From the NCBI GenBank assembly GCA_036930585.1, contig GCA_036930585.1_3066.1: a stretch of DNA of 64,000 bases. One strand, written 5' to 3'. Below are positions 1 through 64,000 of the stretch, one piece after another; positions within the stretch are counted from its first letter, which is position 1, and every line of letters begins with the position of its first letter. This stretch comes from a phage. The notes under the pieces were generated by a model. It made no database searches, was not told where the DNA came from, and worked only from the letters and a program-made list of their open reading frames with translations. The position numbers were made by a program, and so were the translations under genes.

Positions 1-247
1 ATCGTGATTCCTTAACAAATTTCATAATTTCATCAAATTCATATGCAGCAATTTTAAGCTGGTGTTCCTTTTTAATCTTTTTGCACTGTGCTTTCCAATC
101 ACGTACGCGTTTACGATAATGTCTTCCTTGATACCAGTATCCTACCCAATTTACGGGTACTAATAAAAATGGAACTACAAATGGAAGAATTAATACGAAC
201 AAAAATATTACGCCAGATTCAATATCAGTCATAAAGTCTATAACCAT
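1..247 (-). CDS. partial CDS (N-terminal part only), small hydrophobic protein
   Basis: Open minus-strand frame from ATG at 245-247 running off the window start; hydrophobic stretch VIFLFVLILPFVVPFLLVPVNW; absent from ORF track because truncated. Confidence 0.35.
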   Translation of the reverse strand, partial: MVIDFMTDIESGVIFLFVLILPFVVPFLLVPVNWVGYWYQGRHYRKRVRDWKAQCKKIKKEHQLKIAAYEFDEIMKFVKESR

Positions 248-344
248 TCCAACAATCAATAGAATTACAAATGATATAGCTGTCACAGGACCTATTAATA
301 TATCAGTAGGAATTAGCTGGCGCTTTAATTCATACTTCACAGGT

Positions 345-950
345 TTACTTGGAAGGTATAGTGATGGCTTTGACATATTCTCTACATTCCTTAACAAATT
401 TTTCTAATAATAAATCGCTTTCAAAATTAGGATTTTCCACGAATTTATCAAAAAGATCATCAACAATAGTTAAGATATTCTTTTTGCTAAGAATACGTTT
501 ATTTTCATATTTTGTTTCAGAGTCAACTATAAGAGTAAAGAAATATTTCTTTCCCTGAAATTTTACCGTAGTATCAATATAAAATAAATTTGACTTTTGT
601 AAATTACGTTTAAACCATGCGTCACTTAAACTATAAACGCCAAGATAATCATAATCGTCATTTAAATAACAAACTGTCCATTCAGGAGAAATGAAATCAG
701 TAAATTCAACATCAAAATCACATGTCAATGAATGAATTGATTCAATACTTTTAATGAGTATTCCAGGACGTATTAAAGACTTTTTACCTTTATAAAATCC
801 AGAAAGACTTTCATCAGTTTCATATGAAGACCCCCAATAGTAATTACGTCCTTCTGCCATACGTTTAAGAGCATTTAGTAATTGATCTGGAACATCAACC
901 TGTCTTTGGAACTCTTCAAACATTGAATTGAAATCACTTTGCATTTTCAT
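345..950 (-). CDS. hypothetical protein (201 aa)
   Basis: ORF track; ATG start; co-oriented with neighbouring early genes; no motif recognised. Confidence 0.6.
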   Translation of the reverse strand: MKMQSDFNSMFEEFQRQVDVPDQLLNALKRMAEGRNYYWGSSYETDESLSGFYKGKKSLIRPGILIKSIESIHSLTCDFDVEFTDFISPEWTVCYLNDDYDYLGVYSLSDAWFKRNLQKSNLFYIDTTVKFQGKKYFFTLIVDSETKYENKRILSKKNILTIVDDLFDKFVENPNFESDLLLEKFVKECREYVKAITIPSK

Positions 951-971
951 TCCTATTTACTCCAAGTAATA

Positions 972-985
972 GGGGCCGAAGCCCC
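972..985 (-). other. intergenic GC hairpin GGGGC-CGAA-GCCCC
   Basis: Perfect 5-bp GC stem with tetraloop between two minus-strand ORFs; no T-run, so more likely an RNA stability or processing element than a terminator. Confidence 0.4.
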
Positions 986-991
986 TTATCA

Positions 992-1585
992 TTATTTCAG
1001 AGAATTAATATATTCCTGGACATCGGCAGAGGTAGTTTCAACCCCGGAAATATTACCATTAAAGGTTTCAACTCGGGCGAGAGTATCTTCAATATCAACT
1101 TTAGTTAGCGCTGCAATTTCAACTACATCATCAGCAGTACTAATTCCAAGGGCATTTGCTGCACGAGTTTCACGGATATATTCCAATTTAACTGCAAGTT
1201 CTTGGCGAGCATCATCCAATTCAACTACTTTCTTGGCGATTTCAATTCGCATTTCAGCATAACCATCAGCTTTAGTAGTCAACTGTTCAGCTGTTCGACG
1301 ATATAGCAAGCCGAGTTTAGCATGCATTGTTACATCTTGACCTTCAGAAAGAAGCTTGCGAATTTCACGCTCTTTTGATTCGGCCTGCTTATTCTTTTCG
1401 ACAATAAGTTCACGAATACGCTTTTCTTCATTAATAGATTTAACAGAAGCAGTTTTTAGATCTTTAATCTTATCAAGTAGTTTTGCTGCCGCAGCAGTAT
1501 ACTGTTCTTCAACAGATAGATTTTTAGCCATAGCAGAACCAAGTTTAGTGCGAATAAACTCAACAATTTTCTTCAGTGTGTTCAT
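992..1585 (-). CDS. hypothetical coiled-coil protein (197 aa), possibly PspA/IM30-like
   Basis: ORF track; heptad-rich, charged sequence ([34 protein letters not shown]); family assignment is speculative. Confidence 0.55.
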
Positions 1586-1659
1586 AACATTTCCTTTAGT
1601 TAATTAAGGGTTTTATAATCCGTGGGAGTATTATACTCTACTCCCAAGAGTTTGTAAAC

Positions 1660-1992
1660 TTATTCTTCGTCCAATTCATCAATAAATTTATCGATACTAC
1701 TATTAATAGACTCATCGATGATTAACAAAGCATCATCATCCATAATATTAATATTTTCTAAAGCATCAATATAAGCTTGATTGACTATAGACCATGCCCT
1801 TTGAAAATATGGGGCTTCATCATCAGGACTGAACCAACGTACACCTTCAAAGATACGGTTAGCATAATCCAATACCCACTGTACAGGCATGTTTTGAGAA
1901 CGTTCGTTAAACTCTTTAAATTCCTTAGATTCAAAAAGCTCTTCGGGATAATAATTTCGATTACAAAAAGCTTTACTAAAGTTACGTTTCAT
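1660..1992 (-). CDS. hypothetical protein (110 aa), acidic C-terminus
   Basis: ORF track; ATG start; C-terminal DDDALLIIDESINSSIDKFIDELDEE. Confidence 0.55.
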   Translation of the reverse strand: MKRNFSKAFCNRNYYPEELFESKEFKEFNERSQNMPVQWVLDYANRIFEGVRWFSPDDEAPYFQRAWSIVNQAYIDALENINIMDDDALLIIDESINSSIDKFIDELDEE

Positions 1993-2047
1993 AATGTTCT
2001 CCTCAAGTTACAGGCTCATAATATCTCAATCATGAGCCTGTGTAAAC

Positions 2048-2311
2048 TTATTTCATATTATTGAAATATTCTTCTGCGATTTCATCGTTATCGTGGTAAA
2101 CTTTAGAAGACAGTTTAACATAACTTTCAGCTGTGAACATGTTAATCACAACCTTTACAGTATACCACTGACCATCTTCATTACCCATTACTGCGTAAGT
2201 TTCAAACATCGGATGATCAGGACCGATAACTTTAATATCATTCACTGTACGACCGAAATCTTCTGAAACACATTTCATAAAGAAGTTGAACAGTTCGCCG
2301 TAATTATCCAT
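2048..2311 (-). CDS. hypothetical protein (87 aa)
   Basis: Track ORF 2048..2323 appears to begin on TTG; first in-frame ATG (MDNYGELF) is preceded by GGAGAA SD. Confidence 0.5.
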   Translation of the reverse strand: MDNYGELFNFFMKCVSEDFGRTVNDIKVIGPDHPMFETYAVMGNEDGQWYTVKVVINMFTAESYVKLSSKVYHDNDEIAEEYFNNMK

Positions 2312-2354
2312 TTCATTCTCCAAGTTGTTTTCTGTATCAGTAGTTGATAGTTGT

Positions 2355-2384
2355 ATAGTACCATGGAAGAACAGGGATGTAAAC
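2355..2384 (-). promoter_or_regulatory. early promoter (sigma70-type): -35 GTTTAC, 18-nt gap, extended -10 TGgTACTAT
   Basis: Minus strand reads cacaaaactGTTTAC-N18-TACTAT upstream of orf 2048..2311; same architecture at four other sites. Confidence 0.5.
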
Positions 2385-2516
2385 AGTTTTGTGAAAAAAT
2401 TTTTAAAAAGTTTTAGGGAATTCTAGGGCAGGGAGGGGAAATCAAAGGATAGGATAATATATTATAAAGGGTATAAACTAAATGATGCCTAGAGAGGCCC
2501 GGAAAGGCCTAGATAC

Positions 2517-2542
2517 CAAAAAGCCCTATCATTTAGATAGGG
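2517..2542 (-). terminator. rho-independent terminator (hairpin CCCTATC/GATAGGG + T-run)
   Basis: 7-bp stem followed by CTTTTT on minus strand just downstream of IP-like gene 2551..3114; second hairpin AGGCC-CGGAAA-GGCCT at 2495-2510. Confidence 0.5.
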
Positions 2543-2550
2543 ATTTAAAA

Positions 2551-3114
2551 TTATTTACCTAGTTTACTTATTATAGCTTCTGCAGCAGCTTTTAGCTTAG
2601 ATGCAGTGTTAATACGATTTTTAATTTCAGTATACGCATCGCCAAGAACATCAAGGCTATCAGAATAAACACTTACACTATTGCGTTCGCTATTTGAAAT
2701 AGAACCTTTAGTTTTGCGGTCAAAATCGGTGTACACGTCTTGAAGATCGCGGGCTGCCTTCTTTGCATCATCCAATGCATCAAGAGCTTTATTCAAAGCA
2801 TTAACGTATTTTTTAGTGTCGAACATATTCTTAGAAATTTTAACAGGTGCGCGTTCAGGAGTAGCTAACACAGATTTAGGAACCTGAGCGCCAGATGCCA
2901 ATTTCTTAGAAATTTTGAAAAATGCTTTATTGAATTTATTTTCTTGACTCATTGTAAAAGAACTATTATCGATGTTGTACATTTCAATAGCTTTAGCTTT
3001 CCACTTAAGAAAATCGCCGCGGTCTTTTGGGTCCAATTGGAAGAATACTTTAGTAAGATCTGCTTCAGATGGTAATTTTGCTGCTTCGGTTAAAAATTCG
3101 GCATAGGTTTTCAT
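2551..3114 (-). CDS. internal-protein-like head protein with N-terminal capsid targeting sequence (187 aa)
   Basis: N-terminus MKTYAEFLTEA resembles the T4 IP capsid-targeting sequence MKTYQEFIAE with a gp21-type (L/I)xE cleavage site. Confidence 0.6.
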   Translation of the reverse strand: MKTYAEFLTEAAKLPSEADLTKVFFQLDPKDRGDFLKWKAKAIEMYNIDNSSFTMSQENKFNKAFFKISKKLASGAQVPKSVLATPERAPVKISKNMFDTKKYVNALNKALDALDDAKKAARDLQDVYTDFDRKTKGSISNSERNSVSVYSDSLDVLGDAYTEIKNRINTASKLKAAAEAIISKLGK

Positions 3115-3203
3115 TTAAAATCCTTGAAATAATTTATCGGTTGGTTATTAATTATTTATTACTTTGTTACTATCCGTAACAGCGTTATCCGAGTGATTCA
3201 AAC

Positions 3204-3231
3204 TAAAAAGCCCCAACCTTTCGGTCGGGGC
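3204..3231 (-). terminator. rho-independent terminator (GCCCCGACC-GAAA-GGTTGGGGC + T5)
   Basis: Minus-strand hairpin followed by TTTTT; 31-bp sequence identical to copy at 3759-3786. Confidence 0.6.
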
Positions 3232-3239
3232 TAAGAATG

Positions 3240-3713
3240 TCATTTGATTTGTTTAGCAGACCAAATGCGGTCTTTAATAATTTTTTGGATGTCTTCAACA
3301 TACTCAAGAGAGTGAACATGTGGATTATCTTTGAAACTATAAGCACGGGCTAACTTTTGGCCTTCGGTTTTGATTACTAAAAGCTCTTTAAGGATAGCTT
3401 CATATTTGGAGATAATTCCTTTAACAATATTTTTCTCTTGTGTGACTTTAGGATCTTCTTTAGGAGCAGGTTTACCTGAAGCCTTTGCAAAAGCAGCGCC
3501 AGTAGCAACTAAACTTTTCCAGGCCATACTAACTGCATTCCCTGTAAATCCTTCGGCTTTCATATCACGAGCAAATTGGAATCGTGATTCATCGGAAGCA
3601 TCTTTATAGGAATATTTACCCGCGGCAATGGCTGCTTTTGCGACAGCTTGAATTTCGGTGCTAGATGCTTCATTTAACACCGCTTCATTTAAAAATTGAG
3701 CATATGATTTCAT
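3240..3713 (-). CDS. internal-protein-like head protein with N-terminal capsid targeting sequence (157 aa)
   Basis: N-terminus MKSYAQFLNEA (CTS-like, LNE-A cleavage motif); Ala/Lys-rich; minus-strand TATAAATA upstream. Confidence 0.6.
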   Translation of the reverse strand: MKSYAQFLNEAVLNEASSTEIQAVAKAAIAAGKYSYKDASDESRFQFARDMKAEGFTGNAVSMAWKSLVATGAAFAKASGKPAPKEDPKVTQEKNIVKGIISKYEAILKELLVIKTEGQKLARAYSFKDNPHVHSLEYVEDIQKIIKDRIWSAKQIK

Positions 3714-3749
3714 CTTATTTCCTGTTTTAATTCGTGGTTTTAATATACT

Positions 3750-3757
3750 TATTTATA
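3750..3757 (-). promoter_or_regulatory. late promoter TATAAATA
   Basis: Exact TATAAATA on minus strand about 37 nt upstream of ATG at 3713. Confidence 0.5.
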
Positions 3758-3758
3758 C

Positions 3759-3786
3759 TAAAAAGCCCCAACCTTTCGGTCGGGGC
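3759..3786 (-). terminator. rho-independent terminator (identical copy of 3204-3231)
   Basis: Same hairpin + T-run; ends the transcript coming from the tRNA / stable-RNA region. Confidence 0.6.
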
Positions 3787-3792
3787 TAAGCC

Positions 3793-4098
3793 TTGCGGCA
3801 ACCTTGTCGGGGTTCCACCTGCTAAGGCAAGTGTTTGTACGAAACGCCGGGATTCGAACCCGGTTATTAAGCAGTTGACGCTACTCAATATTTTTAAAAG
3901 GCCATATCTCGACCATATCCGAACGTTCCGTCAAAAACGCTACTCGGCTTACGGCAAAGATATTTCCTCGAATCGATAATTCGGTGCGCCGTTTCAGCTG
4001 TGATGTAAGGGGACATTAACAGATCGTAAAGATTTGTTAATGCCAGTCCTTACCCAGGGAACATCAGTCCGACGACTTACCGGTAGCGACCCGGTTTC
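3793..4098 (-). ncRNA. candidate stable small RNA(s) of the tRNA region (tRNA-like T-arm motif)
   Basis: About 300 bp with no credible ORF between orf 4099..4449 and a terminator; minus strand contains CCGGG-TTCGAAT-CCCGG (plus coords 3847-3863) without a full cloverleaf; by position analogous to T4 stable RNAs rnaC/rnaD. Confidence 0.35.
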
Positions 4099-4449
4099 TT
4101 AATATTCTTTTAAAGCATCAATCTGTTCACGGCGTTTACGCCATAAATTAATTACTTCATAAGCGGATTCAGCATTTCGAATTGGTCGGCATTTATATAA
4201 AGACTTGCGATTTTGATATTGTGTAGATAACGGAATTTTATCTAAAAGGTCTTTACGTTCAAAGTATTCGTAACCATCTAAGCCAAATGAACGATTTTTG
4301 AGAAATTGCCAATGACCAAATTCGTTTTGAATATAAATATAATCCGCGTGTTGATAAAGTAAATTAATTTCACGAAATGAGATATGTTTTTCATATTCAT
4401 TGAAGTAAAATGTTAAATCATGAACTACTAAATAAACATTACCTTTCAT
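4099..4449 (-). CDS. hypothetical protein (116 aa)
   Basis: ORF track; ATG with GAGGA SD; lies between tRNA-Arg and the candidate stable-RNA region. Confidence 0.55.
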   Translation of the reverse strand: MKGNVYLVVHDLTFYFNEYEKHISFREINLLYQHADYIYIQNEFGHWQFLKNRSFGLDGYEYFERKDLLDKIPLSTQYQNRKSLYKCRPIRNAESAYEVINLWRKRREQIDALKEY

Positions 4450-4467
4450 ATTTTCCTCACTTATAAT

Positions 4468-4543
4468 TGGTCGAGGCAGTAGGGATCGAACCTACGACCC
4501 AGGACTTAGAAGGTCCTTGCTCTTCCTTCTGAGCTATGCCTCG
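4468..4543 (-). tRNA. tRNA-Arg (anticodon UCU)
   Basis: Hand-folded: acceptor CGAGGCA/TGCCTCG, anticodon loop CUUCUAA, T-arm GGTTCGATCC, discriminator A, encoded CCA. Confidence 0.85.
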
Positions 4544-4547
4544 TAAT

Positions 4548-4623
4548 TGGGGTGACCGATGGGAGTCGAACCCATGACTACGAGAATCACAATCTCGAGT
4601 TCTACCAACTAAACTACGGCCAC
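4548..4623 (-). tRNA. tRNA-His (anticodon GUG)
   Basis: Acceptor GTGGCCG/CGGTCAC (one G-U), anticodon stem CGAGA/TCTCG, loop UUGUGAU, discriminator C, CCA encoded; no encoded G-1. Confidence 0.65.
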
Positions 4624-4717
4624 ATTAATACCTACTCCAACAATCAAGATGTCTTCACACGAAATTAAGAGAAGAGTGATCAGTTCAACCCCGATAATCG
4701 CGTCAAGTAGATATTAA

Positions 4718-4733
4718 TGTGACAATTGTCACA
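4718..4733. repeat. perfect 16-bp palindrome TGTGACAATTGTCACA (CRP-consensus-like; also an RNA hairpin)
   Basis: In the 114-bp gap between tRNA-His and tRNA-Asn, 4 nt from the 3' end of tRNA-Asn. Confidence 0.5.
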
Positions 4734-4737
4734 AATT

Positions 4738-4812
4738 TGGCGGACGTGATAGGATTCGAACCTATAACCAATCGCTTAACAGGCGATCGCTCTGCCATTG
4801 AGCTACACATCC
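4738..4812 (-). tRNA. tRNA-Asn (anticodon GUU)
   Basis: Acceptor GGATGTG/CACGTCC, D-stem GCTC/GAGC, anticodon stem ATCGC/GCGAT, loop CUGUUAA, discriminator G, CCA encoded. Confidence 0.7.
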
Positions 4813-4816
4813 AAAT

Positions 4817-4903
4817 TGGTGGGGAGTGATGGAGTCGAACCACCCGAGTCGCAATGACAATGGATTTACAGTCCACACCGCTACCTCTACGGGATAACTC
4901 CCC
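4817..4903 (-). tRNA. tRNA-Tyr (anticodon GUA), long variable arm
   Basis: 87 nt; acceptor GGGGAGT/ACTCCCC, anticodon loop CUGUAAA, long variable arm, T-loop TTCGACT, discriminator A, CCA; D-arm pairing irregular. Confidence 0.6.
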
Positions 4904-4916
4904 TTAATTCTTAATT

Positions 4917-4991
4917 TGGTGGCCCTGGGTGGAATTGAACCACCATCTGGCGATTATGAGTCGCTTGCTTGAACCTTCCAGCTACAGGGCC
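4917..4991 (-). tRNA. tRNA with CAU anticodon (Ile2/lysidine-type, or Met)
   Basis: Acceptor GGCCCTG/CAGGGCC, anticodon loop CUCAUAA, discriminator A, CCA; anticodon arm resembles bacterial tRNA-Ile2. Confidence 0.65.
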
Positions 4992-4992
4992 T

Positions 4993-5068
4993 TGGTGCTG
5001 ATTGACGGAATCGAACCGCCGACCTTCTCATTACAAGTGAGTTGCTCTACCTACTGAGCTAAATCAGC
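4993..5068 (-). tRNA. tRNA-Thr (anticodon UGU)
   Basis: Acceptor GCTGATT/AATCAGC, D-stem GCTC/GAGC, anticodon loop CUUGUAA, T-loop TTCGATT, discriminator A, CCA. Confidence 0.8.
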
Positions 5069-5073
5069 AAAAC

Positions 5074-5163
5074 TGGCGGAGGCGATAGGATTTGAACCTA
5101 TGAGTCGCCGGAGCGACTGCCGGTTTTCAAGACCGGTGCATTAAACCACTCTGCCACACCTCC
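5074..5163 (-). tRNA. tRNA-Ser (anticodon UGA), long variable arm
   Basis: 90 nt; acceptor GGAGGTG/CGCCTCC, anticodon stem CCGGT/ACCGG, loop CUUGAAA, discriminator G, CCA. Confidence 0.8.
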
Positions 5164-5165
5164 AG

Positions 5166-5239
5166 TCTCCATACAAGGATTTGAACCTTGGACCTCCTGA
5201 TCCCAAATCAGGCGCTCTACCAAACTGAGCTACACGGAG
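5166..5239 (-). tRNA. tRNA-Pro (anticodon UGG), CCA not encoded
   Basis: Acceptor CTCCGTG/TATGGAG (two G-U), anticodon stem CCTGA/TCAGG, loop UUUGGGA, discriminator A; 2 nt from tRNA-Ser. Confidence 0.75.
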
Positions 5240-5249
5240 TAAATTAAAT

Positions 5250-5323
<74 letters not shown>

Positions 5324-5328
5324 AAATT

Positions 5329-5415
5329 TGGTGCGAGAAGTGGGACTCGAACCCACAAGGAAATCATTCCGCAGCATTTTAAGTGCTGTGCCTTTACCAA
5401 TTTGGCCATTCTCGC
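5329..5415 (-). tRNA. tRNA-Leu (anticodon UAA), long variable arm
   Basis: 87 nt; acceptor GCGAGAA/TTCTCGC, anticodon stem CAGCA/TGCTG, loop CUUAAAA, T-loop TTCGAGT, discriminator A, CCA. Confidence 0.8.
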
Positions 5416-5421
5416 GTTATA

Positions 5422-6030
5422 TTATTTATTACGTGAAAAAGACTGTTCTATCAATTCTGGACACTTTCGTTCTATCCATTTTCTAGCTTTTTGTGGGCTT
5501 ATACCTATTATTTTAGCAGCTTTACTAACCCATCCAAATTTAGAATAATCGATTTTAACTAATTCTTCGTAAATTTCATCAGTTAAAATCTTTTCATTAA
5601 TATTTACCAGTAAATGATATAATTTGTTATCATTAGCAATTTTAATGAATCTTTTATAGTTTCCGCCTTTACTTAAACCTAATGAAGTAATTGCAGATGA
5701 TATAGTAGCCGAATTTAATAATGCGTTTAAAATTTCTTCATCACTAACATTATAACGCTTTTTATTATTTTTAATATTTTTACCAGCAAAAGTATCAGTT
5801 TGCGAATGACAGTTTGGACATAATAATCTTAAATTTGATTTAAGATGATTTTTGTTATTTCCATCAATATGGTCTAATTGCAGAACAATATGCTTATTTT
5901 GCCATTTTGAAATTTTACAAATTGCACACTCATATGGAAAAATATTTTCTTTTATTATTTTGTCTTTCAGCTTTCCTGTACTAAAATTTGGATGTTTTCC
6001 TTCAAAAATTTCAGCTAATTTAGTATCCAT
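5422..6030 (-). CDS. free-standing HNH homing endonuclease (about 202 aa)
   Basis: HNH motif CAICK...LQLDHIDGNNKNHLKSNLRLLCPNCH; basic C-terminal DNA-binding region; track start 6054 appears non-ATG, first ATG at 6030 (MDTKLAEI); abuts the tRNA cluster. Confidence 0.75.
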   Translation of the reverse strand: MDTKLAEIFEGKHPNFSTGKLKDKIIKENIFPYECAICKISKWQNKHIVLQLDHIDGNNKNHLKSNLRLLCPNCHSQTDTFAGKNIKNNKKRYNVSDEEILNALLNSATISSAITSLGLSKGGNYKRFIKIANDNKLYHLLVNINEKILTDEIYEELVKIDYSKFGWVSKAAKIIGISPQKARKWIERKCPELIEQSFSRNK

Positions 6031-6104
6031 AATATGATTCCCAATTATTAACAAAGGCTCTCAAATAAGAACCCTTGATGATAGAGGGTATTAATCAGTG
6101 CGAT

Positions 6105-6146
6105 ATGAGTTAATAATAACAAATAATTCTTAAAGCATATTTACCA
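6105..6146 (-). repeat. about 40-bp repeat containing a MotA-type middle promoter (copy 1)
   Basis: ATGA(G/A)TTAATAATAACAAATAATTCTTAAAGCAT nearly identical to 63522-63565 upstream of gene 31; minus strand has MotA box TGCTTTA + 12 nt + TATTAT. Confidence 0.55.
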
Positions 6147-6431
6147 TTTATAATAATAATACATATTTACGATGCATTCAAGACCCAAAGGATTCTTGAA
6201 AATATCATATTCAAGAGGACCTTTTTCTGTTTCAATAAAGAAATCAAAATTTACTGTATTAAATTTACGTTCTTCCTTCACTAATTTAACTTGAGAAGAT
6301 GAACGGTCAATGTAAACCTTTTCAACTTCAAAACATGTTAAAATGCCATAATCATCAATCAAAGCTTTAGCCGCGTCTTGATCATATTTATATCCATTTT
6401 CAATGGATGATACTTTCGCATAAAGAATCAT
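6141..6431 (-). CDS. hypothetical protein (96 aa)
   Basis: ORF track; ATG start; compact early-gene spacing. Confidence 0.5.
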   Translation of the reverse strand: MILYAKVSSIENGYKYDQDAAKALIDDYGILTCFEVEKVYIDRSSSQVKLVKEERKFNTVNFDFFIETEKGPLEYDIFKNPLGLECIVNMYYYYKW

Positions 6432-6433
6432 TA

Positions 6434-6832
6434 TCAGCCTTCATCAACAATAGTGTGAGTATTAGCATTTACGATTTGCCACCAATCAAAGCGATTAGAA
6501 TCCATCGGTTTGTTTTCATTTTCTTTGATAATGTCACGGAGTTCATCTTCAGAGAATGCTTTAGCGATTAAATCGGTATACCCACCACGTGGATAATAAT
6601 TATCACCTGCAAACAAAAGGAAATTTACCTTCCCGGAAGGAACATACGCTTCCTTAGGATACTTGTTTCCTGCGTGGTCAACCACTTCAATATAACGGTA
6701 AGGAATATCGGTTCTTTCAACCCATTGCCATGCCGCTGCAGGGGAATCGAAAGCATCTACACCTAAACGATTATCTTCATCTTTAGACGGATTATTTTCG
6801 TAATCCGCATATACATAATATTCAACGTTCAT
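6434..6832 (-). CDS. hypothetical protein (132 aa)
   Basis: ORF track; ATG start; stop 2 nt before downstream start. Confidence 0.5.
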   Translation of the reverse strand: MNVEYYVYADYENNPSKDEDNRLGVDAFDSPAAAWQWVERTDIPYRYIEVVDHAGNKYPKEAYVPSGKVNFLLFAGDNYYPRGGYTDLIAKAFSEDELRDIIKENENKPMDSNRFDWWQIVNANTHTIVDEG

Positions 6833-7017
6833 TATTCACCTTTAGAAATTTTATCCATAACAATAGCAATTAAACCAATTAAAAATGCTACTACAAGTGA
6901 AAACACATTTTCTGCTGTAGTCAATAATCCACATATAAATCCAACAAACATTGAAAAACTAAAAGCGGAAGCAGAAATTGCAATAGCAACATTTCGAATT
7001 AATTCACAACGTTTCAT
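6832..7017 (-). CDS. hypothetical small membrane protein (61 aa)
   Basis: ORF track; hydrophobic core FSFSMFVGFICGLLT...LVVAFLIGLIAIVM; promoter cassette upstream. Confidence 0.45.
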   Translation of the reverse strand: MKRCELIRNVAIAISASAFSFSMFVGFICGLLTTAENVFSLVVAFLIGLIAIVMDKISKGE

Positions 7018-7036
7018 TTTATTCTCCTCAGTAGTA

Positions 7037-7075
7037 GATAGGGTAATAGTATCACTACCCTATCTAAAAGTAAAC
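7037..7075 (-). promoter_or_regulatory. early promoter + hairpin cassette, copy A
   Basis: Minus strand GTTTAC-N18-TGaTACTAT; -10 sits in the loop of palindrome GATAGGG...CCCTATC; upstream of orf 6832..7017. Confidence 0.5.
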
Positions 7076-7309
7076 TTATTTTTTACGAAAAATTGATTTA
7101 TTTTCTGCTGCCCATTTTTCAATAACTGCAGCAGGACCAGTAACAACAATTTTATCACCGTAATCTTCTGCGGCGAGTTGACCGAAATTATCTAATGCAT
7201 CACGAAGAACTCCATGAGGCATTTCACCCATTTTATCTTTCTTGCCAGTGTAAATAAACTCAACTTTTACATCAGCAGTTTCAGCAATAAATTCTTGGTA
7301 AGTTTTCAT
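7076..7309 (-). CDS. ipI: internal protein I-like head protein with capsid targeting sequence (77 aa from MKTYQEFIAE)
   Basis: N-terminus MKTYQEFIAE matches the recalled T4 IP CTS exactly; lies just downstream of 57B as ipI does in T4; track ORF begins 4 codons earlier (MEIK). Confidence 0.65.
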   Translation of the reverse strand: MKTYQEFIAETADVKVEFIYTGKKDKMGEMPHGVLRDALDNFGQLAAEDYGDKIVVTGPAAVIEKWAAENKSIFRKK

Positions 7310-7334
7310 TTTGATTTCCATTTGGTTTTGTTTT

Positions 7335-7373
7335 GATAGGGTAATAGTATCACAACTAAAACCCTATGTAAAC
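7335..7373 (-). promoter_or_regulatory. early promoter + hairpin cassette, copy B
   Basis: GTTTAC-N18-TGaTACTAT on minus strand; stem ATAGGGT/ACCCTAT; shares 35 bp upstream sequence with copy C. Confidence 0.5.
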
Positions 7374-7385
7374 AACTTTGTGAAA

Positions 7386-7643
7386 TTATTTTAAATCTTC
7401 TAATCGTTTCTTCATCTTAGAACCATTTTTAGCAATTTCTCCTGCATCGGAGCATAATGCTAAAAGTGCTTTAACTTTAGTTTGGTCTCCTTTAAAAGAT
7501 GAAGGATCGACCGCAGCAGCAAGTTCTTTAATACGAGAGAAAAGACGCTCAGCTTCAGCTAAAGCCATTCCAAGCTTTACTTCCATACCGTGGGAAGATT
7601 CAGTGATAGTAGTTTTTGTAGCAAACTCTTTGAAAGTTTTCAT
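7386..7643 (-). CDS. internal-protein-like small protein with CTS-like N-terminus (85 aa)
   Basis: N-terminus MKTFKEFATK...ITE (CTS-like); C-terminal codons EDLK-stop and downstream 35 bp identical to the 3' end of 57B. Confidence 0.55.
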   Translation of the reverse strand: MKTFKEFATKTTITESSHGMEVKLGMALAEAERLFSRIKELAAAVDPSSFKGDQTKVKALLALCSDAGEIAKNGSKMKKRLEDLK

Positions 7644-7665
7644 TTTTATTTTCCTAATTAATTTT

Positions 7666-7704
7666 GATGAGGTAATAGTATCACTACCTCATCAGTATGT
7701 AAAC
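7666..7704 (-). promoter_or_regulatory. early promoter + hairpin cassette, copy C
   Basis: GTTTAC-N18-TGaTACTAT; stem GATGAGG/CCTCATC differs from copy A by paired (compensatory) substitutions. Confidence 0.5.
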
Positions 7705-7716
7705 AACTTTGTGAAA

Positions 7717-8401
<685 letters not shown>

Positions 8402-8402
<1 letters not shown>

Positions 8403-9127
8403 TATAGTACCTTTAGTGTATTTTTAATTTTAGAAAAAAGTTCTTCAAGAGAACCATCGTTTGTAATTACTAAATCGCCATCACGAATTGGCAATCCAGC
8501 TTCTGTAATATGTGTATCATTGGATTTTTGACCAGGACGAACTACATGAATTACTGTAGCACCCATCGCCCTAGCCGCATCCATTTCATGATCTTGACGG
8601 GTATCAGGAACGATATAATAATCATAACCTGAGTTAAATTTATCAAGATAATCTAAAGCAAATAATTTTACCCAGTACATGCGGTCGAAGTTATTAACAA
8701 TCAAATCCGTACCTAGGGCTTGCATCAGACGACGGACTGACCATTGATCTTCAATATTATTTATAACGTCAATAATCTTGTTAAATGCTACGGAATTAAC
8801 TGATTCTTGTCCTTCGTCATCAAAAACAAACACACCTTTAATTGGGCTTTTACCATTAAGATAGCAAAATGCTTGTTCCATAATCGTGATTACTTCTAAT
8901 TTAGTTAGATTTAAATTAGTCTCACGATCATAGTCAATTCCTTCAAACTCTTTACGAGTTAAGCAAGGATAGTCGGTATTTGCTGCAAATACTCCCCATG
9001 CATAAGCCAATGCATCCTTAATAGGACCAGCAAGTTGGTATTTAACTGCAGAATAATTGCTCATGATAAAATCAGCAGTAGTATCTTTTCCACTACGCTT
9101 TACACCGCTTAAAAAGATTAGTTTCAT
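8402..9127 (-). CDS. 1: deoxynucleoside monophosphate kinase (gene 1)
   Basis: 241 aa; P-loop GVKRSGKDT; matches recalled T4 gp1. Confidence 0.9.
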
Positions 9128-9176
9128 ATGTTTCTCCTCAAATTTAGTTAAGATTATAACACATGAAACTGAAGCA

Positions 9177-9707
9177 TTAAACTTCCGCTATAATTTTTCC
9201 ATCTTTTTCTACTTGAAAATACGTATAAGGAATCGTTGCTGTACATACTAAAGCCGGGTCTGAATCTTCTGTGTAGCTAAATTCTACTTCAGATAGGTCA
9301 GAAACCCAAGGCTTATAAAAATTTATTGACATCACGATTTCAGTTTTGCTATTATCTAAAATGTAAAGCGTAATGTATTCAGGACCTGTTTTTTGGGCAG
9401 TATTTTCACCTGTAAGATAGTTGCTAGTTCCTAGCATCCATTCATACATTCCTATCCATGACTTAAGTTCTTCATCAACTATAAATCTCACGATGAGTGG
9501 ATCGTACTCAAATGTAGCACCTGGACGTTGTGCTCGGCCCAGTCCAAACGGCCCAGTCACGGTATCAGTAACAGGTATTCTAATTCCTGGAATAGGAACT
9601 GACTGAGCATTTAAAGTAAAAGCAGATGTAGTATTACTATGTGGTATTGATACTACAAAGTTAGTTGTATTTGCTTGGTTAAAAATTTGTTGCAGTGCTT
9701 GCGACAT
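9177..9707 (-). CDS. 3: tail completion / sheath stabiliser gp3 (176 aa)
   Basis: Track ORF 9177..9788 trimmed to in-frame ATG giving MSQALQQIFNQ and the T4 gp3 length of 176 aa. Confidence 0.8.
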   Translation of the reverse strand: MSQALQQIFNQANTTNFVVSIPHSNTTSAFTLNAQSVPIPGIRIPVTDTVTGPFGLGRAQRPGATFEYDPLIVRFIVDEELKSWIGMYEWMLGTSNYLTGENTAQKTGPEYITLYILDNSKTEIVMSINFYKPWVSDLSEVEFSYTEDSDPALVCTATIPYTYFQVEKDGKIIAEV

Positions 9708-9813
9708 ATATTCCTCATAATGCTTTATAACTGTTGGTGGTATAATGGGTCTAAGTCCCTTCCATTCAATTCCATTTAGAACAAACAACAGAAAAGAATG
9801 GAAGATAATAGAA

Positions 9814-10638
9814 TTAGATATTTGACCAGACTTTGTTTGCAGAGAAACGTTTTCCTTTGGAGTAGAAGCTTTGGAGTGGCATCAACACAACGTTCGCCCA
9901 GTCTTTCGGGGCGATTTCAACAAGGCTACCCATAATATTACCAGGTATATATGCCTTAATCATTTGGTCTGCACCCCTAAATCCTTTCACTTGACTCCAA
10001 TCAATTTTTAATTTCGTTTTATTAGTAATAGTAGGTGTATTTGCATATTGCTTTAAAAGCTCTTCTAGAAACTGTTGACGAGCTTTAGGTGGAATATAGT
10101 GCAAGTTCAATCCGTACATTAAATTATGCTTACCTAAACCAAGGTAAATTATCAAAGGAAATTTATCCCAGTAAGGAAGAGTTTCCTTGTGTTTAGCATC
10201 ATAAGCAAAAGCATATATTCGTCCCGGCTGCGGGCGAACAACTTTATGTCCTTTTACTTGCTTAATAGTTTCAGCAAACCACTTTCTGGTTTTATTATTA
10301 ATTGCTGCGCCTTCATTACGAATTTTATCGCGCAATGTTTGTCTGAATGAATTTATCATAAGCAGTTGTCTTTCTTGCTTATTGAGTTTATTCATTGGTT
10401 TTGATTCAAGCTTTTGAATCTTTTCAGCCGTTTTAATTCCTGAAGCATATTTTGACATTGCTGAAGTAAACGTAGAGTATTTGATTCCTCTTTCTTCAGC
10501 AAATTGCTTTCCTGTCATTCCTTTTGCTTTGGCCTTTTTATATTCAAGACCTATCTGAATCCATTTCTTTTCGTTTAATGATTGCTTAACCTTTGGAACT
10601 TGGGGAGTGCTTTCATTAATTATTTGAAAAATAGCCAT
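9814..10638 (-). CDS. 2: DNA end protector protein gp2
   Basis: 274 aa, basic protein; T4 order 1-3-2-4. Confidence 0.85.
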
Positions 10639-11090
10639 TATGCCCCCTTAAAGCCAAGAGCTCGTAATCCATCTTCTGTCAGAATTCTAAATTTTATTCC
10701 ACGCTTTTCAGCTAAAGCTTGCGCTGCTTTCCATTTGTCGGTATTAACGGAATATGTATAAATTTCATTCATAAATCTTTTCTTCGCTGCGGTTGTTAGA
10801 TGTGCTGGTTTAACTGGTGGTTGTGTTTCTTTTTTAGGCTTTATTTCAATAAAAAATTCTTGCCCAGAAGAATCTTTCATCCAAATATCCATGAAGTATC
10901 TACGTTTTTTCCCTTCGGCATTACAAAAATAAGGAATTACTGCTGTTTCACTACCCCATGCAATAATTTCTGGATTTTTATCTAACCATTCAAAAAAGAA
11001 TTTTTCCCAATTTGATCTATACGTAATTTTTTTAGGGTCACCTCTATACTTTGATATATTTTTAGGAACCCATTTTCCAGAATATGCCAT
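10638..11090 (-). CDS. 4: head completion protein gp4
   Basis: 150 aa; synteny between genes 2 and 53. Confidence 0.85.
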
Positions 11091-11101
11091 TGGATTCTCC
11101 T

Positions 11102-11109
11102 TATAAATA
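11102..11109 (+). promoter_or_regulatory. late promoter TATAAATA (gene 53)
   Basis: Exact TATAAATA about 29 nt upstream of ATG 11138. Confidence 0.6.
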
Positions 11110-11116
11110 GATAATA

Positions 11117-11124
11117 TATTTATA
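11117..11124 (-). promoter_or_regulatory. divergent late promoter TATAAATA (gene 4)
   Basis: Reverse complement of TATTTATA; about 27 nt upstream of gene 4 ATG (11090). Confidence 0.45.
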
Positions 11125-11137
11125 AACAGGAGGGCCC

Positions 11138-11728
11138 ATGCTCTTTACATTTTTTGATCCGATTGAATATGCGGCCAAAACGGTGAATAAAAACGCGCCG
11201 ACTATTCCTATGACAGATATTTTTAGAAACTATAAAGACTATTTTAAACGCGCTCTTGCGGGATACCGCTTACGTACTTATTATATCAAAGGTTCACCAC
11301 GCCCGGAAGAATTAGCAAATACTATATATGGAAATCCACAGTTGTATTGGGTTTTATTGATGTGTAATGATAATTATGACCCGTATTATGGATGGATTAC
11401 TTCACAAGAAGCAGCTTATCAAGCATCTATACAAAAATACAAAAATGTAGGTGGAGACCAAATAGTATATCATGTGAATGAGAACGGTGAAAAATTTTAT
11501 AATTTAATATCATACGATGATAATCCATATGTTTGGTATGATAAAGGTGATAAAGCTAGAAAATATCCTCAATATGAAGGAGCACTTGCTGCTGTTAATA
11601 CGTATGAAGATGCTGTTCTTGAAAATGAAAAACTTCGTCAAATAAAAATAATAGCAAAATCAGACATTAATTCATTTATGAACGACCTTATACGTATAAT
11701 GGAGAAATCTTATGGAAATGATAAGTAA
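11138..11728 (+). CDS. 53: baseplate wedge protein gp53
   Basis: 196 aa; synteny 4-53-5; overlaps gene 5 start. Confidence 0.9.
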   Translation: MLFTFFDPIEYAAKTVNKNAPTIPMTDIFRNYKDYFKRALAGYRLRTYYIKGSPRPEELANTIYGNPQLYWVLLMCNDNYDPYYGWITSQEAAYQASIQKYKNVGGDQIVYHVNENGEKFYNLISYDDNPYVWYDKGDKARKYPQYEGALAAVNTYEDAVLENEKLRQIKIIAKSDINSFMNDLIRIMEKSYGNDK

Positions 11729-13442
11729 TAACCTTAATTGGTTTGTTGGTGTTGTTGAAGATAGAATGGACCCATTAAAATTAGGTCGTGTTCGTGTTCG
11801 TGTGGTTGGTCTGCATCCACCTCAAAGAGCACAAGGCGATGTAATGGGTATTCCAACTGAAAAATTACCATGGATGTCAGTTATTCAACCTATAACTTCT
11901 GCAGCAATGTCTGGAATTGGAGGTTCTGTTACTGGACCGGTAGAAGGAACTAGAGTTTATGGTCATTTTTTAGACAAATGGAAAACTAACGGAATTGTCC
12001 TTGGCACGTATGGTGGAATAGTTCGCGAAAAACCTAATAGACTTGAAGGATTTTCTGATCCGACTGGACAGTATCCTAGACGTCTAGGAAATGATACTAA
12101 CGTATTAAACCAAGGCGGAGAAGTAGGATATGATTCGTCTTCTAATATTATCCAAGATAGCAATCTAGACACTGCGATAAATCCTGATGATAGACCACTA
12201 TCAGAGATTCCAACTGATGATAATCCAAATATGTCAATGGCTGAAATGCTTCGCCGTGATGAAGGATTAAGACTAAAAGTTTATTGGGATACCGAAGGAT
12301 ATCCGACAATTGGTATTGGTCATCTTATCATGAAGCAGCCAGTTCGTGATATGGCTCAAATTAATAAAGTTTTATCAAAACAAGTTGGTCGTGAAATTAC
12401 TGGAAACCCAGGTTCTATTACAATGGAAGAGGCGACAGCTTTATTTGAGCGTGATTTGGCTGATATGCAACGTGACATTAAATCACATTCTAAAGTTGGC
12501 CCAGTCTGGCAAGCTGTCAACCGTTCTCGTCAAATGGCATTAGAAAATATGGCATTTCAGATGGGTGTTGGTGGTGTAGCTAAATTTAACACAATGTTAA
12601 CTGCTATGTTAGCCGGAGATTGGGAAAAGGCATATAAAGCTGGTCGTGATTCATTGTGGTATCAACAAACAAAAGGCCGTGCATCCCGTGTTACCATGAT
12701 TATTCTTACGGGGAATTTGGAATCATACGGTGTTGAAGTAAAAACCCCAGCTAGGTCTCTATCAGCAATGACTGCTACTGTAGCTAAATCTTCTGACCCG
12801 GCTGATCCTCCTATTCCAAATGACTCTAGAATTTTATTCAAAGAACCAGTTTCTTCATATAAAGGCGAATATCCTTATGTGCACACAATGGAAACTGAAA
12901 GTGGACATATTCAGGAATTTGATGATACTCCTGGGCAAGAACGATACAGATTAGTTCATCCAACTGGAACTTATGAAGAAGTATCACCGTCAGGAAGAAG
13001 AACAAGAAAAACTGTCGATAATTTGTATGATATAACCAACGCTGATGGTAATTTTTTGGTAGCCGGTGATAAAAAGACTAACGTCGGTGGATCAGAAATT
13101 TATTACAACATGGATAATCGTCTTCACCAAATAGATGGAAGCAATACAATATTTGTACGTGGCGATGAAACTAAGACAGTTGAAGGCAATGGAACTATCC
13201 TAGTTAAAGGTAATGTTACTATTGTAGTTGAAGGTAATGCTGACATTACAGTTAAAGGAGATGCTACCACTTTAGTTGAAGGAAATCAAACTAACACAGT
13301 AAATGGAAATCTTTCTTGGAAAGTTGCTGGGACAGTTGATTGGGACGTTGGTGGTGATTGGACAGAAAAAATGGCATCTATGAGTTCTATTTCATCTGGT
13401 CAATACACAATTGATGGTAGCCGTGTGGATATTGGGTTATAA
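11712..13442 (+). CDS. 5: baseplate central spike / tail lysozyme gp5
   Basis: N-term MEMISNNLNWF, OB-fold region, lysozyme motif DEGLRLKVYWDTEGYPTIGIGHL, C-terminal VxGxxxxx beta-helix repeats. Confidence 0.95.
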   Translation: MEMISNNLNWFVGVVEDRMDPLKLGRVRVRVVGLHPPQRAQGDVMGIPTEKLPWMSVIQPITSAAMSGIGGSVTGPVEGTRVYGHFLDKWKTNGIVLGTYGGIVREKPNRLEGFSDPTGQYPRRLGNDTNVLNQGGEVGYDSSSNIIQDSNLDTAINPDDRPLSEIPTDDNPNMSMAEMLRRDEGLRLKVYWDTEGYPTIGIGHLIMKQPVRDMAQINKVLSKQVGREITGNPGSITMEEATALFERDLADMQRDIKSHSKVGPVWQAVNRSRQMALENMAFQMGVGGVAKFNTMLTAMLAGDWEKAYKAGRDSLWYQQTKGRASRVTMIILTGNLESYGVEVKTPARSLSAMTATVAKSSDPADPPIPNDSRILFKEPVSSYKGEYPYVHTMETESGHIQEFDDTPGQERYRLVHPTGTYEEVSPSGRRTRKTVDNLYDITNADGNFLVAGDKKTNVGGSEIYYNMDNRLHQIDGSNTIFVRGDETKTVEGNGTILVKGNVTIVVEGNADITVKGDATTLVEGNQTNTVNGNLSWKVAGTVDWDVGGDWTEKMASMSSISSGQYTIDGSRVDIGL

Positions 13443-13460
13443 ATAATTCAGAGGTAAATT

Positions 13461-14324
13461 ATGAAGAAATCCAAAACCATACAATTCCGTTACATTTATA
13501 AATCAACAGTAACCAACCCAAAGGGGTTGGTTCGAATATATATAGGAAAGCATGAATCCAGATATTTTAATCTAGAGGATGATAATTACGTAGGAAGCGG
13601 GGATTATATACAAAAGATTAAAAACAAACCAGGCTATGCTATAGATTTCGAAATTATCGAATTCGTTTCAACACTCGATGTTTTAAATGAAAGAGAAAAA
13701 TTTTGGATATCTGAATATAGAAAAACGGGCCAGTGTGTTAATATAAAAGACGGTGGAGATGGATTTTCTTCAAACGATTTAAAACGAATGTGGTCTAATC
13801 CTGAGTATCGAGAAACTCAACTTAAAGCTTTGGCAAAAGGAAAATCTACAAAAGAATTTTCAGAAAAAATTTCAAAAATTAATAAACTTAGATGTTCGGA
13901 ATCGGAATATCGAAAGAAAATGAGTAATGCGATGAAAACTGCTTTTGAAAATGATCCCACATTAAAAATTCGTATTTCTAATACTGTCAAATCTTTATGG
14001 AAATCCGATGAATATAGAAACAAATTAATTAATCATCCAGGAAAAATAGAAGGAACGAAAAAATCCTGGAATAATCCTTTAATAAGAAAATCAAGATTAG
14101 ATACTAGAAATAAAAAACTAAGATCAGTTGAACCTTGGATTAGTATTGAAAAAGTCAAAAAACTTTGGGAGGATTTGGGAAAACCTCATCCGCAGAAATA
14201 TAAATGGTTTAGAGAAAAAGCAATTGAACATAATCTACCGGATGTAAGTTATAACGCAATTTTAAAAGCATTGAAAAAATGTGATTATAAATTTACACCA
14301 TTGGAGAATTCAATAATTGGCTAA
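13461..14324 (+). CDS. free-standing GIY-YIG homing endonuclease (Seg-like, 287 aa)
   Basis: GIY-YIG core YIYKS...RIYIGKH...NEREKFWISEY; C-terminal NUMOD-like repeats (WSNPEYRETQL, LWKSDEYRNKL, SWNNPLIRKSR). Confidence 0.75.
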   Translation: MKKSKTIQFRYIYKSTVTNPKGLVRIYIGKHESRYFNLEDDNYVGSGDYIQKIKNKPGYAIDFEIIEFVSTLDVLNEREKFWISEYRKTGQCVNIKDGGDGFSSNDLKRMWSNPEYRETQLKALAKGKSTKEFSEKISKINKLRCSESEYRKKMSNAMKTAFENDPTLKIRISNTVKSLWKSDEYRNKLINHPGKIEGTKKSWNNPLIRKSRLDTRNKKLRSVEPWISIEKVKKLWEDLGKPHPQKYKWFREKAIEHNLPDVSYNAILKALKKCDYKFTPLENSIIG

Positions 14325-14358
14325 TATACTTCCTTTAAATACCGACTTAGGAGAATCC

Positions 14359-14853
14359 ATGGAAGGTTCTTCTATCGACGTCACCTTTACCGCTCAATTA
14401 GAAACAGGTGAAACGTTAGTATCTATAAATATAACTAGTTACGAAGAAACTCCTGGGGTTTTAGTAGAAGAAAATCGCTTATACGGAACATATGAATCTG
14501 TGTTTGGATTTGGAAATGACGCGTTGAAATATCGTTTAGGCGATGAATTTAAAACTGCTGCTTCATGGGAAGAACTTCCTACTGATTCTGATACTCAGTT
14601 GTATTTATGGAAAGCTCCTCAAAACCTCCAGAAGACATTCACTTACGAAGTAACATTAATATATGACTACCAAGAACAAAGTGAATCTGGAGGTTCTGGC
14701 AGTAATTCTAGGTCATCTTCTGATACTACTGAACCGACAGATCCTCCTGCTCCAGTAAGAAAAACTCTCGTTAAAAATTATACTAAAACTATAGTTGGAA
14801 ATTGGAGTCGTTGGGCTAATAAATTAAGAAGCTATGTGTATGAGAGGTCATAG
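14359..14853 (+). CDS. hypothetical protein 5.1-like (164 aa)
   Basis: Track ORF begins on TTG; first ATG (MEGSSIDV) has TAGGAG SD 5 nt upstream; Gly/Ser-rich linker. Confidence 0.6.
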
Positions 14854-15147
14854 ATGTCAGGATTAAGTTATGATAAATGTGTTACTGCTGGTCATGAAGC
14901 ATGGCCTCCAACAGTTGTGAATGCTACACAAAGTAAAGTATTCACTGGAGGAATTGCTGTTCTCGTAGCAGGTGATCCAATTACAGAACATACAGAAATT
15001 AAAAAGCCATATGAAACACATGGCGGAGTGACACAACCTAGAACTTCTAAGGTATATGTCACTGGAAAGAAAGCTGTTCAAATGGCTGATCCAATATCAT
15101 GCGGTGATACTGTGGCTCAGGCATCATCTAAAGTATTCATTAAATAG
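14854..15147 (+). CDS. 5.4: PAAR-repeat spike tip protein gp5.4
   Basis: 97 aa; [22 protein letters not shown] matches recalled T4 gp5.4. Confidence 0.85.
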
Positions 15148-15155
15148 GATTCAAA

Positions 15156-17138
15156 ATGGCAAATACCCCTGTAAATTATCAATTAACAAGAACAGCAAAT
15201 GCTATTCCCGAGATATTCGTCGGGGGTACGTTTGCTGAAATAAAACAAAACCTCATTGAATGGCTTAATGGCCAAAATGAATTTTTGGATTATGATTTTG
15301 AAGGCTCAAGATTAAACGTTCTGTGTGACCTTTTAGCTTATAATACATTGTACATTCAACAGTTTGGTAATGCTGCTGTGTATGAAAGCTTTATGCGTAC
15401 TGCTAACTTACGAAGTTCAGTTGTTCAAGCTGCACAAGATAACGGATATTTACCTACTTCAAAATCCGCTGCGCAGACCGAAATTATGTTAACATGCACC
15501 GACGCATTGAATAGGAATTACATTACTATTCCTCGCGGAACTCGCTTTTTAGCATATGCAAAAGATACTTCTGTTAATCCATATAACTTCGTTTCTACCG
15601 AAGACGTTATTGCTATTCGTGATAAAAATAACCAATATTTTCCGCGTTTAAAATTGGCCCAGGGACGTATAGTAAGAACTGAAATCATTTATGATAAATT
15701 AACACCTATTATCATTTATGATAAAAATATTGATAGAAACCAGGTTAAATTATACGTTAATGGAGCAGAATGGATTAACTGGACAAGAAAGTCAATGGTT
15801 CATGCTGGTTCTACATCGACAATTTACTACATGCGTGAAACTATTGATGGAAATACTGAATTCTATTTTGGTGAAGGTGAAATTTCTGTTAATGCTTCTG
15901 AAGGAGCTTTGACCGCTAATTATATCGGAGGTCTTAAACCTACTCAGAACTCTACGATTGTTATTGAGTACATCAGTACTAATGGTGCTGACGCGAACGG
16001 AGCAGTCGGATTTTCATACGCAGATACATTAACAAATATAACTGTCATCAATATTAATGAAAATCCAAACGATGACCCAGATTTTGTTGGGGCAGATGGC
16101 GGCGGTGATCCAGAAGATATTGAGCGTATCCGCGAATTGGGTACTATTAAACGCGAAACCCAGCAACGCTGCGTAACTGCGACTGACTATGATACATTCG
16201 TTTCAGAGAGATTTGGTTCTATTATTCAAGCAGTTCAGACTTTCACTGATTCTACTAAACCTGGTTATGCATTTATTGCTGCTAAACCTAAATCAGGCCT
16301 GTATTTAACTACTGTACAGCGTGAAGATATTAAAAATTATCTCAAAGACTATAATTTAGCTCCTATTACGCCATCAATTATTTCTCCTAATTATCTTTTT
16401 ATTAAGACTAATTTAAAAGTCACATATGCTTTAAATAAGCTGCAAGAATCCGAACAGTGGCTCGAAGGTCAAATAATTGATAAAATTGATCGTTATTATA
16501 CCGAAGACGTAGAAATTTTTAATTCATCTTTCGCTAAATCTAAGATGTTGACATATGTAGATGATGCAGATCATTCTATCATTGGCTCATCAGCGACAAT
16601 TCAAATTGTTCGTGAAGTACAAAACTTCTATAAAACGCCTGAAGCAGGTATTAAATACAATAATCAAATAAAAGATCGTTCTATGGAATCTAATACGTTT
16701 TCATTTAATTCTGGACGAAAGGTTGTAAATCCTGATACTGGTTTAGAAGAAGATGTATTATATGACGTTCGCATAGTATCAACAGACCGAGATTCTAAAG
16801 GAATTGGTAAAGTTATTATTGGTCCATTTGCTTCTGGCGATGTTACAGAAAATGAAAACATTCAGCCATATACAGGCAACGATTTTAACAAATTAGCAAA
16901 TTCTGATGGACGCGACAAATACTATGTTATCGGTGAAATAAATTATCCAGCTGATGTGATTTATTGGAATATCGCTAAAATTAATTTAACATCTGAAAAA
17001 TTTGAAGTTCAGACCATCGAATTATATTCTGACCCAACCGATGATGTTATCTTTACTCGCGACGGTTCACTGATTGTATTTGAAAATGACTTACGTCCAC
17101 AATACTTAACTATCGATTTGGAGCCTATATCACAATGA
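15156..17138 (+). CDS. 6: baseplate wedge protein gp6
   Basis: 660 aa; synteny; ATGA overlap with gene 7. Confidence 0.9.
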   Translation: MANTPVNYQLTRTANAIPEIFVGGTFAEIKQNLIEWLNGQNEFLDYDFEGSRLNVLCDLLAYNTLYIQQFGNAAVYESFMRTANLRSSVVQAAQDNGYLPTSKSAAQTEIMLTCTDALNRNYITIPRGTRFLAYAKDTSVNPYNFVSTEDVIAIRDKNNQYFPRLKLAQGRIVRTEIIYDKLTPIIIYDKNIDRNQVKLYVNGAEWINWTRKSMVHAGSTSTIYYMRETIDGNTEFYFGEGEISVNASEGALTANYIGGLKPTQNSTIVIEYISTNGADANGAVGFSYADTLTNITVININENPNDDPDFVGADGGGDPEDIERIRELGTIKRETQQRCVTATDYDTFVSERFGSIIQAVQTFTDSTKPGYAFIAAKPKSGLYLTTVQREDIKNYLKDYNLAPITPSIISPNYLFIKTNLKVTYALNKLQESEQWLEGQIIDKIDRYYTEDVEIFNSSFAKSKMLTYVDDADHSIIGSSATIQIVREVQNFYKTPEAGIKYNNQIKDRSMESNTFSFNSGRKVVNPDTGLEEDVLYDVRIVSTDRDSKGIGKVIIGPFASGDVTENENIQPYTGNDFNKLANSDGRDKYYVIGEINYPADVIYWNIAKINLTSEKFEVQTIELYSDPTDDVIFTRDGSLIVFENDLRPQYLTIDLEPISQ

Positions 17139-20100
17139 CAGTAAAAGCACCTTCAGTCACTAGTCTCAGAATTTCCAAGTTATCCGCAAATCAGGTGCAA
17201 GTACGCTGGGATGACGTTGGTGCTAATTTCTACTATTTTGTAGAAATCGCTGAGACAAAAACGAACTCGGGGGAAAATCTCCCGAGTAATCAATACAGAT
17301 GGATTAACTTAGGATATACTGCAAATAACAGCTTCTTTTTTGATGATGCTGACCCATTGACATCATACATTATCAGAGTAGCTACAGCTGCGCAAGATTT
17401 TGAGCAGTCTGATTGGATTTATACCGAAGAGTTTGAAACTTTTGCTACAAATGCTTATACATTTCAAAACATGATTGAAATGCAATTAGCCAATAAATTC
17501 ATTCAGGAAAAATTTACTCTTAATAATTCTGATTATGTTAATTTTAACAATGACACTATAATGGCTGCATTGATGAATGAATCATTTCAATTCAGCCCAT
17601 CGTATGTTGATGTTTCATCAATAAGTAATTTTATTATTGGTGAAAATGAGTATCATGAAATACAAGGTTCTATTCAGCAAGTATGTAAGGATATTAACCG
17701 AGTTTATTTGATGGAATCAGAAGGGATTCTATATCTTTTTGAGCGCTATCAGCCTGTAGTTAAAGTATCCAATGATAAAGGACAAACCTGGAAAGCTGTA
17801 AAGCTCTTCAATGACCGTGTAGGATATCCTTTATCTAAGACAGTATATTACCAATCTGCAAACACAACATACGTTCTAGGATACGACAAGATTTTCTATG
17901 GCCGTAAATCGACTGACGTTAGATGGTCAGCAGATGATGTCAGATTCAGTTCGCAGGATATAACATTTGCTAAACTTGGCGACCAGTTACATTTAGGATT
18001 TGATGTAGAAATCTTTGGTACTTATGCGACTTTACCAGCGAATGTATATCGTATAGCTGAAGCCATTACTTGTACGGATGATTATATCTATGTTGTTGCC
18101 AGAGATAAAGTTAGATATATAAAAACGAGCAATGCACCTATAGATTCTGATCCATTATCTCCAACATATTCGGAAAGGCTATTTGAATCTGATACAATGA
18201 CTATAACTGGAAATCCTAAAGCAGTATGCTATAAAATGGATTCTATTGGTGATAAAGTTTTTGCTCTTATTATCGGTGAAGTTGAAACATTAAATGCTAA
18301 TCCTAGAACGTCAAAAATAATTGATTCTATTGATAAAGGAATATATGTTTTAAATCATGACACAAAAACGTGGAAAAGAGTTTTTGGCAACACTGAAGAA
18401 GAAAGAAGACGTATTCAACCTGGGTATGCGAATATGTCAACTGATGGTAAATTAGTTTCTCTATCTTCGAGTAATTTTAAATTTTTAAATGATAACGTTG
18501 TTAATGACCCTGAAACTGTAGCAAAATATCAGTTAATCGGTGCCGTTAAATATGAATTTCCTCGTGAATGGTTAGCTGATAAGCAGTATCATATGATGGC
18601 ATTTATAGCAGATGAAAAGTCTGATTGGGAAACTTTTACGCCTCAGCCAATGAAATACTATGCAGAACCATTCTTTAACTGGTCTAAAAAGTCTAATACA
18701 CGGTGCTGGATAAACAACTCTAATAGGGCTGTGGTAGTTTATGCAGATTTAAAATATACTAAAGTTATTGAAAATTTTCCAGAAACATCGCCAGATAGAT
18801 TAGTTCATGAATACTGGGATGACGGCGATTGCACTATAGTAATGCCAAACGTTAAATTCACGGGATTTAAAAAATATGCGTCTGGGATGCTTTTTTATAA
18901 ATCTTCTGGTGAAATAATTTCTTATTATGATTTTAACTATCGTGTGAGAGATACAGTAGAAATTATTTGGAAGCCGACTGGAGTATTTTTAAAAGCATTT
19001 TTACAAAACCAAGAGCATGAGACTCCTTGGGCACCAGAAGAAGAGCATGGATTAGCTGACCCTGATTTAAGACCATTAATTGGCACAATGATGCCTGATT
19101 CTTATTTGTTGCAGGATTCGAATTTTGAGGCATTTTGTGAAGCATATATTCAATATCTTTCTGACGGATACGGAACTCAGTATAATAATTTACGAAATTT
19201 AATTCGTAATCAGTATCCACGAGAAGAGCATGCGTGGGAATATTTGTGGTCAGAGATATATAAAAGAAACATTTATTTAAATGCTGACAAACGTGATGCT
19301 GTTGCAAGATTTTTTGAATCACGTAGTTATGATTTTTATTCTACTAAAGGAATTGAAGCATCATACAAATTTCTTTTTAAAGTTCTTTATAATGAAGAAG
19401 TTGAAATTGAAATTGAATCTGGAGCTGGTACTGAATATGATATAATCGTTCAATCTGATTCTTTGACTGAGGATTTAGTAGGACAAACGATTTATACAGC
19501 TACAGGAAGATGTAATGTTACTTATATAGAAAGAAGTTATTCTAATGGTAAATTGCAATGGACCGTGACTATACATAATCTTTTGGGGCGTTTAATAGCA
19601 GGGCAAGAAGTTAAAGCAGAAAGACTTCCTAGTTTTGAAGGCGAAATTATTCGTGGGGTTAAAGGAAAGGATTTGCTTCAAAATAATATAGACTATATTA
19701 ATAGAAGTCGATCATATTATGTAATGAAAATTAAATCCAATTTACCTTCTTCTCGTTGGAAATCTGACGTTATTCGTTTTGTTCATCCAGTAGGATTTGG
19801 ATTTATAGCAATCACGCTTTTAACTATGTTTATTAATGTCGGTTTAACTCTTAAACACACAGAGACAATAATTAATAAATATAAAAACTACAAATGGGAT
19901 TCTGGATTGCCTACTGAATATGCTGATAGAGTAGCTAAATTAACTCCAACTGGCGAAATTGAACATGATTCAGTAACAGGAGAAGCAATTTATGAACCTG
20001 GCCCAATGGCTGGTGTAAAATATCCTCTTCCTGATGACTATAATGCTGAAAATAATAATTCAATATTTCAAGGTCAATTGCCTTCTGAACGACGCAAGTT

Positions 20101-20233
20101 AATGAGTCCTCTATTTGACGCATCTGGAACAACATTTGCACAATTTAGGGATTTAGTTAATAAACGTCTAAAAGATAATATAGGAAATCCAAGAGACCCT
20201 GAAAATCCAACACAGGTTAAAATAGATGAATGA
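17135..20233 (+). CDS. 7: baseplate wedge protein gp7
   Basis: 1032 aa, same as T4 gp7; synteny. Confidence 0.9.
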   Translation: MTVKAPSVTSLRISKLSANQVQVRWDDVGANFYYFVEIAETKTNSGENLPSNQYRWINLGYTANNSFFFDDADPLTSYIIRVATAAQDFEQSDWIYTEEFETFATNAYTFQNMIEMQLANKFIQEKFTLNNSDYVNFNNDTIMAALMNESFQFSPSYVDVSSISNFIIGENEYHEIQGSIQQVCKDINRVYLMESEGILYLFERYQPVVKVSNDKGQTWKAVKLFNDRVGYPLSKTVYYQSANTTYVLGYDKIFYGRKSTDVRWSADDVRFSSQDITFAKLGDQLHLGFDVEIFGTYATLPANVYRIAEAITCTDDYIYVVARDKVRYIKTSNAPIDSDPLSPTYSERLFESDTMTITGNPKAVCYKMDSIGDKVFALIIGEVETLNANPRTSKIIDSIDKGIYVLNHDTKTWKRVFGNTEEERRRIQPGYANMSTDGKLVSLSSSNFKFLNDNVVNDPETVAKYQLIGAVKYEFPREWLADKQYHMMAFIADEKSDWETFTPQPMKYYAEPFFNWSKKSNTRCWINNSNRAVVVYADLKYTKVIENFPETSPDRLVHEYWDDGDCTIVMPNVKFTGFKKYASGMLFYKSSGEIISYYDFNYRVRDTVEIIWKPTGVFLKAFLQNQEHETPWAPEEEHGLADPDLRPLIGTMMPDSYLLQDSNFEAFCEAYIQYLSDGYGTQYNNLRNLIRNQYPREEHAWEYLWSEIYKRNIYLNADKRDAVARFFESRSYDFYSTKGIEASYKFLFKVLYNEEVEIEIESGAGTEYDIIVQSDSLTEDLVGQTIYTATGRCNVTYIERSYSNGKLQWTVTIHNLLGRLIAGQEVKAERLPSFEGEIIRGVKGKDLLQNNIDYINRSRSYYVMKIKSNLPSSRWKSDVIRFVHPVGFGFIAITLLTMFINVGLTLKHTETIINKYKNYKWDSGLPTEYADRVAKLTPTGEIEHDSVTGEAIYEPGPMAGVKYPLPDDYNAENNNSIFQGQLPSERRKLMSPLFDASGTTFAQFRDLVNKRLKDNIGNPRDPENPTQVKIDE

Positions 20234-21230
20234 TTCAAGTGTTATCTATCGTGCGATAGTTACTTCAAAATTTAGAACAGAAAAAATGTTGAATTTTTAT
20301 AATTCAATTGGGAGTGGTCCGGATAAAAACACTATCTTTATCACATTTGGAAGGTCAGAACCGTGGTCATCAAATGAAAATGAGGTGGGCTTTGCCCCAC
20401 CTTATCCAACCGATTCTGTATTAGGCGTAACTGACATGTGGACGCATATGATGGGAACAGTAAAAGTTCTTCCATCAATGCTTGACGCTGTTATTCCTCG
20501 CAGAGATTGGGGAGATACTAGATATCCGGATCCATACACATTTAGAATTAACGATATTGTAGTGTGTAACTCAGCTCCTTACAACGCTACTGAATCAGGC
20601 GCAGGCTGGTTAGTATATCGTTGTTTAGATGTTCCTGATACCGGAATGTGTTCAATAGCATCTTTAACTAATAAGGATGAATGCCTCAAATTAGGCGGAA
20701 AATGGACTCCTTCTGTTAGGTCAATGACTCCTCCTAAAGGTCGAGGAGATGCGGAAGGAACAATCGAACCTGGAGACGGATATGTTTGGGAATATCTTTT
20801 TGAGATTCCGCCCGATGTATCTATAAATAGATGCACAAATGAATATATCGTAGTTCCTTGGCCTGAGGAATTAAAAGAAGATCCAACTAGATGGGGGTAT
20901 GAAGATAATCTCACTTGGCAACAAGATGATTTTGGATTAATTTACCGGGTTAAGGCAAATACTATCCGTTTTAAAGCATATTTAGATTCAGTTTACTTTC
21001 CTGATGCTGCATTGCCAGGAAATAAAGGATTTAGACAAATATCAATAATCACAAATCCTCTTGAAGCTAAAGCTCATCCAAATGACCCAAATGTTAAAGC
21101 TGAAAAGGATTATTATGATCCAGAAGATTTAATGAGGCATTCGGGCGAAATGATTTATATGGAAAATAGGCCACCTATTATCATGGCAATGGATCAGACA
21201 GAAGAAATCAATATTCTGTTTACATTTTAA
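20226..21230 (+). CDS. 8: baseplate wedge protein gp8
   Basis: 334 aa; synteny. Confidence 0.9.
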   Translation: MNDSSVIYRAIVTSKFRTEKMLNFYNSIGSGPDKNTIFITFGRSEPWSSNENEVGFAPPYPTDSVLGVTDMWTHMMGTVKVLPSMLDAVIPRRDWGDTRYPDPYTFRINDIVVCNSAPYNATESGAGWLVYRCLDVPDTGMCSIASLTNKDECLKLGGKWTPSVRSMTPPKGRGDAEGTIEPGDGYVWEYLFEIPPDVSINRCTNEYIVVPWPEELKEDPTRWGYEDNLTWQQDDFGLIYRVKANTIRFKAYLDSVYFPDAALPGNKGFRQISIITNPLEAKAHPNDPNVKAEKDYYDPEDLMRHSGEMIYMENRPPIIMAMDQTEEINILFTF

Positions 21231-21235
21231 ATTAA

Positions 21236-21259
21236 GGGAGCCCATGGGCTCCCTTTTTT
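21236..21259 (+). terminator. rho-independent terminator (GGGAGCCC-AT-GGGCTCCC + T6)
   Basis: Perfect 8-bp GC-rich stem followed by TTTTTT after gene 8. Confidence 0.7.
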
Positions 21260-21262
21260 CTT

Positions 21263-21270
21263 TATAAATA
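21263..21270 (+). promoter_or_regulatory. late promoter TATAAATA (gene 9)
   Basis: Exact TATAAATA 25 nt upstream of ATG 21295. Confidence 0.65.
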
Positions 21271-21294
21271 CTATAAACTCATAAGGAAACCGCT

Positions 21295-22161
21295 ATGTTC
21301 ATTCAAGAACCAAAGAAATTGATTGATACCGGCGAAATTGGTAACGCTTCTACTGGTGATATCTTATTCGACGGTGGTAATAAAATTAATAGTGATTTTA
21401 ACGCAATTTATAATGCGTTTGGCGATCAGCGTAAAATGGCAGTAGCAAATGGCACTGGAGCAGATGGTCAAATTATCCATGCTACTGGATATTATCAAAA
21501 GCACTCTATCGCGGAGTACGCAACTCCAGTGAAAGTTGGCACTAGACATGATATTGATACCTCTACTGTAGGTGTTAAAGTTATTATTGAAAGAGGAGAA
21601 CTTGGCGATTGTGTTGAATTCATTAACTCTAATGGATCAATATCAGTTACTAATCCTTTAACGATTCAGGCTATTGATTCAATTAAAGGCGTTTCAGGTA
21701 ATTTAGTAGTAACTAGTCCATATAGTAAAGTTACTTTACGTTGTATTTCATCTGATAATTCTACGTCGGTTTGGAATTATTCTATTGAAAGTATGTTTGG
21801 TCAAAAGGAATCACCTGCTGAAGGTACATGGAATATTTCTACATCTGGGTCAGTTGACATTCCATTGTTTCATCGTACTGAATATAACATGGCTAAATTG
21901 TTAGTTACATGCCAATCAGTAGATGGAAGAAAAATTAAAACGGCAGAAATAAATATTCTTGTAGATACTGTTAATTCAGCGGTCATTTCTTCTGAATATG
22001 CTGTCATGCGGGTTGGAAATGAAACAGAAGAAGACGAAATCGCTAATATTGCATTTAGTATTAAAGAAAATTACGTAACGGCGACTATAAGTTCTTCAAC
22101 TGTCGGTATGAGAGCAGCAGTTAAAGTTATCGCTACGCAGAAAATCGGGGTGGCTCAATAA
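21295..22161 (+). CDS. 9: baseplate wedge / long tail fiber attachment protein gp9
   Basis: 288 aa; synteny. Confidence 0.9.
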   Translation: MFIQEPKKLIDTGEIGNASTGDILFDGGNKINSDFNAIYNAFGDQRKMAVANGTGADGQIIHATGYYQKHSIAEYATPVKVGTRHDIDTSTVGVKVIIERGELGDCVEFINSNGSISVTNPLTIQAIDSIKGVSGNLVVTSPYSKVTLRCISSDNSTSVWNYSIESMFGQKESPAEGTWNISTSGSVDIPLFHRTEYNMAKLLVTCQSVDGRKIKTAEINILVDTVNSAVISSEYAVMRVGNETEEDEIANIAFSIKENYVTATISSSTVGMRAAVKVIATQKIGVAQ

Positions 22162-23966
22162 TGAAACAAAATATTAATATCGGTAATGTTGTAGATGATG
22201 GTACCGGTGACTACCTGCGTAAAGGTGGTATAAAAATAAATAAAAACTTTGATGAGCTTTATTATGAACTCGGTGATGGTAATGTTCCATATTCAGCCGG
22301 TGCTTGGAAAACTTATAATGCTTCATCTGGGCAAACATTAAAAGCTAAGTGGGGAAAATCATACGCTATTAATACTTCGTCTGGAAGAGTAACTTTACAA
22401 CTTCCTAAAGGAACTGTTAATGATTATAATAAAGTAATTAGAGCTAGGGATGTATTTGCAACATGGAACATTAATCCAGTTACTTTAGTAGCTGCTTCTG
22501 GGGATACAATTAAAGGGTCGTCATCGTCAGTTGAAATTAATATTCAATTTAGTGATTTAGAGCTCGTTTATTGTGCTCCAGGACGTTGGGAATATGTCAA
22601 AAACAAACAAATTGACAAAATTATTAGTTCAGATATTAGTAATGTAGCACGTAAAGAATTTTTAGTCGAAGTTCAAGGACAAACAGACTTTTTAGATGTT
22701 TTCCGCGGAACTAGCTATAATGTTAATAACATCCGAGTAAAACACCGTGGTAATGAATTATATTACGGCGATGTATTTAGTGAAAACAGTGACTTTGGCT
22801 CTCCTGGGGAAAATGAAGGAGAATTGATTCCTCTTGATGGATTTAATATTAGGTTAAGACAGCCTTGTAATATTGGTGACACTGTTCAAATTGAAACATT
22901 TATGGATGGTATATCACAATGGAGAAGTTCATATACAAGACGCCAAATAAAAGTATTAGATTCAAAATTAACGTCAAAAACTTCTTTAGAAGGAAGTATT
23001 TACGTTACTGATTTATCAACAATGAAATCAATTCCATTCTCTGCGTTTGGATTAATTCCTGGAGAACCTATTAATCCTAATTCTCTTGAAGTTCGTTTTA
23101 ATGGAATTTTACAACAACAAGCTGGAACAGCAGGATATCCTCTGTTTTTGTGTGAAGGTGCTAACTCAGATACGCAAGCAGGATGTATATCTCTTGGTGG
23201 TGAATGGAAAGAATCTAACACAGATTATTCTATAGAATATGAAGATGGAAAACCTGTCAGTCTTTTATTTGATAGAAAATTTGAATCAGGTGATATAATC
23301 GTTATAACATGGTTTAATAATGATTTAGGAACTCTTTTAGAAAAAGATGACATTATTGAATTAACTGATGACCGTTATGTTAGTAAAGGATCATCTACTG
23401 AAGTTACTGGGGATGTAGCCTTAACAGATTTTGATAAAATCGGTTGGCCAAATGTTGAAAAAGTTGATTCTTATACTAGAACGTATAATTCAATATCATC
23501 TATTTTCGATAGCATTTATCCTGTAGGTTCAATTTATGAAAATGCTATAAACCCAAATAATCCGGTGACTTATATGGGGTTTGGTTCGTGGAAATTATTT
23601 GGTAAAGGACAAGTTTTAGTAGGATGGAATGATGATGTTACAGATCCAAACTTTGCATTAAACAATAATGATTTAGATTCTAGCGGAAATCCTTCACACA
23701 CTGCCGGTGGAACAGTTGGAACAACGTCAGTAACGCTTGAAAATGCAAATCTTCCTGCGACTAAAACTGACGAAAGAGTTTTAATTGAAGATGAAAATGG
23801 ATCAGTTATTATTGGAGGTTGTCAATATGACCCAGACGAAACTGGTCCTATATATACAAAATATCGTGAAGACTACGCAACAACAAACTCTTCACATACT
23901 CCTCCTACTAATATTAGTAATATTCAACCGTCTATTACTGTATACCGTTGGATAAGGATTGCATAA
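22161..23966 (+). CDS. 10: baseplate wedge / short tail fiber attachment protein gp10
   Basis: 601 aa (T4 602); synteny. Confidence 0.9.
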
Positions 23967-24625
23967 TGAGTTTACTTAATAATAAAGCGGGAGTTATTTC
24001 CCGCTTAGCAGATTTTCTTGGTTTTAGAACTAAGAAAAATGATATTTCGATTATGAATAATCAGCCAGTAGGCGCTGTAACAATTTCACAAATATCAAAA
24101 GGTTTTTATGATTCAAATGTAGAATCTGCTATCAATGACGTTAGAAATATGGCAGAGCAACCGGTTGGAGCTGTATTAGTTAATATAAGCGGCGTATCTC
24201 CTACTGGCGTGCAACAAACCGACTATTGGTCATTTGAAGGAACTGTTACTGATACTTCAGTCAAATCAGGTGACCCAGTTATTGTTAACATGTTTGGTAT
24301 TCCAGTTAAAGCTACTAATGGAATGACTTCAATTGAATTTACTAGTGCCGTTAGAATAGCTCTACAGGAAATGGTTGTAAAATTTATTGCAATTGATTCA
24401 TTTGAAGACCATCCTACCATAGGAAATAAAATACAAGTTAAGTATTTAGATAACCAAGAACATATCTTAGAACAATACTCTGATAAAGGAATTACTTTCA
24501 AACAGGAAATAATTTCTCCTTCTAAACCTGGGTATGGAACTTGGCAATTATTAGGTGCGCAAACTGTTACGCTAGATAGTCACACACAACCTACAGTATT
24601 TTATTATTTTGAGAGAGTAGCATGA
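23966..24625 (+). CDS. 11: baseplate wedge protein gp11
   Basis: Track ORF trimmed to ATG giving [20 protein letters not shown] and the T4 gp11 length of 219 aa. Confidence 0.9.
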
Positions 24626-26178
24626 GTAACAATACATATCAGCACGTATCAAATGAATCAAAATATGTTAAATTCGATCCTACTGGATCGAATTTTCCTG
24701 GCACTGTTACGACAGTACAGTCTGCATTATCAAAAATAAGTAATATCGGCGTAAATGGTATTCCTGATGCAACTATGGAAGTTAAAGGAATAGCAATGAT
24801 TGCGTCAGAGCAAGAGGTTTTAGATGGAACTAATAATTCTAAAATCGTTACACCAGCTACATTAGCAACAAGATTATTGTATCCAAATGCTACTGAAACT
24901 AAATATGGTTTAACGCGTTATTCAACAAATGAAGAAACATTAAAAGGCTCAGATAATAATTCATCAATAACACCACAAAAACTGAAATACCACACTGACG
25001 ATGTGTTCAAAAATAGATATTCGTCTGAGTCATCAAACGGGGTTATTAAAATATCATCTACACCTGCAGCTTTGGCTGGAGTTGATGATACTACTGCGAT
25101 GACTCCGCTAAAAACCCAAAAACTTGCAATAAAATTAATTTCGCAAATAGCTCCTTCAGAAGACACTGCAACAGAATCGGTGAGAGGAGTAGTTCAATTA
25201 TCTACTGTTGCACAAATTCGTCAAGGAACTCTCCGCGAAGGATATGCAATTTCCCCGTATACCTTTATGAATTCTGTTGCAACACATGAATATAAGGGTG
25301 TTATACGCCTAGGAACGCAGACTGAAATTAATAATAATTTGGGTGGTGTTGCAGTAACAGGTGAAACACTAAATGGTCGAGGAGCTACCGGTTCTATGCG
25401 TGGAGTAGTTAAATTAACGACGCAAGCCGGTATTGCCCCTGAAGGTGATAGCTCTGGAGCATTAGCATGGAACGCAGATGTAATTAATACTCGTGGTGGA
25501 CAAACTATTAATGGTTCTTTAAATTTAGACCATCTTACAGCAAACGGAATTTGGTCACGCGGTGGAATGTGGAAAAATGGCGATCAACCTGTTGCCACTG
25601 AAAGATATGCGTCAGAAAGGGTTCCAGTTGGAACTATTATGATGTTTGCGGGTGATTCAGCACCTCCAGGTTGGAGTATGTGTCATGGTGGAACCGTGTC
25701 AGGTGACCAATTTCCTGATTATAGAAACGTAGTTGGAACAAGATTTGGTGGGGATTGGAATAACCCTGGCATTCCTGATATGCGAGGTCTTTTCGTCAGA
25801 GGAGCTGGCACAGGAAGTCATATTTTAAATCAACGAGGACAAGATGGTTACGGGAAGGATAGACTTGGTGTAGGATGTGACGGAATGCATGTCGGTGGTG
25901 TTCAGGCACAACAAATATCATACCATAAACATGCTGGTGCCTGGGGGGAAAATGGAAATAACAGAGGTTATGCACCGTTTGGCGCATCTAATGGCAATGG
26001 ATATTTGGGCAATGGTAGAAGCGCCGACTGGGACAACCATTTGTTCTTTACTAATGACGGATCTGAAATGGGTGGTCCTCGTGACTCGTTCGGCACGTTA
26101 AATCGTGAAGGATTAATTGGTTATGAAACTAGACCATGGAATATATCATTAAACTATATTATTAAAGTTCATTACTAA
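24622..26178 (+). CDS. 12: short tail fiber protein gp12
   Basis: 518 aa (T4 527); N-term [20 protein letters not shown]; C-term ...[10 protein letters not shown]. Confidence 0.9.
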
Positions 26179-26187
26179 GGATTACAA

Positions 26188-27645
26188 ATGATTGAATTAA
26201 AAGATTTACCTTTTGTTGATAGCGTTCCTGACGAAGGTCAGGAACGTATTTCATGGATTAAAAATGGTGAAGAAATACTAGGAGCTAGCACTAAGTATGG
26301 AAACGATGGATCAATGAATAGACCAATTGTTTCCGTGTTTAAAAACGTCGAGGTTCTTGATGAAAATGTGGGAATTCTTAAAACTGCCATTGAAACATCG
26401 CAGAAAGATATTAAAACAATTCAAGGAGTTTTAGATGTATCAGGAGATATAGAAGCACTATCGCAGATCAGTGTTAATAAAAATGACATATCGAATTTAA
26501 AGACACTTACCAGTGAACACACTGATATATTAACTGGAACTAATAATACAGTTGACAAAATTATTGCTGATATAGGTCCATTTAATGATGAAGAAAACTC
26601 TGTTTATAGAACAATTAGAAATGATTTATTGTGGATTAAACAAGAACTAGGGCAATATTCTCACCAAGACATTAACGGTCTTCCTGTTGTTGGTAATGCT
26701 AGCACAGGAATGAAACACAGAATAATAACAAATAGTACATTATTATCTTCACAAGGCATTCGTTTAAGTGAATTAGAAAATAAATTTACTGAATCTGACG
26801 TAGGATCATTGACGGTTAAAGTTGGTAAATTACGCGATGAACTTGGTAATAAACCAGTAGATTTTGGGCCAAATATTTATAATAGATTAAACACCATAGA
26901 TGATAAACAAACTTTAATAATTTCTGATATAGCAGAAATTAAATCTTCTATTGGATACCCAGAAAATGTTTCTATAATAACAGAAATTAATAATAACAAA
27001 AGTAGCATTGAAGCTATTAATAATGAATTAAATCAGAGTGAAGGTGTTAAACAGCGCTTAACGGCTATTGAAACTTCTATAGGTTCAGATGATATTCCTT
27101 CTAGTATTAAAGGAAAAATTAAAAATCACACAACTTCTATTGAGTATTTAAACGGAATTGTTGGTGAAAACACTTCGTCTGGTTTAAGAGCGAATGTTTC
27201 GTGGTTAAATCAAATTGTTGGAACTGACTCCAGCGGAGGACAACCGTCTCCTTCTGGATCTCTATTAAATAGAGTTTCAGTGCTTGAAGGAGAAGTTTCA
27301 GTTTTAAACAATAATGTTCAAAATATACAAGTTGAAATAGGAAATAATAGAACAGGAATTAAAGGTCAAGTTATTGAACTTACTTCACTTATAAATGGAA
27401 ATAATCCTGACGGATCAACTGTTGAAGAACGAGGATTAACTAATTCTATAAAAACGAATGAAACCAACATTGCGGCAGTCACACATGAAGTAAATACAGC
27501 TAAAGACAATATATCCTCTTTACAGAGCAGCGTTCAAGCTCTACAAGAAGCAGGTTATATTCCTGAAGCTCCAAAAGATGGCCAAGCTTACGTTCGTAAA
27601 GACGGCGAATGGGTACTACTTTCTACCTTTTTATCACCAGCATAA
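26188..27645 (+). CDS. wac: fibritin (whisker) Wac
   Basis: 485 aa; heptad coiled-coil repeats; C-terminal foldon [27 protein letters not shown]. Confidence 0.95.
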
Positions 27646-27648
27646 CAC

Positions 27649-27664
27649 GGGGCCGCAAGGCCCC
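27649..27664 (+). other. GC hairpin GGGGCC-GCAA-GGCCCC after wac (no T-run)
   Basis: Perfect 6-bp stem with tetraloop; probably an RNA stability element or weak terminator. Confidence 0.4.
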
Positions 27665-27676
27665 AAAGGATTTTAA

Positions 27677-29378
<1,702 letters not shown>

Positions 29379-29419
29379 TAAATATTATAAACTAATTAAA
29401 GCCCAGATTAGGAGAAATC

Positions 29420-32560
<3,141 letters not shown>

Positions 32561-32588
32561 TATTAAAGCATATTAAAGAGGATTAAAA

Positions 32589-34568
32589 ATGACTTTATTA
32601 TCTCCGGGCATTGAGCTCAAAGAAACTACGGTTCAAAGCACCGTGGTTAATAACTCTACTGGTACAGCAGCTTTGGCCGGTAAATTCCAGTGGGGTCCTG
32701 CTTTTCAGATTAAACAGGTTACAAATGAAGTAGATTTAGTTAATACTTTTGGTCAACCAACCGCTGAAACTGCTGACTATTTTATGTCTGCGATGAATTT
32801 CTTGCAGTACGGAAATGACTTACGAGTAGTTCGTGCTGTTGATAGAGATACCGCTAAAAACTCATCACCAATTGCTGGTAATATTGAATACACAATTTCT
32901 ACCCCAGGTAGTAACTACGCGGTTGGAGATAAAATCACGGTCAAATATGTTTCAGACGTTATTGAAACTGAAGGTAAAATTACTGAAGTAGACGCAGATG
33001 GAAAAATTAAGAAAATTAATATTCCTACTGCAAAAATTATCGCTAAAGCAAAAGAAGTCGGTGAATACCCGAAATTAGGTTCTAACTGGACTGCGGAAAT
33101 TTCTTCATCTTCCTCTGGTTTAGCTGCAGTAATAACTCTTGGAAAAATTATTACTGATTCTGGTATTTTATTAGCTGAAATTGAAAATGCTGAAGCTGCT
33201 ATGACAGCGGTTGACTTTCAAGCAAATCTTAAAAAATACGGAATTCCAGGAGTAGTAGCTCTTTATCCAGGCGAATTAGGCGATAAAATTGAAATTGAAA
33301 TCGTATCTAAAGCTGACTATGCAAAAGGAGCTTCTGCATTACTCCCAATTTATCCAGGTGGTGGTACTCGTGCATCTACTGCCAAAGCAGTGTTTGGATA
33401 TGGACCGCAAACTGATTCACAGTACGCTATTATAGTTCGTCGCAATGATGCTATTGTTCAAAGCGTTGTTCTTTCAACTAAGCGTGGTGAAAAAGATATT
33501 TACGATAGTAACATCTATATTGATGACTTTTTCGCAAAAGGTGGTTCAGAATATATTTTCGCAACTGCGCAAAACTGGCCAGAAGGCTTCTCTGGAATTT
33601 TAACTCTGTCTGGTGGATTATCATCAAATGCTGAAGTAACAGCAGGAGATTTAATGGAAGCCTGGGACTTCTTTGCTGACCGTGAATCTGTTGACGTTCA
33701 GTTGTTTATTGCGGGTTCTTGTGCCGGTGAATCTTTGGAAACAGCATCTACTGTCCAAAAACACGTCGTTTCAATTGGGGATGCTCGCCAGGATTGCTTA
33801 GTATTGTGCTCACCACCGCGCGAAACTGTAGTTGGAATTCCTGTAACTCGTGCAGTAGATAATTTAGTTAACTGGAGAACTGCGGCAGGTTCATATACTG
33901 ATAATAACTTTAATATTAGTTCAACCTACGCAGCAATTGATGGTAACTACAAATATCAGTATGACAAATATAATGATGTCAATCGCTGGGTTCCATTAGC
34001 AGCTGATATTGCCGGTTTATGTGCAAGAACCGATAACGTTTCTCAGACTTGGATGTCTCCAGCTGGTTATAATCGTGGTCAGATTCTTAACGTTATTAAA
34101 CTTGCTATTGAAACTCGCCAAGCTCAGCGCGACCGTTTATATCAAGAAGCTATCAACCCAGTAACTGGTACAGGTGGTGATGGTTACGTATTGTATGGTG
34201 ATAAAACAGCTACTTCTGTTCCTTCTCCATTTGATCGTATTAACGTTCGTCGTCTGTTTAATATGTTGAAAACGAATATCGGACGTAGTTCAAAATATCG
34301 TTTGTTCGAATTAAACAACGCGTTTACTCGTTCATCATTCCGCACAGAAACTGCCCAATACTTACAGGGAATTAAAGCTCTCGGTGGAATTTATGAATAT
34401 CGTGTAGTTTGCGATACAACAAATAACACTCCGTCAGTAATTGATAGAAATGAGTTTGTTGCAACATTCTACATTCAACCGGCGCGCAGTATAAATTATA
34501 TCCAGCTTAACTTCGTAGCAACTGCTACTGGTGCAGATTTCGATGAGTTAACTGGTCTTGCTGGTTAA
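32589..34568 (+). CDS. 18: tail sheath protein gp18
   Basis: 659 aa; synteny. Confidence 0.95.
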   Translation: MTLLSPGIELKETTVQSTVVNNSTGTAALAGKFQWGPAFQIKQVTNEVDLVNTFGQPTAETADYFMSAMNFLQYGNDLRVVRAVDRDTAKNSSPIAGNIEYTISTPGSNYAVGDKITVKYVSDVIETEGKITEVDADGKIKKINIPTAKIIAKAKEVGEYPKLGSNWTAEISSSSSGLAAVITLGKIITDSGILLAEIENAEAAMTAVDFQANLKKYGIPGVVALYPGELGDKIEIEIVSKADYAKGASALLPIYPGGGTRASTAKAVFGYGPQTDSQYAIIVRRNDAIVQSVVLSTKRGEKDIYDSNIYIDDFFAKGGSEYIFATAQNWPEGFSGILTLSGGLSSNAEVTAGDLMEAWDFFADRESVDVQLFIAGSCAGESLETASTVQKHVVSIGDARQDCLVLCSPPRETVVGIPVTRAVDNLVNWRTAAGSYTDNNFNISSTYAAIDGNYKYQYDKYNDVNRWVPLAADIAGLCARTDNVSQTWMSPAGYNRGQILNVIKLAIETRQAQRDRLYQEAINPVTGTGGDGYVLYGDKTATSVPSPFDRINVRRLFNMLKTNIGRSSKYRLFELNNAFTRSSFRTETAQYLQGIKALGGIYEYRVVCDTTNNTPSVIDRNEFVATFYIQPARSINYIQLNFVATATGADFDELTGLAG

Positions 34569-34584
34569 TACGGTGCATTCTAAA

Positions 34585-34602
34585 GGCCTGTTTCGGCAGG
34601 CC
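34585..34602 (+). other. hairpin GGCCTG-TTTCGG-CAGGCC after gene 18
   Basis: 6-bp GC stem directly abutting a late promoter. Confidence 0.4.
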
Positions 34603-34603
34603 A

Positions 34604-34611
34604 TATAAATA
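34604..34611 (+). promoter_or_regulatory. late promoter TATAAATA (gene 19, distal)
   Basis: Exact TATAAATA 74 nt upstream of ATG 34685. Confidence 0.5.
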
Positions 34612-34662
34612 CACTATATCCTTAATTCTTTAATTCTATATGCCCTAGGTTAAACATAGGGA

Positions 34663-34670
34663 TATAAATA
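34663..34670 (+). promoter_or_regulatory. late promoter TATAAATA (gene 19, proximal)
   Basis: Exact TATAAATA 15 nt upstream of ATG 34685. Confidence 0.6.
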
Positions 34671-34684
34671 CTACAGAGGCTAAT

Positions 34685-35176
34685 ATGTTTGTAGATGATG
34701 TAACACGAGCGTTTGAATCTGGTGATTTTGCTCGACCTAACTTATTCCAAGTAGAAATTTCTTATCTTGGACAAAATTTTACATTCCAATGTAAAGCCAC
34801 TGCTTTACCAGCTGGTATTGTAGAAAAAATTCCAGTCGGATTTATGAACCGTAAAATTAACGTAGCAGGCGATCGTACATTCGATGACTGGACTGTTACA
34901 GTAATGAACGATGAAGCTCATGATGCTCGCCAGAAGTTTGTTGATTGGCAAAGCATTGCTGCTGGTCAAGGAAACGAAATTACTGGTGGAAAACCTGCAG
35001 AGTATAAAAAGAGCGCTATTGTTCGTCAATATGCTCGTGATGCTAAAACAGTAACAAAAGAAATTGAAATTAAAGGTCTGTGGCCTACTAACGTGGGTGA
35101 ACTTCAATTAGATTGGGATTCAAACAATGAAATCCAAACCTTTGAAGTAACTCTTGCTCTCGATTATTGGGAATAA
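34685..35176 (+). CDS. 19: tail tube protein gp19
   Basis: 163 aa; synteny. Confidence 0.95.
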   Translation: MFVDDVTRAFESGDFARPNLFQVEISYLGQNFTFQCKATALPAGIVEKIPVGFMNRKINVAGDRTFDDWTVTVMNDEAHDARQKFVDWQSIAAGQGNEITGGKPAEYKKSAIVRQYARDAKTVTKEIEIKGLWPTNVGELQLDWDSNNEIQTFEVTLALDYWE

Positions 35177-35208
35177 AATGAATGGGGAGAAATCCCCATC
35201 CTGCTTAA

Positions 35209-36833
<1,625 letters not shown>

Positions 36834-36834
<1 letters not shown>

Positions 36835-37073
36835 TGGAAGGTTTAATTGAAGCTATTAAATCAAACGACCTCGTAGCCGCTCGTAAATTATTTGCTGAAG
36901 CCATGGCTGCAAGAACGACTGATTTAATTAAAGAAGAAAAAATCGCTATCGCTCGTAATTTCTTAATCGAAGGTGAAGAACCTGATGACGAGGATGATGA
37001 CGAAGACGAAGATAGTGATGATAAAGACGACAAAAAAGACAAGGACTCTGACGAAGACGAGGATGATGAATAA
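36834..37073 (+). CDS. 67: prohead core protein gp67
   Basis: 79 aa with extremely acidic Asp/Glu C-terminal tail. Confidence 0.85.
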
Positions 37074-37498
37074 TGCTTCTGATCCCTGAAACTCATGAAT
37101 TAGTTCTCGAGAATGTCGAAGCACTTATTCCTGAAGCACAGGGTCGCTTTGACGAATTGTCTTCTGCTTTAAATAAAGACGATATAAATACAATTGTCGA
37201 GAATATGCTTGATGATGAAACTGATTTAGCGGTTGCATTAGCTTCTATTAATGAAAATATGCCGTTAAATGAATTTATCGTTAAACATGTTTCTGCCCGT
37301 GGTGAAATTACTCGCACTAAAGATCGCAAAACCCGCGAACGTAATGCATTTCAAACTACCGGGTTGTCTAAAGCAAAACGTAGACAAATTGCTCGTAAAG
37401 CTACCAAAACGAAGATTGCCAATCCAGCAGGTCAATCTCGTGCTCAGCGTAAGCGTAAAAAAGCTCTTAAACGCCGTAAAGCATTAGGATTAAGCTAA
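37073..37498 (+). CDS. 68: prohead core protein gp68
   Basis: 141 aa, basic C-terminus; synteny 67-68-21. Confidence 0.85.
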
Positions 37499-38136
37499 TG
37501 AATGAACCCCAATTACTAATTGAAACTTGGGGTCAACCTGGCGAAATTATTGATGGCGTACCAATGCTTGAATCTCATGATGGAAAAGACTTAGGTTTAA
37601 AACCTGGTTTATACATCGAAGGAATATTCATGCAAGCGGAAGTCGTCAATAGAAATAAACGTCTTTATCCAAAACGTATATTAGAAAAAGCGGTAAAAGA
37701 CTATATTAATGAGCAAGTTTTAACTAAACAAGCTCTCGGAGAATTAAATCATCCTCCACGCGCTAATGTTGACCCGATGCAAGCCGCTATCATTATAGAA
37801 GATATGTGGTGGAAAGGAAATGACGTATACGGACGAGCTCGTGTTATTGAAGGTGACCATGGTCCTGGAGATAAATTAGCAGCTAATATTCGTGCCGGAT
37901 GGATTCCAGGAGTTTCTTCTCGTGGATTAGGTTCATTGACTGACACAAATAAAGGTTATCGTATCGTAAACGAAGGATTCAAATTAACTGTAGGTGTTGA
38001 TGCAGTATGGGGTCCAAGTGCTCCAGATGCATGGGTAACTCCTAAGGAAATTACCGAATCACAGACGGCGGAAGCCGATACAAGTGCCGATGACGCCTAT
38101 ATGGCTCTCGCAGAGGCCATGAAAAAAGCGTTATAA
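37498..38136 (+). CDS. 21: prohead core protease gp21
   Basis: 212 aa; synteny. Confidence 0.9.
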   Translation: MNEPQLLIETWGQPGEIIDGVPMLESHDGKDLGLKPGLYIEGIFMQAEVVNRNKRLYPKRILEKAVKDYINEQVLTKQALGELNHPPRANVDPMQAAIIIEDMWWKGNDVYGRARVIEGDHGPGDKLAANIRAGWIPGVSSRGLGSLTDTNKGYRIVNEGFKLTVGVDAVWGPSAPDAWVTPKEITESQTAEADTSADDAYMALAEAMKKAL

Positions 38137-38139
38137 ATA
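38132..38139 (+). promoter_or_regulatory. late promoter TATAAATA (gene 22)
   Basis: Exact TATAAATA overlapping gene 21 stop, 28 nt upstream of ATG 38167. Confidence 0.6.
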
Positions 38140-38166
38140 TTATTATCTAAACAACAGGACTACAAA

Positions 38167-38976
38167 ATGCTTAAAGAACAACTGATTGCTGAAGCGCAGA
38201 AAATTGATGCTTCCGTTGCTCTTGATAGTATTTTCGAATCAGTTAATATTTCTCCGGAAGCAAAAGAAACTTTCGGCACTGTATTCGAAGCTACCGTCAA
38301 GCAGCACGCCGTTAAATTAGCTGAATCTCATATCGCTAAAATTGCTGAAAAAGCAGAAGAAGAAGTAGAAAAAAATAAAGAAGAAGCAGAAGAAAAAGCT
38401 GAGAAGAAAATCGCTGAGCAAGCTTCTAAATTCCTTGACCATCTTGCAAAAGAATGGCTCACTGAAAATAAATTAGCAGTAGATAAAGGTATCAAAGCCG
38501 AACTGTTTGAATCCATGCTTGGTGGATTGAAAGAGCTCTTCGTTGAACACAACGTTGTTGTTCCAGAAGAATCAGTTGATGTTGTAGCTGAAATGGAAGA
38601 AGAACTGCAAGAACATAAAAAAGAATCAGCTCGTCTGTTCGAAGAACTCAATAAGCGTGACGCATATATCAATTATGTGCAGCGTGAAGTGGCATTGAGC
38701 GAAAGTACTAAAGATCTGACTGAGTCTCAAAAAGAAAAAGTCTCTGCTCTGGTCGAAGGTATGGATTATTCAGATGCATTCTCAAGTAAATTGAGTGCAA
38801 TCGTAGAAATGGTGAAGAAATCTAATAAAGATGAAAGCACTATTACTGAGAGTATAAATACTCCTGATACTGAAGCAGCCGGACTGAATTTCGTCACTGA
38901 AGCTGTAGAAGATAAATCTGCACAAGGTGCAGAAGATATTGTAAGTGTATATGCGAAAGTCGCATCTCGTTTCTAA
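38167..38976 (+). CDS. 22: prohead core scaffold protein gp22
   Basis: 269 aa, Glu/Lys-rich helical protein. Confidence 0.9.
   Translation: MLKEQLIAEAQKIDASVALDSIFESVNISPEAKETFGTVFEATVKQHAVKLAESHIAKIAEKAEEEVEKNKEEAEEKAEKKIAEQASKFLDHLAKEWLTENKLAVDKGIKAELFESMLGGLKELFVEHNVVVPEESVDVVAEMEEELQEHKKESARLFEELNKRDAYINYVQREVALSESTKDLTESQKEKVSALVEGMDYSDAFSSKLSAIVEMVKKSNKDESTITESINTPDTEAAGLNFVTEAVEDKSAQGAEDIVSVYAKVASRF
38853..38860 (+). promoter_or_regulatory. late promoter TATAAATA inside 3' end of gene 22 (gene 23)
   Basis: Exact TATAAATA about 135 nt upstream of gene 23 ATG. Confidence 0.5.
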
Positions 38977-38994
38977 TTTTAAAGGTTAACACAA

Positions 38995-40560
38995 ATGACT
39001 ATCAAAACTAAAGCTGAACTTTTGAACAAATGGAAGCCATTACTGGAAGGTGAAGGTTTACCGGAAATTGCTAATAGCAAACAAGCGATTATCGCTAAAA
39101 TCTTTGAAAACCAGGAAAAAGATTTCCAGACAGCTCCAGAGTACAAAGACGAAAAAATCGCCCAGGCATTTGGTTCTTTCTTAACAGAAGCTGAAATCGG
39201 TGGTGACCACGGTTACAATGCTACCAACATCGCTGCAGGTCAGACTTCTGGAGCAGTAACTCAGATTGGCCCAGCTGTTATGGGTATGGTACGTCGTGCT
39301 ATTCCTAACCTGATTGCTTTCGATATTTGTGGTGTTCAGCCAATGAACAGCCCGACTGGCCAGGTATTCGCACTGCGCGCAGTATATGGTAAAGACCCAA
39401 TCGCTTCCGGTGCTAAAGAAGCATTCCACCCAATGTATGGTCCAGATGCAATGTTCTCTGGTCAGGGTGCTGCTAAGAAATTCGCTGCTTTGAAAGCAAG
39501 TGATACTCTTGAAGTCGGAACTATTTACACTCACTTCTTCCAGGAAACTGGTACAGTATATCTGCAAGCTACAGCAGCTAAACAAATTGATTCAGGCGCA
39601 TCTGACGCAGACAAATTAGATGCTGAAATTAAGAAACAAATGGAAGCTGGTGTACTGGTAGAAATCGCTGAAGGTATGGCTACTTCTATCGCTGAACTTC
39701 AAGAAGGTTTTAACGGTTCTACCGATAACCCATGGAATGAAATGGGCTTCCGTATCGATAAACAAGTTATCGAAGCTAAATCTCGTCAGCTGAAAGCTGC
39801 TTACTCTATTGAATTAGCACAAGACCTCCGCGCTGTTCACGGTATGGATGCTGATGCTGAACTGTCTGGTATTCTGGCTACAGAAATTATGCTGGAAATC
39901 AACCGTGAAGTTGTTGATTGGATTAACTACTCCGCTCAGGTTGGTAAATCTGGTATGACCCTGACTCCGGGTTCTAAAGCTGGTGTATTTGACTTCCAGG
40001 ACCCAATCGATATTCGTGGTGCTCGCTGGGCAGGTGAATCCTTTAAAGCTCTGTTGTTCCAGATTGACAAAGAAGCAGTTGAAATTGCTCGTCAGACTGG
40101 TCGCGGCGAAGGTAACTTCATTATCGCTTCCCGTAACGTAGTTAACGTTCTGGCTTCAGTTGATACCGGCATTTCTTATGCTGCACAAGGTCTGGCTACT
40201 GGCTTTAACACTGATACTACCAAGTCAGTATTTGCTGGTGTTCTGGGTGGTAAATACCGTGTATATATCGACCAGTATGCTAAACAGGATTATTTCACCG
40301 TAGGTTATAAAGGTCCGAACGAAATGGATGCTGGTATTTACTATGCTCCATATGTAGCTCTGACTCCGCTGCGTGGTTCTGATCCGAAGAACTTCCAACC
40401 GGTAATGGGATTCAAAACTCGTTACGGTATCGGTATCAACCCATTTGCAGAATCCGCTGCTCAGGCTCCGGCTTCTCGCATCCAGAGCGGTATGCCTTCT
40501 ATTCTGAATAGCCTTGGTAAAAACGCTTACTTTAGACGTGTATATGTTAAAGGTATCTAA
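38995..40560 (+). CDS. 23: major capsid protein gp23
   Basis: 521 aa; MTIKTKAELLNKWKPLLEGEGLPEIANSKQAIIAKIFENQEKDFQTAPEYKDEKIAQAFGSFLTEAEIGGDHGYNATNIAAGQ matches recalled T4 gp23. Confidence 0.97.
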   Translation: MTIKTKAELLNKWKPLLEGEGLPEIANSKQAIIAKIFENQEKDFQTAPEYKDEKIAQAFGSFLTEAEIGGDHGYNATNIAAGQTSGAVTQIGPAVMGMVRRAIPNLIAFDICGVQPMNSPTGQVFALRAVYGKDPIASGAKEAFHPMYGPDAMFSGQGAAKKFAALKASDTLEVGTIYTHFFQETGTVYLQATAAKQIDSGASDADKLDAEIKKQMEAGVLVEIAEGMATSIAELQEGFNGSTDNPWNEMGFRIDKQVIEAKSRQLKAAYSIELAQDLRAVHGMDADAELSGILATEIMLEINREVVDWINYSAQVGKSGMTLTPGSKAGVFDFQDPIDIRGARWAGESFKALLFQIDKEAVEIARQTGRGEGNFIIASRNVVNVLASVDTGISYAAQGLATGFNTDTTKSVFAGVLGGKYRVYIDQYAKQDYFTVGYKGPNEMDAGIYYAPYVALTPLRGSDPKNFQPVMGFKTRYGIGINPFAESAAQAPASRIQSGMPSILNSLGKNAYFRRVYVKGI

Positions 40561-40575
40561 TCTTTGACGATTTAA

Positions 40576-40591
40576 GGGACCTTCGGGTCCC
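40576..40591 (+). terminator. hairpin GGGACC-TTCG-GGTCCC after gene 23 (weak T-run)
   Basis: Perfect 6-bp stem with TTCG tetraloop then CTTTAGTTGTTTTT; likely partial terminator. Confidence 0.5.
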
Positions 40592-40608
40592 TTTAGTTGT
40601 TTTTATGG

Positions 40609-40616
40609 TATAAATA
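40609..40616 (+). promoter_or_regulatory. late promoter TATAAATA (gene 24)
   Basis: Exact TATAAATA 28 nt upstream of ATG 40644. Confidence 0.6.
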
Positions 40617-40643
40617 AATCATATAAACCAAAAGGAAAGCGCA

Positions 40644-41927
40644 ATGGCTAAAATCAACGAACTTCTGCGCGAATCAACCACAACGAATAGCAACTCAATC
40701 GGTCGCCCAAATCTCGTTGCTTTGACTCGCGCTACCACTAAATTAATATATTCTGACATTGTAGCAACGCAAAGAACTAATCAACCTGTTGCTGCTTTTT
40801 ATGGTATCAAATACCTTAATCCAGATAACGAATTTACTTTTAAAACTGGTGCTACTTACGCTGGCGAAGCTGGATATGTAGACCGAGAACAAATCACAGA
40901 ATTAACAGAAGAGTCTAAATTAACTCTCAATAAGGGCGATTTATTCAAATATAATAATATCGTTTATAAAGTATTAGAAGATACACCATTTGCTGATATT
41001 GAAGAAAGCGATTTAGAATTAGCTCTTCAGATTGCAATTGTTCTTTTAAAGGTTCGTCTATTTTCTGACGCAGCGTCAACAAGCAAATTTGAAAGCTCTG
41101 ATAGTGAAATTGCGGATGCTAGATTCCAGATTAATAAATGGCAAACCGCAGTTAAATCTCGTAAACTTAAAACTGGCATCACAGTTGAATTAGCACAAGA
41201 TTTAGAAGCAAATGGATTCGATGCTCCTAATTTCTTGGAAGATTTGCTTGCAACTGAAATGGCGGATGAAATCAATAAAGATATTCTACAGTCTTTGATT
41301 ACAGTATCAAAACGCTATAAAGTTACAGGAATTACTGATACCGGTTTCATTGATTTGAGTTATGCATCTGCACCTGAAGCTGGTCGTTCATTATACCGAA
41401 TGGTATGTGAAATGGTTTCGCATATCCAAAAAGAATCAACTTATACAGCAACGTTCTGTGTTGCTTCAGCTCGTGCTGCTGCGATTCTTGCTGCATCAGG
41501 TTGGTTAAAACATAAACCAGAAGATGACAAATATCTTTCACAAAATGCCTACGGGTTCTTAGCTAATGGTTTACCGCTTTATTGCGATACCAACAGTCCA
41601 TTAGATTATGTAATCGTTGGCGTAGTAGAAAATATTGGTGAAAAAGAAATTGTTGGATCAATTTTCTATGCTCCGTATACAGAAGGTCTTGACTTAGATG
41701 ACCCTGAACATGTAGGTGCATTTAAAGTTGTAGTTGACCCAGAAAGCTTACAACCGTCTATAGGTTTATTAGTTAGATATGCTTTATCAGCAAATCCTTA
41801 TACCGTAGCAAAAGATGAAAAAGAAGCGAGAATAATTGATGGTGGAGACATGGATAAAATGGCGGGTAGTTCAGATTTGTCTGTTTTATTAGGTGTTAAG
41901 TTACCAAAAATTATTGTTGATGAATAA
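40644..41927 (+). CDS. 24: capsid vertex protein gp24
   Basis: 427 aa, gp23 paralog; directly follows gene 23 with an 83-bp gap and no intervening ORF. Confidence 0.95.
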   Translation: MAKINELLRESTTTNSNSIGRPNLVALTRATTKLIYSDIVATQRTNQPVAAFYGIKYLNPDNEFTFKTGATYAGEAGYVDREQITELTEESKLTLNKGDLFKYNNIVYKVLEDTPFADIEESDLELALQIAIVLLKVRLFSDAASTSKFESSDSEIADARFQINKWQTAVKSRKLKTGITVELAQDLEANGFDAPNFLEDLLATEMADEINKDILQSLITVSKRYKVTGITDTGFIDLSYASAPEAGRSLYRMVCEMVSHIQKESTYTATFCVASARAAAILAASGWLKHKPEDDKYLSQNAYGFLANGLPLYCDTNSPLDYVIVGVVENIGEKEIVGSIFYAPYTEGLDLDDPEHVGAFKVVVDPESLQPSIGLLVRYALSANPYTVAKDEKEARIIDGGDMDKMAGSSDLSVLLGVKLPKIIVDE

Positions 41928-41933
41928 AACAAA

Positions 41934-41954
41934 GGGACCTTTCGGTCCCTTTTT
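41934..41954. terminator. bidirectional rho-independent terminator (GGGACC-TTTC-GGTCCC)
   Basis: 6-bp stem with T-runs on both strands between convergent gene 24 and rnlB. Confidence 0.7.
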
Positions 41955-41956
41955 AT

Positions 41957-42961
41957 TTAACTTACCAATTCAATCCAAGCCGGACGAAGTACATCTTGTA
42001 CCATTTTAACTAATTCCTTTTTAATCAGAGAAGGATTATCCGCTTGAGTTAGAGTAATACCTTCACGAGAAGTTTCTTCCAAAATATCTTGAACAGTTAG
42101 TCCCATCACCTTTCCAAAATCCTTCGGACCAATTTCGCCAATTTTAGAAATAACGTTATTTACTCGGTTCAGTGTAACGTAGCAAGCTAAAATTCCCAGC
42201 AATTTATTATCAGCTTCTGACAGCTCAACTTTAGCTTTAATAGGCTTATCAGACTTTTTCTTTTCACTAAATTTAGAGTTCTTGCATTTAATCGCTACGC
42301 GATTGCCATTAGGCATCCAAGAAGGATAACAAGGTTTCAATACATAACCTTCAGCGGTAAATACTTCGCCTTTTGCTTCGGCATTCCAGACGTATTTATT
42401 TGCATCAACTAATCCAGCATGGTCTACTGTAAAATTATAATCTTGAACGACAGAATCTAAATCATTCGGCAATTTAATAAGTTCTTCAAATTTACCACGA
42501 CCCAAAAGTGGAGCCATTTTAAATTTAAATGTATTACAGAATGATTCCATCATATAATCATCGACATAAGTCACATCACCACTTTCGGTAGTAACAATAA
42601 TGTCAAATACATAAAAATCTTTATCGCCATAATCGACATTCTTCTGAATGCCAGGTCCAGCGAATTCGCCAAAGACTTGATAAGATACAACCGCTGAGGT
42701 TTCCATAATATCTTGTACTGCTTTAATAGAATCTTCGTAATTCTTTAGAATAATTTCATACCCAAAGAAATCTTCAGCAGGAAGAATCGGTCCAGTACGT
42801 TTAGCACAAGTAGCTTTATCACGCTCAATAATCAGTGAGAAATTTGTGCCATGAATCTTTTCACGAGCTACCCATTCGCCGCAAGTCAATCCCAAGCTAT
42901 AAAGTTTTTCAATAAATTTAGAGTTGTAATGATTTTCAAGACTGCTATACTTTTTAAACAT
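41957..42961 (-). CDS. rnlB: RNA ligase 2 (RnlB)
   Basis: 334 aa; nucleotidyltransferase motif I KIHGTN; matches recalled T4 Rnl2. Confidence 0.9.
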
Positions 42962-42970
42962 AATTAATCC

Positions 42971-43249
42971 TCAAAATGTAATTTCTAACCAATCACCATC
43001 ACGCTGATCACTATTGACTTTAAAACTAAATCCTTCTTTTCTCAGCCAATCACCAATTTCTTCAGTAATCAATTTATCGCGAGCAATACAATAATAACTA
43101 AAATGTGTTTTACCTTGTTCAGCTGCTTTATTAGCAAGTTCCGAAAAATCTTTAATAAAACACTCTAGCTTAAACTGTTTACTTTTAAGTGCTTTTTCGC
43201 GTAATTGATTAGCAAAAGATTCATTTTCATAAAGATCATACTGTTCCAT
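42971..43249 (-). CDS. hypothetical protein (92 aa), 24.2-like
   Basis: ORF track; position after rnlB. Confidence 0.6.
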   Translation of the reverse strand: MEQYDLYENESFANQLREKALKSKQFKLECFIKDFSELANKAAEQGKTHFSYYCIARDKLITEEIGDWLRKEGFSFKVNSDQRDGDWLEITF

Positions 43250-43451
43250 TTTTCACCTTTTTATTAATATGTCTTTTTCTATAGACAACTTTTTCTCGAG
43301 TCTCAAATTTATTCTTAGCAGTCATAGCTCGAGCCCATAATACAGCCACTTCTTTCGCCTGTAAGTTCAATTCACGAGCAATTTCAATGAATGACTTTCC
43401 AGACTCATGGAGTGTAAACACCACAACCTCAGTTCTCATAATCAATCTCAT
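43236..43451 (-). CDS. hypothetical small protein (71 aa), possible HTH
   Basis: ORF track; GKSFIEIARELNL resembles a helix-turn-helix; 24.3-like by position. Confidence 0.5.
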   Translation of the reverse strand: MRLIMRTEVVVFTLHESGKSFIEIARELNLQAKEVAVLWARAMTAKNKFETREKVVYRKRHINKKVKNGTV

Positions 43452-43508
43452 GTTATCGAGTTGGTGCCATTATATACATCATTTTCTGATTGTGTTTTGT
43501 GTGCTTTC

Positions 43509-43534
43509 AAAATGAAGAAAGGGGCCGAAGCCCC
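43509..43534 (-). terminator. hairpin GGGGC-CGAA-GCCCC + T-rich tract after hoc
   Basis: GC stem with tetraloop followed by TTTCTTCATTTT on minus strand. Confidence 0.5.
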
Positions 43535-43539
43535 TACGA

Positions 43540-43932
43540 TTATGGATAGGTATAGATGATACCAGTTTCTAAAGCAGTTTTATGAATGATGTATCCATTG
43601 CGCGATTCTTGGACATCAACTTCTGGATAGTCTTTCATCATCTTCTGGAGAGTGTAACGATGCAAGTAGTACTTACTATCTGGATCGTCAGTTTTCCAAT
43701 CTTTACCTTCTTCAGTCATTTTTTGGATTTCATCCATAACCCACCAACCGCACCAGATATAAGCTGAAGTACGATGTGGAAGAGGATGAACATAAGGCAA
43801 TTCGCCATCAACGGTCCAGACAAATGATTCGGTACCTTCAGCTGCAGCACCGGAGCCGGTCGCAGTGAAATTGGTTGTTGCTCCAATAACGGCCGTAGCC
43901 GCCAAAGGAGAAATATTTGCGGTATAAGCCAT
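43540..43932 (-). CDS. hoc: truncated Hoc-like outer capsid protein (130 aa)
   Basis: Occupies the hoc position between 24.3 and inh; about 40 aa of Ig-like-looking N-terminal sequence then ELPYVHPLPHR...IWCGWWVMDEIQ, which resembles the recalled Hoc C-terminal capsid-binding domain. Confidence 0.6.
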   Translation of the reverse strand: MAYTANISPLAATAVIGATTNFTATGSGAAAEGTESFVWTVDGELPYVHPLPHRTSAYIWCGWWVMDEIQKMTEEGKDWKTDDPDSKYYLHRYTLQKMMKDYPEVDVQESRNGYIIHKTALETGIIYTYP

Positions 43933-43941
43933 AAGTTATCC

Positions 43942-44622
43942 TTATTTTAATGTTACGAAAGAAGAATTGCGTGTTTCACGAATTAGAACTGATCCGTCAC
44001 GGTTAATGTAATAAATTAAGCTAAATAAAGTTTGGTGTGCTGACGCGTGTTCAAAACTAGTTGGGTGAGATTTCCAATCCGGAGTTTCAGCAATCCATTG
44101 ATAAATCCACCAAGGAACAGTGCAGAATCCTGGATTTTTTCCAATCAGCTGAAGATTCGGACTAAAGTTTTCCGGAAGAGTAAATACAGACGGCTTTTCA
44201 GATTCAATAATCTCAGCTACAGCTTGTTCAAATTTTTCTTCAACAAAAGGAGTATCTTCAATCAAAACATCGGTATTTTCAGGAATTTTATCCGTTTCTA
44301 CTACTTCAATTTTAATGTCAGATTTAACCGGAGAATCAATCAGAAGTGCTGCCTCTGGATTGACTTCTTCATCGTCATATTTTAATCCGTCTGCAGCATC
44401 AGCAGCATCAATTAAGTCTTTAATAGATAACCCATCAGTCTCTGGCATAGGTTCACTAGCGAGCTTCTGGAGAGCTTCTTCAATATCAGCAACGATATTA
44501 TCAAAAGATTTATTCTTTTTGACCTTTATACCAAACTGTTCAGCATATTCAGCTAATTTAGCTTTAGCTTCTTTGTTATCATCAAGAGCCTTCAGCTCTG
44601 CAATATAATCTTTATCTATCAT
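43942..44622 (-). CDS. inh: inhibitor of prohead protease (Inh)
   Basis: 226 aa, same as T4 Inh; synteny hoc-inh-uvsW. Confidence 0.8.
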   Translation of the reverse strand: MIDKDYIAELKALDDNKEAKAKLAEYAEQFGIKVKKNKSFDNIVADIEEALQKLASEPMPETDGLSIKDLIDAADAADGLKYDDEEVNPEAALLIDSPVKSDIKIEVVETDKIPENTDVLIEDTPFVEEKFEQAVAEIIESEKPSVFTLPENFSPNLQLIGKNPGFCTVPWWIYQWIAETPDWKSHPTSFEHASAHQTLFSLIYYINRDGSVLIRETRNSSFVTLK

Positions 44623-44635
44623 AATATTTCCTCAG

Positions 44636-44643
44636 TATAAATA
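44636..44643 (+). promoter_or_regulatory. late promoter TATAAATA (uvsW)
   Basis: Exact TATAAATA 29 nt upstream of ATG 44673. Confidence 0.6.
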
Positions 44644-44672
44644 TAGATATATTTATTACATGGTATTTAGAC

Positions 44673-46184
44673 ATGACTGACATTAAAGTACATTTTTATG
44701 ATTTTAGTCACGTGAGAATTGATTGTGAAGAAAGTACATTTCATGAACTCCGTGATTTCTTTAGCTTTGAAGCTGATGGGTATCGTTTTAATCCGAAGTA
44801 CAGATATGGCAACTGGGATGGACGAATCCGTCTTTTAGATTATAATCGTCTTCTTCCATTCGGCTTAGTCGGGCAAATTAAAAAGTTCTGTGATAACTTT
44901 GGCTATAAAGCCTGGATTGACCCACAAATTAACGAAAAAGAAGAATTATCAAGAAAAGATTTTGATGAATGGCTTTCTAAATTAGAAATCTATTCAGGAA
45001 ATAAAAGAATTGAACCACACTGGTATCAAAAAGATGCAGTGTTCGAAGGATTAGTTAATCGTCGTAGAATTCTTAATCTTCCAACATCCGCTGGTAAATC
45101 TTTAATTCAAGCTTTGCTTGCGCGATATTATTTGGAAAATTATGAAGGTAAAATTCTTATCATTGTTCCAACAACTGCTCTGACAACTCAGATGGCTGAT
45201 GACTTTGTTGACTATCGTTTATTCAGTCATGCAATGATAAAGAAAATCGGTGGTGGAGCATCAAAAGATGATAAATATAAAAATGATGCACCGGTCGTTG
45301 TTGGTACATGGCAAACTGTAGTAAAACAACCGAAAGAATGGTTCTCACAGTTTGGAATGATGATGAATGATGAATGTCATCTTGCTACAGGAAAAAGTAT
45401 TTCATCTATCATATCAGGTTTAAATAACTGCATGTTCAAATTCGGTTTGTCTGGTTCATTACGTGATGGCAAAGCCAATATCATGCAGTATGTTGGAATG
45501 TTTGGTGAAATATTTAAGCCAGTAACGACTTCTAAGTTAATGGAAGATGGACAAGTAACTGAGCTAAAAATTAATAGTATTTTTCTTCGCTATCCCGATG
45601 AGTTCACTACTAAATTAAAGGGAAAAACTTATCAAGAAGAAATAAAAATTATTACGGGGCTTAGTAAAAGAAATAAATGGATCGCTAAATTGGCTATTAA
45701 GCTTGCACAAAAAGATGAAAACGCTTTTGTCATGTTTAAACATGTATCGCATGGTAAAGCTATTTTCGATTTAATTAAAAATGAATACGATAAAGTTTAT
45801 TACGTATCAGGGGAAGTTGATACCGAAACACGCAATATAATGAAAACCTTAGCTGAAAATGGTAAAGGAATAATTATAGTAGCTAGTTATGGTGTATTTT
45901 CTACTGGTATTTCAGTTAAAAATCTGCATCACGTTGTTTTAGCACACGGTGTTAAATCTAAAATTATTGTATTGCAAACAATAGGTCGTGTATTACGTAA
46001 GCATGGTTCTAAAGCTGTTGCTACAGTTTGGGATCTTATAGATGACGCGGGCGTAGTTTCTAAATCAAAAACATCTTCTAAAAAATACTCGCATTTAAAC
46101 TATCTTTTAAAACACGGCATTGATCGTATTCAGCGCTACGCAGATGAAAAATTTAATTACGTAATGAAAACAGTTAATTTATAA
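44673..46184 (+). CDS. uvsW: UvsW DNA/RNA helicase
   Basis: 503 aa; Walker A PTSAGKS; DEAH-type box MMNDECH. Confidence 0.9.
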   Translation: MTDIKVHFYDFSHVRIDCEESTFHELRDFFSFEADGYRFNPKYRYGNWDGRIRLLDYNRLLPFGLVGQIKKFCDNFGYKAWIDPQINEKEELSRKDFDEWLSKLEIYSGNKRIEPHWYQKDAVFEGLVNRRRILNLPTSAGKSLIQALLARYYLENYEGKILIIVPTTALTTQMADDFVDYRLFSHAMIKKIGGGASKDDKYKNDAPVVVGTWQTVVKQPKEWFSQFGMMMNDECHLATGKSISSIISGLNNCMFKFGLSGSLRDGKANIMQYVGMFGEIFKPVTTSKLMEDGQVTELKINSIFLRYPDEFTTKLKGKTYQEEIKIITGLSKRNKWIAKLAIKLAQKDENAFVMFKHVSHGKAIFDLIKNEYDKVYYVSGEVDTETRNIMKTLAENGKGIIIVASYGVFSTGISVKNLHHVVLAHGVKSKIIVLQTIGRVLRKHGSKAVATVWDLIDDAGVVSKSKTSSKKYSHLNYLLKHGIDRIQRYADEKFNYVMKTVNL

Positions 46185-46197
46185 GGGCTTTGGCCCT

Positions 46198-46440
46198 TTG
46201 GAGAAAAAGATGTTACTAGGATTTAAACAATTTCTTTATGAAGCTTCTATTGATGAATTTATGGGTAAAATTGCCTCTTGTCAAACATTAGAAGGTTTAG
46301 AAGAACTTGAAGCTTATTATAAGAAAAGAGTCAAAGAAACTGAATTAAAAGATACTGATGACATCTCTGTGAGAGATGCTTTGGCAGGAAAAAGAGCTGA
46401 ATTAGAAGATTCAGACGATGAAGTAGAAGAAAGCTTTTAA
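46198..46440 (+). CDS. uvsW.1: UvsW.1 small acidic protein
   Basis: 80 aa immediately downstream of uvsW. Confidence 0.75.
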   Translation: MEKKMLLGFKQFLYEASIDEFMGKIASCQTLEGLEELEAYYKKRVKETELKDTDDISVRDALAGKRAELEDSDDEVEESF

Positions 46441-46443
46441 ATT

Positions 46444-46472
46444 AAAAAAGGCCCAACCAAAAAGGAAGGGCC
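46444..46472. terminator. terminator hairpin GGCCC...GGGCC flanked by A-run/T-run
   Basis: On minus strand the hairpin is followed by TTTTTT; sits between convergent uvsW.1 and the uvsY-region genes. Confidence 0.55.
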
Positions 46473-46495
46473 AAAACTATAGACTAAAGGTCACA

Positions 46496-46663
46496 CTATA
46501 GCAAAAGTTGCGTTTCATTTAATTGTTCTTCCGAACTTTCTGAAACTGGTAGTTCTTTAATGTAATTATAGCAAGGCCCAGGATGTACAGGACCTTTGTC
46601 TGTTTCAACAACCAATGCAGAATCGATTGGAGTTTTACAGACAACACAAATCTTATCTGACAT
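46496..46663 (-). CDS. small Cys-containing protein (55 aa), not in ORF track
   Basis: Hand-translated MSDKICVVCKTPIDSALVVETDKGPVHPGPCYNYIKELPVSESSEEQLNETQLLL; GAGGAG SD 6 nt upstream; late promoter upstream. Confidence 0.5.
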   Translation of the reverse strand: MSDKICVVCKTPIDSALVVETDKGPVHPGPCYNYIKELPVSESSEEQLNETQLLL

Positions 46664-46688
46664 GATTGTCTCCTCTGAATTATATATC

Positions 46689-46696
46689 TATTTATA
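46689..46696 (-). promoter_or_regulatory. late promoter TATAAATA
   Basis: Exact TATAAATA on minus strand about 26 nt upstream of the 55-aa ORF. Confidence 0.5.
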
Positions 46697-46916
46697 CAAC
46701 TCTCATATGCATATCAATGCCCATATCTTTAGAATAAAAATATTCATCAAGATATCCGGCAAATTTTCCTTTAATATAAAGAACATCTTCACCGCACGGG
46801 TGGTCGGCCAGGATACGAATATCCTGACGCTTAAGATTATGCTTTTTCATTAAGAATTGAATTTCCGTTTCAAATTCTTCTTCATAATTAAAAGCATCAT
46901 CAATGTTATATCTCAT
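46692..46916 (-). CDS. hypothetical protein (74 aa), uvsY.-2-like
   Basis: ORF track; immediately downstream of uvsY. Confidence 0.6.
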   Translation of the reverse strand: MRYNIDDAFNYEEEFETEIQFLMKKHNLKRQDIRILADHPCGEDVLYIKGKFAGYLDEYFYSKDMGIDMHMRVV

Positions 46917-47329
46917 TATTTTCCAGCCTCAAATGCCCGCATGTCTTGAATATGCTTAATAGCAAATCCGCGTGATTTAATAGCATCAAGAGCTCCGCTA
47001 CAGAAATCCAATAAAATCCCCCAATACTGCAACGAGGTATCAACCTTTAAAACATCCTTATCAGCTGATAGAACTGTCTTCATTTCTGATTTCTCGTAAC
47101 GATCCATACTAAATTCATCACCATCTCCTCGTCCCGAGTAGTAGTCTAATTTAGCTTTAAGAGCAACTTTTTTCTGTGCATCAATTCTAAGCATTTCCTT
47201 TTTAATACTTGAATGCTTATTAAGCCATTTACTATATAACATCACATTATTAGCTGCTTCATACTGTAATTTAGTCGAATCTATAAATACATCTTTCTTC
47301 AATTCTTCTTGAAGATCTTCTAATCTCAT
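46916..47329 (-). CDS. uvsY: UvsY recombination mediator
   Basis: 137 aa; MRLEDLQEELKKDVFIDSTKLQYEAANNVMLYSKWLNKH matches recalled T4 UvsY. Confidence 0.9.
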   Translation of the reverse strand: MRLEDLQEELKKDVFIDSTKLQYEAANNVMLYSKWLNKHSSIKKEMLRIDAQKKVALKAKLDYYSGRGDGDEFSMDRYEKSEMKTVLSADKDVLKVDTSLQYWGILLDFCSGALDAIKSRGFAIKHIQDMRAFEAGK

Positions 47330-47369
47330 ATTGTTCTCTATTCAATTGTTATTGGATGGACTTAGATTC

Positions 47370-47395
47370 ATTATACCACGTTTATACGTGAAGCA
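47370..47395 (-). promoter_or_regulatory. MotA-dependent middle promoter (uvsY)
   Basis: Minus strand TGCTTCA (MotA box) + 13 nt + TATAAT, about 40 nt upstream of uvsY ATG. Confidence 0.65.
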
Positions 47396-47794
47396 TTATA
47401 CTCTATTACTGGAAGCCAGTTGTAGTTTTATCTGCTCAATATCATCAGGGTTATCGATGACTGAAAAGCGTATTTCTACTATCAAAGTATAATCATCATA
47501 AACCGGCATTACATTAACTGCTAATTTATCAATACGTGGCTCATAGTTTCTTACTGCGCTTTCGATATTACGCTCAACCGTGTCAGCAGTAAGAGGAGTC
47601 ATATTCTCAAAAAGTTGGTCAGATAAATCGCATCCAAATTCAGGGTCAAACGGTCTTGAACCTTTTCTTGTTGTAATAATTCCTAAAAGACTATTTTTAA
47701 TTGACCTTAATCCAAGTGATCTTGAAACGTCTTTGTTCCAATCCATTTTCATCTCTGGGTCAATATCAGAATAAAGCTTATTAATATTTGCCAT
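47396..47794 (-). CDS. 25: baseplate wedge protein gp25
   Basis: 132 aa; [54 protein letters not shown] matches recalled T4 gp25. Confidence 0.9.
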   Translation of the reverse strand: MANINKLYSDIDPEMKMDWNKDVSRSLGLRSIKNSLLGIITTRKGSRPFDPEFGCDLSDQLFENMTPLTADTVERNIESAVRNYEPRIDKLAVNVMPVYDDYTLIVEIRFSVIDNPDDIEQIKLQLASSNRV

Positions 47795-48420
47795 TACAAT
47801 AGCTCAAAGAATTCTTTGAGTCCTCTTATTACATGAGCGTGAGTTTTTCCACACTCTGGACACTTAATTGGAACAGCCAAATAAACAGTAGGCTTTAAAA
47901 GCATATCTTTTATAGCTACAATATCTGACTCTGTGATGATAGAATATAAATCTTCCAATTCTTTTTCATTTAAGTCTTCAACTGGAATGCTTTCACCGTT
48001 AGCATGAATCGTTTCTATACATGATACTATCATGTGGGCTATATTTTTATCATCAAAAATTTTAGGGTAATGGAATTTAATTTTAATGTCACCCAGTGTA
48101 TACCAGAGGTCTTCTGGTGCATCTATTTGTGTATGTAATAGATTTATATGGGTTGGTATTTCAGTTCCACAGGTGCACTTCCAGGAGTTTTCGTGATTAA
48201 CTTCTCCAAGAGAATGCGCCCATAAATGAATCAGCAGTAGTTCTGATTCTTGGCGGTTTAAATCTTTTGCATTTGTACAGTCTTTGATTAGCTTTTTAAC
48301 AATCTCTTCTACTGAACCATTCTTTTTAGCAGTAATAAGTTCTAGATATTCTTTAAGAGTAAATGCGCGACAGTTGATTATTTTAGAACCAACTCTCACA
48401 TCAAATTTGTATTCATACAT
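47794..48420 (-). CDS. 26: baseplate hub protein gp26
   Basis: 208 aa; synteny 25-26 divergent from 51. Confidence 0.85.
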
Positions 48421-48441
48421 ATTTAGCTCCTTTATTTATCA

Positions 48442-48453
48442 TATTTATAAATA
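48442..48453. promoter_or_regulatory. divergent overlapping late promoters in palindrome TATTTATAAATA
   Basis: 12-bp palindrome carries TATAAATA on both strands between gene 26 (minus) and gene 51 (plus). Confidence 0.55.
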
Positions 48454-48470
48454 GAATAAAAGGAGCATCT

Positions 48471-49220
48471 ATGGCAAACATTATTCGTTGTAAATTACCA
48501 GATGGTGTTCATCGTTTTAAACCATTTACGGTAGAAGATTATCGAGATTTTTTGTTAGTTCGAAACGATATAGAACATCGGTCACCACAAGAACAAAAAG
48601 AAATAATTGCTGATTTAATTGCCGATTATTTTGGAGACTATCCGAAGACTTGGCAACCATTTATATTTTTGCAGGTATTTGTAGGGTCAATAGGTAAAAC
48701 TAAAGTACCGGTCACATTTGTGTGTCCAAAATGTAAAAAAGAAAAAACAGTTCCATTTGAAATATATCAAAAAGAATTAAAGGAACCTGTTTTTGATGTA
48801 GCTAATGTTAAAATTAAATTAAAGTTTCCTTCTGAGTTTTATGAAAATAAAGCAAAGATGATTACTGAAAATATTCATTCTGTTCAAGTAGATGAAATGT
48901 GGTATGATTGGAAGGAAATTAGTGAATCGAGTCAAATAGAACTTGTTGACGCCATCGAGATAGAAACATTAGAAAAAATTCTCGATGCAATGAATTCTAT
49001 TAATTTAACTCTACATATGTCATGCTGTAATAAGTACATTAAAAAATACACTGATATAGTAGATGTGTTTAAGCTATTAGTTAATCCAGATGAGATATTT
49101 ACTTTTTATCAAATTAATCACACGCTTGTAAAAAGTAATTATAGCTTAAATTCAATAATGAAAATGATTCCTGCCGAGCGCGGATTCGTATTAAAACTGA
49201 TTGAGAAGGATAAACAATAA
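48471..49220 (+). CDS. 51: baseplate hub assembly catalyst gp51
   Basis: 249 aa; synteny. Confidence 0.85.
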
Positions 49221-50395
49221 TGAGTATGTTGCAACGCCCCGGATATCCAAATCTCAGCGTTAAATTATTTGAGAGTTATGACGCTTGGAGTAATAATAGA
49301 TTTGTTGAATTAGCTGCTACTATTACCACATTAACTATGCGTGACTCTCTTTATGGTCGAAATGAAGGAATGCTACAATTTTATGATTCTAAAAACATTC
49401 ATACAAAAATGGATGGAAATGAAATAATTCAGATTTCTGTAGCTAATGCAAACGATATTAATAATGTTAAAACACGAATTTATGGATGCAAGCATTTTTC
49501 CGTGTCAGTAGATTCAAAAGGCGATAACATCATTGCTATTGAATTGGGAACTATTCATTCTATAGAAAATCTTAAATTTGGTAGACCATTTTTCCCTGAT
49601 GCAGGTGAATCTATAAAAGAAATGCTTGGTGTCATTTATCAGGATCGCACGTTATTAACTCCAGCAATAAATGCTATAAATGCTTATGTTCCTGATATTC
49701 CATGGACTAGTACATTTGAAAATTATTTGTCCTATGTAAGAGAAGTTGCTCTAGCTGTAGGAAGTGACAAATTTGTATTTGTATGGCAAGACATCATGGG
49801 AGTTAACATGATGGACTATGATATGATGATAAATCAAGAACCGTATCCAATGATTGTCGGTGAGCCATCTTTAATAGGTCAATTCATCCAAGAATTAAAA
49901 TATCCATTAGCATATGATTTCGTTTGGTTGACTAAATCAAACCCGCATAAACGTGATCCAATGAAAAATGCTACTATCTATGCTCATTCATTTTTAGATT
50001 CTTCATTGCCAATGATTACTACAGGAAAGGGCGAAAACTCTATTGTAGTGTCAAGGTCAGGTGCTTATTCTGAAATGACTTATAGGAATGGCTATGAAGA
50101 AGCTATTCGTCTTCAAACTATGGCACAATACGATGGCTATGCTAAATGTTCTACTGTCGGTAATTTTAACTTGACTCCTGGCGTTAAAATTATTTTTAAT
50201 GATAGTAAAAACCAATTTAAAACAGAATTTTACGTTGATGAAGTTATCCATGAATTATCCAATAATAATTCAGTAACTCATCTATATATGTTCACTAATG
50301 CAACGAAACTGGAAACAATAGACCCAGTTAAGGTTAAAAATGAATTTAAATCTGATACTACCACTGAAGAAAGTAGTTCTTCCAATAAGCAATAA
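49220..50395 (+). CDS. 27: baseplate hub protein gp27
   Basis: 391 aa; synteny. Confidence 0.9.
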
Positions 50396-50873
50396 AGAAG
50401 TTTCTATTCCTAAAATGGGTCTTAAACATTATAACATTTTAAAAGATGTTAAAGGTCCTGATGAAAATTTAAAACTTCTTATTGATTCTATTTGCCCGAA
50501 TTTATCACCGGCAGAAGTTGATTTCGTTTCCATTCATTTATTGGAATTTAATGGAAAGATTAAATCTCGTAAAGAAATAGATGGTTATACTTATGACATT
50601 AATGATGTTTATGTATGCCAAAGATTAGAATTTCAATACCAAGGAAATACATTTTATTTTAGACCGCCTGGAAAATTTGAACAATTTTTAACGGTGAGCG
50701 ATATGTTATCCAAATGCTTGCTTAAGGTCAATGATGAAGTTAAAGAAATTAATTTTCTTGAGATGCCAGCATTCGTTTTAAAATGGGCAAATGATATTTT
50801 TACAACTTTAGCAATTCCTGGCCCTAATGGTCCAATAACTGGAATTGGTAATATTATTGGATTATTTGAATGA
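50340..50873 (+). CDS. 28: baseplate hub distal subunit gp28
   Basis: 177 aa; overlaps gene 27 by 56 nt. Confidence 0.8.
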
Positions 50874-52642
50874 AAAAGCCACAAGAAATGCAAACGATGC
50901 GTAGAAAAGTTATTTCAGATAATAAACCAACACAGGAAGCGGCTAAATCCGCTTCCAACACTTTATCTGGGCTTAACGATATATCTACGAAATTGGATGA
51001 TGCTCAAGCTGCTTCTGAATTAATTGCTCAAACTGTCGAAGAAAAATCGAATGAAATAATTGGAGCAATTGACAATGTAGAAAGCGCAGTGAGTGATACT
51101 ACTGCTGGTTCTGAGTTAATTGCTGAAACTGTTGAAATTGGCAACAATATTAATAAAGAAATCGGTGAATCACTCGGGAGCAAATTAGATAAATTAACAA
51201 GTTTACTAGAGCAAAAAATCCAGACAGCTGGAATTCAACAGACTGGAACTAGTTTAGCCACGGTTGAAAGCGCTATTCCTGTTAAAGTTGTTGAGGACGA
51301 TACAGCTGAATCTGTTGGTCCTTTATTACCGGCTCCTGAAGCAGTTAATAATGATCCTGATGCTGATTTTTTCCCTACCCCTCAGCCAGTTGAACCTAAA
51401 CAAGAATCGCCAGAAGAAAAACAGAAAAAAGATGCATTTAACTTAAAATTATCTCAAGCTTTAGATAAATTAACAAAGACTGTTGATTTCGGATTTAAGA
51501 AATCTATTTCAATTACTGATAAAATATCAAGCATGCTATTTAAGTATACAGTCAGTGCTGCTATTGAAGCTGCTAAAATGACTGCAATGATATTGGCTGT
51601 TGTTGTCGGAATAGACCTGCTGATGGTTCATTTTAAATACTGGTCAGATAAATTTTCACAGGCTTGGGATTTGTTTAGTACAGACTTTACTAAATTCTCT
51701 AGCGAAACCGGAACATGGGGCCCTTTATTACAGAGCATCTTTAGTTCTATTGATGAAATTAAAAAATTCTGGGAAGCGGGAGATTGGGGCGGTTTGACGG
51801 TAGCTATTGTAGAAGGGCTTGGAAAGGTTCTTTATAATTTAGGAGAGCTTATTCAATTAGGTATGGCTAAATTATCTGCAGCAATTCTTCGAGTCATTCC
51901 TGGCATGAAGGATACTGCTGATGAAGTAGAAGGAAGAGCATTAGAAAATTTCCAAAATTCTACTGGAGCATCTCTTAATAAAGAAGACCAAGAAAAAGTA
52001 GCAAATTATCAAGATAAACGAATGAATGATGATCTTGGCCCAATAGCAAAAGGATTAGACAAAATTGCGAACTGGAAAACTCGTGCATCTAACTGGATTC
52101 GTGGTGTAGATAATAAAGAAGCACTAACTACCGACGAAGAGCGTGCGGCAGAAGAAGAAAAATTAAAGCAACTTTCACCGGAAGAAAGAAAAAATGCTTT
52201 AATGAAGGCTAATGAAGCTCGTGCTGCGATGATTCGTTTTGAAAAATATGCCGATTCAGCTGATATGAGTAAAGACTCAACGGTTAAATCAGTTGAAGCT
52301 GCCTATGAAGACCTTAAAAAACGGATGGATGACCCGGATTTAAATAATTCACCGGCAGTTAAAAAAGAACTTGCTGCTAGATTTTCTAAAATTGATGCTA
52401 CTTATCAAGAGCTCAAGAAAAATCAGCCTAATGCCAAACCTGAAACTTCTGCTAAATCACCAGAAGCAAAACAAGTCCAGGTAATAGAAAAGAATAAAGC
52501 ACAGCAAGCTCCTGTTCAACAAGCATCTCCTTCGATCAATAATACTAATAATGTTATTAAGAAAAATACTGTCGTTCATAATATGACACCCGTAACGAGC
52601 ACGACTGCTCCTGGTGTATTTGATGCGACTGGAGTTAATTAA
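50870..52642 (+). CDS. 29: baseplate hub / tail length determinator gp29
   Basis: 590 aa; synteny. Confidence 0.9.
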   Translation: MKKPQEMQTMRRKVISDNKPTQEAAKSASNTLSGLNDISTKLDDAQAASELIAQTVEEKSNEIIGAIDNVESAVSDTTAGSELIAETVEIGNNINKEIGESLGSKLDKLTSLLEQKIQTAGIQQTGTSLATVESAIPVKVVEDDTAESVGPLLPAPEAVNNDPDADFFPTPQPVEPKQESPEEKQKKDAFNLKLSQALDKLTKTVDFGFKKSISITDKISSMLFKYTVSAAIEAAKMTAMILAVVVGIDLLMVHFKYWSDKFSQAWDLFSTDFTKFSSETGTWGPLLQSIFSSIDEIKKFWEAGDWGGLTVAIVEGLGKVLYNLGELIQLGMAKLSAAILRVIPGMKDTADEVEGRALENFQNSTGASLNKEDQEKVANYQDKRMNDDLGPIAKGLDKIANWKTRASNWIRGVDNKEALTTDEERAAEEEKLKQLSPEERKNALMKANEARAAMIRFEKYADSADMSKDSTVKSVEAAYEDLKKRMDDPDLNNSPAVKKELAARFSKIDATYQELKKNQPNAKPETSAKSPEAKQVQVIEKNKAQQAPVQQASPSINNTNNVIKKNTVVHNMTPVTSTTAPGVFDATGVN

Positions 52643-52650
52643 GGAATAAT

Positions 52651-53745
52651 ATGGCAATTGTTAAAGAAATAACTGCTGATTTAATTAAAAAGTCCGGTGA
52701 GAAAATTTCAGCCGGACAGAGTACTAAATCAGAAGTAGGAACTAAAACATACACAGCCCAGTTTCCAACTGGGCGTGCTAGTGGTAATGACACTATAGGG
52801 GACTTCCAGGTAACAGATCTATATAAGAATGGATTATTATTTACTGCATACAATATGTCATCTAGGGATTCTGGAAGTCTTAGAACGATGAGATCTAACT
52901 ACTCTTCTTCATCTTCGAGTATTTTACGTACAGCCAGAAACACTATCAGTAATACAATATCAAAACTATCAAATGGACTAATATCAGATAATAATTCAGG
53001 AACAATAAGTAAAGTTCCTGTTGCAAATATTCTTTTACCTAGATCTAAATCTGACGTCGATACGTCATCACATAGATTTAATGATGTTCAAGATAGTCTT
53101 ATTACAAGAGGTGGAGGTACTGCTACTGGTGTGCTAAGCAATATGGCTTCAACCGCAGTATTTGGAGCGCTGGAAAGTATAACACAAGGTATAATGGCTG
53201 ATAATAATGAACAGATTTATACGACAGCCAGAAGCATGTACGGCGGTGCTGAAAATAGAACTAAAGTGTTCACTTGGGATTTGACTCCGCGCTCAACAGA
53301 AGATTTAATGGCTATTATTAATATCTATCAGTATTTTAACTATTTTTCTTACGGTGAAACTAGTAAATCTCAATATGCTGCTGAAATAAAAGGATATTTA
53401 GATGAGTGGTACCGTTCTACTTTTATTGAGCCGTTAACTCCAGAAGATGCAGTTAAAAATAAGACGTTATTTGAGAAAATGACATCGAGTTTAACTAACG
53501 TTCTTGTAGTTTCAAACCCGACAATTTGGATGGTGAAAAACTTTGGTGCAACATCTAAGTTTGATGGAAAAACGGAAATATTCGGTCCATGTCAAATCCA
53601 GAGTATCAGATTTGATAAAACACCTAATGGTAACTTTAACGGATTAGCTATTGCTCCAAATCTCCCTAGTACATTTACTCTCGAGATTACTATGAGAGAA
53701 ATTATCACGTTAAACCGTGCTTCTTTATATGCGGGGACTTTTTAA
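52651..53745 (+). CDS. 48: baseplate tail tube cap gp48
   Basis: 364 aa; synteny. Confidence 0.9.
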   Translation: MAIVKEITADLIKKSGEKISAGQSTKSEVGTKTYTAQFPTGRASGNDTIGDFQVTDLYKNGLLFTAYNMSSRDSGSLRTMRSNYSSSSSSILRTARNTISNTISKLSNGLISDNNSGTISKVPVANILLPRSKSDVDTSSHRFNDVQDSLITRGGGTATGVLSNMASTAVFGALESITQGIMADNNEQIYTTARSMYGGAENRTKVFTWDLTPRSTEDLMAIINIYQYFNYFSYGETSKSQYAAEIKGYLDEWYRSTFIEPLTPEDAVKNKTLFEKMTSSLTNVLVVSNPTIWMVKNFGATSKFDGKTEIFGPCQIQSIRFDKTPNGNFNGLAIAPNLPSTFTLEITMREIITLNRASLYAGTF

Positions 53746-54710
53746 TGTATTCTTTAGAGGAATTTAATAATCAAGCAATAAACGCAGATTTCCAACGTAA
53801 TAATATGTTCAGCTGTGTTTTTGCTACAACTCCATCAACTAAAAGCTCTTCGTTGATAAGTTCAATTAGCAACTTTTCTTATAATAACTTGGGCCTAAAT
53901 TCAGATTGGTTAGGATTAACTCAAGGCGATATTAATCAGGGAATTACTACGCTAATTACAGCTGGCACACAAAAACTGATAAGAAAATCAGGGGTTAGTA
54001 AATATCTTATTGGTGCCATGAGTCAACGTACAGTTCAAAGTTTATTAGGCTCATTTACAGTTGGTACATATTTAATTGACTTCTTTAACATGGCATATAA
54101 CTCATCTGGATTGATGATATACTCTGTAAAAATGCCAGAGAATAGATTATCCTATGAAACTGACTGGAACTATAATTCTCCTAATATTCGTATAACTGGG
54201 AGAGAATTAGACCCTTTGGTTATTTCATTCAGAATGGATTCAGAAGCTTGTAACTATCGTGCAATGCAAGACTGGGTTAACGCTGTTCAAGACCCAGTAA
54301 CTGGATTGCGTGCTTTGCCGCAAGATGTCGAGGCAGATATTCAGGTTAATCTTCATTCTCGCAATGGATTACCACATACTGCGGTGATGTTCACTGGATG
54401 CATTCCAGTGTCCGTAAGCGCTCCTGAGTTATCATATGATGGAGATAACCAAATAACTACATTTGATGTTACTTTTGCGTATAGAGTGATGCAGGCTGGA
54501 GCAGTTGATAGACAAGCTGCGCTTGAATGGCTTGAATCTGCTGCTATAAATGGTATTCAAAGCGTTCTCGGAAATAGTGGAGGTGTTACTGGACTATCTA
54601 ATTCGCTTTCACGACTCAGTAGATTAGGTGGAACTGCAGGAAGCATTTCAAACATTAATACTATGACAGGAATTGTCAATTCGCAAAGTAAAATATTAGG
54701 AGCAATATAA
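53745..54710 (+). CDS. 54: baseplate tail tube initiator gp54
   Basis: 321 aa; synteny. Confidence 0.9.
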   Translation: MYSLEEFNNQAINADFQRNNMFSCVFATTPSTKSSSLISSISNFSYNNLGLNSDWLGLTQGDINQGITTLITAGTQKLIRKSGVSKYLIGAMSQRTVQSLLGSFTVGTYLIDFFNMAYNSSGLMIYSVKMPENRLSYETDWNYNSPNIRITGRELDPLVISFRMDSEACNYRAMQDWVNAVQDPVTGLRALPQDVEADIQVNLHSRNGLPHTAVMFTGCIPVSVSAPELSYDGDNQITTFDVTFAYRVMQAGAVDRQAALEWLESAAINGIQSVLGNSGGVTGLSNSLSRLSRLGGTAGSISNINTMTGIVNSQSKILGAI

Positions 54711-54714
54711 CAAT

Positions 54715-54740
54715 GGGGACCTTTCGGTCCCCATATTTTT
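54715..54740. terminator. bidirectional terminator GGGGACC-TTTC-GGTCCCC + T-run
   Basis: Perfect 7-bp stem followed by ATATTTTT; between convergent gene 54 and the alt-region genes. Confidence 0.7.
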
Positions 54741-55029
54741 ATTTACGGAATGAAATGAAAGCAGCAACTGAAGCAACTAAACTGTCTTCAATATAAACTT
54801 CAATTTTTACCGGAGCTTCTGACTCAAATTTACCTGTTACTACACCCTGAAAAATACTTTCAGTCTGTTCTGGCTTTGAAAAATTTTCAGAAGGAAAAAT
54901 TCCAAATTTTTTATCTGTTCCGAAAATTTTGATAAATTCATCATAAACTGCTTCATTAAAAGCGTTATCAGCAGGAATAACGCCTTCAACTACAAGTTCT
55001 TGACCTAAAAAGCGTAAAGAAGATTTCAT
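54739..55029 (-). CDS. hypothetical protein (96 aa), alt.-3-like
   Basis: ORF track; downstream of the alt cluster. Confidence 0.55.
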   Translation of the reverse strand: MKSSLRFLGQELVVEGVIPADNAFNEAVYDEFIKIFGTDKKFGIFPSENFSKPEQTESIFQGVVTGKFESEAPVKIEVYIEDSLVASVAAFISFRK

Positions 55030-55061
55030 TTTGTGTTCCTCATGTTATGTCAGTAAGACTA

Positions 55062-55265
55062 CTATAACACAACACGAGGGACTTGTAAACTACATTTTGA
55101 ACTTTTTAGTACGCGTAATAGGCATGCGTCGATTTTATACTGTTTCATTGTTTGAAGAGCAGTATCAAAAACAGCATTAATGACACCAATTGGATTTCCA
55201 CCCAAGTTTTTAAGCTTAACTAATGATAGTTTCTCATTAACACCTATCATTACGATATGCATCAT
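55062..55265 (-). CDS. Alt N-terminal paralog fragment (67 aa)
   Basis: MMHIVMIGVNEKLSLVKLKNLGGNPIGVINAVFDTALQTMKQYKIDACLLRVLKS parallels Alt residues about 62-128 (MMHIVPFTLTAKGSIAKLKGLGPSPINYINSVFTVAMQTMRQYKIDACMLRILKS). Confidence 0.5.
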   Translation of the reverse strand: MMHIVMIGVNEKLSLVKLKNLGGNPIGVINAVFDTALQTMKQYKIDACLLRVLKSSKCSLQVPRVVL

Positions 55266-55450
55266 TTTGTCGCCTGGTTTAACGTTTTATCTGTATCACC
55301 GCCAGAGGTGTATGTACAAAATCTAAATCCAGGAAGCACGCTTTCTTCGCCGGCTTGAATAGCAAAAATTTGTGGTATTTTATGCTTAGGATTTAAGTTA
55401 ACAACCGGCGCCGAAGCGCCGTCAAATAATTATGTAATAAGTTCCATGAT
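55266..55450 (-). pseudogene. degenerate duplicate of the alt 5' end (premature stop and frameshift)
   Basis: DNA reads ATG GAA CTT ATT ACA TAA versus alt ATG GAA CTA ATT ACA GAA; further homology to alt codons 7-60 continues out of frame. Confidence 0.6.
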
Positions 55451-57499
55451 TTATCCTTGAACGAACTTGTAAGGCATGTTTGCAATATCTATGCAAGACG
55501 CAATAATTCCAAGAGATGATTCTACTTTCTGTTTAACATTTGATGAAACAAATGATGCAAAGTCAACTCTGTCTTCTATATCACCTGTCATTGTAACCAA
55601 TTCACCAGTTTCCATTAAATGGTCTCCGTCATAGATTACCGATTCGGTGAGTTCTTCTGTGGTCATAACTTCAGCTTGAATAAGCTTGTTGTTAGTTCTA
55701 ACTGTTCCATCGTTGTAAGATGCATCGGTTATTTTATTAACTTTGACCATTAATCCACGTGGCAAAATGACTTCCATTTCATTTGAAGGCGCTAAACTTC
55801 CACCGGGTAAAACAACATTAACCTTATCAGCCCCAGTAATAACCCATCCAATTCCAACTAAATTATCGCTAGAATTTACTAGTCCTTCATCAGTTTTATC
55901 AATAGAAACACTTAGACGCTTTTCGTCCGGTAAAACACCCACAGATGAATCAGTCATCCAAGTACCAAAAATATTTGGATATAATGGTGTTGACACAAAG
56001 TTTCTAAAATAAAAAACTCGATTTTTTACCATTGCTTCGTATATTGAAGGTAACATTCGTTGTGAACGATACAAAGTAATACCTTTTGGTAATCGTTCAC
56101 CATTTTTAAAGGCTGAATCTAAATTATCAATGGCTTGTTCTATTTCAGGTGCTGTTAAAATACTTGTACGCTCATCTGGATTATATAATCCCAAAAGAGC
56201 ATTATTCATGTCTACATATCCTGAACCTACATATTCACGAATTCCGCGTTTTTGCGCTGGTGTGTATTTAGATGAATCTTTATTTTCGACTATAGGATGT
56301 AATGACCATCCAGCGGTAAGAGCATATCCACGTAATTCTCTTCGAATAATCTTTGTTTTTATTGCATTCCAAGAATTTTGTACTAACTCATTCGCAGCAT
56401 CTTGATTTAAATGCGAATGCTTGTTAATGTTTCTTTCTAACCAAGCACCTTTATATTTTTCTAAAGTATCATCAACTATAGAAGCAATAGTTTCTAAAGT
56501 TTTTATTGAAGTAATAGATTCTTTTCGTAATCTTTCTAAAGCTTTATTTTTTATTTCTGCATTAACATCAGATTCTTTATCTTCAGGAATTATAGAAGCT
56601 TCTCTGAATGCCATTCCAGCTGTAACACTGCTAAGAGCATTCTCTAGTGCAAATCCTGAAGTAGAAATAACAGTTAATTCATTAGCGTCAGAAATTAAAG
56701 GAGCGTCAGCGGGTTTATTTAATTCTGCTGCTGAAGCCTCAAATTTTTGAAACATCGGCGTTTCAAATCTAGAAGATTCCAATGATTGACTTTGCGCAAT
56801 TGCTCTACGGGAAATTTTAACTTTAACGATTACGGCTTGGTCAGAACGTTTATCATTTTCTTGTGCAATTGATGCTGCAATTGCCTCATTTTTAGTTACT
56901 TGGGCTCCAGTATCTTTATTGATATAAACATCACCGACTTTCGATTCAACTTTAGTAAAGAGCTCGGTACTAATTTCCGGAACTCCTGGAATGTCTTCTA
57001 GTGATACATTTTTGCGATGTATAAGAATATATGCATACTTTTTATCATAATCCCAGAGTTCCTTAAGAAGGACGTATCTGCCACCTGAACGACTACGGAT
57101 AAGTCTATCAGCAATAACTTGAATTTGTCGAGCTTGACCGGCGGTTTTAGACTTAAGAATACGAAGCATGCAGGCATCAATTTTATATTGACGCATTGTT
57201 TGCATTGCAACAGTAAAAACTGAATTGATATAATTAATCGGGCTTGGACCAAGACCTTTTAATTTAGCAATTGAACCTTTAGCAGTTAATGTAAAAGGAA
57301 CAATATGCATCATTTTATCGCCCATCTTTAAATCACGATTAGTATCACCTCCAGATGTATAGGTACATAAACGAAAGCCTGGTTGTTCAATTGCATCATC
57401 AACATGAACTGAAAAAATTTGTGGTATTTTCTTCTTTGGATTTAAGTTTGTAATCGGAAGAGTAGTATCTTCGTCAAATAATTCTGTAATTAGTTCCAT
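55451..57499 (-). CDS. alt: Alt ADP-ribosyltransferase (packaged, injected)
   Basis: 682 aa from the second Met (track ORF is 683 aa beginning MM), matching the recalled T4 Alt length; synteny next to gene 30. Confidence 0.9.
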   Translation of the reverse strand: MELITELFDEDTTLPITNLNPKKKIPQIFSVHVDDAIEQPGFRLCTYTSGGDTNRDLKMGDKMMHIVPFTLTAKGSIAKLKGLGPSPINYINSVFTVAMQTMRQYKIDACMLRILKSKTAGQARQIQVIADRLIRSRSGGRYVLLKELWDYDKKYAYILIHRKNVSLEDIPGVPEISTELFTKVESKVGDVYINKDTGAQVTKNEAIAASIAQENDKRSDQAVIVKVKISRRAIAQSQSLESSRFETPMFQKFEASAAELNKPADAPLISDANELTVISTSGFALENALSSVTAGMAFREASIIPEDKESDVNAEIKNKALERLRKESITSIKTLETIASIVDDTLEKYKGAWLERNINKHSHLNQDAANELVQNSWNAIKTKIIRRELRGYALTAGWSLHPIVENKDSSKYTPAQKRGIREYVGSGYVDMNNALLGLYNPDERTSILTAPEIEQAIDNLDSAFKNGERLPKGITLYRSQRMLPSIYEAMVKNRVFYFRNFVSTPLYPNIFGTWMTDSSVGVLPDEKRLSVSIDKTDEGLVNSSDNLVGIGWVITGADKVNVVLPGGSLAPSNEMEVILPRGLMVKVNKITDASYNDGTVRTNNKLIQAEVMTTEELTESVIYDGDHLMETGELVTMTGDIEDRVDFASFVSSNVKQKVESSLGIIASCIDIANMPYKFVQG

Positions 57500-57522
57500 C
57501 ATATCCTCTCTAGTGTTTATTC

Positions 57523-57530
57523 TATTTATA
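57523..57530 (-). promoter_or_regulatory. late promoter TATAAATA (alt)
   Basis: Exact TATAAATA on minus strand about 21 nt upstream of alt start. Confidence 0.55.
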
Positions 57531-57535
57531 AAATT

Positions 57536-57553
57536 AAAGGCCCGAAGGCCTTT
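57536..57553 (-). terminator. hairpin AAAGGCC-CGAA-GGCCTTT
   Basis: 7-bp stem with tetraloop between orf 57552..57740 and alt. Confidence 0.45.
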
Positions 57554-57740
57554 AATAATCTATTGGTAAGAGAGTACGATATATTTCAAACTTTGGTCCT
57601 TTTTCATAGGCATCAAATGTTTCTGTGAATTTATTATAAGCGTATGCATCTACAAATTCGAGAATGACTTGTGATACAGAAGTAGAAACATCTCCACCTT
57701 CTTTTTGAGCAATGACAATTGTTTCTAAGTAAGCTTTCAT
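57552..57740 (-). CDS. hypothetical small protein (62 aa)
   Basis: ORF track; ATG overlaps the ligase stop (ATGA). Confidence 0.5.
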   Translation of the reverse strand: MKAYLETIVIAQKEGGDVSTSVSQVILEFVDAYAYNKFTETFDAYEKGPKFEIYRTLLPIDY

Positions 57741-59200
57741 AAACCAGTTACCTCATGAAAATCACCAAATACATCTTCGAACGTATTAGCTTTAGTTTTA
57801 TCTTCGCGTAAACGAATCGCAATCGGAAGAAATAATTTAACGTAATCAGTGCGGCCATCAGATTTTAACCAACCGTTGCATTCGCACTCTAGAATTTTTC
57901 CAATATAATAATTTTGGTTTTCCATAATGCGAGTACGGTCAAGTTCATGCGATTTTACACCGGCTTTATCTTTTAAGCCTGAACCAGCATTTACCTTAAT
58001 TTTTCCACACTCTGACTCAAGAATAAATCCACCTGCTTTAGTAGGGTCTTTACGGTGAGGATAAATTCCTACAATTTTTAAATCAACATCAATTACTTCT
58101 TTAAATTTATAGAGATTTTTTGAACGAGCATTTTCCCATAATCCATCGATATTTTTGAGAATAATACCTTCAAGACCTTGGTCAATATACTTTTTATAAA
58201 TTACCTTGGCTTCGTCTAGGTTATTTACTACCTGGTTTTCAATTAAAATTACTTTATCATAGCCTGATGTCATTTGTTCTAGTTTAGAAAAACGTACATC
58301 ATATTTCAAACGAAATGCAGGAAGACCGTATATTTCTACCAACGGTACATAATCCCAGACCTGAAACTTCATGCATTGTGCTTCTTTTTCAGAAATGGTT
58401 CCCTTTAAAGATTTATTGGCGATGCCATTAGATGCAGTACGTGATTCAGCTACTTCGGCGAATTCTTTAGCTTTACTGTTTTCAGGATAAGCATCAAAAA
58501 GAAAATCTAGGCCTTCTGGCTCCTTTTCAACTTGCTCATGGTATACCAATTCGCCATCAATTAACACGCCTTCTGGATGAATCTGGCGGGCTTCAGCGGT
58601 CATTTTGATTAATTCTTCCTTAAGAAGATCTAATCCTAGATATTCATTACCAGCTCGTGATAAAAGACGAACGTCATCTAATTCATCACCTCTGACTTCG
58701 GCAAAGCACCGAGCTCCATCAGCTTTTAACTGGGCAAAGGCTGGAAATTTGATATTCTTATTAATGCCTTTTTCATCATAAGAACTTGCGAGCATTTGAG
58801 GTTGTTCAGGAATTAAACCTGGCCAAACTTTGTTTGCAATAGATACTGAAGCACCGCATTCAAGGTCTCGCATCATCACCCGACGCAAAACTTCAACATC
58901 ATCTTTTTTACCGTCAGTAATATATCCAGTTAATTCCTCAATTGCCGCATTTCCAGTCAATTTCCGAGTAGCTAACGTGAATTCAATGAAGTCAAGCATA
59001 TCGGTAAGAGTCAACATTCCAAAACTCTGGGTAGCAATACCCGGTTTAGGCCATTTCTTGATATAATACTGTAACCCACGAGAATAAGTCAGACGATATA
59101 CTCGTTTAAGCAATTCATTATCTTTATTCTTTTCAAGAATTGCTTGCTTCTGCTTAGTTGAACCAATAGATGCTATTTCGTTCAGAATTTTAAGAATCAT
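57737..59200 (-). CDS. 30: ATP-dependent DNA ligase (gene 30)
   Basis: 487 aa; ligase motif I KADGAR; MILKILNEIASIGSTKQKQAILEKNKDNELLKRVYRLTY matches recalled T4 ligase. Confidence 0.95.
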   Translation of the reverse strand: MILKILNEIASIGSTKQKQAILEKNKDNELLKRVYRLTYSRGLQYYIKKWPKPGIATQSFGMLTLTDMLDFIEFTLATRKLTGNAAIEELTGYITDGKKDDVEVLRRVMMRDLECGASVSIANKVWPGLIPEQPQMLASSYDEKGINKNIKFPAFAQLKADGARCFAEVRGDELDDVRLLSRAGNEYLGLDLLKEELIKMTAEARQIHPEGVLIDGELVYHEQVEKEPEGLDFLFDAYPENSKAKEFAEVAESRTASNGIANKSLKGTISEKEAQCMKFQVWDYVPLVEIYGLPAFRLKYDVRFSKLEQMTSGYDKVILIENQVVNNLDEAKVIYKKYIDQGLEGIILKNIDGLWENARSKNLYKFKEVIDVDLKIVGIYPHRKDPTKAGGFILESECGKIKVNAGSGLKDKAGVKSHELDRTRIMENQNYYIGKILECECNGWLKSDGRTDYVKLFLPIAIRLREDKTKANTFEDVFGDFHEVTGL

Positions 59201-59466
59201 TGTTCATCCTTTAGAGTTTGGTTTACAGCTCTATTATAAATCAATTCATCATTAAGCTCAGTCAAAGACCTGTGGTACGTGGTTCTAACTTTATTTCCTT
59301 GCATCCAGTGCTTGACGTAAATGAAACCTTGCTCTACACATTTTTTAAAAATTCGTTCGTCTTTTTGAGCTCGGAATTCTGGATTGCATCTAAAAAATTG
59401 ATTTACGTGACCGTAATCACGTGTAGTATTACCTTCATTTTCATAAATAGTGTGAACAACAAACAT
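59197..59466 (-). CDS. hypothetical protein (89 aa), 30.1-like
   Basis: ORF track; overlapping start/stop with neighbours. Confidence 0.6.
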   Translation of the reverse strand: MFVVHTIYENEGNTTRDYGHVNQFFRCNPEFRAQKDERIFKKCVEQGFIYVKHWMQGNKVRTTYHRSLTELNDELIYNRAVNQTLKDEQ

Positions 59467-60293
59467 TAGAATGCTCCTTGGAAAATATTATTAGCACCAG
59501 TAGGTCTATTATACAAATACTCTATGCCACCGGGTTTAATATAGTTCCATGTCTGAAACGGATGCGTCTGATATGGATTATAAGGATTAAATCCAGGAGT
59601 TCTCCAGGTAGTGTTCCAAGGAAAAGAATCGTTTTTAATCATCTTTTCAATTACATCTTTTATAGCTTTTTCACTATCAAAACTTTCTTTATTTTCCTTC
59701 GGTGAAAAAAGCTTATTTTCTACATCATTCCATGTATAAACTCGCTGAGCAGTTTTTGGAATATTGTCACGCTCTCCTCGAGCCATCCAATAAACAGGAA
59801 CATTTAATATTTCACTCGCATGATCGCAATGGTGAGCGAGATCGTCAATATAACAAATCACGTTATATTTCTCTTTTGCCTTTTTAAACAACTCTTCTTT
59901 TGAAGAATCATGACCACACATCAGTACTTCTGAGAAGGCACCAGGAAAAAGAGCGTTTAAATTAAATTGACGATTCAGCAGAGCGTCAATAGAATCACCC
60001 AATGCTGTAACAGCTACAAAATTATAATCTTCTTTTAATTTGTTAATTACACACAGGGCATCTTTATACGGAGACAAGTAACGAATAAAATCTGAACGAT
60101 TGTATTTTTCAATTAGCTTGACGCCAAGTTCTTCGTCACAATTAAAGAGTTTACCTGGAGAAATAAATTTCTCATCCTGGATCATTTTTAAAATATGTTC
60201 TAACGGAAGATTATATTTCTGAGCAAAATAAGGAAGGCCCGATTGCCAGCTTAAACATACTCCATCAATATCAGTTAAAATAGTAGGCTTCAT
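59466..60293 (-). CDS. HAD-superfamily hydrolase-like protein (275 aa), 30.2-like
   Basis: N-terminal LTDIDGV (HAD motif I-like DxDG) and later YIDD acidic motif. Confidence 0.6.
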   Translation of the reverse strand: MKPTILTDIDGVCLSWQSGLPYFAQKYNLPLEHILKMIQDEKFISPGKLFNCDEELGVKLIEKYNRSDFIRYLSPYKDALCVINKLKEDYNFVAVTALGDSIDALLNRQFNLNALFPGAFSEVLMCGHDSSKEELFKKAKEKYNVICYIDDLAHHCDHASEILNVPVYWMARGERDNIPKTAQRVYTWNDVENKLFSPKENKESFDSEKAIKDVIEKMIKNDSFPWNTTWRTPGFNPYNPYQTHPFQTWNYIKPGGIEYLYNRPTGANNIFQGAF

Positions 60294-60754
60294 AGAGAGT
60301 CTCTTAATAGGTTTAACACATCAATAAATTCAGCTTCGGTTAGTATTGTATCATCTTTTGTTAGACCACTGGCCATGCTGTGCTTCAAAACTTTTCCTTT
60401 CGAGGCTTGTAATGCATCACGAAAGCCCTTGTTTTGAATCGCTGCTTCAAAATATGCATTTGTGTATAATTCTTTCCACGCCGGGGAGTATCTTGAAAAT
60501 GGAACTCCAAGCCAGAAGAGGGTCCCACGGTCCTGAGCTCTAGCATAAGACCTTCCAGCTTGTTGAGCGGCAAGCCCGGATAACCCAAATACACGACGTT
60601 GTTGTTCAACGTTTTTCACCTTGCATCCTTGGAGGAATCCTTCAAGACCTCCAAATTGAATACCATCCATAACGAAAGGCCAATGGGCGAAATTACTTAA
60701 TGCACATGATGGCCACCTAAAATTACTTCTAATCTCTAACTCAGACATTTTCAA
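60290..60754 (-). CDS. NADAR/YbiA-like (DUF1768-type) domain protein, 30.3-like
   Basis: 154 aa; SNFAHWPFVMDGIQF...GFLQGCK resembles the YbiA/NADAR core (SNFAxWP...HYFQ); similarity judged by eye only. Confidence 0.5.
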   Translation of the reverse strand: MKMSELEIRSNFRWPSCALSNFAHWPFVMDGIQFGGLEGFLQGCKVKNVEQQRRVFGLSGLAAQQAGRSYARAQDRGTLFWLGVPFSRYSPAWKELYTNAYFEAAIQNKGFRDALQASKGKVLKHSMASGLTKDDTILTEAEFIDVLNLLRDSL

Positions 60755-60947
60755 TGCTTATAATTTCAACATCAGCCCAATGACCATAGTTTGGTAGACG
60801 AAATTCAACTGGCCAGTCACTGCCTTTTTCTAATATAATAGACTCAATTTGTGGTTCTTCATGTTCATCGGTATATGGATTTTTATCTGTTACTTTATAT
60901 GTGACCTTAATGTACTGAATTCCAAAAATCTTATTAATTATATTCAT
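60741..60947 (-). CDS. hypothetical protein (68 aa)
   Basis: ORF track; 30.x-series by position. Confidence 0.5.
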   Translation of the reverse strand: MNIINKIFGIQYIKVTYKVTDKNPYTDEHEEPQIESIILEKGSDWPVEFRLPNYGHWADVEIISIENV

Positions 60948-61141
60948 ACTAATTCCTTTAATCCGTAGATAGGAGATAATTCATCACCCATACGAAGGTC
61001 TTCATTTCCATCTACCCAAGAAACAATATAAGCCTCTTTTACTTGAACATCTCCCAATTTAAATGCAGGTAAAACCTTAGAAATTAATCCAGGTATACCA
61101 ACTCCCTTTAATTCAACGGTTTGATCTAAAAAGAATTTCAT
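60944..61141 (-). CDS. hypothetical protein (65 aa)
   Basis: ORF track; overlapping stop/start. Confidence 0.5.
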   Translation of the reverse strand: MKFFLDQTVELKGVGIPGLISKVLPAFKLGDVQVKEAYIVSWVDGNEDLRMGDELSPIYGLKELV

Positions 61142-61428
61142 TAGAACCTCATCTGAAAACCATGCGATTTAACATTACCTCCACCAATATCAGAGATATT
61201 AATTTCGCGCGCAATTGAGGGGTCAATGTCAATTTCACGATTGAGTTTAGTGATAGCTAAAGTATCGCGCCCATTTACAGTACGAAACTCTAAAGGACAA
61301 ACCACATCAACGTAGTTTTTAATCGATTCGCTAGTAGGCTGCAAATGTGCAGGAAGGTCTTTAGGCGCCTTTGAGAAAACTACTTCGCAGAAGTTTTTAC
61401 GAGTATCAAAATAAGTGGTCATAAACAT
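61141..61428 (-). CDS. hypothetical protein (95 aa)
   Basis: ORF track; 30.x-series by position. Confidence 0.55.
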   Translation of the reverse strand: MFMTTYFDTRKNFCEVVFSKAPKDLPAHLQPTSESIKNYVDVVCPLEFRTVNGRDTLAITKLNREIDIDPSIAREINISDIGGGNVKSHGFQMRF

Positions 61429-61445
61429 AATAATTTCCTCAATAA

Positions 61446-61459
61446 GGGGCTGAAGCCCC
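61446..61459 (-). other. GC hairpin GGGGC-TGAA-GCCCC
   Basis: Intergenic between 30.7-like and 30.6-like ORFs; T-rich on plus side. Confidence 0.4.
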
Positions 61460-61469
61460 TCATTTTATT

Positions 61470-61847
61470 TTAAATATCAAATTCGTTAAGAACTACATCA
61501 AAGATTGCTTCAAGATGCTCAGGTTTAGCTCTGTTACTCAGAATATGACGAATCCAAGTTTTAACTAAGAGTTTACGATTAGCACCATTCCAGCAAGGAT
61601 GAGTCCCTAAATCGCGTTGACGGAAATCATCATCCAGAGCGATTTTAAAGTTGGAACCTTCCATCGTGATTGAAACCGTGATACCGTTTTCAAATCGCAT
61701 ATAAACGTAATTAGGAGTCATATACTGTTCAATTTCGCATACTGATCCATTTTGATGTTTCCAAAGGCAGATGGTATCAATAGAACCTGTAATACCATTA
61801 GAAACATATTTACGTTCAAAGTTAATGTAGTTCATTTTATTCTCCAA
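61470..61847 (-). CDS. hypothetical protein (125 aa)
   Basis: ORF track. Confidence 0.55.
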   Translation of the reverse strand: MENKMNYINFERKYVSNGITGSIDTICLWKHQNGSVCEIEQYMTPNYVYMRFENGITVSITMEGSNFKIALDDDFRQRDLGTHPCWNGANRKLLVKTWIRHILSNRAKPEHLEAIFDVVLNEFDI

Positions 61848-61902
61848 GATGTTTAATTGCGGTACAGGTATATAATATCATGTCCTGTACCAAAGTAAAC
61901 AA

Positions 61903-62235
61903 TTATTTTACTACTTTCCAATACTGCATGTCAAGTTTACCGACTTTTTTCATCTTCTTAATTAAGCGTTCGGCACGTTGGCGAGCTGTAACATAATGCC
62001 ATTCGCCTAATTCATTTTGTTCAATTTTTCCAACGATTACTGTATTCAATTCATAAATCCAACCAGTAAAGAAATTATGAACTTGAATTGTAAAGGTGAA
62101 ATCTGTTCCCATACCTTCTGTTGTTTCTACTTCAATAATATCACCTTCAACTGCCATTAAGAACCACATAGTTTCATTATATTTACCGTTGAAGCATTTA
62201 GTTTTAACTGCAGCGTTCAGATTAATCGTTTTCAT
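61903..62235 (-). CDS. hypothetical protein (110 aa)
   Basis: ORF track; early promoter cassette upstream. Confidence 0.55.
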   Translation of the reverse strand: MKTINLNAAVKTKCFNGKYNETMWFLMAVEGDIIEVETTEGMGTDFTFTIQVHNFFTGWIYELNTVIVGKIEQNELGEWHYVTARQRAERLIKKMKKVGKLDMQYWKVVK

Positions 62236-62262
62236 TTTATTCTCCTTTGTTTGTGTAAGATA

Positions 62263-62292
62263 ATACTATCACAAAGGAACCGTACTGTAAAC
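62263..62292 (-). promoter_or_regulatory. early promoter GTTTAC-N18-TGaTAGTAT
   Basis: Same architecture and shared upstream element CACAAAGTTGTTTAC as the cassettes at 7037-7704. Confidence 0.5.
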
Positions 62293-62310
62293 AACTTTGT
62301 GCAATCTTTG

Positions 62311-62341
62311 GAAAATAAAAAAGGACTCCCGAAGGAGTCCT
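62311..62341 (-). terminator. rho-independent terminator AGGACTCC-CGAA-GGAGTCCT + T6
   Basis: Perfect 8-bp stem followed by TTTTTTATTTTC on minus strand. Confidence 0.65.
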
Positions 62342-62345
62342 CAAC

Positions 62346-62522
62346 TTATGCTTTCTGCTTACCAAAACGAGAAGCATCATCTCGAAGAACCGCACGTGCT
62401 CGGCGCATGATCTTCTCAACAGTTTGATTGATACGAGAGTTCGACCCACGCTTGTAGCCAGCGCGTTTAGAATCACCAACTTTCTTTTCAACTGCTTTCT
62501 TTGCTTTAGCTTGTTTTGCCAT
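62346..62522 (-). CDS. small basic protein (58 aa)
   Basis: Track ORF 62346..62564 trimmed to internal ATG (MAKQAKAKKAVEKK); start choice uncertain. Confidence 0.4.
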   Translation of the reverse strand: MAKQAKAKKAVEKKVGDSKRAGYKRGSNSRINQTVEKIMRRARAVLRDDASRFGKQKA

Positions 62523-62766
62523 TATAAATTCTCTTTTAAATGAAAATGCAGGACTTATTGGCATTGCCTGCGCAAGCCCTCAAGGGGAACATAGGTTTTG
62601 TATATTTACCGACAGGATAACCATAAACCTCGTCATCATTCACATTCAAGAGGTACACCGTAAAACTGCCGGGGTCTTAAAACTATAATGATTCGCAAAT
62701 CATTAATCAGACAGTTCGACGGCTCCTCGATTTTAGCTCACACTAAGGCAGTGAATCTCCAATAAA

Positions 62767-63015
62767 TTACTTCAGTGTTACCACAAAGTGACGAACTGCT
62801 TTTCGTGCAGCAGAAGCCAGAGGCTTAGCATATTTAAGTTCATCTTTTTCCTGAAGCTCAGCAGCTAATGCAGTTTGAGCAGGATTCAGATGTTTGAAAT
62901 AACGCAGGATTTCAAGAGCTTCGGCTTCAACATCAATAGATGCGCCATAGTTTTCGTGACCATTATTCCATGCGTTTCGTTGCAGTTCAAGAGCGTGTTG
63001 TAATTGTTTAATCAT
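62767..63015 (-). CDS. rIII: lysis inhibition accessory protein RIII
   Basis: 82 aa; MIKQLQHALELQRNAWNNGHENYGASIDVEAEALEILRYFKHLNPAQTALAAELQEKD matches recalled T4 rIII. Confidence 0.85.
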   Translation of the reverse strand: MIKQLQHALELQRNAWNNGHENYGASIDVEAEALEILRYFKHLNPAQTALAAELQEKDELKYAKPLASAARKAVRHFVVTLK

Positions 63016-63154
63016 TTAAAAATTCTCGTTAGAGATTAAAACTCGGTAGTCACGTTCTTCTGAATTTCATCTTCTTTCGACAGATCTCTCAGTTGTAGAC
63101 TACCACATAGAATTGTTCGGTTAACTTATTATTCCGACACCCAATTCATATTAT

Positions 63155-63162
63155 TATTTATA
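63155..63162 (-). promoter_or_regulatory. possible late promoter TATAAATA (rIII)
   Basis: Exact motif on minus strand just below gene 31 stop; about 140 nt upstream of rIII, so assignment is uncertain. Confidence 0.35.
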
Positions 63163-63498
63163 TCACTTATAAAGACACGGAATAGCTTTATAGTGACAGG
63201 TAACGAATTTTTGTTTAATTTCTTTTGGCTGCTTAAGACCCAGAGCTACAAAAGGATGCGGAACATTTCGAATTTGACCAACTGGAAGAGAAGTCAAATC
63301 GCCAACTTCGCAGAAACCTTCAGGAACATCAGGACCGACAGAGTGAACTACACACAGTTCAGGAACTTCACCTTGAACACGTTTACCGATAATAAGTCCT
63401 GATTCTGTAACTTCTTCATCACCGGCTTGTGCAGGTTCAGAAACTAAAATAACATATTCACCGACAGCACGAATTGGTAGCTGTTGTACTTCAGACAT
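63163..63498 (-). CDS. 31: co-chaperonin gp31 (GroES-like)
   Basis: 111 aa; [61 protein letters not shown] matches recalled T4 gp31. Confidence 0.9.
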
Positions 63499-63521
63499 CG
63501 TTTTTTCCTTTTTGTTAACAG

Positions 63522-63565
63522 ATGAATTAATAATAACAAATAATTCTTAAAGCATTTATTTACCA
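63522..63565 (-). repeat. about 40-bp repeat with MotA-type middle promoter of gene 31 (copy 2)
   Basis: Near-identical to 6105-6146; minus strand TGCTTTA + 12 nt + TATTAT upstream of gene 31. Confidence 0.55.
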
Positions 63566-63864
63566 ATAAATTGGAGCAAATGCTCAACTTTCATACCATT
63601 AACGGAAATCAATTTGTCAATAGAAAAACCTCGCCATGCACCAAGCTCAACATCAAATACCGGAATCATGTCAGTAGATTCTTTCCGAGTAGATTCAGTC
63701 AATTTGCCAGTTTGCATGGTTGGCATAAAGTCCGCGTCGCGAGTACCTTTCATAACACGAATAGTACCGTCAGACTTTTCAAAAACTACGTTTGAAACAC
63801 CCATGGACAATTTAGTTTTCAAAATTTCACGAATTGCTACTTTTTGTTCAGTCGTCAGTTTCAT
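63556..63864 (-). CDS. hypothetical protein (102 aa), 31.1-like
   Basis: ORF track; upstream of gene 31. Confidence 0.6.
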   Translation of the reverse strand: MKLTTEQKVAIREILKTKLSMGVSNVVFEKSDGTIRVMKGTRDADFMPTMQTGKLTESTRKESTDMIPVFDVELGAWRGFSIDKLISVNGMKVEHLLQFIGK

Positions 63865-64000
63865 TTATTTACCTATTACAGTTTTAATATGAGTTGTTCC
63901 ACGTTCTTTAAGAGTGGAAAGTAATTTTTGGCATTTTTCTAAATCAGATTTCCAACTATATGGTCTATCAATACAAACCCATTCTGACTTATAATACTGC
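63865..64000 (-). CDS. partial CDS (C-terminal part only)
   Basis: Minus-strand frame ending ...TVIGK then TAA at 63865-63867; continues beyond window end. Confidence 0.4.
   Translation of the reverse strand, partial: QYYKSEWVCIDRPYSWKSDLEKCQKLLSTLKERGTTHIKTVIGK

What the first reader, a model, noticed from the sequence alone, without database searches (positions are those of the whole stretch)
1..2384. Early five-gene block of unknown function where I recall the e / nudE gene cluster in T4
An early promoter at 2355-2384 precedes co-oriented ORFs of 87, 110, 197 (long coiled coil, possibly PspA/IM30-like), 201 aa and a small hydrophobic protein running off the window. None matches T4 proteins I can recall for this interval; from memory, T4 has e, nudE and the e.2-e.8 genes between the IP genes and the tRNAs. 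A membrane protein paired with a coiled-coil protein under early control is a pattern seen in host-takeover or superinfection-exclusion modules.
Basis: inference. Interest (0 to 1): 0.5.

Follow-up and report, generated by a model that had tools for sequence, protein, structure and literature searches.

The report
T4 e.4–e.8 genes; PspA-like e.6
This stretch is not a new gene block but the long-sequenced, still uncharacterised e.8–e.4 early gene cluster of phage T4, and its best-conserved gene, e.6, turns out to be a distant relative of the bacterial membrane-repair protein PspA.

Summary
The sequence features are real: a T4-type early promoter (2383-2355, minus strand) followed by co-oriented ORFs of 87, 110, 197 and 201 aa and a two-helix membrane protein cut by the window edge. 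The five ORFs are T4 genes e.8, e.7, e.6, e.5 and e.4, at 100, 76, 100, 94 and 84% protein identity. Window 1-2542 aligns to T4 68.3-70.9 kb as one collinear block at 91.8% DNA identity, and 493 phage records cover at least 80% of the 2.6-kb query. In T4 these genes are transcribed early, their proteins are detected, and knock-down has no fitness effect in the laboratory; all are annotated 'unknown'. Its most divergent members pass Pfam's PspA_IM30 threshold. The family profile aligns residues 1-138 with Vipp1/PspA 1-140 (hhalign 95%, E 4e-8), and reversed or shuffled controls score about 0 bits. The predicted fold is an amphipathic helix plus a long hairpin. I found no paper reporting this. 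Membrane protection by e.6 is inference. e.8, e.7 and e.5 stay unassigned.

The parts
2355..2383 (-). Early (sigma-70 type, T4 'GTTTACA') promoter in front of e.8
   Evidence: TTTACA-17-TACTAT with TG. Nearly identical to T4. Same distance to the ATG as the -35/-10 signals annotated in T4 record L13089.
2048..2311 (-). e.8 (msp1), 87 aa, acidic soluble protein, function unknown
   Evidence: 87/87 identical to T4 e.8. 8 nt differences, all synonymous. phrog_2678 'unknown'. No Pfam or PDB match. Found in 597 phage records.
2018..2046 (-). Second early-type promoter, in front of e.7, overlapping an inverted repeat
   Evidence: TTTACA-17-TATTAT. Conserved in T4. Annotated as putative -35/-10 in L13089.
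1660..1992 (-). e.7 (msp2), 110 aa, acidic (pI 4.25), function unknown; 3' half mosaic relative to T4
   Evidence: 76% identical to T4 e.7. The DNA alignment shows a conserved 5' half and a divergent 3' half. phrog_7266. Found in only 159 phage records.
1630..1658 (-). Third early-type promoter, in front of e.6
   Evidence: TTTACA-17-TATAAT, 11 of 12 matches. A promoter is annotated at the same place in L13089, although the surrounding spacer sequence differs from T4.
992..1585 (-). e.6 (msp3), 197 aa: divergent phage homologue of PspA/IM30/Vipp1 (ESCRT-III superfamily)
   Evidence: 197/197 identical to T4 e.6. 18 nt differences, all synonymous. Family members P0082 and P0080 pass the Pfam PF04012 gathering score. 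hhalign family vs Vipp1/PspA: 95%, E 3.8e-8, residues 1-138 to 1-140. HMM control: real PspAs median 20 bits, reversed and shuffled about 0. AF2 model: helix 2-22 plus hairpin 25-80/86-145. Foldseek top 8 PDB hits are all Vipp1.
971..986 (-). GC-rich UUCG-loop hairpin directly after the e.6 stop codon
   Evidence: AGGGGCCGAAGCCCCT found by the terminator scan. A stem_loop is annotated at the same place after msp3 in L13089. No clear T-run follows on the minus strand, so it is more likely an RNA-stability or processing element than a strong terminator (inference).
345..950 (-). e.5 (msp4), 201 aa, soluble alpha/beta protein, function unknown
1..376 (-). e.4 (msp5), small inner-membrane protein with 2 predicted TM helices and a basic C-terminal tail; last ~5 codons lie beyond the window
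   Evidence: 105/125 identical to T4 e.4. Hydrophobic segments 28-46 and 60-78, pI 9.7. phrog_2604. A 2-TM relative sits at the same relative position in Klebsiella phage KP179 (28% identity, E 9e-9).

Best explanation
The region is the e.8-e.7-e.6-e.5-e.4 segment of the T4 'e.x' accessory gene cluster (originally msp1-msp5). It lies between the tRNA/rnaC/rnaD region and e.3-e.2-nudE-e, and is carried here by a Tequatrovirus close to phage PinkRuby. Three closely spaced early promoters transcribe it. The genes are dispensable in the laboratory.

One gene can now be assigned. e.6 is a phage-specific, highly diverged homologue of PspA/IM30/Vipp1, the bacterial branch of the ESCRT-III superfamily. 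It keeps the N-terminal amphipathic, positively charged helix (alpha0) and the long alpha1/alpha2-3 hairpin, but has its own shorter C-terminal region.

Inferred mechanism, not shown: e.6 binds the cytoplasmic face of the inner membrane through alpha0, polymerises, and stabilises or reseals the membrane so that the infected cell stays energised. The threats would be damage from injection, superinfection, membrane-targeting abortive-infection effectors, or premature holin triggering. It may be recruited by the small membrane proteins encoded just downstream (e.4, and e.3/e.2 beyond the window), much as PspB/C or LiaI recruit PspA/LiaH. e.8, e.7 and e.5 remain without a supported function.

Confidence by step:
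- Identity with T4 e.8-e.4: about 0.99.
- e.6 homologous to PspA/IM30: about 0.9.
- e.6 acts on or at the membrane to protect it: about 0.45.
- Functional partnership with e.4: about 0.25.
For: Identity with T4:
- Protein identities of 100/76/100/94/84% to T4 e.8-e.4.
- A single collinear blastn alignment, window 1-2542 = T4 68318-70854 at 91.8%.
- 661 phage records match; 493 of them cover at least 80% of the query.
- Same gene order, followed by e.3, e.2, nudE and e, in slur03 and T4.
- Promoters and hairpin as annotated in L13089.

Expression and dispensability in T4:
- Early RNA for all five. Proteins are classed early for four and middle for e.6 (PMC9697503 supplement).
- Knock-downs scored 'Not Fit', function 'Unknown' (PMC11879866 supplement).

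Selection: all 26 nucleotide differences in e.8 and e.6 are synonymous.

e.6 as a PspA relative:
- A profile of 32 relatives finds a closed family of about 200-aa proteins among 1.84 billion representatives.
- Its divergent members P0082 and P0080 hit Pfam PspA_IM30 at 39.0 and 35.1 bits (gathering score 33.9; E 8.9e-10 and 1.4e-8), from residue 6-7 to profile position 2-3.
- Both lie in T4-like contigs with uvsX, gene 41 helicase and ligase.
- Window e.6 vs P0080: 24.5% identity over 200 aa, E 6.6e-16.
- hhalign of the family vs 18 Vipp1/PspA: 95% probability, E 3.8e-8, 136 columns, start-to-start collinear.
- Family HMM on 120 real PspA/Vipp1: median 20 bits. Reversed: -0.1. Shuffled: -1.65.
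- AF2 helices 2-22, 25-80 and 86-145.
- Foldseek top 8 PDB hits are all Vipp1, and archaeal CdvB2 also appears.
- alpha0 has hydrophobic moment 0.45 (95th percentile of shuffles) and net charge +3 across the family.

Module context:
- e.6 is the most widespread gene of the block: 1,107 records, against 669, 644, 597 and 159 for the others.
- The order 'e.6 - about 200-aa protein - small 2-TM protein' recurs in Jiaodavirus KP179 and Moonvirus Merlin. TM proteins also flank e.6 in the metagenomic T4-likes.
- Cellular PspA homologues are typically encoded next to small integral membrane partners such as PspB/C, LiaI and PspM (bioRxiv 10.1101/2020.09.24.301986).
Against: - The window protein itself has no Pfam PspA_IM30 hit even at E<=1.
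- The narrow T4-proximal alignment gives only 15% hhalign probability.
- The family profile reaches no cellular PspA at E<=1e-3 in 1.84 billion sequences. The link therefore rests on the divergent members and on profile-profile comparison.
- The model is uncertain exactly at alpha0 (pLDDT about 40) and at residues 163-184.
- The C-terminal 50-60 residues do not align with PspA alpha4/alpha5.
- No membrane binding, polymerisation or phenotype has been shown. Knock-down of e.6 has no effect in standard conditions.
- e.4 and e.5 are far less widespread than e.6. e.4 has no similarity to PspB/PspC/LiaI. Aeromonas phage avDM7 shows no TM neighbour. The partnership is therefore weakly supported.
Confidence: 0.6

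Rival explanations
1. e.6 is a PspA mimic used against the host rather than for membrane repair. It would either co-polymerise with and poison host PspA, or bind PspF through the conserved hairpin. Either way it manipulates the host phage-shock response.
For: The conserved part of e.6 (residues 1-138) corresponds to PspA(1-144). According to the abstract listed (PMC6003685), this fragment associates with PspF. e.6 is transcribed early.
Against: T4 shuts off host transcription within minutes (established knowledge), so controlling a sigma-54 operon would bring little benefit. The family is conserved in phages of Aeromonas, Klebsiella, Serratia and unknown metagenomic hosts, while sequence identity to any host PspA is under 20%. 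That argues against mimicry of one specific partner surface. Nothing here was tested experimentally.
Confidence: 0.12
2. One reading: the block is a host-takeover or superinfection-exclusion module. The membrane protein e.4 and the coiled-coil protein e.6 would block entry of secondary phage DNA or shut down a host function.
For: Early promoters and early transcripts. e.4 is an inner-membrane protein. There is a weak PHROG hit of e.4 to a 'moron/host takeover' membrane-protein family (phrog_944, E 0.0028). A membrane-stabilising PspA-like coat could in principle also hinder injection by later phages (inference).
Against: No similarity of any of the five proteins to Imm, Sp or any annotated exclusion, takeover or defence family. 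In T4, superinfection exclusion is attributed to imm and sp, which map elsewhere (established knowledge). e.4 and e.6 do not co-occur strictly: 669 against 1,107 records.
Confidence: 0.1
3. The PspA resemblance of e.6 is an artefact of coiled-coil composition. On this view e.6 is an unrelated helical protein, for example a scaffold or adaptor, and none of the five genes has an assignable function.
Against: Reversed and shuffled PspA sequences score about 0 bits against the e.6-family HMM, while 120 real ones score a median of 20 bits. The alignment is collinear from residue 1 to residue 1, including the alpha0/alpha1 linker and the hairpin tip. Two family members exceed Pfam's curated threshold. 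Foldseek, which uses 3Di plus amino-acid scoring, puts eight Vipp1 structures on top.
Confidence: 0.1

Closest known systems
Phage T4 genes e.8, e.7, e.6, e.5, e.4 (GenBank L13089 msp1-msp5; NC_000866 T4p131-T4p127)
   Same: Orthologous. 76-100% protein identity, with the same order, overlaps, promoters and hairpin, and 91.8% DNA identity over 2.5 kb.
   Different: The 3' half of e.7 and the e.7/e.6 spacer are replaced by divergent sequence. Upstream of the e.8 promoter this phage carries two extra internal-protein-like genes that T4 lacks.
PspA / IM30 (Vipp1) / LiaH family, Pfam PF04012, bacterial branch of the ESCRT-III superfamily
   Same: For e.6: an N-terminal amphipathic basic helix and a long helical hairpin of the same lengths. 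The profile alignment is collinear, 1-138 to 1-140. The most divergent family members pass the Pfam threshold. Small membrane-protein genes are neighbours.
   Different: Under 20% identity, and the T4 protein is not detected by the Pfam model. It is about 25-40 residues shorter, and its own conserved C-terminal region (146-197) does not align with alpha4/alpha5. It is phage-encoded under an early promoter, with no PspF/LiaRS-type regulator and no PspB/PspC/LiaI homologue. Polymerisation and membrane binding are untested.
PspB/PspC and LiaI, small integral membrane partners of PspA/LiaH
   Same: Analogy only. e.4 (and T4 e.3/e.2) are small inner-membrane proteins encoded just downstream of the PspA-like gene. 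A 2-TM protein keeps that position in other genera.
   Different: No sequence similarity to the PspC, PspB or LiaI-LiaF-TM families. No interaction is shown. e.4 is missing from many phages that have e.6.
T4 Imm and Sp (superinfection exclusion membrane proteins)
   Same: Small early membrane proteins of T-even phages (established knowledge).
   Different: No sequence match of e.4 or any other protein of the block to such families. They sit at a different genomic location. No functional data.

Membership tests
T4 e.x accessory cluster (e.8-e.4 / msp1-msp5) | Orthology of each protein to the T4 gene product | tested here: met
   BLASTP identities 100, 76, 100, 94 and 84% over full length.
T4 e.x accessory cluster (e.8-e.4 / msp1-msp5) | Same gene order and genomic position (between rnaC/rnaD-tRNA region and e.3-e.2-nudE-e) | tested here: met
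   Single collinear alignment to T4 68318-70854. rnaC/rnaD homologues at 3755-4099 and tRNAs at 4468-5415. In relatives e.3, e.2, nudE and e follow. Here they lie beyond the window edge.
T4 e.x accessory cluster (e.8-e.4 / msp1-msp5) | Early promoters before e.8, e.7 and e.6 and stem-loop after e.6, as annotated in T4 | tested here: met
T4 e.x accessory cluster (e.8-e.4 / msp1-msp5) | Early expression during infection | not testable with these tools
   Known only for the T4 orthologues: early RNA for all five, protein class early for four and middle for e.6 (PMC9697503 supplement).
PspA/IM30 family (Pfam PF04012; ESCRT-III superfamily), for e.6 | Match to the Pfam PspA_IM30 model above its gathering score | tested here: not met
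   Window e.6 has no hit at E<=1. Only divergent members of the same phage family pass: P0082 at 39.0 bits and P0080 at 35.1 bits, against a gathering score of 33.9. e.6 is therefore filed as a remote homologue forming a phage sister family, not as a PF04012 member by Pfam's rule.
PspA/IM30 family (Pfam PF04012; ESCRT-III superfamily), for e.6 | Statistically supported homology of the family to PspA/Vipp1 over alpha0-alpha3 | tested here: met
   hhalign 95.0%, E 3.8e-8, 136 columns, 1-138 to 1-140. Against a single Vipp1 fragment: 82.9%, E 9e-6. HMM scores on 120 real PspAs have a median of 20 bits; reversed and shuffled sequences score about 0. The narrow alignment A1 alone is not significant.
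PspA/IM30 family (Pfam PF04012; ESCRT-III superfamily), for e.6 | ESCRT-III-type core fold: long alpha1/alpha2-3 helical hairpin | tested here: inconclusive
PspA/IM30 family (Pfam PF04012; ESCRT-III superfamily), for e.6 | N-terminal amphipathic membrane-binding helix alpha0 | tested here: met
   Predicted helix 2-22 (low pLDDT). Hydrophobic moment 0.45, at the 95th percentile of shuffles; net charge +3, conserved across the family; Vipp1 alpha0 scores 0.57. Membrane binding itself was not tested.
PspA/IM30 family (Pfam PF04012; ESCRT-III superfamily), for e.6 | C-terminal helices alpha4/alpha5 of PspA | tested here: not met
   The profile alignments stop at residue 138-142. e.6 has short helices at 151-161, 166-174 and 186-196 of its own, with a family-specific conserved C-terminus.
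PspA/IM30 family (Pfam PF04012; ESCRT-III superfamily), for e.6 | Self-assembly into rings, rods or carpets and membrane stabilisation or remodelling | not testable with these tools
   Needs purified protein, liposomes and electron microscopy.
Psp/Lia-type operon | Homologous membrane partners (PspB, PspC, LiaI/LiaF) or regulators next to the PspA gene | tested here: not met
   No Pfam, NCBIfam or PADLOC hit of e.4, e.5, e.7 or e.8 to such families. Only non-homologous small TM proteins are present.
Superinfection-exclusion / host-takeover modules (e.g. T4 Imm) | Sequence membership in a known exclusion or takeover family | tested here: not met
   Pfam, PHROGs, NCBIfam and PADLOC scans return no such family. 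The only trace is a weak phrog_944 hit for e.4, E 0.0028.
Superinfection-exclusion / host-takeover modules (e.g. T4 Imm) | Exclusion or toxicity phenotype | not testable with these tools
   Needs plating and DNA-entry assays.

The most novel reading that the evidence does not exclude
T4-like phages carry their own ESCRT-III/PspA-type membrane-maintenance system. e.6 would polymerise on the inner membrane and be recruited by the small phage membrane proteins e.4/e.3/e.2. It would keep the infected cell energised against membrane-disrupting abortive-infection effectors, superinfection damage or premature holin firing. That would make it a viral counterpart of the host 'phage shock' response, and possibly a broad counter-defence.
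Probability: 0.3. Interest if true: 0.7.

Novelty: new member of a known kind. Interest (0 to 1): 0.42.

Why it matters
As a gene block this is ordinary: it is standard T4 content, sequenced about thirty years ago and present in hundreds of genomes. The original claim of novelty should be dropped.

What is worth keeping is the assignment of e.6. About half of T4's genes still have no function, and e.6 was still listed as 'unknown' in a 2025 genome-wide screen. I found no paper linking it, or any phage gene, to PspA.

A PspA/Vipp1-like protein conserved in more than 1,100 T4-like phage genomes gives a concrete, cheap-to-test hypothesis: that these phages actively maintain the host inner membrane. 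That touches several current questions: how phages cope with membrane-targeting abortive-infection systems, how lysis timing is protected, and how widely ESCRT-III-type proteins are distributed, including in viruses of bacteria.

Tried and rejected
1. Pfam, NCBIfam and PADLOC scans of all five proteins gave nothing above threshold. PHROGs returned only families of unknown function.
2. Sequence search of e.8, e.7, e.6 and e.5 against PDB chains gave nothing significant.
3. The e.6 profile from close relatives against PDB sequences found Vipp1 only at E 1.2-2.8, which is not significant alone. The same narrow alignment in hhalign gave only 15%. The link appeared only after adding the distant members from the 1.84-billion-sequence HMMER search.
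6. The search for related loci with the broad e.6 alignment failed because no conserved stretch was available. The afdb50 fold library was unavailable.
7. Literature searches for 'e.6/e.5/e.8', the T4 accessions, 'PspA + ESCRT-III + phage-encoded' and 'PspA_IM30 + phage genome' returned nothing relevant. Miller et al. 2003 is not held. Petrov et al. 2010 does not mention these genes.
8. The GenBank labels 'host specificity protein', 'sulfurtransferase' and 'capsid scaffolding protein' seen on e.6, e.5 and e.7 in some records have no support in any scan here and were disregarded.
9. The eLife 2025 paper on heat stress, PspA and phage tolerance is not informative for e.6.
Full report
OBSERVATION. 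On the minus strand of window 1-2384 there are co-oriented ORFs at 2311-2048 (87 aa), 1992-1660 (110 aa), 1585-992 (197 aa) and 950-345 (201 aa). A fifth gene starts at ATG 376, overlaps the fourth by 32 nt and runs off the window at base 1. A T4-style early promoter, GTTTACA-17 nt-TACTAT with a TG extension, lies at 2383-2355. The generic promoter scan is not evidence by itself: it found 17 sites against 15.3 +/- 3.6 in shuffles. This site, however, is almost base-for-base identical to the T4 sequence. It also sits 44 nt before the ATG, like the -35/-10 signals annotated in T4 record L13089. Two more early-type promoters sit before the second and third genes (2046-2018 and 1658-1630), and a GGGGCTTCGGCCCC hairpin follows the third gene (971-986). 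All three are annotated at the equivalent places in L13089.

WHAT THE BLOCK IS. The five proteins are T4 e.8 (87/87 identical), e.7 (84/111, 76%), e.6 (197/197), e.5 (189/202, 94%) and e.4 (105/125, 84%). Window 1-2542 aligns to T4 68318-70854 as one collinear block at 91.8% identity. Megablast of the 2.6-kb region matches 661 phage records. Of these, 493 cover at least 80% of the query, and the best is Escherichia phage PinkRuby at 97.8%. In T4 and in phage slur03 the cluster continues with e.3, e.2, nudE and e; here these lie just beyond the window's left edge. Its own refutation condition ('present unchanged in T4') is met. The genes are real and constrained: all 8 nucleotide differences in e.8 and all 18 in e.6 relative to T4 are synonymous.

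WHAT IS KNOWN ABOUT THESE GENES. They were deposited as msp1-msp5 in GenBank L13089, with promoters and stem-loop annotated. In the T4 time-resolved omics study, e.4, e.5, e.7 and e.8 are classed early RNA/early protein, and e.6 early RNA/middle protein (PMC9697503 supplement). In the CRISPRi-ART screen, e.2-e.8 are listed as function 'Unknown' and prior essentiality 'UNKNOWN', and all their knock-downs are scored 'Not Fit' (PMC11879866 supplement). They are therefore expressed, early, dispensable accessory genes. I found no paper assigning any of them a function.

e.6 IS A REMOTE PspA/IM30 HOMOLOGUE. Direct scans find nothing for the window protein in Pfam, PDB sequences, NCBIfam or PADLOC. 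Its relatives form a tight family of 195-209-aa proteins in T4-like phages. There are 49 clusters in the 5.8-billion-protein set. A 32-sequence profile gives 45 hits at E<=1e-3 among 1.84 billion representatives, and no cellular protein is reached. When each of 39 family members is scanned on its own, 5 hit Pfam PF04012 PspA_IM30. Two exceed the curated gathering score of 33.9 bits: P0082 at 39.0 bits (E 8.9e-10) and P0080 at 35.1 bits (E 1.4e-8). Both align from residue 6-7 to profile position 2-3. These two are full-length family members (E 3.8e-20 and 3.2e-21). Window e.6 against P0080 gives 24.5% identity over 200 aa, E 6.6e-16. Both lie in T4-like contigs next to uvsX, the gene 41 helicase and DNA ligase.

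Profile-profile comparison of the broad family alignment with 18 cyanobacterial PspA/Vipp1 proteins gives 95.0% probability and E 3.8e-8. It covers 136 columns, with e.6 1-138 aligned to Vipp1 1-140, starting methionine to methionine. Against a single Vipp1 fragment it gives 82.9%. As a control for coiled-coil composition, I scored 120 real PspA/Vipp1 sequences with the e.6-family HMM. They score a median of 20.0 bits (maximum 29.4). Their reversed copies score a median of -0.1 (maximum 5.5) and shuffled copies a median of -1.65 (maximum 5.0).

The AlphaFold2 model has pLDDT 74.5 overall and 85-97 in the hairpin. It shows helix 2-22, a long hairpin 25-80/86-145, and short C-terminal helices. 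The eight best Foldseek hits in the PDB are all Vipp1 (E 1.7e-3 to 1.1e-2), and archaeal CdvB2 also appears. The N-terminal helix is amphipathic, with hydrophobic moment 0.45 at the 95th percentile of shuffles, and carries net charge +3 across the family.

Four caveats apply:
- The narrow T4-proximal alignment alone is not significant.
- The model is uncertain at alpha0 and at residues 163-184.
- The last 50-60 residues, with their own conserved C-terminus, have no counterpart in PspA.

I therefore treat e.6 as a diverged phage sister family of PspA/IM30, not as a PF04012 member by Pfam's rule.

THE OTHER FOUR GENES. e.8 (pI 4.5) and e.7 (pI 4.25) are small acidic soluble proteins with no detectable relatives outside their PHROG families. 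e.7 is mosaic: its 3' half and the spacer to e.6 differ from T4. e.5 relatives carry a precomputed Pfam family, PF26876.1, that is not in the local Pfam copy. Its structure prediction is poor (pLDDT 58) and gives no significant fold match. e.4 has two hydrophobic segments and basic termini, which suggests an N-in/C-in hairpin in the inner membrane. T4 e.3 (two segments) and e.2 (one C-terminal segment) are also membrane proteins.

CONTEXT ACROSS PHAGES. In 50,697 phage records, e.6 is found in 1,107. These span Escherichia, Klebsiella, Shigella, Aeromonas, Enterobacter, Yersinia, Citrobacter, Salmonella and Serratia phages, among others. The counts for the rest are e.4 in 669, e.5 in 644, e.8 in 597 and e.7 in 159. 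e.6 is thus the conserved element and the others are more lineage-restricted. The local order 'e.6 - about 200-aa protein - small 2-TM protein' nevertheless recurs in Klebsiella phage KP179, where the 2-TM protein is 28% identical to T4 e.4 (E 9e-9), and in Citrobacter phage Merlin. In the metagenomic T4-likes, e.6 is flanked by several small TM proteins. Aeromonas phage avDM7 shows no TM neighbour by my simple scan.

MECHANISM. Shown: the identity of the genes, early promoters conserved with T4, purifying selection, homology of e.6 to PspA/IM30 over alpha0-alpha3, and the membrane character of e.4. Taken from the literature for the T4 orthologues: early expression and dispensability. Inferred: that e.6 binds the inner membrane through alpha0, polymerises, and stabilises or reseals the membrane of the infected cell, possibly recruited by e.4-type membrane proteins. 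The model for this is cellular PspA homologues, which are encoded next to small integral membrane partners such as PspB/C, LiaI and PspM (bioRxiv 10.1101/2020.09.24.301986). The lack of a knock-down phenotype in rich laboratory conditions fits a conditional, stress- or defence-related role but does not demonstrate one. I considered three rivals: PspA mimicry directed at host PspF or PspA, a superinfection-exclusion or takeover module, and a coiled-coil artefact. They are rated at about 0.1 each in the rivals section.

NOVELTY AND VERDICT. The block itself is already known T4 content, so the finding as written is not novel. The assignment of e.6 to the PspA/IM30-ESCRT-III superfamily appears unreported in the literature I could search. 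It is also absent from current T4 annotation. Automated Pfam annotation already tags the most divergent relatives in metagenomic contigs. I rate this as a new (viral) member of a known kind, of moderate interest and directly testable.

Noticed in passing
window 2551-3114 and 3240-3713 (minus strand); repeats at 2509-2548, 3196-3235, 3751-3790: There are two paralogous genes (187 and 157 aa, both phrog_2280). Their N-termini, MKTYAEFLTEA and MKSYAQFLNEA, resemble (from memory) the capsid-targeting sequence of T4 internal proteins. They sit between the rnaC terminator and the e.8 promoter, where T4 has nothing. Each is followed by a copy of a terminator hairpin, giving 3 copies. This looks like cassette insertion or duplication by recombination at the terminator. 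Internal proteins are known anti-restriction cargo, so these may be more interesting than the e.x block.
   Followed up: partly
window 3755-4099: This stretch is 93.6% identical to T4 rnaC plus rnaD, the small stable 'species 1 and 2' RNAs. Rfam has no family for them. The ORFs listed there (3727-3888, 3734-3979, 3894-4016) are therefore probably spurious.
   Followed up: partly
window 4099-5415: There is an array of 10 tRNA genes: Arg, His, Asn, Tyr, Met, Thr, Ser, Pro, Gly, Leu. T4 has 8 in this region. No segB homing-endonuclease gene is present, and a 116-aa ORF at 4099-4449 follows tRNA-Arg. The same layout occurs in phage slur03.
   Followed up: no
window 1586-1800 (3' half of e.7 and e.7/e.6 spacer): There is a mosaic junction. 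The 5' half of e.7 is nearly identical to T4. The 3' half and the spacer are replaced by divergent sequence, yet a consensus early promoter is kept in both versions. e.7 is also the least widespread gene of the block, with 159 records.
   Followed up: partly
window 386-401 and 7-22 (minus strand): The exact 16-nt motif AAATTTGTTAAGGAAT occurs twice in the 64-kb window, with 0 expected by chance. One copy lies about 10 nt upstream of the e.4 start. The other lies at the position of the e.3 start, which is just beyond the window edge. It contains the Shine-Dalgarno sequence and encodes the shared C-terminal 'KFVKE' of e.5 and e.4. T4 e.4 and e.3 are weakly similar over their full length (21% identity, E 0.002), which suggests an old tandem duplication that included the translation-initiation region.
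   Followed up: partly
L007 3132-3722 (KP179) and L010 3148-3792 (Merlin), compared with window 345-950: The roughly 200-aa proteins that occupy the e.5 position in other genera share with e.5 only a motif at the extreme C-terminus: (D/E)xF(V/I)xxCR(E/D). The matches are weak, at E 0.0018, 0.081 and 0.005 in single comparisons. They may be extremely diverged e.5 homologues.
   Followed up: partly
L009 2300-2950 (phage RB43, NC_007023): The RB43 e.6 homologue is split between two reading frames in the deposited sequence and is annotated as a 97-aa C-terminal fragment. This is either a pseudogene or a sequencing frameshift.
   Followed up: no
GenBank records hit: Several records carry unsupported automated product names: e.6 as 'host specificity protein', e.5/e.4 as 'sulfurtransferase', and e.7 as 'capsid scaffolding protein' (in T6). 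No family scan here supports any of them.
   Followed up: partly

Follow-up and report, generated by a model that had tools for sequence, protein, structure and literature searches.

Two adjacent genes of a T4-like phage, for which the names w187 and w157 are used in the present analysis, are unannotated additions to the known T-even internal-protein class, and they stand at a third ip locus that is absent from T4. The reading we prefer, with a probability of about 0.6, is that both products are internal head proteins of that class, w157 being an accessory and w187 having a double role of the kind known for IPIII. The unexpected element is the apparent essentiality of w187 in a published transposon screen, on which the preprint concerned does not remark.

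The window, by which is meant the whole 64-kb stretch of DNA analysed, comes from a Tequatrovirus (T4-like), and the region considered here is 97–99% identical to Shigella phage JK08, Yersinia phages PYps35T and fPS-65, and Escherichia phage KarlGJung (= Bas37). On the minus strand the order runs from 57B through two small tagged genes, homologs of trna.4 to trna.2, a homing endonuclease and ten tRNAs to rnaD- and rnaC-like RNAs, and then through w157 and w187 to e.8, e.7, e.6 and e.5. The original prediction of two ORFs of 187 and 157 aa, beginning MKTYAEFLTEA and MKSYAQFLNEA, is exact: w187 is the minus-strand ORF at 2551–3114, and w157, starting MKSYAQFLNEAVLNEA, is that at 3240–3713. Elsewhere in the window is the gene for the enzyme expected to remove targeting sequences, the prohead protease gp21 (Peptidase_S77, 37498–38136, plus strand), flanked within 35248–40560 by those for portal gp20, gp67, gp68, scaffold gp22 (T4_CASP) and capsid gp23, and so the protease and the gp22/gp67/gp68 scaffolding core are all encoded in these 64 kb (domains Peptidase_S77, T4_CASP, GP67 and Portal_T4). 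A third tagged ORF, at 7076–7309 on the minus strand (77 aa), is 100% identical to Bas37_0260. Between denV and e, Bas37 and fPS-65 have neither ipII nor ipIII.

Six-frame translation of the window gives three instances of M-x2-[YF]-x-[EQD]-F-[LI]-x-E, the motif of the tag, each placed exactly at an ORF start (w187, w157 and the 77-aa ORF), and 100 shuffles of the sequence give none. The capsid-targeting sequence of w187, MKTYAEFLTE, takes up codons 1–10 (3085–3114, minus strand), with predicted cleavage before Ala11; the propeptide of w157 comprises MKSYAQFLNE and a second LNE motif also followed by Ala, codons 1–15 (3669–3713, minus strand). Tyr4, Phe7, Leu8 and Glu10 are present in both, and in T4 IPIII residues 4 and 7 have been identified as the main determinants of capsid targeting and residues 8 and 10 as those that matter for cleavage, its first ten residues alone sufficing to bring foreign proteins into the head (PMC9026906). 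These four functionally critical residues are conserved across relatives just 25–35% identical in the body of the protein, which have retained the tag, and another [LIV]xE site with it, while their bodies diverged. Otherwise such sites are scarce: w187 has a single [LIV]xE in its entire length, at residues 8–10, and w157 has those at 8–10 and 13–15 plus one weak and non-canonical LKE, followed by Leu, at 108–110. With only the N-terminal site in w187, and at most one weak internal site in w157, both should persist intact in the manner of internal proteins. The core proteins gp22, gp67 and gp68 also enter the prohead core, are cut by gp21 at (L/I)xE and are essential for heads, but their cleavage takes place at several positions within the chain and they are for the most part lost from the head (PMC9026906), whereas w187 and w157 are without multiple sites of this sort.

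Once processed, w187 would be 177 aa long, of 19.6 kDa and pI 9.5, and w157 would be 142–147 aa long, of ~16 kDa and pI 9.4–9.5; both are thus small and basic, as internal proteins are. For w157 there is evidence from particles. Its ortholog in Yersinia phage fD1, g140 (157 aa, ~4 differences, ~97% identical), is marked as particle-associated at full threshold in LC-MS/MS of purified virions, and has no T4 counterpart (PMC8309999, Table S3). The specificity of that proteome is modest, since its 113 gene products include non-structural ones such as rIIB (PMC8309999). A search of the literature for virion proteomics covering w187 found none, the papers on fPS-65 and UFV13 being without usable data. 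Packaging by way of the tag, with trimming by gp21, is likely for both proteins and is the best-supported step in what we propose, for the motif is there together with the machinery to act on it and the promoter motifs, the proteins have a fitting size and charge, the tag persists in relatives with diverged bodies, and the w157 ortholog was picked up by mass spectrometry. The capsid-targeting part of the original prediction is well supported, with the key residues all present, the genes for gp21 and the core in the window, and the w157 ortholog in fD1 virions.

The two genes are laid out as cassettes. Reading along the minus strand, the hairpin AGCCCCGACCGAAAGGTTGGGGCT with its T-run (3764–3787) ends the rnaC-like stable RNA and bounds the w157 cassette on its left; a perfect T4-type late promoter, TATAAATA, lies at 3750–3757, 36 nt upstream of the w157 ATG; a second, identical copy of the hairpin (3209–3232) follows w157; AATAAATA, a 7/8 match to the late promoter, lies at 3153–3160, 38 nt upstream of the w187 ATG; and a terminator with a different stem, CCCTATCTAAATGATAGGG plus T-run (2524–2542), closes w187, with T4 homology restarting right behind it. 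It had been predicted that each gene has its own terminator and that w157 has a late promoter, and both features are there, the near-match before w187 being additional. Each cassette unit ends in a hairpin T-run. The window has exactly two copies of the AGCCCCGACCGAAAGGTTGGGGCT hairpin, one on either side of w157, and they are contained in a 40-nt direct repeat (3196–3235 and 3751–3790, 95% identical), with the w157 cassette enclosed between its two copies. T4 carries a single copy of this terminator. In alignment, T4 homology extends to window position 2542 and begins again from 3755, with the T4 rnaC terminator matching both edges, and the T4 interval between rnaC and e.8 holds the terminator only, both w187 and w157 being absent. 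From these edges and from the repeated rnaC terminator the layout can be read as terminator, then late promoter–w157–terminator, then leader–w187–terminator of the second type.

Late transcription is predicted from promoter motifs in the sequence, perfect for w157 and near-perfect for w187, with similar spacing. Among the six w187 leaders compared the core ATAAATA is conserved in all, with variation in the flanking bases, and in JS98 and PG7 the w187-type homologs have a perfect TATAAATA immediately behind a terminator. Phages RB14, Shfl2, CT01 and ESh27 have w187 without w157, AR1 and fD1 have w157 without w187, and the source of the window, Bas37 and HMD-9 have both; the two cassettes move independently. 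The pattern resembles the shuffling of regulatory cassettes reported in T4-type phages (PMC2839356).

What are the bodies behind the tags? It had been said that they match nothing recognisable, and to the extent that neither protein has a significant Pfam, NCBIfam or PDB sequence match this is so. They do have relatives: both belong to PHROG 2280, a family of unknown function (E = 1e-53 and 1e-60), and phage orthologs number in the hundreds. Equally, the description of the bodies as divergent holds at the level of BLAST and gives way beyond it. With the tags trimmed, profile–profile comparison of w187 and w157 gives 55% probability (E = 1.2e-4, 92 columns), and the two predicted structures share one plan, in which a disordered Pro/Lys-rich linker joins a small N-terminal helical bundle to a long conserved C-terminal helical hairpin, so that on sequence and predicted architecture they are probably distant paralogs rather than unrelated. 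The AlphaFold models have a pLDDT of 60 for w187 (low confidence) and 73 for w157, and structure prediction is limited by shallow alignments, that behind the w187 model included. Foldseek searches returned orthologs only among viral models and, with the w157 model alone, generic helical noise only from the PDB; neither sequence nor fold searches gave a link to known inhibitors or DNA-binding proteins.

Orthology with IPII or IPIII, the outcome that the original prediction had set against itself, was not found. In BLASTP comparisons with the T4 internal proteins the tag alone matches, except for a weak alignment of w187 with IPII, and in profile comparisons of the mature parts with T4 IPI, IPII and IPIII the probability is below 1%. 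The thought that w187 might be a diverged IPII (28% over 109 aa, pairwise E = 0.006) was abandoned on a profile comparison giving 0.1% probability. As to location, the two genes lie between the rnaC-like RNA and e.8, at neither the ipI locus nor the e–denV locus. By these comparisons w187 and w157 are not orthologs of IPI, IPII or IPIII.

The two families have different histories. By tblastn, 165 phage records contain w187, almost always at 95% identity or more. Relatives at 25–35% identity were recovered by searching exhaustively with a profile and then with an alignment as seed, and tblastn with one such distant relative brought in 190 more records, from Karamvirus, Dhakavirus, Mosigvirus and phages of Klebsiella, Serratia and Yersinia. 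The total for the w187 type is ~355 phage records, and the copies seen are all annotated as hypothetical; in RB14 the gene was labelled ncORF136c by the Karam-lab annotators. In all the relatives the N-terminus is still tag-like, and in many cases it has another [LIV]xE site before Ala; behind it come the conserved N-terminal domain, a linker rich in Pro, Ala and Lys whose length varies, and the C-terminal helices. JS98 orf135 and PG7 gp146 are w187 homologs at the same site, from the tRNA cluster to e.8, a position that the w187 type has in common in Tequatrovirus, Dhakavirus and Karamvirus. An insertion restricted to the lineage of the source phage had been considered, and was reinterpreted in view of JS98 and PG7 carrying the type at the identical site; for the same reason it seems more likely that the T4 lineage lost the family. 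Pairwise dN/dS for w187 is 0.02–0.13, and the seven sequences compared show no differences in their C-terminal halves. In CT01 the 25-residue linker has been deleted in frame, between short direct repeats, and the linker is therefore expendable.

For its part w157 occurs in 512 phage records, with the copies seen again all annotated as hypothetical, and its N-terminal domain extends to Klebsiella and Yersinia phages, where it is fused to different C-termini. Shortened and apparently frameshifted versions recur, the shift in fPS-65 being at an A-run. Its dN/dS is 0.05–0.20. Both w187 and w157 are real genes under constraint, with purifying selection.

The phenotypic information comes from the transposon calls of the HIDEN-SEQ preprint (10.1101/2025.11.20.689424, Extended Data Table 7, gene-level counts). 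There bas37_0243, at Bas37 positions 141028–141591 and 100% identical to w187, was hit at 1 of its 48 TA sites and called Essential, and bas37_0244, 96.8% identical to w157, was hit at 29 of 34 sites and called Non-essential; the former goes unmentioned by the authors, and for the latter the portion of the preprint that reports the CFT073 and CFE299 host comparisons gives no significant anti-defence phenotype (10.1101/2025.11.20.689424). Insertions were tolerated in all the flanking genes, bas37_0239–0242, 0244 and 0245 (10.1101/2025.11.20.689424). Every internal protein of the class characterised to date can be dispensed with on standard laboratory hosts. With every neighbour taking insertions a polar effect is unlikely to lie behind the w187 result, and the tolerance of w157 in particular, with its same transcriptional context, argues against a polar or local artefact.

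IPIII of T4 is among the closest parallels to w187. A late head-core protein, it too has a 10-residue N-terminal tag ending in (L/I)xE before Ala, and its processed form, IPIII* (20.4 kDa, pI 9.65), is close to the predicted mature form of w187. It has two known effects, one on head assembly, in that head formation in T4 ipIII mutants runs at roughly half its normal speed and polyheads are produced (PMC9026906), the other being inhibition of the GmrSD enzyme of ECOR17 (PMC12373910). Past the tag, however, no similarity to w187 is detectable, the IPIII locus is between e and denV, and IPIII is dispensable in T4, where even the triple ip mutant is viable (PMC9026906), whereas w187 was scored essential in Bas37. 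One way to account for that score, that w187 and IPIII are mutually exclusive substitutes, was rejected as a general rule: Shfl2, G3F10, EcNP1, VIPECOOM03, PhAPEC2 and phiE142 carry both, and AR1, which carries Ip4, has neither. Co-occurrence, as in Shfl2, PhAPEC2 and EcNP1, indicates that the two are not simple replacements for each other.

With Ip1, Ip2 and the polymorphic ip genes the likeness is one of principle, a common tag on unrelated bodies and cassette swaps among related phages. Ip1 and Ip2 are inhibitors of type IV restriction, and each of Ip1, Ip2 and Ip3 of T4 inhibits one distinct GmrSD-type restriction enzyme; Ip4–10 have been tried against further GmrSD enzymes with no result (PMC12373910). 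Polymorphism at the ipI locus goes back to Repoila et al. 1994, as cited in PMC12373910, with Ip4 in RB32 and AR1; the AR1 Ip4 start, MKTYQEFITE before Ala, is of the same tag type. Unlike w187 and w157, these genes are at the ipI or e–denV locus, and the ipI-locus proteins are smaller (77–95 aa). In none of the database records examined, RB14 included, is w187 or w157 labelled as an ip gene, and their N-terminal sequences are absent from the supplementary files of the paper by Silas et al. that tested ip4–10. Bas37_0260, a tagged protein from the ipI locus of the same phage lineage, inhibits McrBC (10.1101/2025.11.20.689424), which shows that new tagged proteins there can be restriction inhibitors. 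It differs from w187 and w157 in locus, size and sequence, and is needed only in the presence of McrBC, whereas a library made without McrBC already lacks insertions in w187.

In the scheme we favour, both proteins would be synthesised late in infection, their first ten residues would dock them into the prohead scaffolding core, and gp21 would cleave after Glu10 and, in w157, probably after Glu15 too. The products would be basic helical proteins of ~19.6 and 16 kDa within the DNA-filled head, from which they would exit with the DNA at the next infection. An injected anti-defence function for both may be inferred by likeness to Ip1–3 and Bas37_0260. It suits w157, which is dispensable, often truncated and modular and would be an accessory, most likely blocking a host nuclease aimed at modified DNA, an activity shown by each of the four tagged proteins that have been characterised (Ip1, Ip2, Ip3 and Bas37_0260). 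As a host-specific accessory factor w187 fits poorly, given its low dN/dS, its fixed position in three genera and its essential score on laboratory E. coli. It would be the older family, fixed in genome position, and appears to be required in phages like Bas37 that are without IPII and IPIII; for it the preferred reading is a dual role like that of IPIII, in which it would aid core assembly and then, after ejection, act in the host. A general structural requirement for w187 is contradicted by T4 and AR1, which do without it, AR1 being without IPIII as well.

Might w187 instead be mainly a component of head assembly or DNA packing, with no role as an injected effector, such that its loss would block head formation? 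We consider this rather unlikely as a full account. In that case w187 could give the scaffolding core its shape or stability, or its basic linker could serve to condense DNA. The essential score in Bas37 was obtained on a laboratory strain without any type IV restriction system, which is what such a component would lead one to expect, as are the strong purifying selection with its invariant C-terminal half, the constant position in Tequatrovirus, Dhakavirus and Karamvirus, the long basic Pro/Ala/Lys-rich linkers of the homologs and a size and pI like those of IPIII, which influences T4 head assembly (PMC9026906). But T4, AR1 and fD1 make normal heads despite having no w187, CT01 w187 has lost its whole linker in frame, and w187, with no internal gp21 site, would stay intact, unlike the fragmented gp22, gp67 and gp68. 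If the vital role were, conversely, that of a conventional injected counter-defence protein, w187 would look essential on account of E. coli K-12 holding its target system. There is a precedent in T4 dmd, scored essential in HIDEN-SEQ because of RnlAB (10.1101/2025.11.20.689424), and four of the four characterised tagged proteins inhibit defence. That explanation is nonetheless the less probable of these two: full tolerance of bas37_0260 insertions implies a library host devoid of McrA, McrBC, Mrr and EcoKI, T4 grows on K-12 though it has no w187, and very low dN/dS with allelic diversity lacking is unlike a gene in an arms race.

A more deflationary possibility is that the essentiality is an artefact of the transposon method, w187 being an ordinary dispensable internal protein like Ip1–3. 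HIDEN-SEQ scored T4 hoc, inh, wac, uvsW, segC and segE as essential, contrary to earlier studies (10.1101/2025.11.20.689424), and with six such discordant genes, among them the late head-related hoc and inh, the call on w187 could be of the same sort; that bas37_0243 was left undiscussed also accords with this. We nevertheless find it doubtful, for neighbours on both sides tolerate insertions, including w157 with its matching promoter and terminator context, and the method correctly called T4 ipI, ipII and ipIII non-essential (10.1101/2025.11.20.689424). Far less probable than any of these is that the tag is a relic and the two are cytoplasmic late proteins that go unpackaged. It is true that the literature search brought no virion proteomics for w187 and that T4-like virion proteomes contain many contaminants, but the critical tag residues are conserved where body identity has fallen to 25–35%, mass spectrometry of virions picked up the w157 ortholog at full threshold, and ten IPIII residues by themselves carry foreign proteins into the T4 head (PMC9026906). 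The dual IPIII-like role of w187, beside an accessory w157, is what we prefer to all of these. A stronger and more tentative proposition, toward which we lean less than halfway, is that the w187 type is an ancient Tevenvirinae internal head protein family at a fixed site, lost by T4 and indispensable in Bas37-like phages. Under such a reading what makes it vital could be a part in assembling the head core or delivering the DNA, or the neutralisation of a core E. coli function.

Proteins injected with phage DNA do their work ahead of any phage gene expression. The locus described here adds two unannotated families to that class, found between them in several hundred genomes of coliphages of the therapeutic type, and they were never met in decades of T4 genetics because T4 has neither. 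If both are anti-restriction proteins, they would be candidates for pairing with the many GmrSD-type enzymes that are without a known inhibitor, which matters for prediction of host range. If w187 is truly required, it would be the first essential capsid-targeted internal protein, the long-held view of internal proteins as dispensable passengers would need revision, and there would be a tractable route to the role that these abundant proteins have inside the head.

The 187-aa tagged ORF at 2551-3114 (-), w187, also occurs in a phage placed in another genus: a copy 95.7% identical is carried by Shigella phage ESh27 (locus L008), classified as a Mosigvirus, and in RB69 the gene is apparently split into two ORFs, ORF148c/149c; together these suggest lateral exchange of w187 with decay in some lineages. 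Within the gene, short direct repeats (2828-2850 and 2903-2925) lie on either side of a linker, and Shigella phage CT01 (1501-1989 of its locus, L006) has an in-frame loss of exactly the repeat-flanked 25-codon segment. Its tagged neighbor w157 (157 aa, 3240-3713 (-)) is shortened to about 93-111 aa in relatives, fPS-65 g136c, SfPhi01 and others. In fPS-65 (6980-7318 of locus L001) the truncation is due to a shift of reading frame at nine consecutive A's, whereas the matching stretch of the window, 3425-3440 (w157 codons about 92-97), has A5 only and the gene is intact. This frameshift may be true gene decay, or it may be a homopolymer sequencing error.

Terminator modules are repeated at the boundaries of the two cassettes (3196-3235, 3751-3790 and 2509-2548). 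The first two, each of 40 nt, are 95% identical to one another, while the third differs from them in its stem and has the same flank as in T4. Recombination between such repeats could bring about gain or loss of the w157 and w187 cassettes. In AR1, in the region downstream of e, a single gene stands in place of those for IPII and IPIII: its product, Ip4 (2656-3129 of locus L013), is a tagged protein of 157 aa with an unrelated body that begins MKTYQEFITE/AAINSQIIAE/S. A gene of the same size, g129, is present in the same region of fD1 (2786-3259 of locus L014), and the fD1 proteome (PMC8309999) places its product among the head proteins of the virion.

Two further tagged proteins are encoded at the ipI locus. 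One, of 77 aa and starting MKTYQEFIAE (7076-7309 (-)), is 100% identical to Bas37_0260 of the close relative KarlGJung (Bas37), which inhibits McrBC (HIDEN-SEQ preprint, 10.1101/2025.11.20.689424). The other, of 85 aa with the tag MKTFKEF...ITE/S (7386-7643 (-)), is identical to bas37_0261, insertions in which were depleted on E. coli CFT073 (log2FC -2.09), a depletion that the preprint does not discuss (10.1101/2025.11.20.689424).

Other ORFs lie near the tRNA cluster. That of 116 aa (4099-4449 (-)), with the rnaD-like RNA on one side and tRNA-Arg on the other, has no counterpart in T4; it is also present in Bas37 (bas37_0245), Shfl2, AR1 and fPS-65. An ORF of 210 aa between the cluster and the trna.2 homolog (5422-6054 (-)) contains Cys/His motifs that are HNH-like, and its Bas37 counterpart, bas37_0256, is recorded as a putative homing endonuclease; the homing endonuclease inside the T4 tRNA cluster, SegB, is by contrast of another family, GIY-YIG.

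The homologs of e.6 (992-1585 (-)) and e.5 (345-950 (-)) correspond to bas37_0240, at 98.5% identity, and to bas37_0239, the latter matched by gene order alone. Their conditional depletion on CFT073 was strong (log2FC -6.49 and -3.62, respectively; HIDEN-SEQ tables, 10.1101/2025.11.20.689424), and a knockout strain of bas37_0240 is in the preprint's listing, though the gene is absent from its text (10.1101/2025.11.20.689424). Both may be uncharacterised counter-defence genes.

Follow-up and report, generated by a model that had tools for sequence, protein, structure and literature searches.

The stretch of phage DNA analyzed here (64,000 nucleotides, contig GCA_036930585.1_3066.1 of assembly GCA_036930585.1; hereafter the window) belongs to a T4-like phage (Tequatrovirus). 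It includes ten tRNA genes, identified with ARAGORN at nucleotides 4468–5415, followed on the same strand by a region where the original prediction suggested stable small RNAs resembling two of T4, based on their similar position and size. The region is 94–97% identical to T4, RB27 and Aplg8 over its full length and carries orthologues of rnaD and rnaC that align end to end with those of T4 (NC_000866) and share with them the order, strand, spacer, trailer and terminator. The sequence facts of that prediction were all confirmed, and only small coordinate corrections were needed (Table 1). A total of 801 phage records contain the region; rnaC and rnaD are annotated there in Aplg8, RB27, Kha5h and T4, and in Aplg8 and RB27 the annotation lies at the matching place. 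T4 rnaC and rnaD have been known since the 1970s. The element itself is a textbook T4 annotation, and therefore its presence in a T4-like genome is expected.

Table 1. Features of the rnaD–rnaC region of the window. The ends given for rnaD and rnaC follow the T4 annotation and may deviate by 1 nt or more.
Feature	Coordinates	Strand	Remarks
ORF, 116 aa, phrog_3355	4099..4449	-	Inserted downstream of tRNA-Arg and upstream of rnaD; does not belong to the RNAs
TGCTTTA heptamer	4111..4117	-	MotA-box reading rejected
rnaD (species 2 RNA) orthologue	3983..4102	-	120 nt; homology to T4 rnaD
rnaD P1 hairpin, ACCGG-GUCGCUA-CCGGU	4079..4095	-	Pair counts
rnaD P2 5' strand, GUCGUCG	4070..4076	-	Partner 3984-3991; closes the rod-like body
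rnaD P2 3' strand, CGGCG-C-AC, one bulged C	3984..3991	-	Partner 4070-4076
Spacer between rnaD and rnaC, GAAUUA	3977..3982	-	6 nt, A/U-rich; resembles inter-tRNA spacers
rnaC (species 1 RNA) orthologue	3838..3976	-	139 nt; homology to T4 rnaC
rnaC acceptor-stem 5' strand, CGAUUCG	3969..3975	-	Partner 3840-3846
rnaC long arm, in the place of the D arm	3899..3968	-	70 nt; comparative alignment
Apical loop of the long arm, UUGACG	3929..3934	-	Proposed kissing partner of 3875-3880
rnaC third hairpin, "anticodon-like"	3865..3890	-	10-bp stem and 6-nt loop; covariation
Loop of the third hairpin, CGUCAA	3875..3880	-	Complementary to 3929-3934
rnaC T arm	3847..3863	-	5-bp stem, 7-nt loop UUCGAAU; sequence and covariation
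rnaC acceptor-stem 3' strand, CGUUUCG	3840..3846	-	Partner 3969-3975
rnaC 3' tail, U-ACA-A	3835..3839	-	In the T4 annotation the RNA ends with the first A (3838)
3' trailer, conserved and structured	3788..3837	-	z = -4.47
Intrinsic terminator	3759..3787	-	Stem 3787-3764, U run 3763-3759; ends the tRNA/rnaD/rnaC unit

The rnaC copies of the window and T4 (NC_000866 70908-71046) are identical at 137 of 139 positions without gaps, and rnaC is located on the strand of the tRNA cluster, downstream of rnaD and upstream of the trailer and terminator. Comparison of rnaD with its 119-nt T4 counterpart (NC_000866 71053-71171) showed 104 identical positions. The two cores differ only by an A/U exchange and by a G that T4 has in addition; divergence is confined to the tip hairpin. 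Conservation extends to the 5' hairpin, to the core (GUCGUCGGACUGA..GUUCCCUG) and to the 3' end (CACAGC.GAAACGGCGCACC), and the RNA terminates in ...GGCGCACC. While rnaD abuts tRNA-Arg in T4 and RB27, where the ORF at 4099-4449 is missing, in the window this ORF intervenes, as it does in Aplg8 and BW-1. It has a GAGGA ribosome-binding site 6 nt upstream of its ATG, and the 5' end of rnaD overlaps its stop codon. This arrangement is a synteny variant and no argument against orthology.

The strong terminator noted in the original prediction was located on the minus strand; a G+C-rich hairpin consisting of a 10-bp stem (7 G-C pairs) and a GAAA loop precedes TTTTT in the transcribed strand. The trailer can form the hairpins CACUUGC-CUUA-GCAGGUG, AACC-CCGACAA-GGUU and GCC-GCAA-GGC. 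Its first ~35 nt, which include two hairpins, are near-invariant in Tequatro-, Dhaka-, Mosig-like and Gaprivervirus sequences, and where rnaC is missing the trailer is found directly 3' of rnaD. A late-promoter-like sequence, TATAAATA, lies upstream of the whole unit at 6392-6385 on the minus strand. In T4 both RNAs accumulate in the late phase; a Northern blot confirmed RNAC, and rnaD was placed in the late class from RNA-seq, the Northern probes described being those for RNAC and ssrA only (PMC9697503). One transcript would include the tRNAs (5415-4468), the ORF (4449-4099), rnaD, rnaC, the trailer and the terminator, and rnaD and rnaC would be cut from it by host tRNA-processing enzymes. 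We infer this excision because rnaC has an acceptor-stem/T-arm minihelix and is separated from neighboring tRNAs in other phages by tRNA-like A/U spacers; a spacer of the same kind as that between rnaD and rnaC is present between the CCA end of the preceding tRNA and rnaC in other genera. The acceptor-stem/T-arm minihelix is the minimal substrate of RNase P. The region thus almost certainly encodes rnaD and rnaC orthologues that form the 3' part of the tRNA-cluster transcript and would then be excised by host tRNA-processing enzymes.

A MotA-box-like TGCTTTA had also been pointed out just upstream of the region. The heptamer is indeed present on the minus strand, but it is not supported as a promoter, since it is not conserved and has no correctly spaced -10 element. 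The window includes 31 occurrences of TGCTTTA, compared with about 17 expected, and therefore presence alone says little. Here it codes for the C-terminus (..ALKEY*) of the ORF; relatives that share this ORF have TTCTTTA or TACTTTA in its place, and it is missing where rnaD directly follows tRNA-Arg (T4, RB27). In T4 middle promoters the MotA box, (a/t)(a/t)(a/t)TGCTTtA, is located 12 ± 1 bp upstream of a -10 TAtaaT (PMC2988021). No -10 element was found at this distance from the heptamer, the hexamers at 11-13 bp being AGAAAC, GAAACC and AAACCG.

ORFs of 81 aa (plus strand), 53 aa and 40 aa (both minus strand) can be drawn mechanically in the stretch. The longest stop-free stretches in 20 distinct homologous regions were 46-95 codons, compared with a mean of 67 and a 95th percentile of 101 in shuffled sequences, and the longest open frame differs between phages (in T4, for example, it has 47 codons and is on the opposite strand). 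Since the frames are as long as in shuffles and are not shared between phages, the earlier statement that there is no credible ORF holds, and no conserved protein-coding frame was found in the homologous regions. That the region might be an independent middle-mode unit transcribed from a MotA promoter at 4111-4117, or might encode small proteins, agrees with the presence of the heptamer, with the ORFs that can be drawn and with the "hypothetical proteins" of some GenBank records. This is nevertheless extremely improbable: a transcript starting ~30 bp downstream of the box would begin inside rnaD, the sequence at the -10 distance is GAAACC, and rnaD shows 1-nt indels among close relatives.

The covariance-model search suggested in the original prediction yielded no Rfam family matching nucleotides 3759-4102. 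At a permissive threshold, Rfam 15 gave nothing credible in the region when nucleotides 3000-6000 were searched, the matches within 3759-4102 being at chance level and far below gathering (isrK, E=2.1; anti-hemB, E=6.6; Rev39_5p_UTR, E=3.4). The tRNA model RF00005 had no match there at E<=10, ARAGORN detected no tRNA or tmRNA in the same interval, and the YrlA and permuted-tmRNA models matched true tRNAs only.

Structure prediction with homologues, another of the suggested checks, recovered a tRNA-like four-way junction for rnaC. The minimum free energy of the window copy is -50.2 kcal/mol (z = -4.55). An independent RNAalifold run on 30 distinct rnaC sequences gave the same junction, with compensatory changes in 24 of the 38 pairs. 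In pair counts over 30 distinct sequences 97.8% of cells are paired, compared with 33-48% when the partners are slid by 1-3 columns; changes on both sides were found in 12 pairs, and the covariation score was reached in none of 500 shuffles. As this covariation shows, rnaC is a tRNA mimic with an acceptor stem, a long arm, a third hairpin and a T arm. The 7-bp acceptor stem consists of five Watson-Crick pairs around two invariant U-U oppositions and is 100% paired; its third pair is A-U in 13 sequences and G-C in 17, and the remaining pairs are invariant. The long arm occurs as two sequence types with collinear helices, and its alignment pairs 23-26/62-65 and 38-41/50-53 covary across both. 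The stem of the third hairpin shows changes on both sides in nine of its ten pairs, around a conserved loop. The T-arm-like element CCGGG-TTCGAAT-CCCGG reported earlier is found on the minus strand, is unique in the window even at two mismatches and has an expectation of 0 in shuffles; the third pair of its stem is G-C in 15 sequences, U-A in 14 and U-G in one. The accompanying claim that no complete cloverleaf surrounds it stands as far as tRNA detectors are concerned, but not in the wider sense, as the T arm belongs to a complete, covariation-supported four-way fold with its own acceptor stem. The CIP9 lineage has a non-canonical T loop, UGCAUGC, which weakens the case for models that need a canonical tRNA elbow.

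The two loops listed in Table 1 as kissing partners are proposed to pair with each other. The sequence UUGACG, or UUGGCG in five Marfavirus sequences, occupies the same position of the long arm in 30 of 30 sequences of both arm types. The third-hairpin loop is CGUCAA in 25 sequences and CGCCAA in the five from Marfavirus, and it always matches the apical loop. All six pairs can form, with 100% of cells paired in the 30 sequences and across two unrelated arm types. In Marfavirus an A-U pair has become G-C, both loops being altered together. The probability that a shuffled long arm contains a matching hexamer is 0.02, and the calculated kissing energies are -0.4 and -4.9 kcal/mol for the mixed pairs and -5.5 and -7.6 kcal/mol for the matched ones. 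The proposed contact rests on one compensatory event, in one clade, together with strict conservation, and the pairing could be intermolecular instead of within rnaC. With the anticodon-like loop paired to the tip of the long arm, it would be occupied and therefore could not decode. Type II arms carry an alternative loop partner, UGACGG, at their 3' base; type I arms lack it, and it is therefore not the general partner.

The acceptor stem, discriminator-like U and T arm of rnaC, together with the U-CCA-A tail encoded by Marfavirus, are compatible with a chargeable tRNA-like adaptor that would be aminoacylated after CCA repair and deliver its amino acid to a ribosomal or non-ribosomal target. 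We regard this as very unlikely. The tail encoded after the discriminator-like U is ACA instead of CCA in 24 of the 30 sequences, including that of the window (CCA in the five from Marfavirus, ACAG in Ursula), and the T4 annotation terminates rnaC at ..GUA. Besides, rnaC has neither a D arm nor a 7-nt anticodon loop, the loop that it has is engaged in the proposed kissing contact, tRNA models reject it, and no synthetase identity set was recognizable by inspection only.

A second RNA family, separate from rnaC and shared with Vequintavirinae, is represented by rnaD. In 29 distinct homologues 97% of cells are paired and seven pairs show changes on both sides; this covariation shows a 5' hairpin (P1) followed by a rod in which the helices P2, P3 and P4 are split by internal loops, with a variable tip. 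The closing pair of P1 is A-U in 20 sequences, G-C in six and G-U in three, and the Vequintavirinae phage W70 has another stem sequence with pairing kept; a terminator scan reported this site as terminator-like on the plus strand only because P1 is a hairpin. The 5' strand of P2 is invariant and 100% paired in the 29 sequences, a terminal G-C pair being replaced by A-U in Jiaodavirus, and in Karamvirus and Jiaodavirus the strands of P3 have different sequences that are again complementary. The internal loops include a CCC bulge conserved in every lineage and a purine-rich loop in Tequatrovirus-type sequences.

Several other readings of rnaD were rejected. The core pairings CUG(36-38)/C-W-G and CUGAUG/CAUCACAG show uncompensated variation, with U37-W112 a U-U mismatch in 13 of 29 sequences; a pairing of N40-G-U-U with A-G-C-W fits better, and distant homologues substitute other complementary sequences. 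The variable N in the CUGA-N-G core looked hammerhead-like. A hammerhead (CUGA-N-G ... GAAAC) would have no stem I, a U at A9 and a G at U16.1, no Rfam hammerhead model matched, and the motif is absent from the Karamvirus and Jiaodavirus homologues. A tRNA-like fold with P2 as acceptor stem would have no T arm, a 26-nt 5' extension before P2 and a tail that is mostly not N-CCA. When 185,579 genomes were searched with the rnaD core, no bacterial counterpart was obtained (0 matches).

A single convergent SNP was described in three lines of phage BW-1 adapted to the host E. coli ECOR34 (PMC12685909). It maps to the rnaD tip hairpin and changes CACAG...CUAUG to CACAG...CUGUG, the direction being taken from the "T-C transition" of the paper and the reference base T at 164264. 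The change restores a pair found in four of four natural relatives of the BW-1 rnaD type. As the only mutation fixed in the three adapting lines, this repair of a stem pair hints at a host-strain-specific decoy role.

The distribution of the two RNAs was assessed mostly in GenBank phage records; pattern scans of IMG/VR and metagenomes added few clades (e.g. Edwardsiella phage PEi20 and Marfavirus-like contigs). rnaC behaves as a cassette: it occurs within tRNA arrays in seven or more further phage groups, and JS98-like phages lack precisely this element, their trailer following rnaD. In Tequatrovirus, rnaD and rnaC are always the last elements ahead of the terminator, and rnaD abuts the 3' end of a tRNA in T4, RB27, JS98, W70, Karamvirus and Jiaodavirus. 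These positions, and the conserved structured trailer downstream, would suit a 3' module that acts in cis by guiding or timing the processing of the upstream tRNAs and blocking 3' exonucleases, with no role after release. On the other hand, rnaC lies between tRNA genes in EcS1, Pet-CM3-4, fGh-Ecl01 and Melville, in the window rnaD and the nearest tRNA have a 351-nt ORF between them, and the sequence-specific conservation of loops exceeds what a nuclease block needs. The mature T4 RNAC is, in addition, detectable by Northern blot late in infection (PMC9697503). A purely cis-acting module is thus an unlikely explanation.

The absence of rnaC from several genera, among them Dhaka-, Mosig-like and Gaprivervirus phages, and the absence of rnaD at the examined loci of some other genera could indicate that both RNAs are functionless leftovers, i.e. 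decayed tRNA genes or spacers that are stable through their structure and freed by the processing of neighboring tRNAs. The resemblance of rnaC to a tRNA derivative points in the same direction, and T4 deletions of the tRNA region grow on laboratory strains. However, decay would not hold loops invariant amid compensatory stem changes such as those of the rnaC third hairpin, nor keep the architecture despite two long-arm sequences and across Straboviridae and Vequintavirinae, and a mutation repairing an rnaD stem pair was fixed in three independent phage lines. We therefore consider this explanation improbable, slightly more so than the cis-acting module.

The function of T4 rnaC and rnaD is still called unknown (PMC3014915, PMC9697503, PMC12685909), and the searchable literature yielded only statements to this effect when functional or structural studies of the two RNAs were sought. 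The structural detail obtained in our comparison was not found there. We tentatively suggest that both RNAs may work in trans, binding proteins as decoys or mimics instead of decoding or regulating as antisense RNAs. The target of rnaC would be a protein, of the host or of the phage, that recognizes the acceptor/T-arm face of tRNA, and the benefit of both RNAs would depend on the host strain; such dependence would explain their strong conservation although laboratory strains do not require them. A narrower version, in which rnaC, as a self-locked tRNA mimic with its acceptor/T-arm face exposed that spreads as a cassette among the tRNA arrays of many enterobacterial T4-like phages, and the unrelated rnaD rod family would be strain-specific counter-defense or takeover decoys titrating a tRNA- or RNA-binding host factor, is more speculative still. 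The account taken as a whole is very probably the best explanation of the region.

The function of rnaC and rnaD has been open for about 50 years, being called unknown in reviews from 2010 to 2025, and most GenBank records leave the region blank or assign spurious "hypothetical proteins" to it, with no Rfam model available. With the comparative structures, these "two RNAs of unknown function" become accessible to specific and cheap experiments, the testable features being the tRNA-like junction with its U-U pairs, the covarying kissing loops and the ACA/CCA tail of rnaC, and the rod of rnaD with its conserved internal loops and the adaptive SNP restoring a pair. The structures could also seed Rfam families, correcting hundreds of phage annotations.

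Among known RNAs, the T4 rnaC and rnaD are the same as those of the window in order, strand, 6-nt spacer, trailer, terminator and location at the 3' end of the tRNA cluster. They differ in that T4 rnaD starts 2 nt after tRNA-Arg, without the 116-aa ORF found between them in the window, and in that T4 encodes ..CACC-A and the window ..CACC-G. With canonical tRNAs (RF00005), rnaC shares a 7-bp acceptor stem on a 5-bp T stem with no nucleotide between them, the T loop UUCGAAU, a single unpaired base after the stem, location within tRNA arrays and tRNA-type spacers. In contrast to them it lacks a D arm, its acceptor stem being followed directly by an arm of 70 nt, and instead of a 7-nt anticodon loop it has a 6-nt loop complementary to the tip of that arm; it also has an 8-nt A-rich linker between the second and third arms, two U-U oppositions in the acceptor stem and an encoded ACA tail instead of CCA. 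The tRNA-like domain of tmRNA, the bacterial Y-RNA-like YrlA and the tRNA-like structures of plant viruses resemble rnaC in combining an acceptor/T-arm module, which enzymes acting on tRNA can recognize, with non-tRNA parts in a non-decoding molecule. tmRNA and YrlA show no sequence or model match to rnaC, which has neither a tag ORF nor a Ro-binding stem, and to our knowledge a loop-loop lock like that proposed for rnaC is not a feature of any of these families. Loop-loop pairing of six bases is stable in ColE1 RNA I/RNA II and in HIV-1 TAR/TAR* and DIS, which, like rnaC, have two loops with six fully complementary bases; unlike these kissing complexes, rnaC carries both loops in one 139-nt molecule.

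The window derives from a T4-like phage. Its 312 bases from 3787 to 4098 match Shigella phage ESh16 with 100% identity, and the stretch is present in 801 phage records, nearly all from Tequatrovirus and its relatives. The genes rnaD and rnaC are annotated at the homologous place in the T4 reference genome and in phages RB27 and Aplg8, and mean identity in a four-way alignment of this region is 94%. Orthology with the T4 genes is established, as are the strand, the operon position and the terminator. The original prediction had likened the stretch to the two stable RNAs of T4, which is literally correct because annotation and alignment map rnaD and rnaC onto it. The strong terminator that it reported closes the unit, and its T-arm-like CCGGGTTCGAATCCCGG occurs once in the window, at 3847-3863 on the minus strand. 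ARAGORN found no tRNA gene within 3759-4102, and a permissive Rfam scan of 3000-6000 recovered the tRNAs and only chance-level matches in the rnaD/rnaC stretch.

Features of the rnaD/rnaC region and its surroundings (window positions)
Feature	Position	Strand	Description
Late-promoter-like TATAAATA	6392-6385	that of rnaD/rnaC	upstream of whole unit; consensus match only
HNH homing-endonuclease gene	5422-6054	minus	phrog_14736, E = 6e-124; adjoins tRNA-Leu
Ten tRNA genes	4468-5415	minus	ARAGORN
tRNA-His/tRNA-Asn gap	4624-4737	minus	114 nt; unannotated; MFE -30.7 kcal/mol, z = -3.5
116-aa ORF, phrog_3355	4449-4099	minus	between tRNA-Arg and rnaD; good ribosome-binding site; function unknown
rnaD	4102-3983	minus	120 nt; 104 positions identical to T4's 119 nt
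Spacer			6 nt, between rnaD and rnaC
rnaC	3976-3838	minus	139 nt; 137 identical to T4
rnaC acceptor-like stem			CGAUUCG/CGUUUCG; two central U-U oppositions
rnaC long arm			70 nt; begins straight after 5' strand of acceptor-like stem
rnaC third hairpin			10-bp stem, 6-nt loop; preceded by 8-nt A-rich linker
rnaC T arm			one base after third hairpin; continues directly into 3' strand of acceptor stem
Trailer	3837-3788	minus	50 nt; three small hairpins, z = -4.47
Terminator	3787-3764, then five U	minus	10-bp G+C-rich stem; end of unit
Second late-promoter-like TATAAATA	3757-3750		just past terminator, before second phrog_2280 gene
phrog_2280 genes (two paralogs)	2551-3114 and 3240-3713	minus	past terminator; function unknown; both begin MK(T/S)YA(E/Q)FL

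The sequences of the two RNAs reportedly date from the 1970s, when they were named species 1 (rnaC) and species 2 (rnaD), and a dimeric precursor of the two is said to have served as a substrate of RNase P and RNase E. Both accumulate late in T4 infection, and RNAC was confirmed by Northern blot (PMC9697503, 2022); their roles were called unknown in 2010 (PMC3014915) and in 2025 (PMC12685909).

Structure prediction with homologous regions gave covariation-supported folds for both RNAs. As a single sequence rnaC folds into four helices (z = -4.55). Thirty distinct homologues were drawn from GenBank phages, IMG/VR and metagenomes, covering Tequatrovirus, Kagamiyamavirus, Karamvirus, Kanagawavirus, Moonvirus, Gelderlandvirus, Marfavirus and an unclassified Citrobacter phage. 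In their alignment 97.8% of the cells are paired, against 33-48% in slid controls, 12 pairs change on both sides, and the covariation score was reached by none of 500 shuffles. Nine of the 10 pairs of the third hairpin covary around a constant loop, the third pair of the acceptor stem switches between A-U and G-C, and the T stem switches between G-C and U-A; both U-U oppositions are invariant. The long arm exists as two very different sequence types, whose helices are nonetheless collinear and covarying. A blind RNAalifold run on the 30-sequence alignment returned the identical junction and showed compensation at 24 of 38 pairs. Thus rnaC is a tRNA-like four-way junction. At the 3' end, 24 of the 30 sequences carry the tail U-ACA-A, Citrobacter phage Ursula has U-ACA-G, and Marfavirus has U-CCA-A, a perfect tRNA end. 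In the Kanagawavirus lineage of Enterobacter phage CIP9 (loci L006, L010 and L023) UGCAUGC replaces UUCGAAU in the T loop, which removes the T-loop signature of the U54-A58 type; the junction strand GGCCUU has become CGCCUC, and the remainder of rnaC is conserved.

The third-hairpin loop, CGUCAA, is exactly complementary to UUGACG, a hexamer that the long arm carries in its apical loop; the position of this hexamer is constant in all rnaC sequences and in both arm types (probability in a shuffled arm, 0.02). The Marfavirus clade has CGCCAA and UUGGCG instead, so that both loops differ and G-C replaces an A-U pair. Predicted duplex energies are -5.5 and -7.6 kcal/mol for matched loops and -0.4 and -4.9 for mismatched ones. 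The evidence for this candidate pairing, within or between molecules, is good but not overwhelming, because it consists of one evolutionary event plus strict conservation. If the contact forms, the "anticodon-like" loop would be unavailable for decoding. A reading of rnaC as a chargeable adaptor is very improbable.

The distribution of rnaC is that of a cassette. In EcS1, Pet-CM3-4, fGh-Ecl01 and Melville it occupies the gap between two tRNA genes, 6-7 A/U nucleotides from the upstream CCA end, and in JS98 and several Mosig- and Dhaka-like contigs it is cleanly absent, the trailer directly following rnaD. An acceptor/T-arm minihelix is the minimal RNase P substrate, and we therefore infer that RNase P makes the 5' end of rnaC, possibly by cutting at C3975 and not at the annotated U3976. 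A Karamvirus-like IMG/VR contig (L008) carries a divergent rnaD-like element at 6859 and rnaC at 7773-7905, 0.9 kb apart on the same strand within a single tRNA region; both RNAs thus occur together outside Tequatrovirus, though not next to each other there.

The 29 distinct rnaD sequences compared have in common a hairpin at the 5' end with a covarying closing pair, a 7-bp helix that is invariant and contains a bulged C (GUCGUCG with CGGCG-C-AC near the 3' end), a conserved CCC bulge, and a long tip hairpin that varies with lineage and stays paired at its base. The short helix N-G-U-U/A-G-C-W is U-A in 16 sequences, A-U in seven and unpaired in six, with a single change from U-G to C-G. For rnaD, a hammerhead reading and a tRNA-like one were considered and rejected. 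More distant versions occur in Karamvirus, Jiaodavirus and the Vequintavirinae phages W70 and A73, and lie directly after a tRNA gene in W70, Karamvirus and Jiaodavirus. The Karamvirus and Jiaodavirus versions, folded separately, have the same architecture, with the short helix swapped for other complementary sequences (UUUAAU/AUUAAA and AGAAUU/AAUUUCU). A purine-rich internal loop, GACUGA/GAAA, is confined to the T4-like and W70 versions and could hold tandem G-A pairs. The rnaD core had no counterpart in 185,579 bacterial genomes. W70 (L053), which has the T4-type core, and A73 are rV5-like myoviruses outside Straboviridae, and this distribution implies that rnaD probably spread horizontally together with tRNA arrays.

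In T4 and RB27 rnaD starts 2 nt after tRNA-Arg, whereas in the window the 116-aa ORF intervenes; this ORF is also found in some Tequatroviruses, Aplg8 and BW-1 among them, and is absent from T4 and RB27. Because its stop codon and the 5' end of rnaD overlap, a cut at that codon must part the mRNA from the stable RNA. The MotA-box-like TGCTTTA noted earlier is present at 4117-4111 on the minus strand, within the last codons of this ORF (GAT GCT TTA AAA GAA TAT TAA). In middle promoters the MotA box must be followed, 12 ± 1 bp on, by a good -10 element (PMC2988021); AGAAAC, GAAACC and AAACCG stand there instead, initiation would fall inside rnaD, and the heptamer reads TTCTTTA or TACTTTA in relatives sharing the ORF, so a MotA promoter was rejected. 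ORFs can be drawn mechanically in the stretch; shuffled sequence gives open frames at least as long, and those drawn here are not conserved among relatives, in agreement with the claim of no credible ORF. A promoter or small-protein reading is hardly credible. The late-promoter-like match upstream of the unit, judged by consensus only, would agree with the late accumulation reported for T4. Both RNAs are probably co-transcribed with the tRNAs and excised by tRNA-processing enzymes; that they act purely in cis, as processing or stability modules, appears unlikely.

Several neighboring features were observed. The first ~35 nt of the trailer (two hairpins) are nearly invariant in Tequatro-, Dhaka-, Mosig-like and Gaprivervirus sequences, exceeding the conservation of the rnaD tip, and together with the terminator the trailer might be released as a third RNA, about 75 nt long. 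In Mosig-like contigs the trailer appears to be followed by genes with the same start as the phrog_2280 pair. The structured tRNA-His/tRNA-Asn gap, which may be another ncRNA within the tRNA array, shows conservation in 356 phage records; among these are T4-like phages of Klebsiella and Enterobacter, in which identity is about 80%. T4, RB27 and Aplg8 have tRNA-Gln where the window has the HNH gene, and no tRNA-Gln was found anywhere in the window.

A 2025 study found one SNP inside rnaD common to all three BW-1 lines gaining virulence on E. coli ECOR34 and left it uninterpreted (PMC12685909). The BW-1 tip hairpin is CACAG-UUUUA-CUAUG; its four natural relatives of this tip type all read CUGUG in place of CUAUG. 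The SNP, T-to-C at 164264 (BW-1, OR125554, locus L060), is A-to-G on the RNA strand; it restores a C-G pair, reverts the tip to the sequence of the natural relatives and shifts the predicted fold from -25.9 to -31.0 kcal/mol, with the family architecture regained. This suggests that intact rnaD helps on some hosts, and fits a host-specific trans-acting role better than the view of rnaC and rnaD as stable leftovers, which is decidedly unlikely. Tentatively, the two RNAs might be protein-binding mimics or decoys, in which case rnaC would display the acceptor/T-arm face of a tRNA with its third loop locked. The comparative details make the long-standing question of function more testable and leave the classification unchanged: rnaD and rnaC are a feature already known and annotated in T4.

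Follow-up and report, generated by a model that had tools for sequence, protein, structure and literature searches.

A putative F-TflIV-like HNH homing endonuclease gene in the place of tRNA-Gln, behind the resident middle promoter of a T-even phage tRNA operon

How did an endonuclease gene in a phage tRNA operon come to stand behind a near copy of another gene's promoter? In the 64,000-nucleotide stretch of phage DNA analyzed here (hereafter, the window), a free-standing HNH endonuclease gene abuts tRNA-Leu, and the sequence upstream of it recurs, almost unchanged, ahead of gene 31. An initial annotation had offered two explanations, namely that the endonuclease captured a copy of the promoter, or that the shared sequence served as recombination homology when the gene inserted. 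Our analyses upheld its description of both the gene and the repeat, and led to a different account of how the two came together.

The window belongs to a Tequatrovirus, with 98.7% identity to vB_EcoM_ACG-C40 across positions 4400-7100. On the minus strand, an internal-protein gene is followed by trna.4, trna.3, trna.2, a 110-nt non-coding stretch, the HNH ORF and ten tRNA genes (Table 1). A tRNA search identified no tRNA-Gln in the window, and Rfam over 3600-6400 returned tRNAs only, with no hidden tRNA-Gln; likewise, the ACG-C40 locus has ten annotated tRNA features (gt001-gt010), tRNA-Gln not among them. A scan of 5300-7400 found no terminators, and sigma-70-like sites there were no more frequent than in shuffled sequence. 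At the far end of the operon (4468-4903), tRNA-Tyr, tRNA-Asn and tRNA-His precede tRNA-Arg where T4 has segB, a 114-nt unannotated gap (4624-4737) without an Rfam match separates tRNA-His from tRNA-Asn, and counterparts to T4 rnaC and rnaD were not detected 3' of tRNA-Arg in the window.

Table 1. Positions of the features of the HNH locus and of the gene 31 region in the window.
Feature	Position	Strand	Remarks
trna.4	6832-7017	minus	
trna.3	6434-6832	minus	
trna.2 homolog	6141-6431	minus	96 aa; conserved left neighbor of HNH
Repeat copy 1	6105-6146	minus	begins in trna.2 stop codon
PtRNA ortholog (subcluster 1)	6113-6140	minus	MotA box ATATGCTTTA 6140-6131, 12-nt spacer, -10 TATTAT 6118-6113
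tRNA-operon leader	6044-6106	minus	63 nt; 11-bp hairpin; unchanged in HNH-free relatives
tRNA-Gln 5' remnant	6035-6043	minus	9 nt; TGGGAATCA here; TGGGAATTA in BP32, JoYop and T4
Inserted cassette	5419-6034	minus	~616 bp; in place of tRNA-Gln nt 10-71
HNH endonuclease ORF	5422-6030	minus	202 aa; 609-bp CDS; ATG 6030; stop TAA 5424-5422
Right junction	5416-5418	minus	AAC in window; AGC in 4/8 carriers
tRNA-Leu (UAA)	5329-5415	minus	now heads the tRNAs of the operon; nine others follow, to 4468
tRNA-Arg	4468-4543	minus	last of ten tRNAs
Repeat copy 2, T4 P31 ortholog	63522-63565	minus	begins in gene 31.1 stop codon; start predicted at 63523 (homology to T4 131540)
Gene 31 (GroES-like co-chaperonin)	63163-63498	minus	111 aa

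The mechanically called ORF runs over 5422..6054 (minus strand) and opens with TTG at 6054. We assigned the start to the ATG at 6030, from which the 202-aa product matches phrog_14736 ("HNH endonuclease") over 1-202/202 (E 5e-124), and the ACG-C40 annotation, in which an HNH endonuclease similar to F-TflIV is already recorded, supports this start with the same 609-bp CDS. The gap between the stop codon and tRNA-Leu is 6 nt. The protein has an N-terminal zinc-binding HNH domain (C35, C38, D53-H54, N66, C71, N73, C74, H75), followed by a helical C-terminal region in which a GW..PQK motif is conserved. It thus carries the catalytic D-H ... N ... H/N motif of the His-Me finger nucleases (PF01844 group), set on a beta-beta-alpha-metal fold, together with a structural zinc site (CxxC ... 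CxxC) whose residues C35, C38, C71 and C74 are invariant. The Pfam HNH score of 17.3 bits is under the gathering cut-off of 21.4 bits, searches of the PDB with Foldseek and phmmer gave no significant match, and the tentative assignment of the C-terminal part to DNA binding comes from weak matches. Searches for a GIY-YIG domain gave no match, and the protein has no similarity to T4 SegB.

The repeat upstream of the HNH gene contains an exact 29-mer, TTAATAATAACAAATAATTCTTAAAGCAT, at 6110-6138 and 63527-63555, and these were its only two matches at no more than three mismatches in 64 kb, where none was expected (100 shuffles). The similarity extends over 42-44 nt if one mismatch and a 2-nt indel are allowed, includes the TGCTTTA + 12 nt + TATTAT of a MotA promoter, and places this promoter 83-107 nt upstream of the HNH start codon and the second copy of the repeat 24 nt upstream of gene 31. 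Six MotA-box/-10 matches are present in the window and the spacers of the other four are unrelated to the repeat, which therefore far exceeds a promoter consensus; the initial annotation's caveat that it might be a consensus found at many loci does not apply. At both places the similarity starts exactly at the end of a gene (…TGG TAA AT after trna.2, 6139-6146; …GGT AAA TAA AT after 31.1, 63558-63565).

Both copies have known counterparts in T4. According to PMC2988021, the MotA-dependent middle promoter consensus is (a/t)(a/t)(a/t)TGCTTtA, 12+/-1 bp and a -10 TAnnnT, which is matched at 6140-6113, and Hinton's table in the same source (Table 1) lists PtRNA (sc1), with its start at 72593, and P31, with its start at 131540, among the mapped T4 middle promoters. 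Our alignments located both copies in T4 itself, where the two starts fall on a homologous A, seven nt past TATTAT; by homology to the T4 start at 72593, transcription in the window is predicted to start at 6106. Between the trna.2 stop codon and the start site, the window and T4 do not differ, and the P31 spacer has one mismatch, so that the two repeat copies are orthologs of PtRNA and P31 with no difference in kind. The long identity between PtRNA and P31, spacer and flanks included, is not mentioned in the available portion of PMC2988021.

The same promoter, followed by the same 63-nt leader, lies after trna.2 in the HNH-free phages T4, T2, T6, PYPS2T and HP3, in which it runs into tRNA-Gln. 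In addition, a 201-nt query from the gene 31 promoter region matched 991 places in 520 phage records, that is, about two per genome, and the promoter pair is therefore a conserved property of Tequatrovirus that is independent of HNH. On the evidence of these alignments, the promoter belongs to the T4 backbone and was neither brought in nor captured by the endonuclease, and PtRNA and P31 are two paralogous middle promoters of that backbone, whose 42-44-nt repeat is unrelated to the endonuclease. Transcription of HNH in this phage is predicted to depend on MotA/AsiA. The leader makes up most of the 76-nt 5' UTR of HNH; masking of the HNH ribosome-binding site by its hairpin was considered and rejected, as the fold was no better than that of shuffles (z -1.43) and the hairpin is part of the backbone, present also without HNH.

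Two variants of this promoter region were observed among the relatives. In BYEP02, a 77-bp tandem duplication (1811-1965) of PtRNA and part of the leader, either real or an assembly artifact, gives two successive promoters upstream of HNH. In T2-type phages, a 171-aa ORF (phrog_2290; T2 1801-2316, also in ES26) lies between trna.2 and PtRNA with its stop codon inside the MotA box (GAT TTG CTT TAA), so that another variable ORF has the promoter as its exact module boundary; ES26 has both this ORF and HNH.

The origin of the arrangement became apparent from a comparison of the junctions in eight HNH+ phages (the window, ACG-C40, ES26, BYEP02, BP32, PBM-1, Lutter and JoYop) versus five HNH-free phages (T4, T2, T6, PYPS2T and HP3). 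The same junction pair was present in 8/8 carriers and delimits a cassette that, beyond the ORF, consists of 4 nt of 5' UTR and 3 nt of 3' UTR and has no promoter of its own. At the left end, the remnant of tRNA-Gln, which in the window differs by a C at nt 8, supplies a weak GGGA Shine-Dalgarno-like element for HNH. At the right end, AGC corresponds to the AG that closes tRNA-Gln and the single C that separates it from tRNA-Leu in T4. Insertion thus took place within tRNA-Gln, ~70 bp downstream of the repeat. As judged from these junctions, the HNH gene replaced tRNA-Gln, the first tRNA gene of the operon, and would use the resident promoter of that operon. Carriers lose tRNA-Gln because it was a tRNA gene that was replaced, almost exactly, and not an intergenic gap.

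Two further observations concern the site itself. The native 5' UTR of HNH homologs with 58% identity (3970-4000 in contigs L013 and L014; GGGTAATTGGAA(A/T)…ATGGAT) resembles the T4 leader/tRNA-Gln junction (TAATAATTGGGAAT; compared with window 6031-6050), a likeness that is possibly a 10-nt microhomology that served the first entry of the cassette into Tequatrovirus, and that could also be due to chance in AT-rich DNA. In addition, HNH-free phages have two tRNA-Gln alleles, one in PYPS2T and HP3 (1905-1977) and one in T4 (3959-4031). The changes between them lie in the anticodon stem (CTGGA/TCCAG versus TAGCA/TGCTA) and are fully compensated; nuclease escape might be the cause, whether from the phage HNH or from an anticodon nuclease of the host.

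The HNH gene is a presence/absence polymorphism at one fixed locus among collinear relatives. In a tblastn search, 64 phage records, all of them from T-even phages, had one copy each of the protein at >=95% identity, and the full trna.2-HNH-tRNA-Leu context was present in 64/661 records that matched the region (~10%). The remainder matched the flanks only, and those of them whose annotation was shown carry tRNA-Gln in the HNH position. Presence in only about 10% of the relatives is what would be expected of a mobile endonuclease gene. No relative was confirmed in an IMG/VR scan with the HNH protein.

Within 40 bp of the cassette, the carriers differ in their leader haplotypes, which match different HNH-free phages, and linkage to flanking SNPs is gone within about 15-40 bp on both sides. 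A T/C SNP at tRNA-Leu nt 11 (C in the HNH-free PYPS2T and HP3, T in the HNH+ ES26, BYEP02 and others) was considered as a mark of an immune target and rejected. Because the flanking haplotypes vary and the tRNA-Leu SNP is unlinked, we interpret the polymorphism as one insertion that was moved among backgrounds by recombination near its ends. The shuffled haplotypes could result from ordinary T-even recombination without endonuclease drive.

All eight HNH ORFs are intact and 97.4-99.7% identical (nucleotide diversity up to 2.6%), compared with 95-100% identity in the leader and about 99% in the tRNAs, and lower values further out represent swapped ORF modules. A recent sweep, with HNH much more conserved than its flanks, was not clearly apparent, as its diversity is similar to that of the leader and tRNAs. 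In contrast to the small number of variable sites elsewhere in the codons, 18/22 fall on third positions, which indicates that the protein is under purifying selection. The catalytic and zinc ligands were invariant among the copies compared, and 64/64 copies aligned at full length in one piece.

Homologs of the HNH protein beyond the T-even phages were also associated with tRNA genes. The closest named homolog is F-TflIV of phage T5 (tblastn E 5e-15, with 34.7% identity and 84% of the query covered), whose gene lies 23 nt past tRNA-Ile inside the T5 tRNA cluster, and other T4-like phages have nearer unnamed relatives at the syntenic locus gp2-gp3-gp1-57A-57B-trna.x. The HNH gene of a Klebsiella Marfavirus-like contig (68% identity) is 14 nt past an intact tRNA-Gln and replaces exactly the tRNA-Asn of the HNH-free PhiKpNIH-6, and that of an Erwinia Cronus-like contig (58% identity) stands in place of tRNA-Gln and about 110 nt more. 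The swapped tRNA genes are thus tRNA-Gln in both Tequatrovirus and the Erwinia phage, and tRNA-Asn beside tRNA-Gln in the Klebsiella phage. Four more homologs with 40-45% identity (L021, L023, L024 and L026) are all directly flanked by tRNA genes; one is 39 nt past tRNA-Gln and two overlap tRNA-Lys by 10 nt. In total, 9/9 independent contexts (the window, T5, L012, L013, L014, L021, L023, L024 and L026) are located in tRNA clusters, and by this criterion the F-TflIV-like HNH lineage is one that lives in phage tRNA-gene clusters.

The two homologs that overlap the following tRNA-Lys (L021 2440-3178 and L023 2440-3135, metagenomic, about 43-45% identity) have TATAAATA, a late-promoter box of the T4 type, some 30 nt before the ATG, and so seem to have a late promoter of their own, unlike the copy in the window. 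The Erwinia-type contig L013 (about 4800-4832) also lacks tRNA-His precisely, with nothing in its place, when compared with Cronus (1851-1926), a second and separate single-tRNA indel.

Several known systems resemble this locus in part. F-TflIV (hegA) is a site-specific H-N-H endonuclease from the tRNA region of T5 (Akulenko et al. 2004, as cited in PMC2330249 and PMC5714182), and shares with the window protein the combination of HNH and a putative C-terminal HTH-type region as well as a gene in a tRNA cluster. However, T5 belongs to the Demerecviridae, identity is only about 35%, and F-TflIV follows a tRNA gene. SegB is the GIY-YIG homing endonuclease of the T4 tRNA cluster; it recognizes DNA encoding the tRNA TpsiC motif, its inheritance in T4 x T2 crosses is nearly 100%, and its presence goes with loss of recipient tRNA genes (PMC2330249). 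It was recently linked to the amplification of anti-defense genes (PMC13096335). Like HNH, segB is a free-standing endonuclease gene of the same tRNA operon, and it is co-transcribed with the tRNAs, as is predicted for HNH, but it belongs to a different nuclease family, has no sequence similarity to HNH and occupies a different slot. The initial annotation was thus correct that T4 carries a GIY-YIG gene in its tRNA region and that the families differ, but the two loci are not equivalent. The comparison of tRNA-region architecture across T-even genomes that it had suggested placed HNH in the tRNA-Gln slot and segB directly ahead of tRNA-Arg, where the gene before it is tRNA-Ile in T4 and tRNA-Tyr in T6; BP32 carries both genes, each in its own slot.

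Other ORFs in these operons share parts with the endonucleases. In PBM-1, a 202-aa GIY-YIG gene (2628-3236) lies exactly in the tRNA-Pro place of relatives; the N-terminal 117 aa of its product are 82% identical to T4 SegB, and its C-terminus differs and has a 24-aa HTH-like motif in common with the HNH protein (E 2e-4), which looks like domain shuffling between endonucleases of one operon. In T2 (2943-3344) and Lutter (2805-3287), phrog_16521 ORFs (133 and 160 aa) in which no nuclease domain was found are present in place of tRNA-Thr. Phrog_16521 has weak matches in the C-terminal parts of two endonucleases, HNH (E 2e-4) and the PBM-1 GIY-YIG protein (E 3e-12), and these ORFs may be nuclease-less endonuclease remnants or free DNA-binding modules.

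Seven free-standing endonuclease genes of T4 are promoter-less cassettes that use upstream T4 promoters (PMC2988022), and the Mob endonucleases are in the same His-Me finger group as F-TflIV (PMC5714182). MobA-E are comparable to the window gene as free-standing HNH genes, several in promoter-less cassettes that use upstream T4 promoters as here; they differ in being located at the nrd, alpha-gt and gene 39 regions, in having other C-terminal regions and in that none replaces a gene. A likeness of another kind, in line with the idea of the initial annotation, is to promoter-containing repeats that flank and shuffle variable ORFs. The PeSL mobile regulatory cassettes of T4-type phages, reportedly described by Arbiol and colleagues in 2010, are said to consist of an early promoter and a stem-loop that travel with ORFs. 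Unlike a PeSL, PtRNA is fixed backbone and does not travel with HNH.

We consider it probable that the gene encodes an F-TflIV-like, free-standing HNH homing endonuclease, carried as a promoter-less cassette that replaces tRNA-Gln, is transcribed from PtRNA and spreads by intronless homing. The protein itself is most likely a homing endonuclease specific to tRNA clusters. This interpretation builds on the gene and its domain motifs, the junctions, the orthology of the promoter, the distribution, purifying selection and the association of the family with tRNA clusters, and from these it predicts co-transcription, RNA processing, nuclease activity at a target site and homing. In one ancestral event, the cassette would have taken the place of most of tRNA-Gln. 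HNH would be transcribed from the predicted PtRNA start as the 5' part of the tRNA precursor, its weak translation would proceed via the GGGA element, and RNase P cleavage at tRNA-Leu would end its message 6 nt past the stop codon. During mixed infection, the enzyme would probably nick or cut the HNH-free genome in its tRNA region, with tRNA-Gln or its immediate surroundings as the likeliest site, and recombinational repair from the HNH+ genome would copy the cassette into the place of tRNA-Gln. The HNH allele itself would be immune, since hardly any of tRNA-Gln is left after the insertion. Cutting of the tRNA-Gln allele and repair from the HNH allele are plausible because SegB, from the same operon, homes at nearly 100%. 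Our literature search found neither a report of cleavage, target site or biased inheritance for any Tequatrovirus HNH copy, nor a paper describing the Tequatrovirus HNH, its replacement of tRNA-Gln or the link of the family to tRNA clusters.

Other explanations were weighed against this one. Potentially, the cassette is passive, an old HNH/tRNA-Gln polymorphism reshuffled by T-even recombination and kept by drift or some benefit, with no homing at present. The similar nucleotide diversity of HNH and the neighboring leader and tRNAs and the rapid loss of flanking linkage accord with this, as do the homologs with 58-68% identity at the syntenic locus of other genera, which imply that the lineage is old there. 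Nevertheless, we regard it as unlikely, since strong purifying selection and an intact catalytic motif imply a nuclease in use, and since precise one-for-one replacement of tRNA genes, repeated in three genera, is what break-induced repair predicts. Selection on HNH and its co-existence with segB in BP32 would also suit a domesticated nuclease that excludes competing T-even genomes, or that triggers recombination or amplification of the tRNA region under host tRNA-targeting defenses, a role like that recently reported for SegB (PMC13096335). That the gene is carried by only about 10% of Tequatrovirus records, and that its carriage costs the phage its only tRNA-Gln, makes such a role as its main function rather doubtful, although the role would be compatible with homing.

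The idea that HNH is a decaying relic, the inactive leftover of a past invasion, could appeal to the weak Shine-Dalgarno element and to the Pfam score under the cut-off, yet the full-length alignment of every copy, the concentration of variable sites at third codon positions and the invariant catalytic and zinc ligands make it scarcely credible. Capture or carriage of the promoter by the endonuclease, or use of the promoter sequence as recombination homology, would account for a near identity over 42-44 nt at two places only in the window, and that this promoter can be a module boundary is evident from a T2_138-type variable ORF that ends exactly at the MotA box. However, promoter and leader are present base for base in five HNH-free phages, where they drive tRNA-Gln; T4 has both copies; the HNH junction is ~70 bp away from the repeat; and in a Marfavirus-like relative trna.2 is followed by the same MotA box and HNH occupies another slot. 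Both forms of this explanation are consequently very improbable.

The annotation of the gene as F-TflIV-like and both promoters were already known. What our results add is modest, namely the near-exact replacement of tRNA-Gln, and the consistent location of its relatives, in three T4-like genera and T5, in tRNA clusters and repeatedly at the tRNA-Gln position. More tentatively, and with less confidence than we place in the reading of the single locus, F-TflIV-like HNH proteins might constitute a tRNA-gene-specific homing family that swaps one for one with tRNA genes, such that these enzymes and SegB-like GIY-YIG enzymes, as selfish nucleases, would continually rewrite the tRNA repertoire of T-even phages. 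With the promoter-capture account removed, HNH follows the T4 habit of promoter-less cassettes that depend on a resident promoter. Phage tRNAs are now viewed as counter-defense tools, and the tRNA repertoire matters for escape from host defenses that cleave tRNAs. A second putative nuclease that trades a tRNA for itself, in the operon of SegB, therefore represents a cheap and well-defined experimental target.

Follow-up and report, generated by a model that had tools for sequence, protein, structure and literature searches.

Three near-identical intergenic modules, each joining a putative early promoter to an inverted repeat with the −10 hexamer in its loop, lie between and beside the genes of a locus for internal head proteins in a 64-kb stretch of phage DNA (hereafter the window). 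We conclude that these modules are very probably cassettes of the promoter-early stem-loop (PeSL) type at the IP1 locus of a T-even phage, with roles in both expression and recombination. Both the modules and the shuffling of genes at the IP locus have already been published in outline, and our analysis is in this respect a correct rediscovery. What is added here amounts to modest refinements: a clean set of chimeric junctions by which crossovers can be located to the −10 core, an indel of precisely one cassette, and a bias towards G·U among the imperfections of the stems.

The polymorphic IP loci of T-even phages were reportedly described by Repoila, Tetart, Bouet and Krisch in 1994 (EMBO J 13:4181), where the locus is said to run from 57B to trna.4 and to hold ipI, ip5, ip6, ip7 or ip9 as alternatives with a common 5′ regulatory region and leader peptide. 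The repeats at this locus have been called PeSL-like in later papers (PMC2839356, PMC4122927).

Results

The IP locus and its genes

The window derives from a T4/PST-like phage, a Tequatrovirus. Over the 2 kb that surround the modules, many Tequatrovirus genomes share 99.5-99.8% identity with it, among them those of Escherichia phage a48, Shigella phage JK08 and the Yersinia PYps phages. Every gene of the 57B-trna.4 locus is carried on the minus strand, and the order along transcription is 57A, 57B, ip5, ip6, trna.4, trna.3 (Table 1). These assignments were made from Pfam, PHROG and the annotation of relatives, and the labels given to two of the genes by an earlier, sequence-only reading of this DNA (an IP-like gene and 57B) are right. 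The gene that the IP locus adjoins, 57B, is that of the anti-CBASS nuclease Acb1. At the other end, trna.4 is annotated as a predicted membrane protein in T2 and RB33.

Table 1. Positions in the window of the modules, the repeated block, the genes of the locus and the early promoters found elsewhere.
Feature	Coordinates	Strand	Description and basis
Module A	7035..7074	-	between ip6 and trna.4; TTTACT-N17-TACTAT; 11-bp inverted repeat around −10
Module B	7336..7372	-	between ip5 and ip6; promoter and −10 core as in A and C; variant hairpin
Module C	7665..7703	-	between 57B/Acb1 and ip5; TTTACA-N17-TACTAT; 10-bp inverted repeat around −10
37-nt block, 57B end	7696..7732	-	identical to 7365-7401; 5′ half of module C
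37-nt block, ip5 end	7365..7401	-	second copy of the 7696-7732 block
57A	8172-8402	-	Pfam, PHROG, annotation of relatives
57B (anti-CBASS nuclease Acb1)	7717..8175	-	Pfam PF23474, E 2.5e-60; fixed upstream flank of the IP locus
ip5 (internal head protein, 85 aa)	7386..7643	-	phrog_3499, E 1e-49; annotated ip5 in JK08, RB14, T2, RB51
ip6 (internal virion protein, 77 aa)	7076..7309	-	phrog_8111, E 1e-52; annotated ip6 in JK08, VR26
trna.4 (61 aa)	6832..7017	-	phrog_1692, E 6e-35; T4 annotation; fixed downstream flank of the IP locus
trna.3	6434-6832	-	Pfam, PHROG, annotation of relatives
Early promoter outside the IP locus	2018..2046	-	10-bp stem ACAGGCTCAT/ATGAGCCTGT encloses −10
Early promoter outside the IP locus	1630..1658	-	8-bp stem TGGGAGTA/TACTCCCA surrounds −10
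Early promoter outside the IP locus	61872..61899	-	8-bp stem GGTACAGG/CCTGTACC encloses −10

As the criterion for an IP protein we used an N-terminal leader MKT(Y/F)(K/Q)EF that ends at a Glu cleavage site, together with a gene position at the IP locus. The N-terminus of Ip5 is the capsid-targeting leader MKTFKEF (MKTFKEFATKTTITE) and its C-terminus is EDLK, while that of Ip6 begins MKTYQEFIAE; a longer ip6 reading frame (to 7321) is without a Shine-Dalgarno sequence. Small, carrying the leader and encoded at the IP locus, both are predicted to be T4-type internal (injected) head proteins. A search by sequence for solved structures of Ip5 or Ip6 found none. The reading frames at 345-2323, at the start of the window, were also checked as a second IP locus, and none of them carries the IP leader.

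Anatomy of the modules

The three modules stand in tandem at spacings of 298 and 331 nt, in intergenic regions of 58-76 nt that follow one order: the upstream stop codon, an AT-rich stretch, the promoter, a Shine-Dalgarno sequence and the start codon. On the minus strand these regions read ...TAAGTTTACTTTTAGATAGGGTAGTGATACTATTACCCTATCTACTACTGAGGAGAATAAAATG (A, ip6 to trna.4), ...TAATTTCACAAAGTTGTTTACATAGGGTTTTAGTTGTGATACTATTACCCTATCAAAACAAAACCAAATGGAAATCAAAATG (B, ip5 to ip6) and ...TAATTTCACAAAGTTGTTTACATACTGATGAGGTAGTGATACTATTACCTCATCAAAATTAATTAGGAAAATAAAAATG (C, 57B to ip5). All three modules have the form TTTACW-N17-TACTAT with TG before the −10 (an extended −10), and the 20 nt 5′ of the −35 are 80-85% A+T. 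A promoter scan flagged B and C; A fell under the match threshold of that scan, though its TG is present.

In module A, the −35 hexamer TTTACT occupies 7069-7074 and the −10 hexamer TACTAT 7046-7051; the 10-nt loop GTGATACTAT is enclosed by perfect arms of 11 bp (7056-7066 and 7035-7045). Module C has its −35 (TTTACA) at 7698-7703 and its −10 at 7675-7680; the same loop is here enclosed by perfect 10-bp arms at 7685-7694 and 7665-7674. Module B (−35 at 7367-7372, −10 at 7344-7349) is built in another way: its outer arms, ATAGGGT/ACCCTAT, span 7 bp (7361-7367 and 7336-7342) and are separated by a 2x2 internal loop from an inner stem of 4 bp, TAGT/ACTA, and its hairpin is weaker than those of A and C. 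Folded as the sense strand, the three modules reach -18.5, -18.1 and -17.4 kcal/mol (z of -3.5 to -4.3 against dinucleotide shuffles); the antisense folds are less stable (z of -2.3 to -2.8).

The sequence-only reading had placed the three modules to within 1-2 nt of these positions, and they run along the minus strand. It had also described each as a promoter with a palindrome whose loop contains the −10, which is the case in all three, although the palindrome of B differs in geometry from those of A and C. Its further observation that A and C differ by paired substitutions that preserve the stem is borne out: between TAGATAGGGTA/TACCCTATCTA in A and TGATGAGGTA/TACCTCATCA in C, three positions differ and all three differences are compensated.

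The architecture recurs at early promoters outside the locus

The promoter consensus of the PeSLs of PST and T4 is given by Comeau, Arbiol and Krisch (2014; PMC4122927) as TTTACW-N17-TAYWAT. The strict pattern TTTACW-N16-18-TAYWAT has seven matches in the window, all on the minus (coding) strand, against 1.2 +/- 1.1 expected from dinucleotide shuffles. A stem of at least 7 bp surrounds the −10 in six of the seven, and a perfect stem of at least 8 bp in five of the seven, compared with none in 30 shuffles. Three of these promoters lie outside the IP locus (Table 1) and have the same architecture with unrelated arm sequences.

To obtain an independent sample, IMG/VR was scanned for the exact core TTTAC-N14-GTGATACTAT, and the unique matches were divided by whether a Shine-Dalgarno sequence and ATG follow downstream. 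Of the 37 matches with this context, 15 have their −10 enclosed by a perfect stem of 7 bp or more; of the 56 without it, 0 do. Hence, from the window shuffles and the IMG/VR context contrast together, the architecture is a general and non-random feature of T4-type early promoters rather than a peculiarity of this locus. The same two controls rule out chance palindromes.

Covariation of the stems

Thirteen distinct modules in the register of A and C, including two natural chimeras, were aligned. Pairing is retained in 88% of the cells, and eight of the 11 base pairs have changed on both sides. Slid registers pair at 31-57%, and none of 500 column shuffles reached the observed level, a count that is not a probability, as the sequences were picked for a common register, are partly paralogous and are related by descent. 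At the orthologous site next to trna.4, the stem is ATAGGGTA in Tequatrovirus (arms GATAGGGTA/TACCCTATC) and ATGGGATA/TATCCCAT in the Gaprivervirus VR26; at its other junctions, the Mosigvirus LF82-33 carries ATAGGACTA/TAGTCCTAT and AGGATGAT/ATCATCCT. Together with the unrelated stems around the −10 of other early promoters, this covariation supports the earlier proposal that the hairpin itself is under selection.

Gene content varies by whole cassettes

The locus was taken from 14 related phages and every junction was extracted; the cross-phage comparison is based on these GenBank phages and a few IMG/VR contigs, scans of IMG/VR anchored on the 5′ UTRs of trna.4 and of the first IP gene having returned five and two contigs, respectively. 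As a 701-bp locus, the region is matched by 545 phage records, 159 of which cover 80% or more of its length.

Between 57B and trna.4, the 14 phages show 11 arrangements besides that of the window, with 0 to 4 IP genes or ORFs. Phage slur04 has no gene in this interval. A single gene is present in RB51 (ip5), in T4, PhiZZ6 and ECP52 (ipI) and in OES_C-1 (ip6). The arrangement of the window, ip5 followed by ip6, is shared with JK08; other pairs occur in RB14 (ip5, ipI), T2 (ip5, ip7), 101117BS1 (a split ipI, ip6) and the Mosigvirus LF82-33 (ipI, ip7). RB33 carries ip5, ip9 and ip7, F13076 carries ip9, ip7 and a further IP gene, and the Gaprivervirus VR26 has four ORFs (an extra ORF, ip9, ip5 and ip6). 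One and the same IP gene thus has different neighbors in different phages, and in Tequatrovirus a copy of the same module stands wherever two separately promoted genes adjoin.

In OES_C-1, 57B is followed at once by an intact module of B type. Its arrangement is therefore that of the window minus exactly the 331-bp ip5 unit, and the junction falls within the 5′ half that B and C have in common. The sequence-only reading had named an alignment across T-even genomes as the check on its proposal, with a lack of cassette-bounded presence and absence counting against it; such variation is what the 14 phages, the 11 arrangements and the exact ip5-unit indel display.

Repeated blocks, module halves and chimeras

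The ends of 57B and ip5 share a 37-nt block (Table 1), which consists of 13 coding nucleotides (A+GAA GAT TTA AAA, encoding EDLK), the TAA stop and a further 21 nt that extend through the −35. It had been read earlier as identical EDLK-stop codons followed by 35 identical bases; the codons and the stop are indeed identical, but the run is 37 nt in total and only 21 of these follow the stop. Past the block, the match between copies B and C is lost in the 5′ arm and regained in the −10 core, with an overall identity of 87% over 71 nt. Across the phages compared, D-L-K-stop is where the block common to the ends of 57B and ip5 begins. The additional identical Glu codon is a local feature of the window, because 57B in most relatives ends in DDLK and not EDLK.

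Each module can be divided into two halves. The 5′ half, which comprises the last codons and stop, TTTCACAAAGTTG, the −35 and the 5′ arm, goes with the upstream gene: it is of C type after 57B, of B type after ip5 and ipI, and of A type after ip6, ip7 and ip9. The 3′ half, made up of the −10 core, the 3′ arm, the 5′ UTR and the Shine-Dalgarno sequence, mostly goes with the downstream gene, and is ...CCCTATCAACTACTGAGGAG before trna.4 and ...CCTCATCAAAATTAATTAGG before ip5, ipI and ip7. Four modules are chimeric and have broken stems, namely those at ip5>ip7 in T2, ip5>ipI in RB14, ip9>ip7 in RB33 and ip9>ip7 in F13076. The mismatched half types in these four place the crossovers in the invariant GTGATACTATTA core. 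Given that four natural modules have lost it, the hairpin is evidently not essential.

Halves that assort independently and give chimeras are the products expected if recombination occurs within the module. Gene-cassette insertion by recombination between promoter-proximal repeats, as first proposed from the window, is supported by the chimeras, the 11 arrangements and the ip5-unit indel.

Discussion

Expression and recombination

T4 early promoters in general have a −35, a TGn, a −10 and an AT-rich UP region. Since the modules match the published T-even PeSL consensus exactly and have these general properties, each is a predicted sigma-70-dependent T4 early promoter (AT-rich upstream stretch, TTTACW, 17-nt spacer, TG, TACTAT) that would drive the next small gene. 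The inverted repeat puts the −10 in the loop, and at the usual spacing the start site is predicted to fall within the 3′ arm. It follows that the hairpin would form only in read-through RNA coming from upstream and not in the promoter's own transcript. A literature search for published T4 start-site or 3′-end maps found none. Our best inference for the hairpin on read-through RNA is a part as an attenuator, an insulator or a 3′-end stabilizer, and not as a full terminator.

For the recombination role, the conserved parts of the module would serve as short patches of homology on which the very active homologous recombination of the phage itself can work. Three such patches can be recognized: the stop-proximal block together with the −35, at 33-37 nt; the invariant core GTGATACTATTA; and the Shine-Dalgarno region with the leader codons for MKT(Y/F)(K/Q)EF. 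Exchange between neighboring or allelic modules would delete, insert or swap single units of promoter and IP gene, and would leave reading frames and flanking genes intact. A general recombination system working on identical patches of 13-37 nt would suffice for this. Excised mini-circles, as shown for RB49 and phi1, are a possible route, with predicted circles of 331 bp for ip5 and 298 bp for ip6.

The level at which the hairpin acts

The hairpin could instead act in DNA, as a cruciform or as a single-stranded fold in replication or recombination intermediates. It would then either offer a pre-melted −10 to RNA polymerase or draw a stalled fork or a structure-specific nuclease, which would turn the module from mere passive homology into an active recombination hotspot. 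Such a role fits the position of the −10, which is in the loop throughout, the predicted start site in the 3′ arm, which leaves the promoter's own RNA without the hairpin, and the mapping of the crossovers to the loop core; Arbiol et al. also speculate that the stem-loop is a possible target of a recombination protein (PMC2839356). The strand bias of the stems points the other way. Read on the sense strand, the stem positions that depart from Watson-Crick pairing are six G·U, no A·C and two others, and over 119 modules the sense folds are lower in energy than the antisense folds (Wilcoxon p = 1e-4), an asymmetry that may partly stem from strand composition and the fixed TGnTACTAT. In a cruciform, the two strands would count alike, whereas G·U tolerance and stronger sense folds favor a role of the hairpin as RNA on the sense strand. 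Stems of 10-11 bp with 10-nt loops are, moreover, poor cruciform formers. The loop core is also the longest invariant stretch of the module, and passive homology explains why crossovers fall there. On balance, we consider a DNA-level hairpin unlikely.

A bolder proposal would make the hairpin with the −10 in its loop an active, structure-specific signal recognized by a phage or host factor, whether as a DNA cruciform or as an RNA gate. This could take the form of a DNA hairpin or cruciform that is cut by endonuclease VII or stalls forks, or of an RNA that gates read-through between early and late infection. We hold this to be improbable; if true, plain homology of 30-40 bp and a plain promoter would not account for the rates at which IP cassettes move or are expressed.

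If the hairpin acts as RNA, it might be an ordinary intrinsic (Rho-independent) terminator that isolates each IP gene as a transcription unit. The intergenic position fits, and the stem-loops of the RB49 and phi1 PeSLs cut lacZ read-through about as much as rrnB T1 (PMC2839356). In the window, however, none of the three hairpins leads into a U-tract when read on the sense strand (they are followed by AAAAUUAAUU, AAAACAAAAC and ACUACUGAGG), the stems are AT-rich, and a terminator scan of both strands found no site at the modules. These results rule out a classical intrinsic terminator, and the terminator function of the RB49 and phi1 PeSLs is for the same reasons not simply transferable to the modules. 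Furthermore, the nearest late-promoter motif upstream on the coding strand is at 8758-8765, and late synthesis of the IP head proteins probably needs read-through of C and B from this motif. If the IP proteins are made late in this way, hairpins C and B are not efficient terminators. That the hairpins serve as ordinary terminators of this kind is for these reasons unlikely. A known RNA family is also ruled out, since Rfam 15 gave no match at the gathering score and its sole hit, a snoRNA (22 bits against 55, E = 0.79), is at chance level.

Two further explanations concern the repeats as such. The likeness of the intergenic regions might be a relic of the tandem duplication of an ancestral IP gene with its promoter, with no shuffling going on, as the common leader MKT(Y/F)(K/Q)EF and the tandem spacing would allow; yet the IP gene bodies are unrelated in sequence and the modules between them near-identical, the same IP gene stands beside different neighbors, and chimeric modules and an indel of exactly one unit occur, which makes this reading very improbable. 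That the palindrome, with its dyad symmetry centered on the promoter, serves early promoters as the operator of a regulator that binds DNA as a dimer is ruled out for all practical purposes, as the arms are unrelated between promoters (TGGGAGTA, ACAGGCTCAT, GGTACAGG, TGATGAGGTA, TAGATAGGGTA), change by compensatory pairs and vary in register relative to the −10.

The PeSL-type cassette thus remains the preferred account of the modules. The phage injects its internal proteins along with its DNA, and these disarm restriction systems of the host: Ip1 blocks one GmrSD enzyme and Ip2 another (PMC12373910; PMC3012670). Adding, dropping or swapping an anti-defence gene jointly with its own promoter would partly explain how fast T-even phages retune their counter-defence.

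Comparison with known systems

In integrons, too, single genes are gained and lost at short repeats, possibly via circles, a comparison that was drawn by Arbiol et al. (PMC2839356). Integron cassettes depend on an integrase and attC/attI sites; the IP cassettes, by contrast, are without these, each has its own promoter, and general homologous recombination is presumed to move them.

A hairpin within an early promoter is also known from phage N4, where the early promoters of the virion RNA polymerase include a small DNA hairpin with a 5-7-bp stem and a 3-nt loop, recognized as a structure by this phage-encoded polymerase. The modules differ in having a standard sigma-70 −35/−10 pair, and their hairpin is dispensable in natural chimeras.

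For the PeSLs of RB49 and phi1, promoter activity, terminator activity and mini-circles have been shown by experiment (Arbiol et al. 2010, PMC2839356). Like the modules, these are composites of an early promoter and a stem-loop, and in one of their two most frequent subclasses the stem-loop overlaps the −10; small accessory genes lie between them, and an indel between related phages leaves behind a 'single, chimeric PeSL' (PMC2839356). Crossovers in these elements were located to the interval from the −10 to the ATG or the Shine-Dalgarno sequence (PMC2839356). They differ from the modules in their near-perfect TTGACA/TATAAT promoters and their stems of G-runs and C-runs (PMC2839356), and Arbiol et al. 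regarded the elements of the T-even IP locus as analogues and not homologues of the RB49 PeSLs, with 'weaker, more AT-rich SLSs' (PMC2839356).

Every structural feature of a PeSL is present in the modules: the promoter, the stem-loop, the layout and the position at indel boundaries with chimeras. Comeau et al. (2014) extended PeSLs to T4 and PST and tied them to shuffling at the IP locus (PMC4122927). Compared with the T-even PeSLs as described there, the modules have exactly the same consensus, are likewise intergenic, contain a stem-loop, carry at their 3′ end a Shine-Dalgarno sequence and ATG, and are found beside genes that differ between close relatives. Going by a figure legend in PMC4122927, what sets the modules of the IP locus apart from the PeSLs of PST and T4 is that their stem encloses the −10.

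Gene content and promoter modules of the IP locus in relatives

In Escherichia phage OES_C-1 (locus L137, 1790-1870 in its own numbering), the gene order is 57B, ip6, trna.4, and an intact B-type module, the type found between ip5 and ip6 in the window, stands immediately after 57B. This arrangement is that of the window less exactly the 331-bp ip5 unit.

Phage 101117BS1 (locus L009, 2480-2770) carries ipI in two ORFs of 32 aa and 58 aa, which jointly span the T4 IPI sequence and are flanked on either side by intact modules; judged from its sequence, this split ipI is probably a frameshifted pseudogene. In the Gaprivervirus VR26 (locus L006, 2284-2930), ip9 and ip5 each begin only 8 nt past the upstream gene, and no promoter module is present in these 8-nt gaps. 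The VR26 ORF after 57B is 121 aa long and contains an internal IP-like leader, MNIKTYNEFLAE, so the true start of this ORF probably lies downstream of the annotated one.

Other features of the window

Features outside the IP modules (window coordinates)
Feature	Position	Strand	Remarks
Fourth early-promoter copy	2355-2383	minus	flanks in common with IP-locus modules
HNH endonuclease gene	site 5417-6036; ORF 5422-6054	minus	phrog_14736, E = 6e-124
GAGGAG, containing GGAG	7024-7029		trna.4 5' UTR, within Shine-Dalgarno region

The flanks that the fourth promoter copy has in common with the IP-locus modules are TTTTCACAAA..TGTTTACAT and CTATCAACTACTGA, although, unlike those modules, it has no hairpin around its -10. 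Given that it lies in direct orientation 4.7 kb from module A, with the tRNA cluster in between, this copy could serve as a partner in larger deletions.

When the window was aligned with its close relative JK08, the alignment broke at the tRNA-Leu/tRNA-Gln boundary and restarted just beyond tRNA-Gln; the HNH endonuclease gene occupies the exact position of tRNA-Gln in JK08, and an ARAGORN scan of the window found no tRNA-Gln. The tRNA gene appears to have been replaced by the insertion of a homing endonuclease.

Across the whole window there are 26 copies of the late-promoter motif TATAAATA, where 10.2 would be expected; most of them lie on the plus strand beyond 11 kb, a distribution that fits the late structural genes in that region. 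The closest minus-strand copy upstream of the IP locus (8758-8765) is within gene 1.

Finally, the ip5 5' UTR (TAGGAAAA) has no GGAG, while the GAGGAG upstream of trna.4 is also found at equivalent sites in all relatives. The T4 RegB endoribonuclease is reported to cut at the GGAG motif (PMC1702504).
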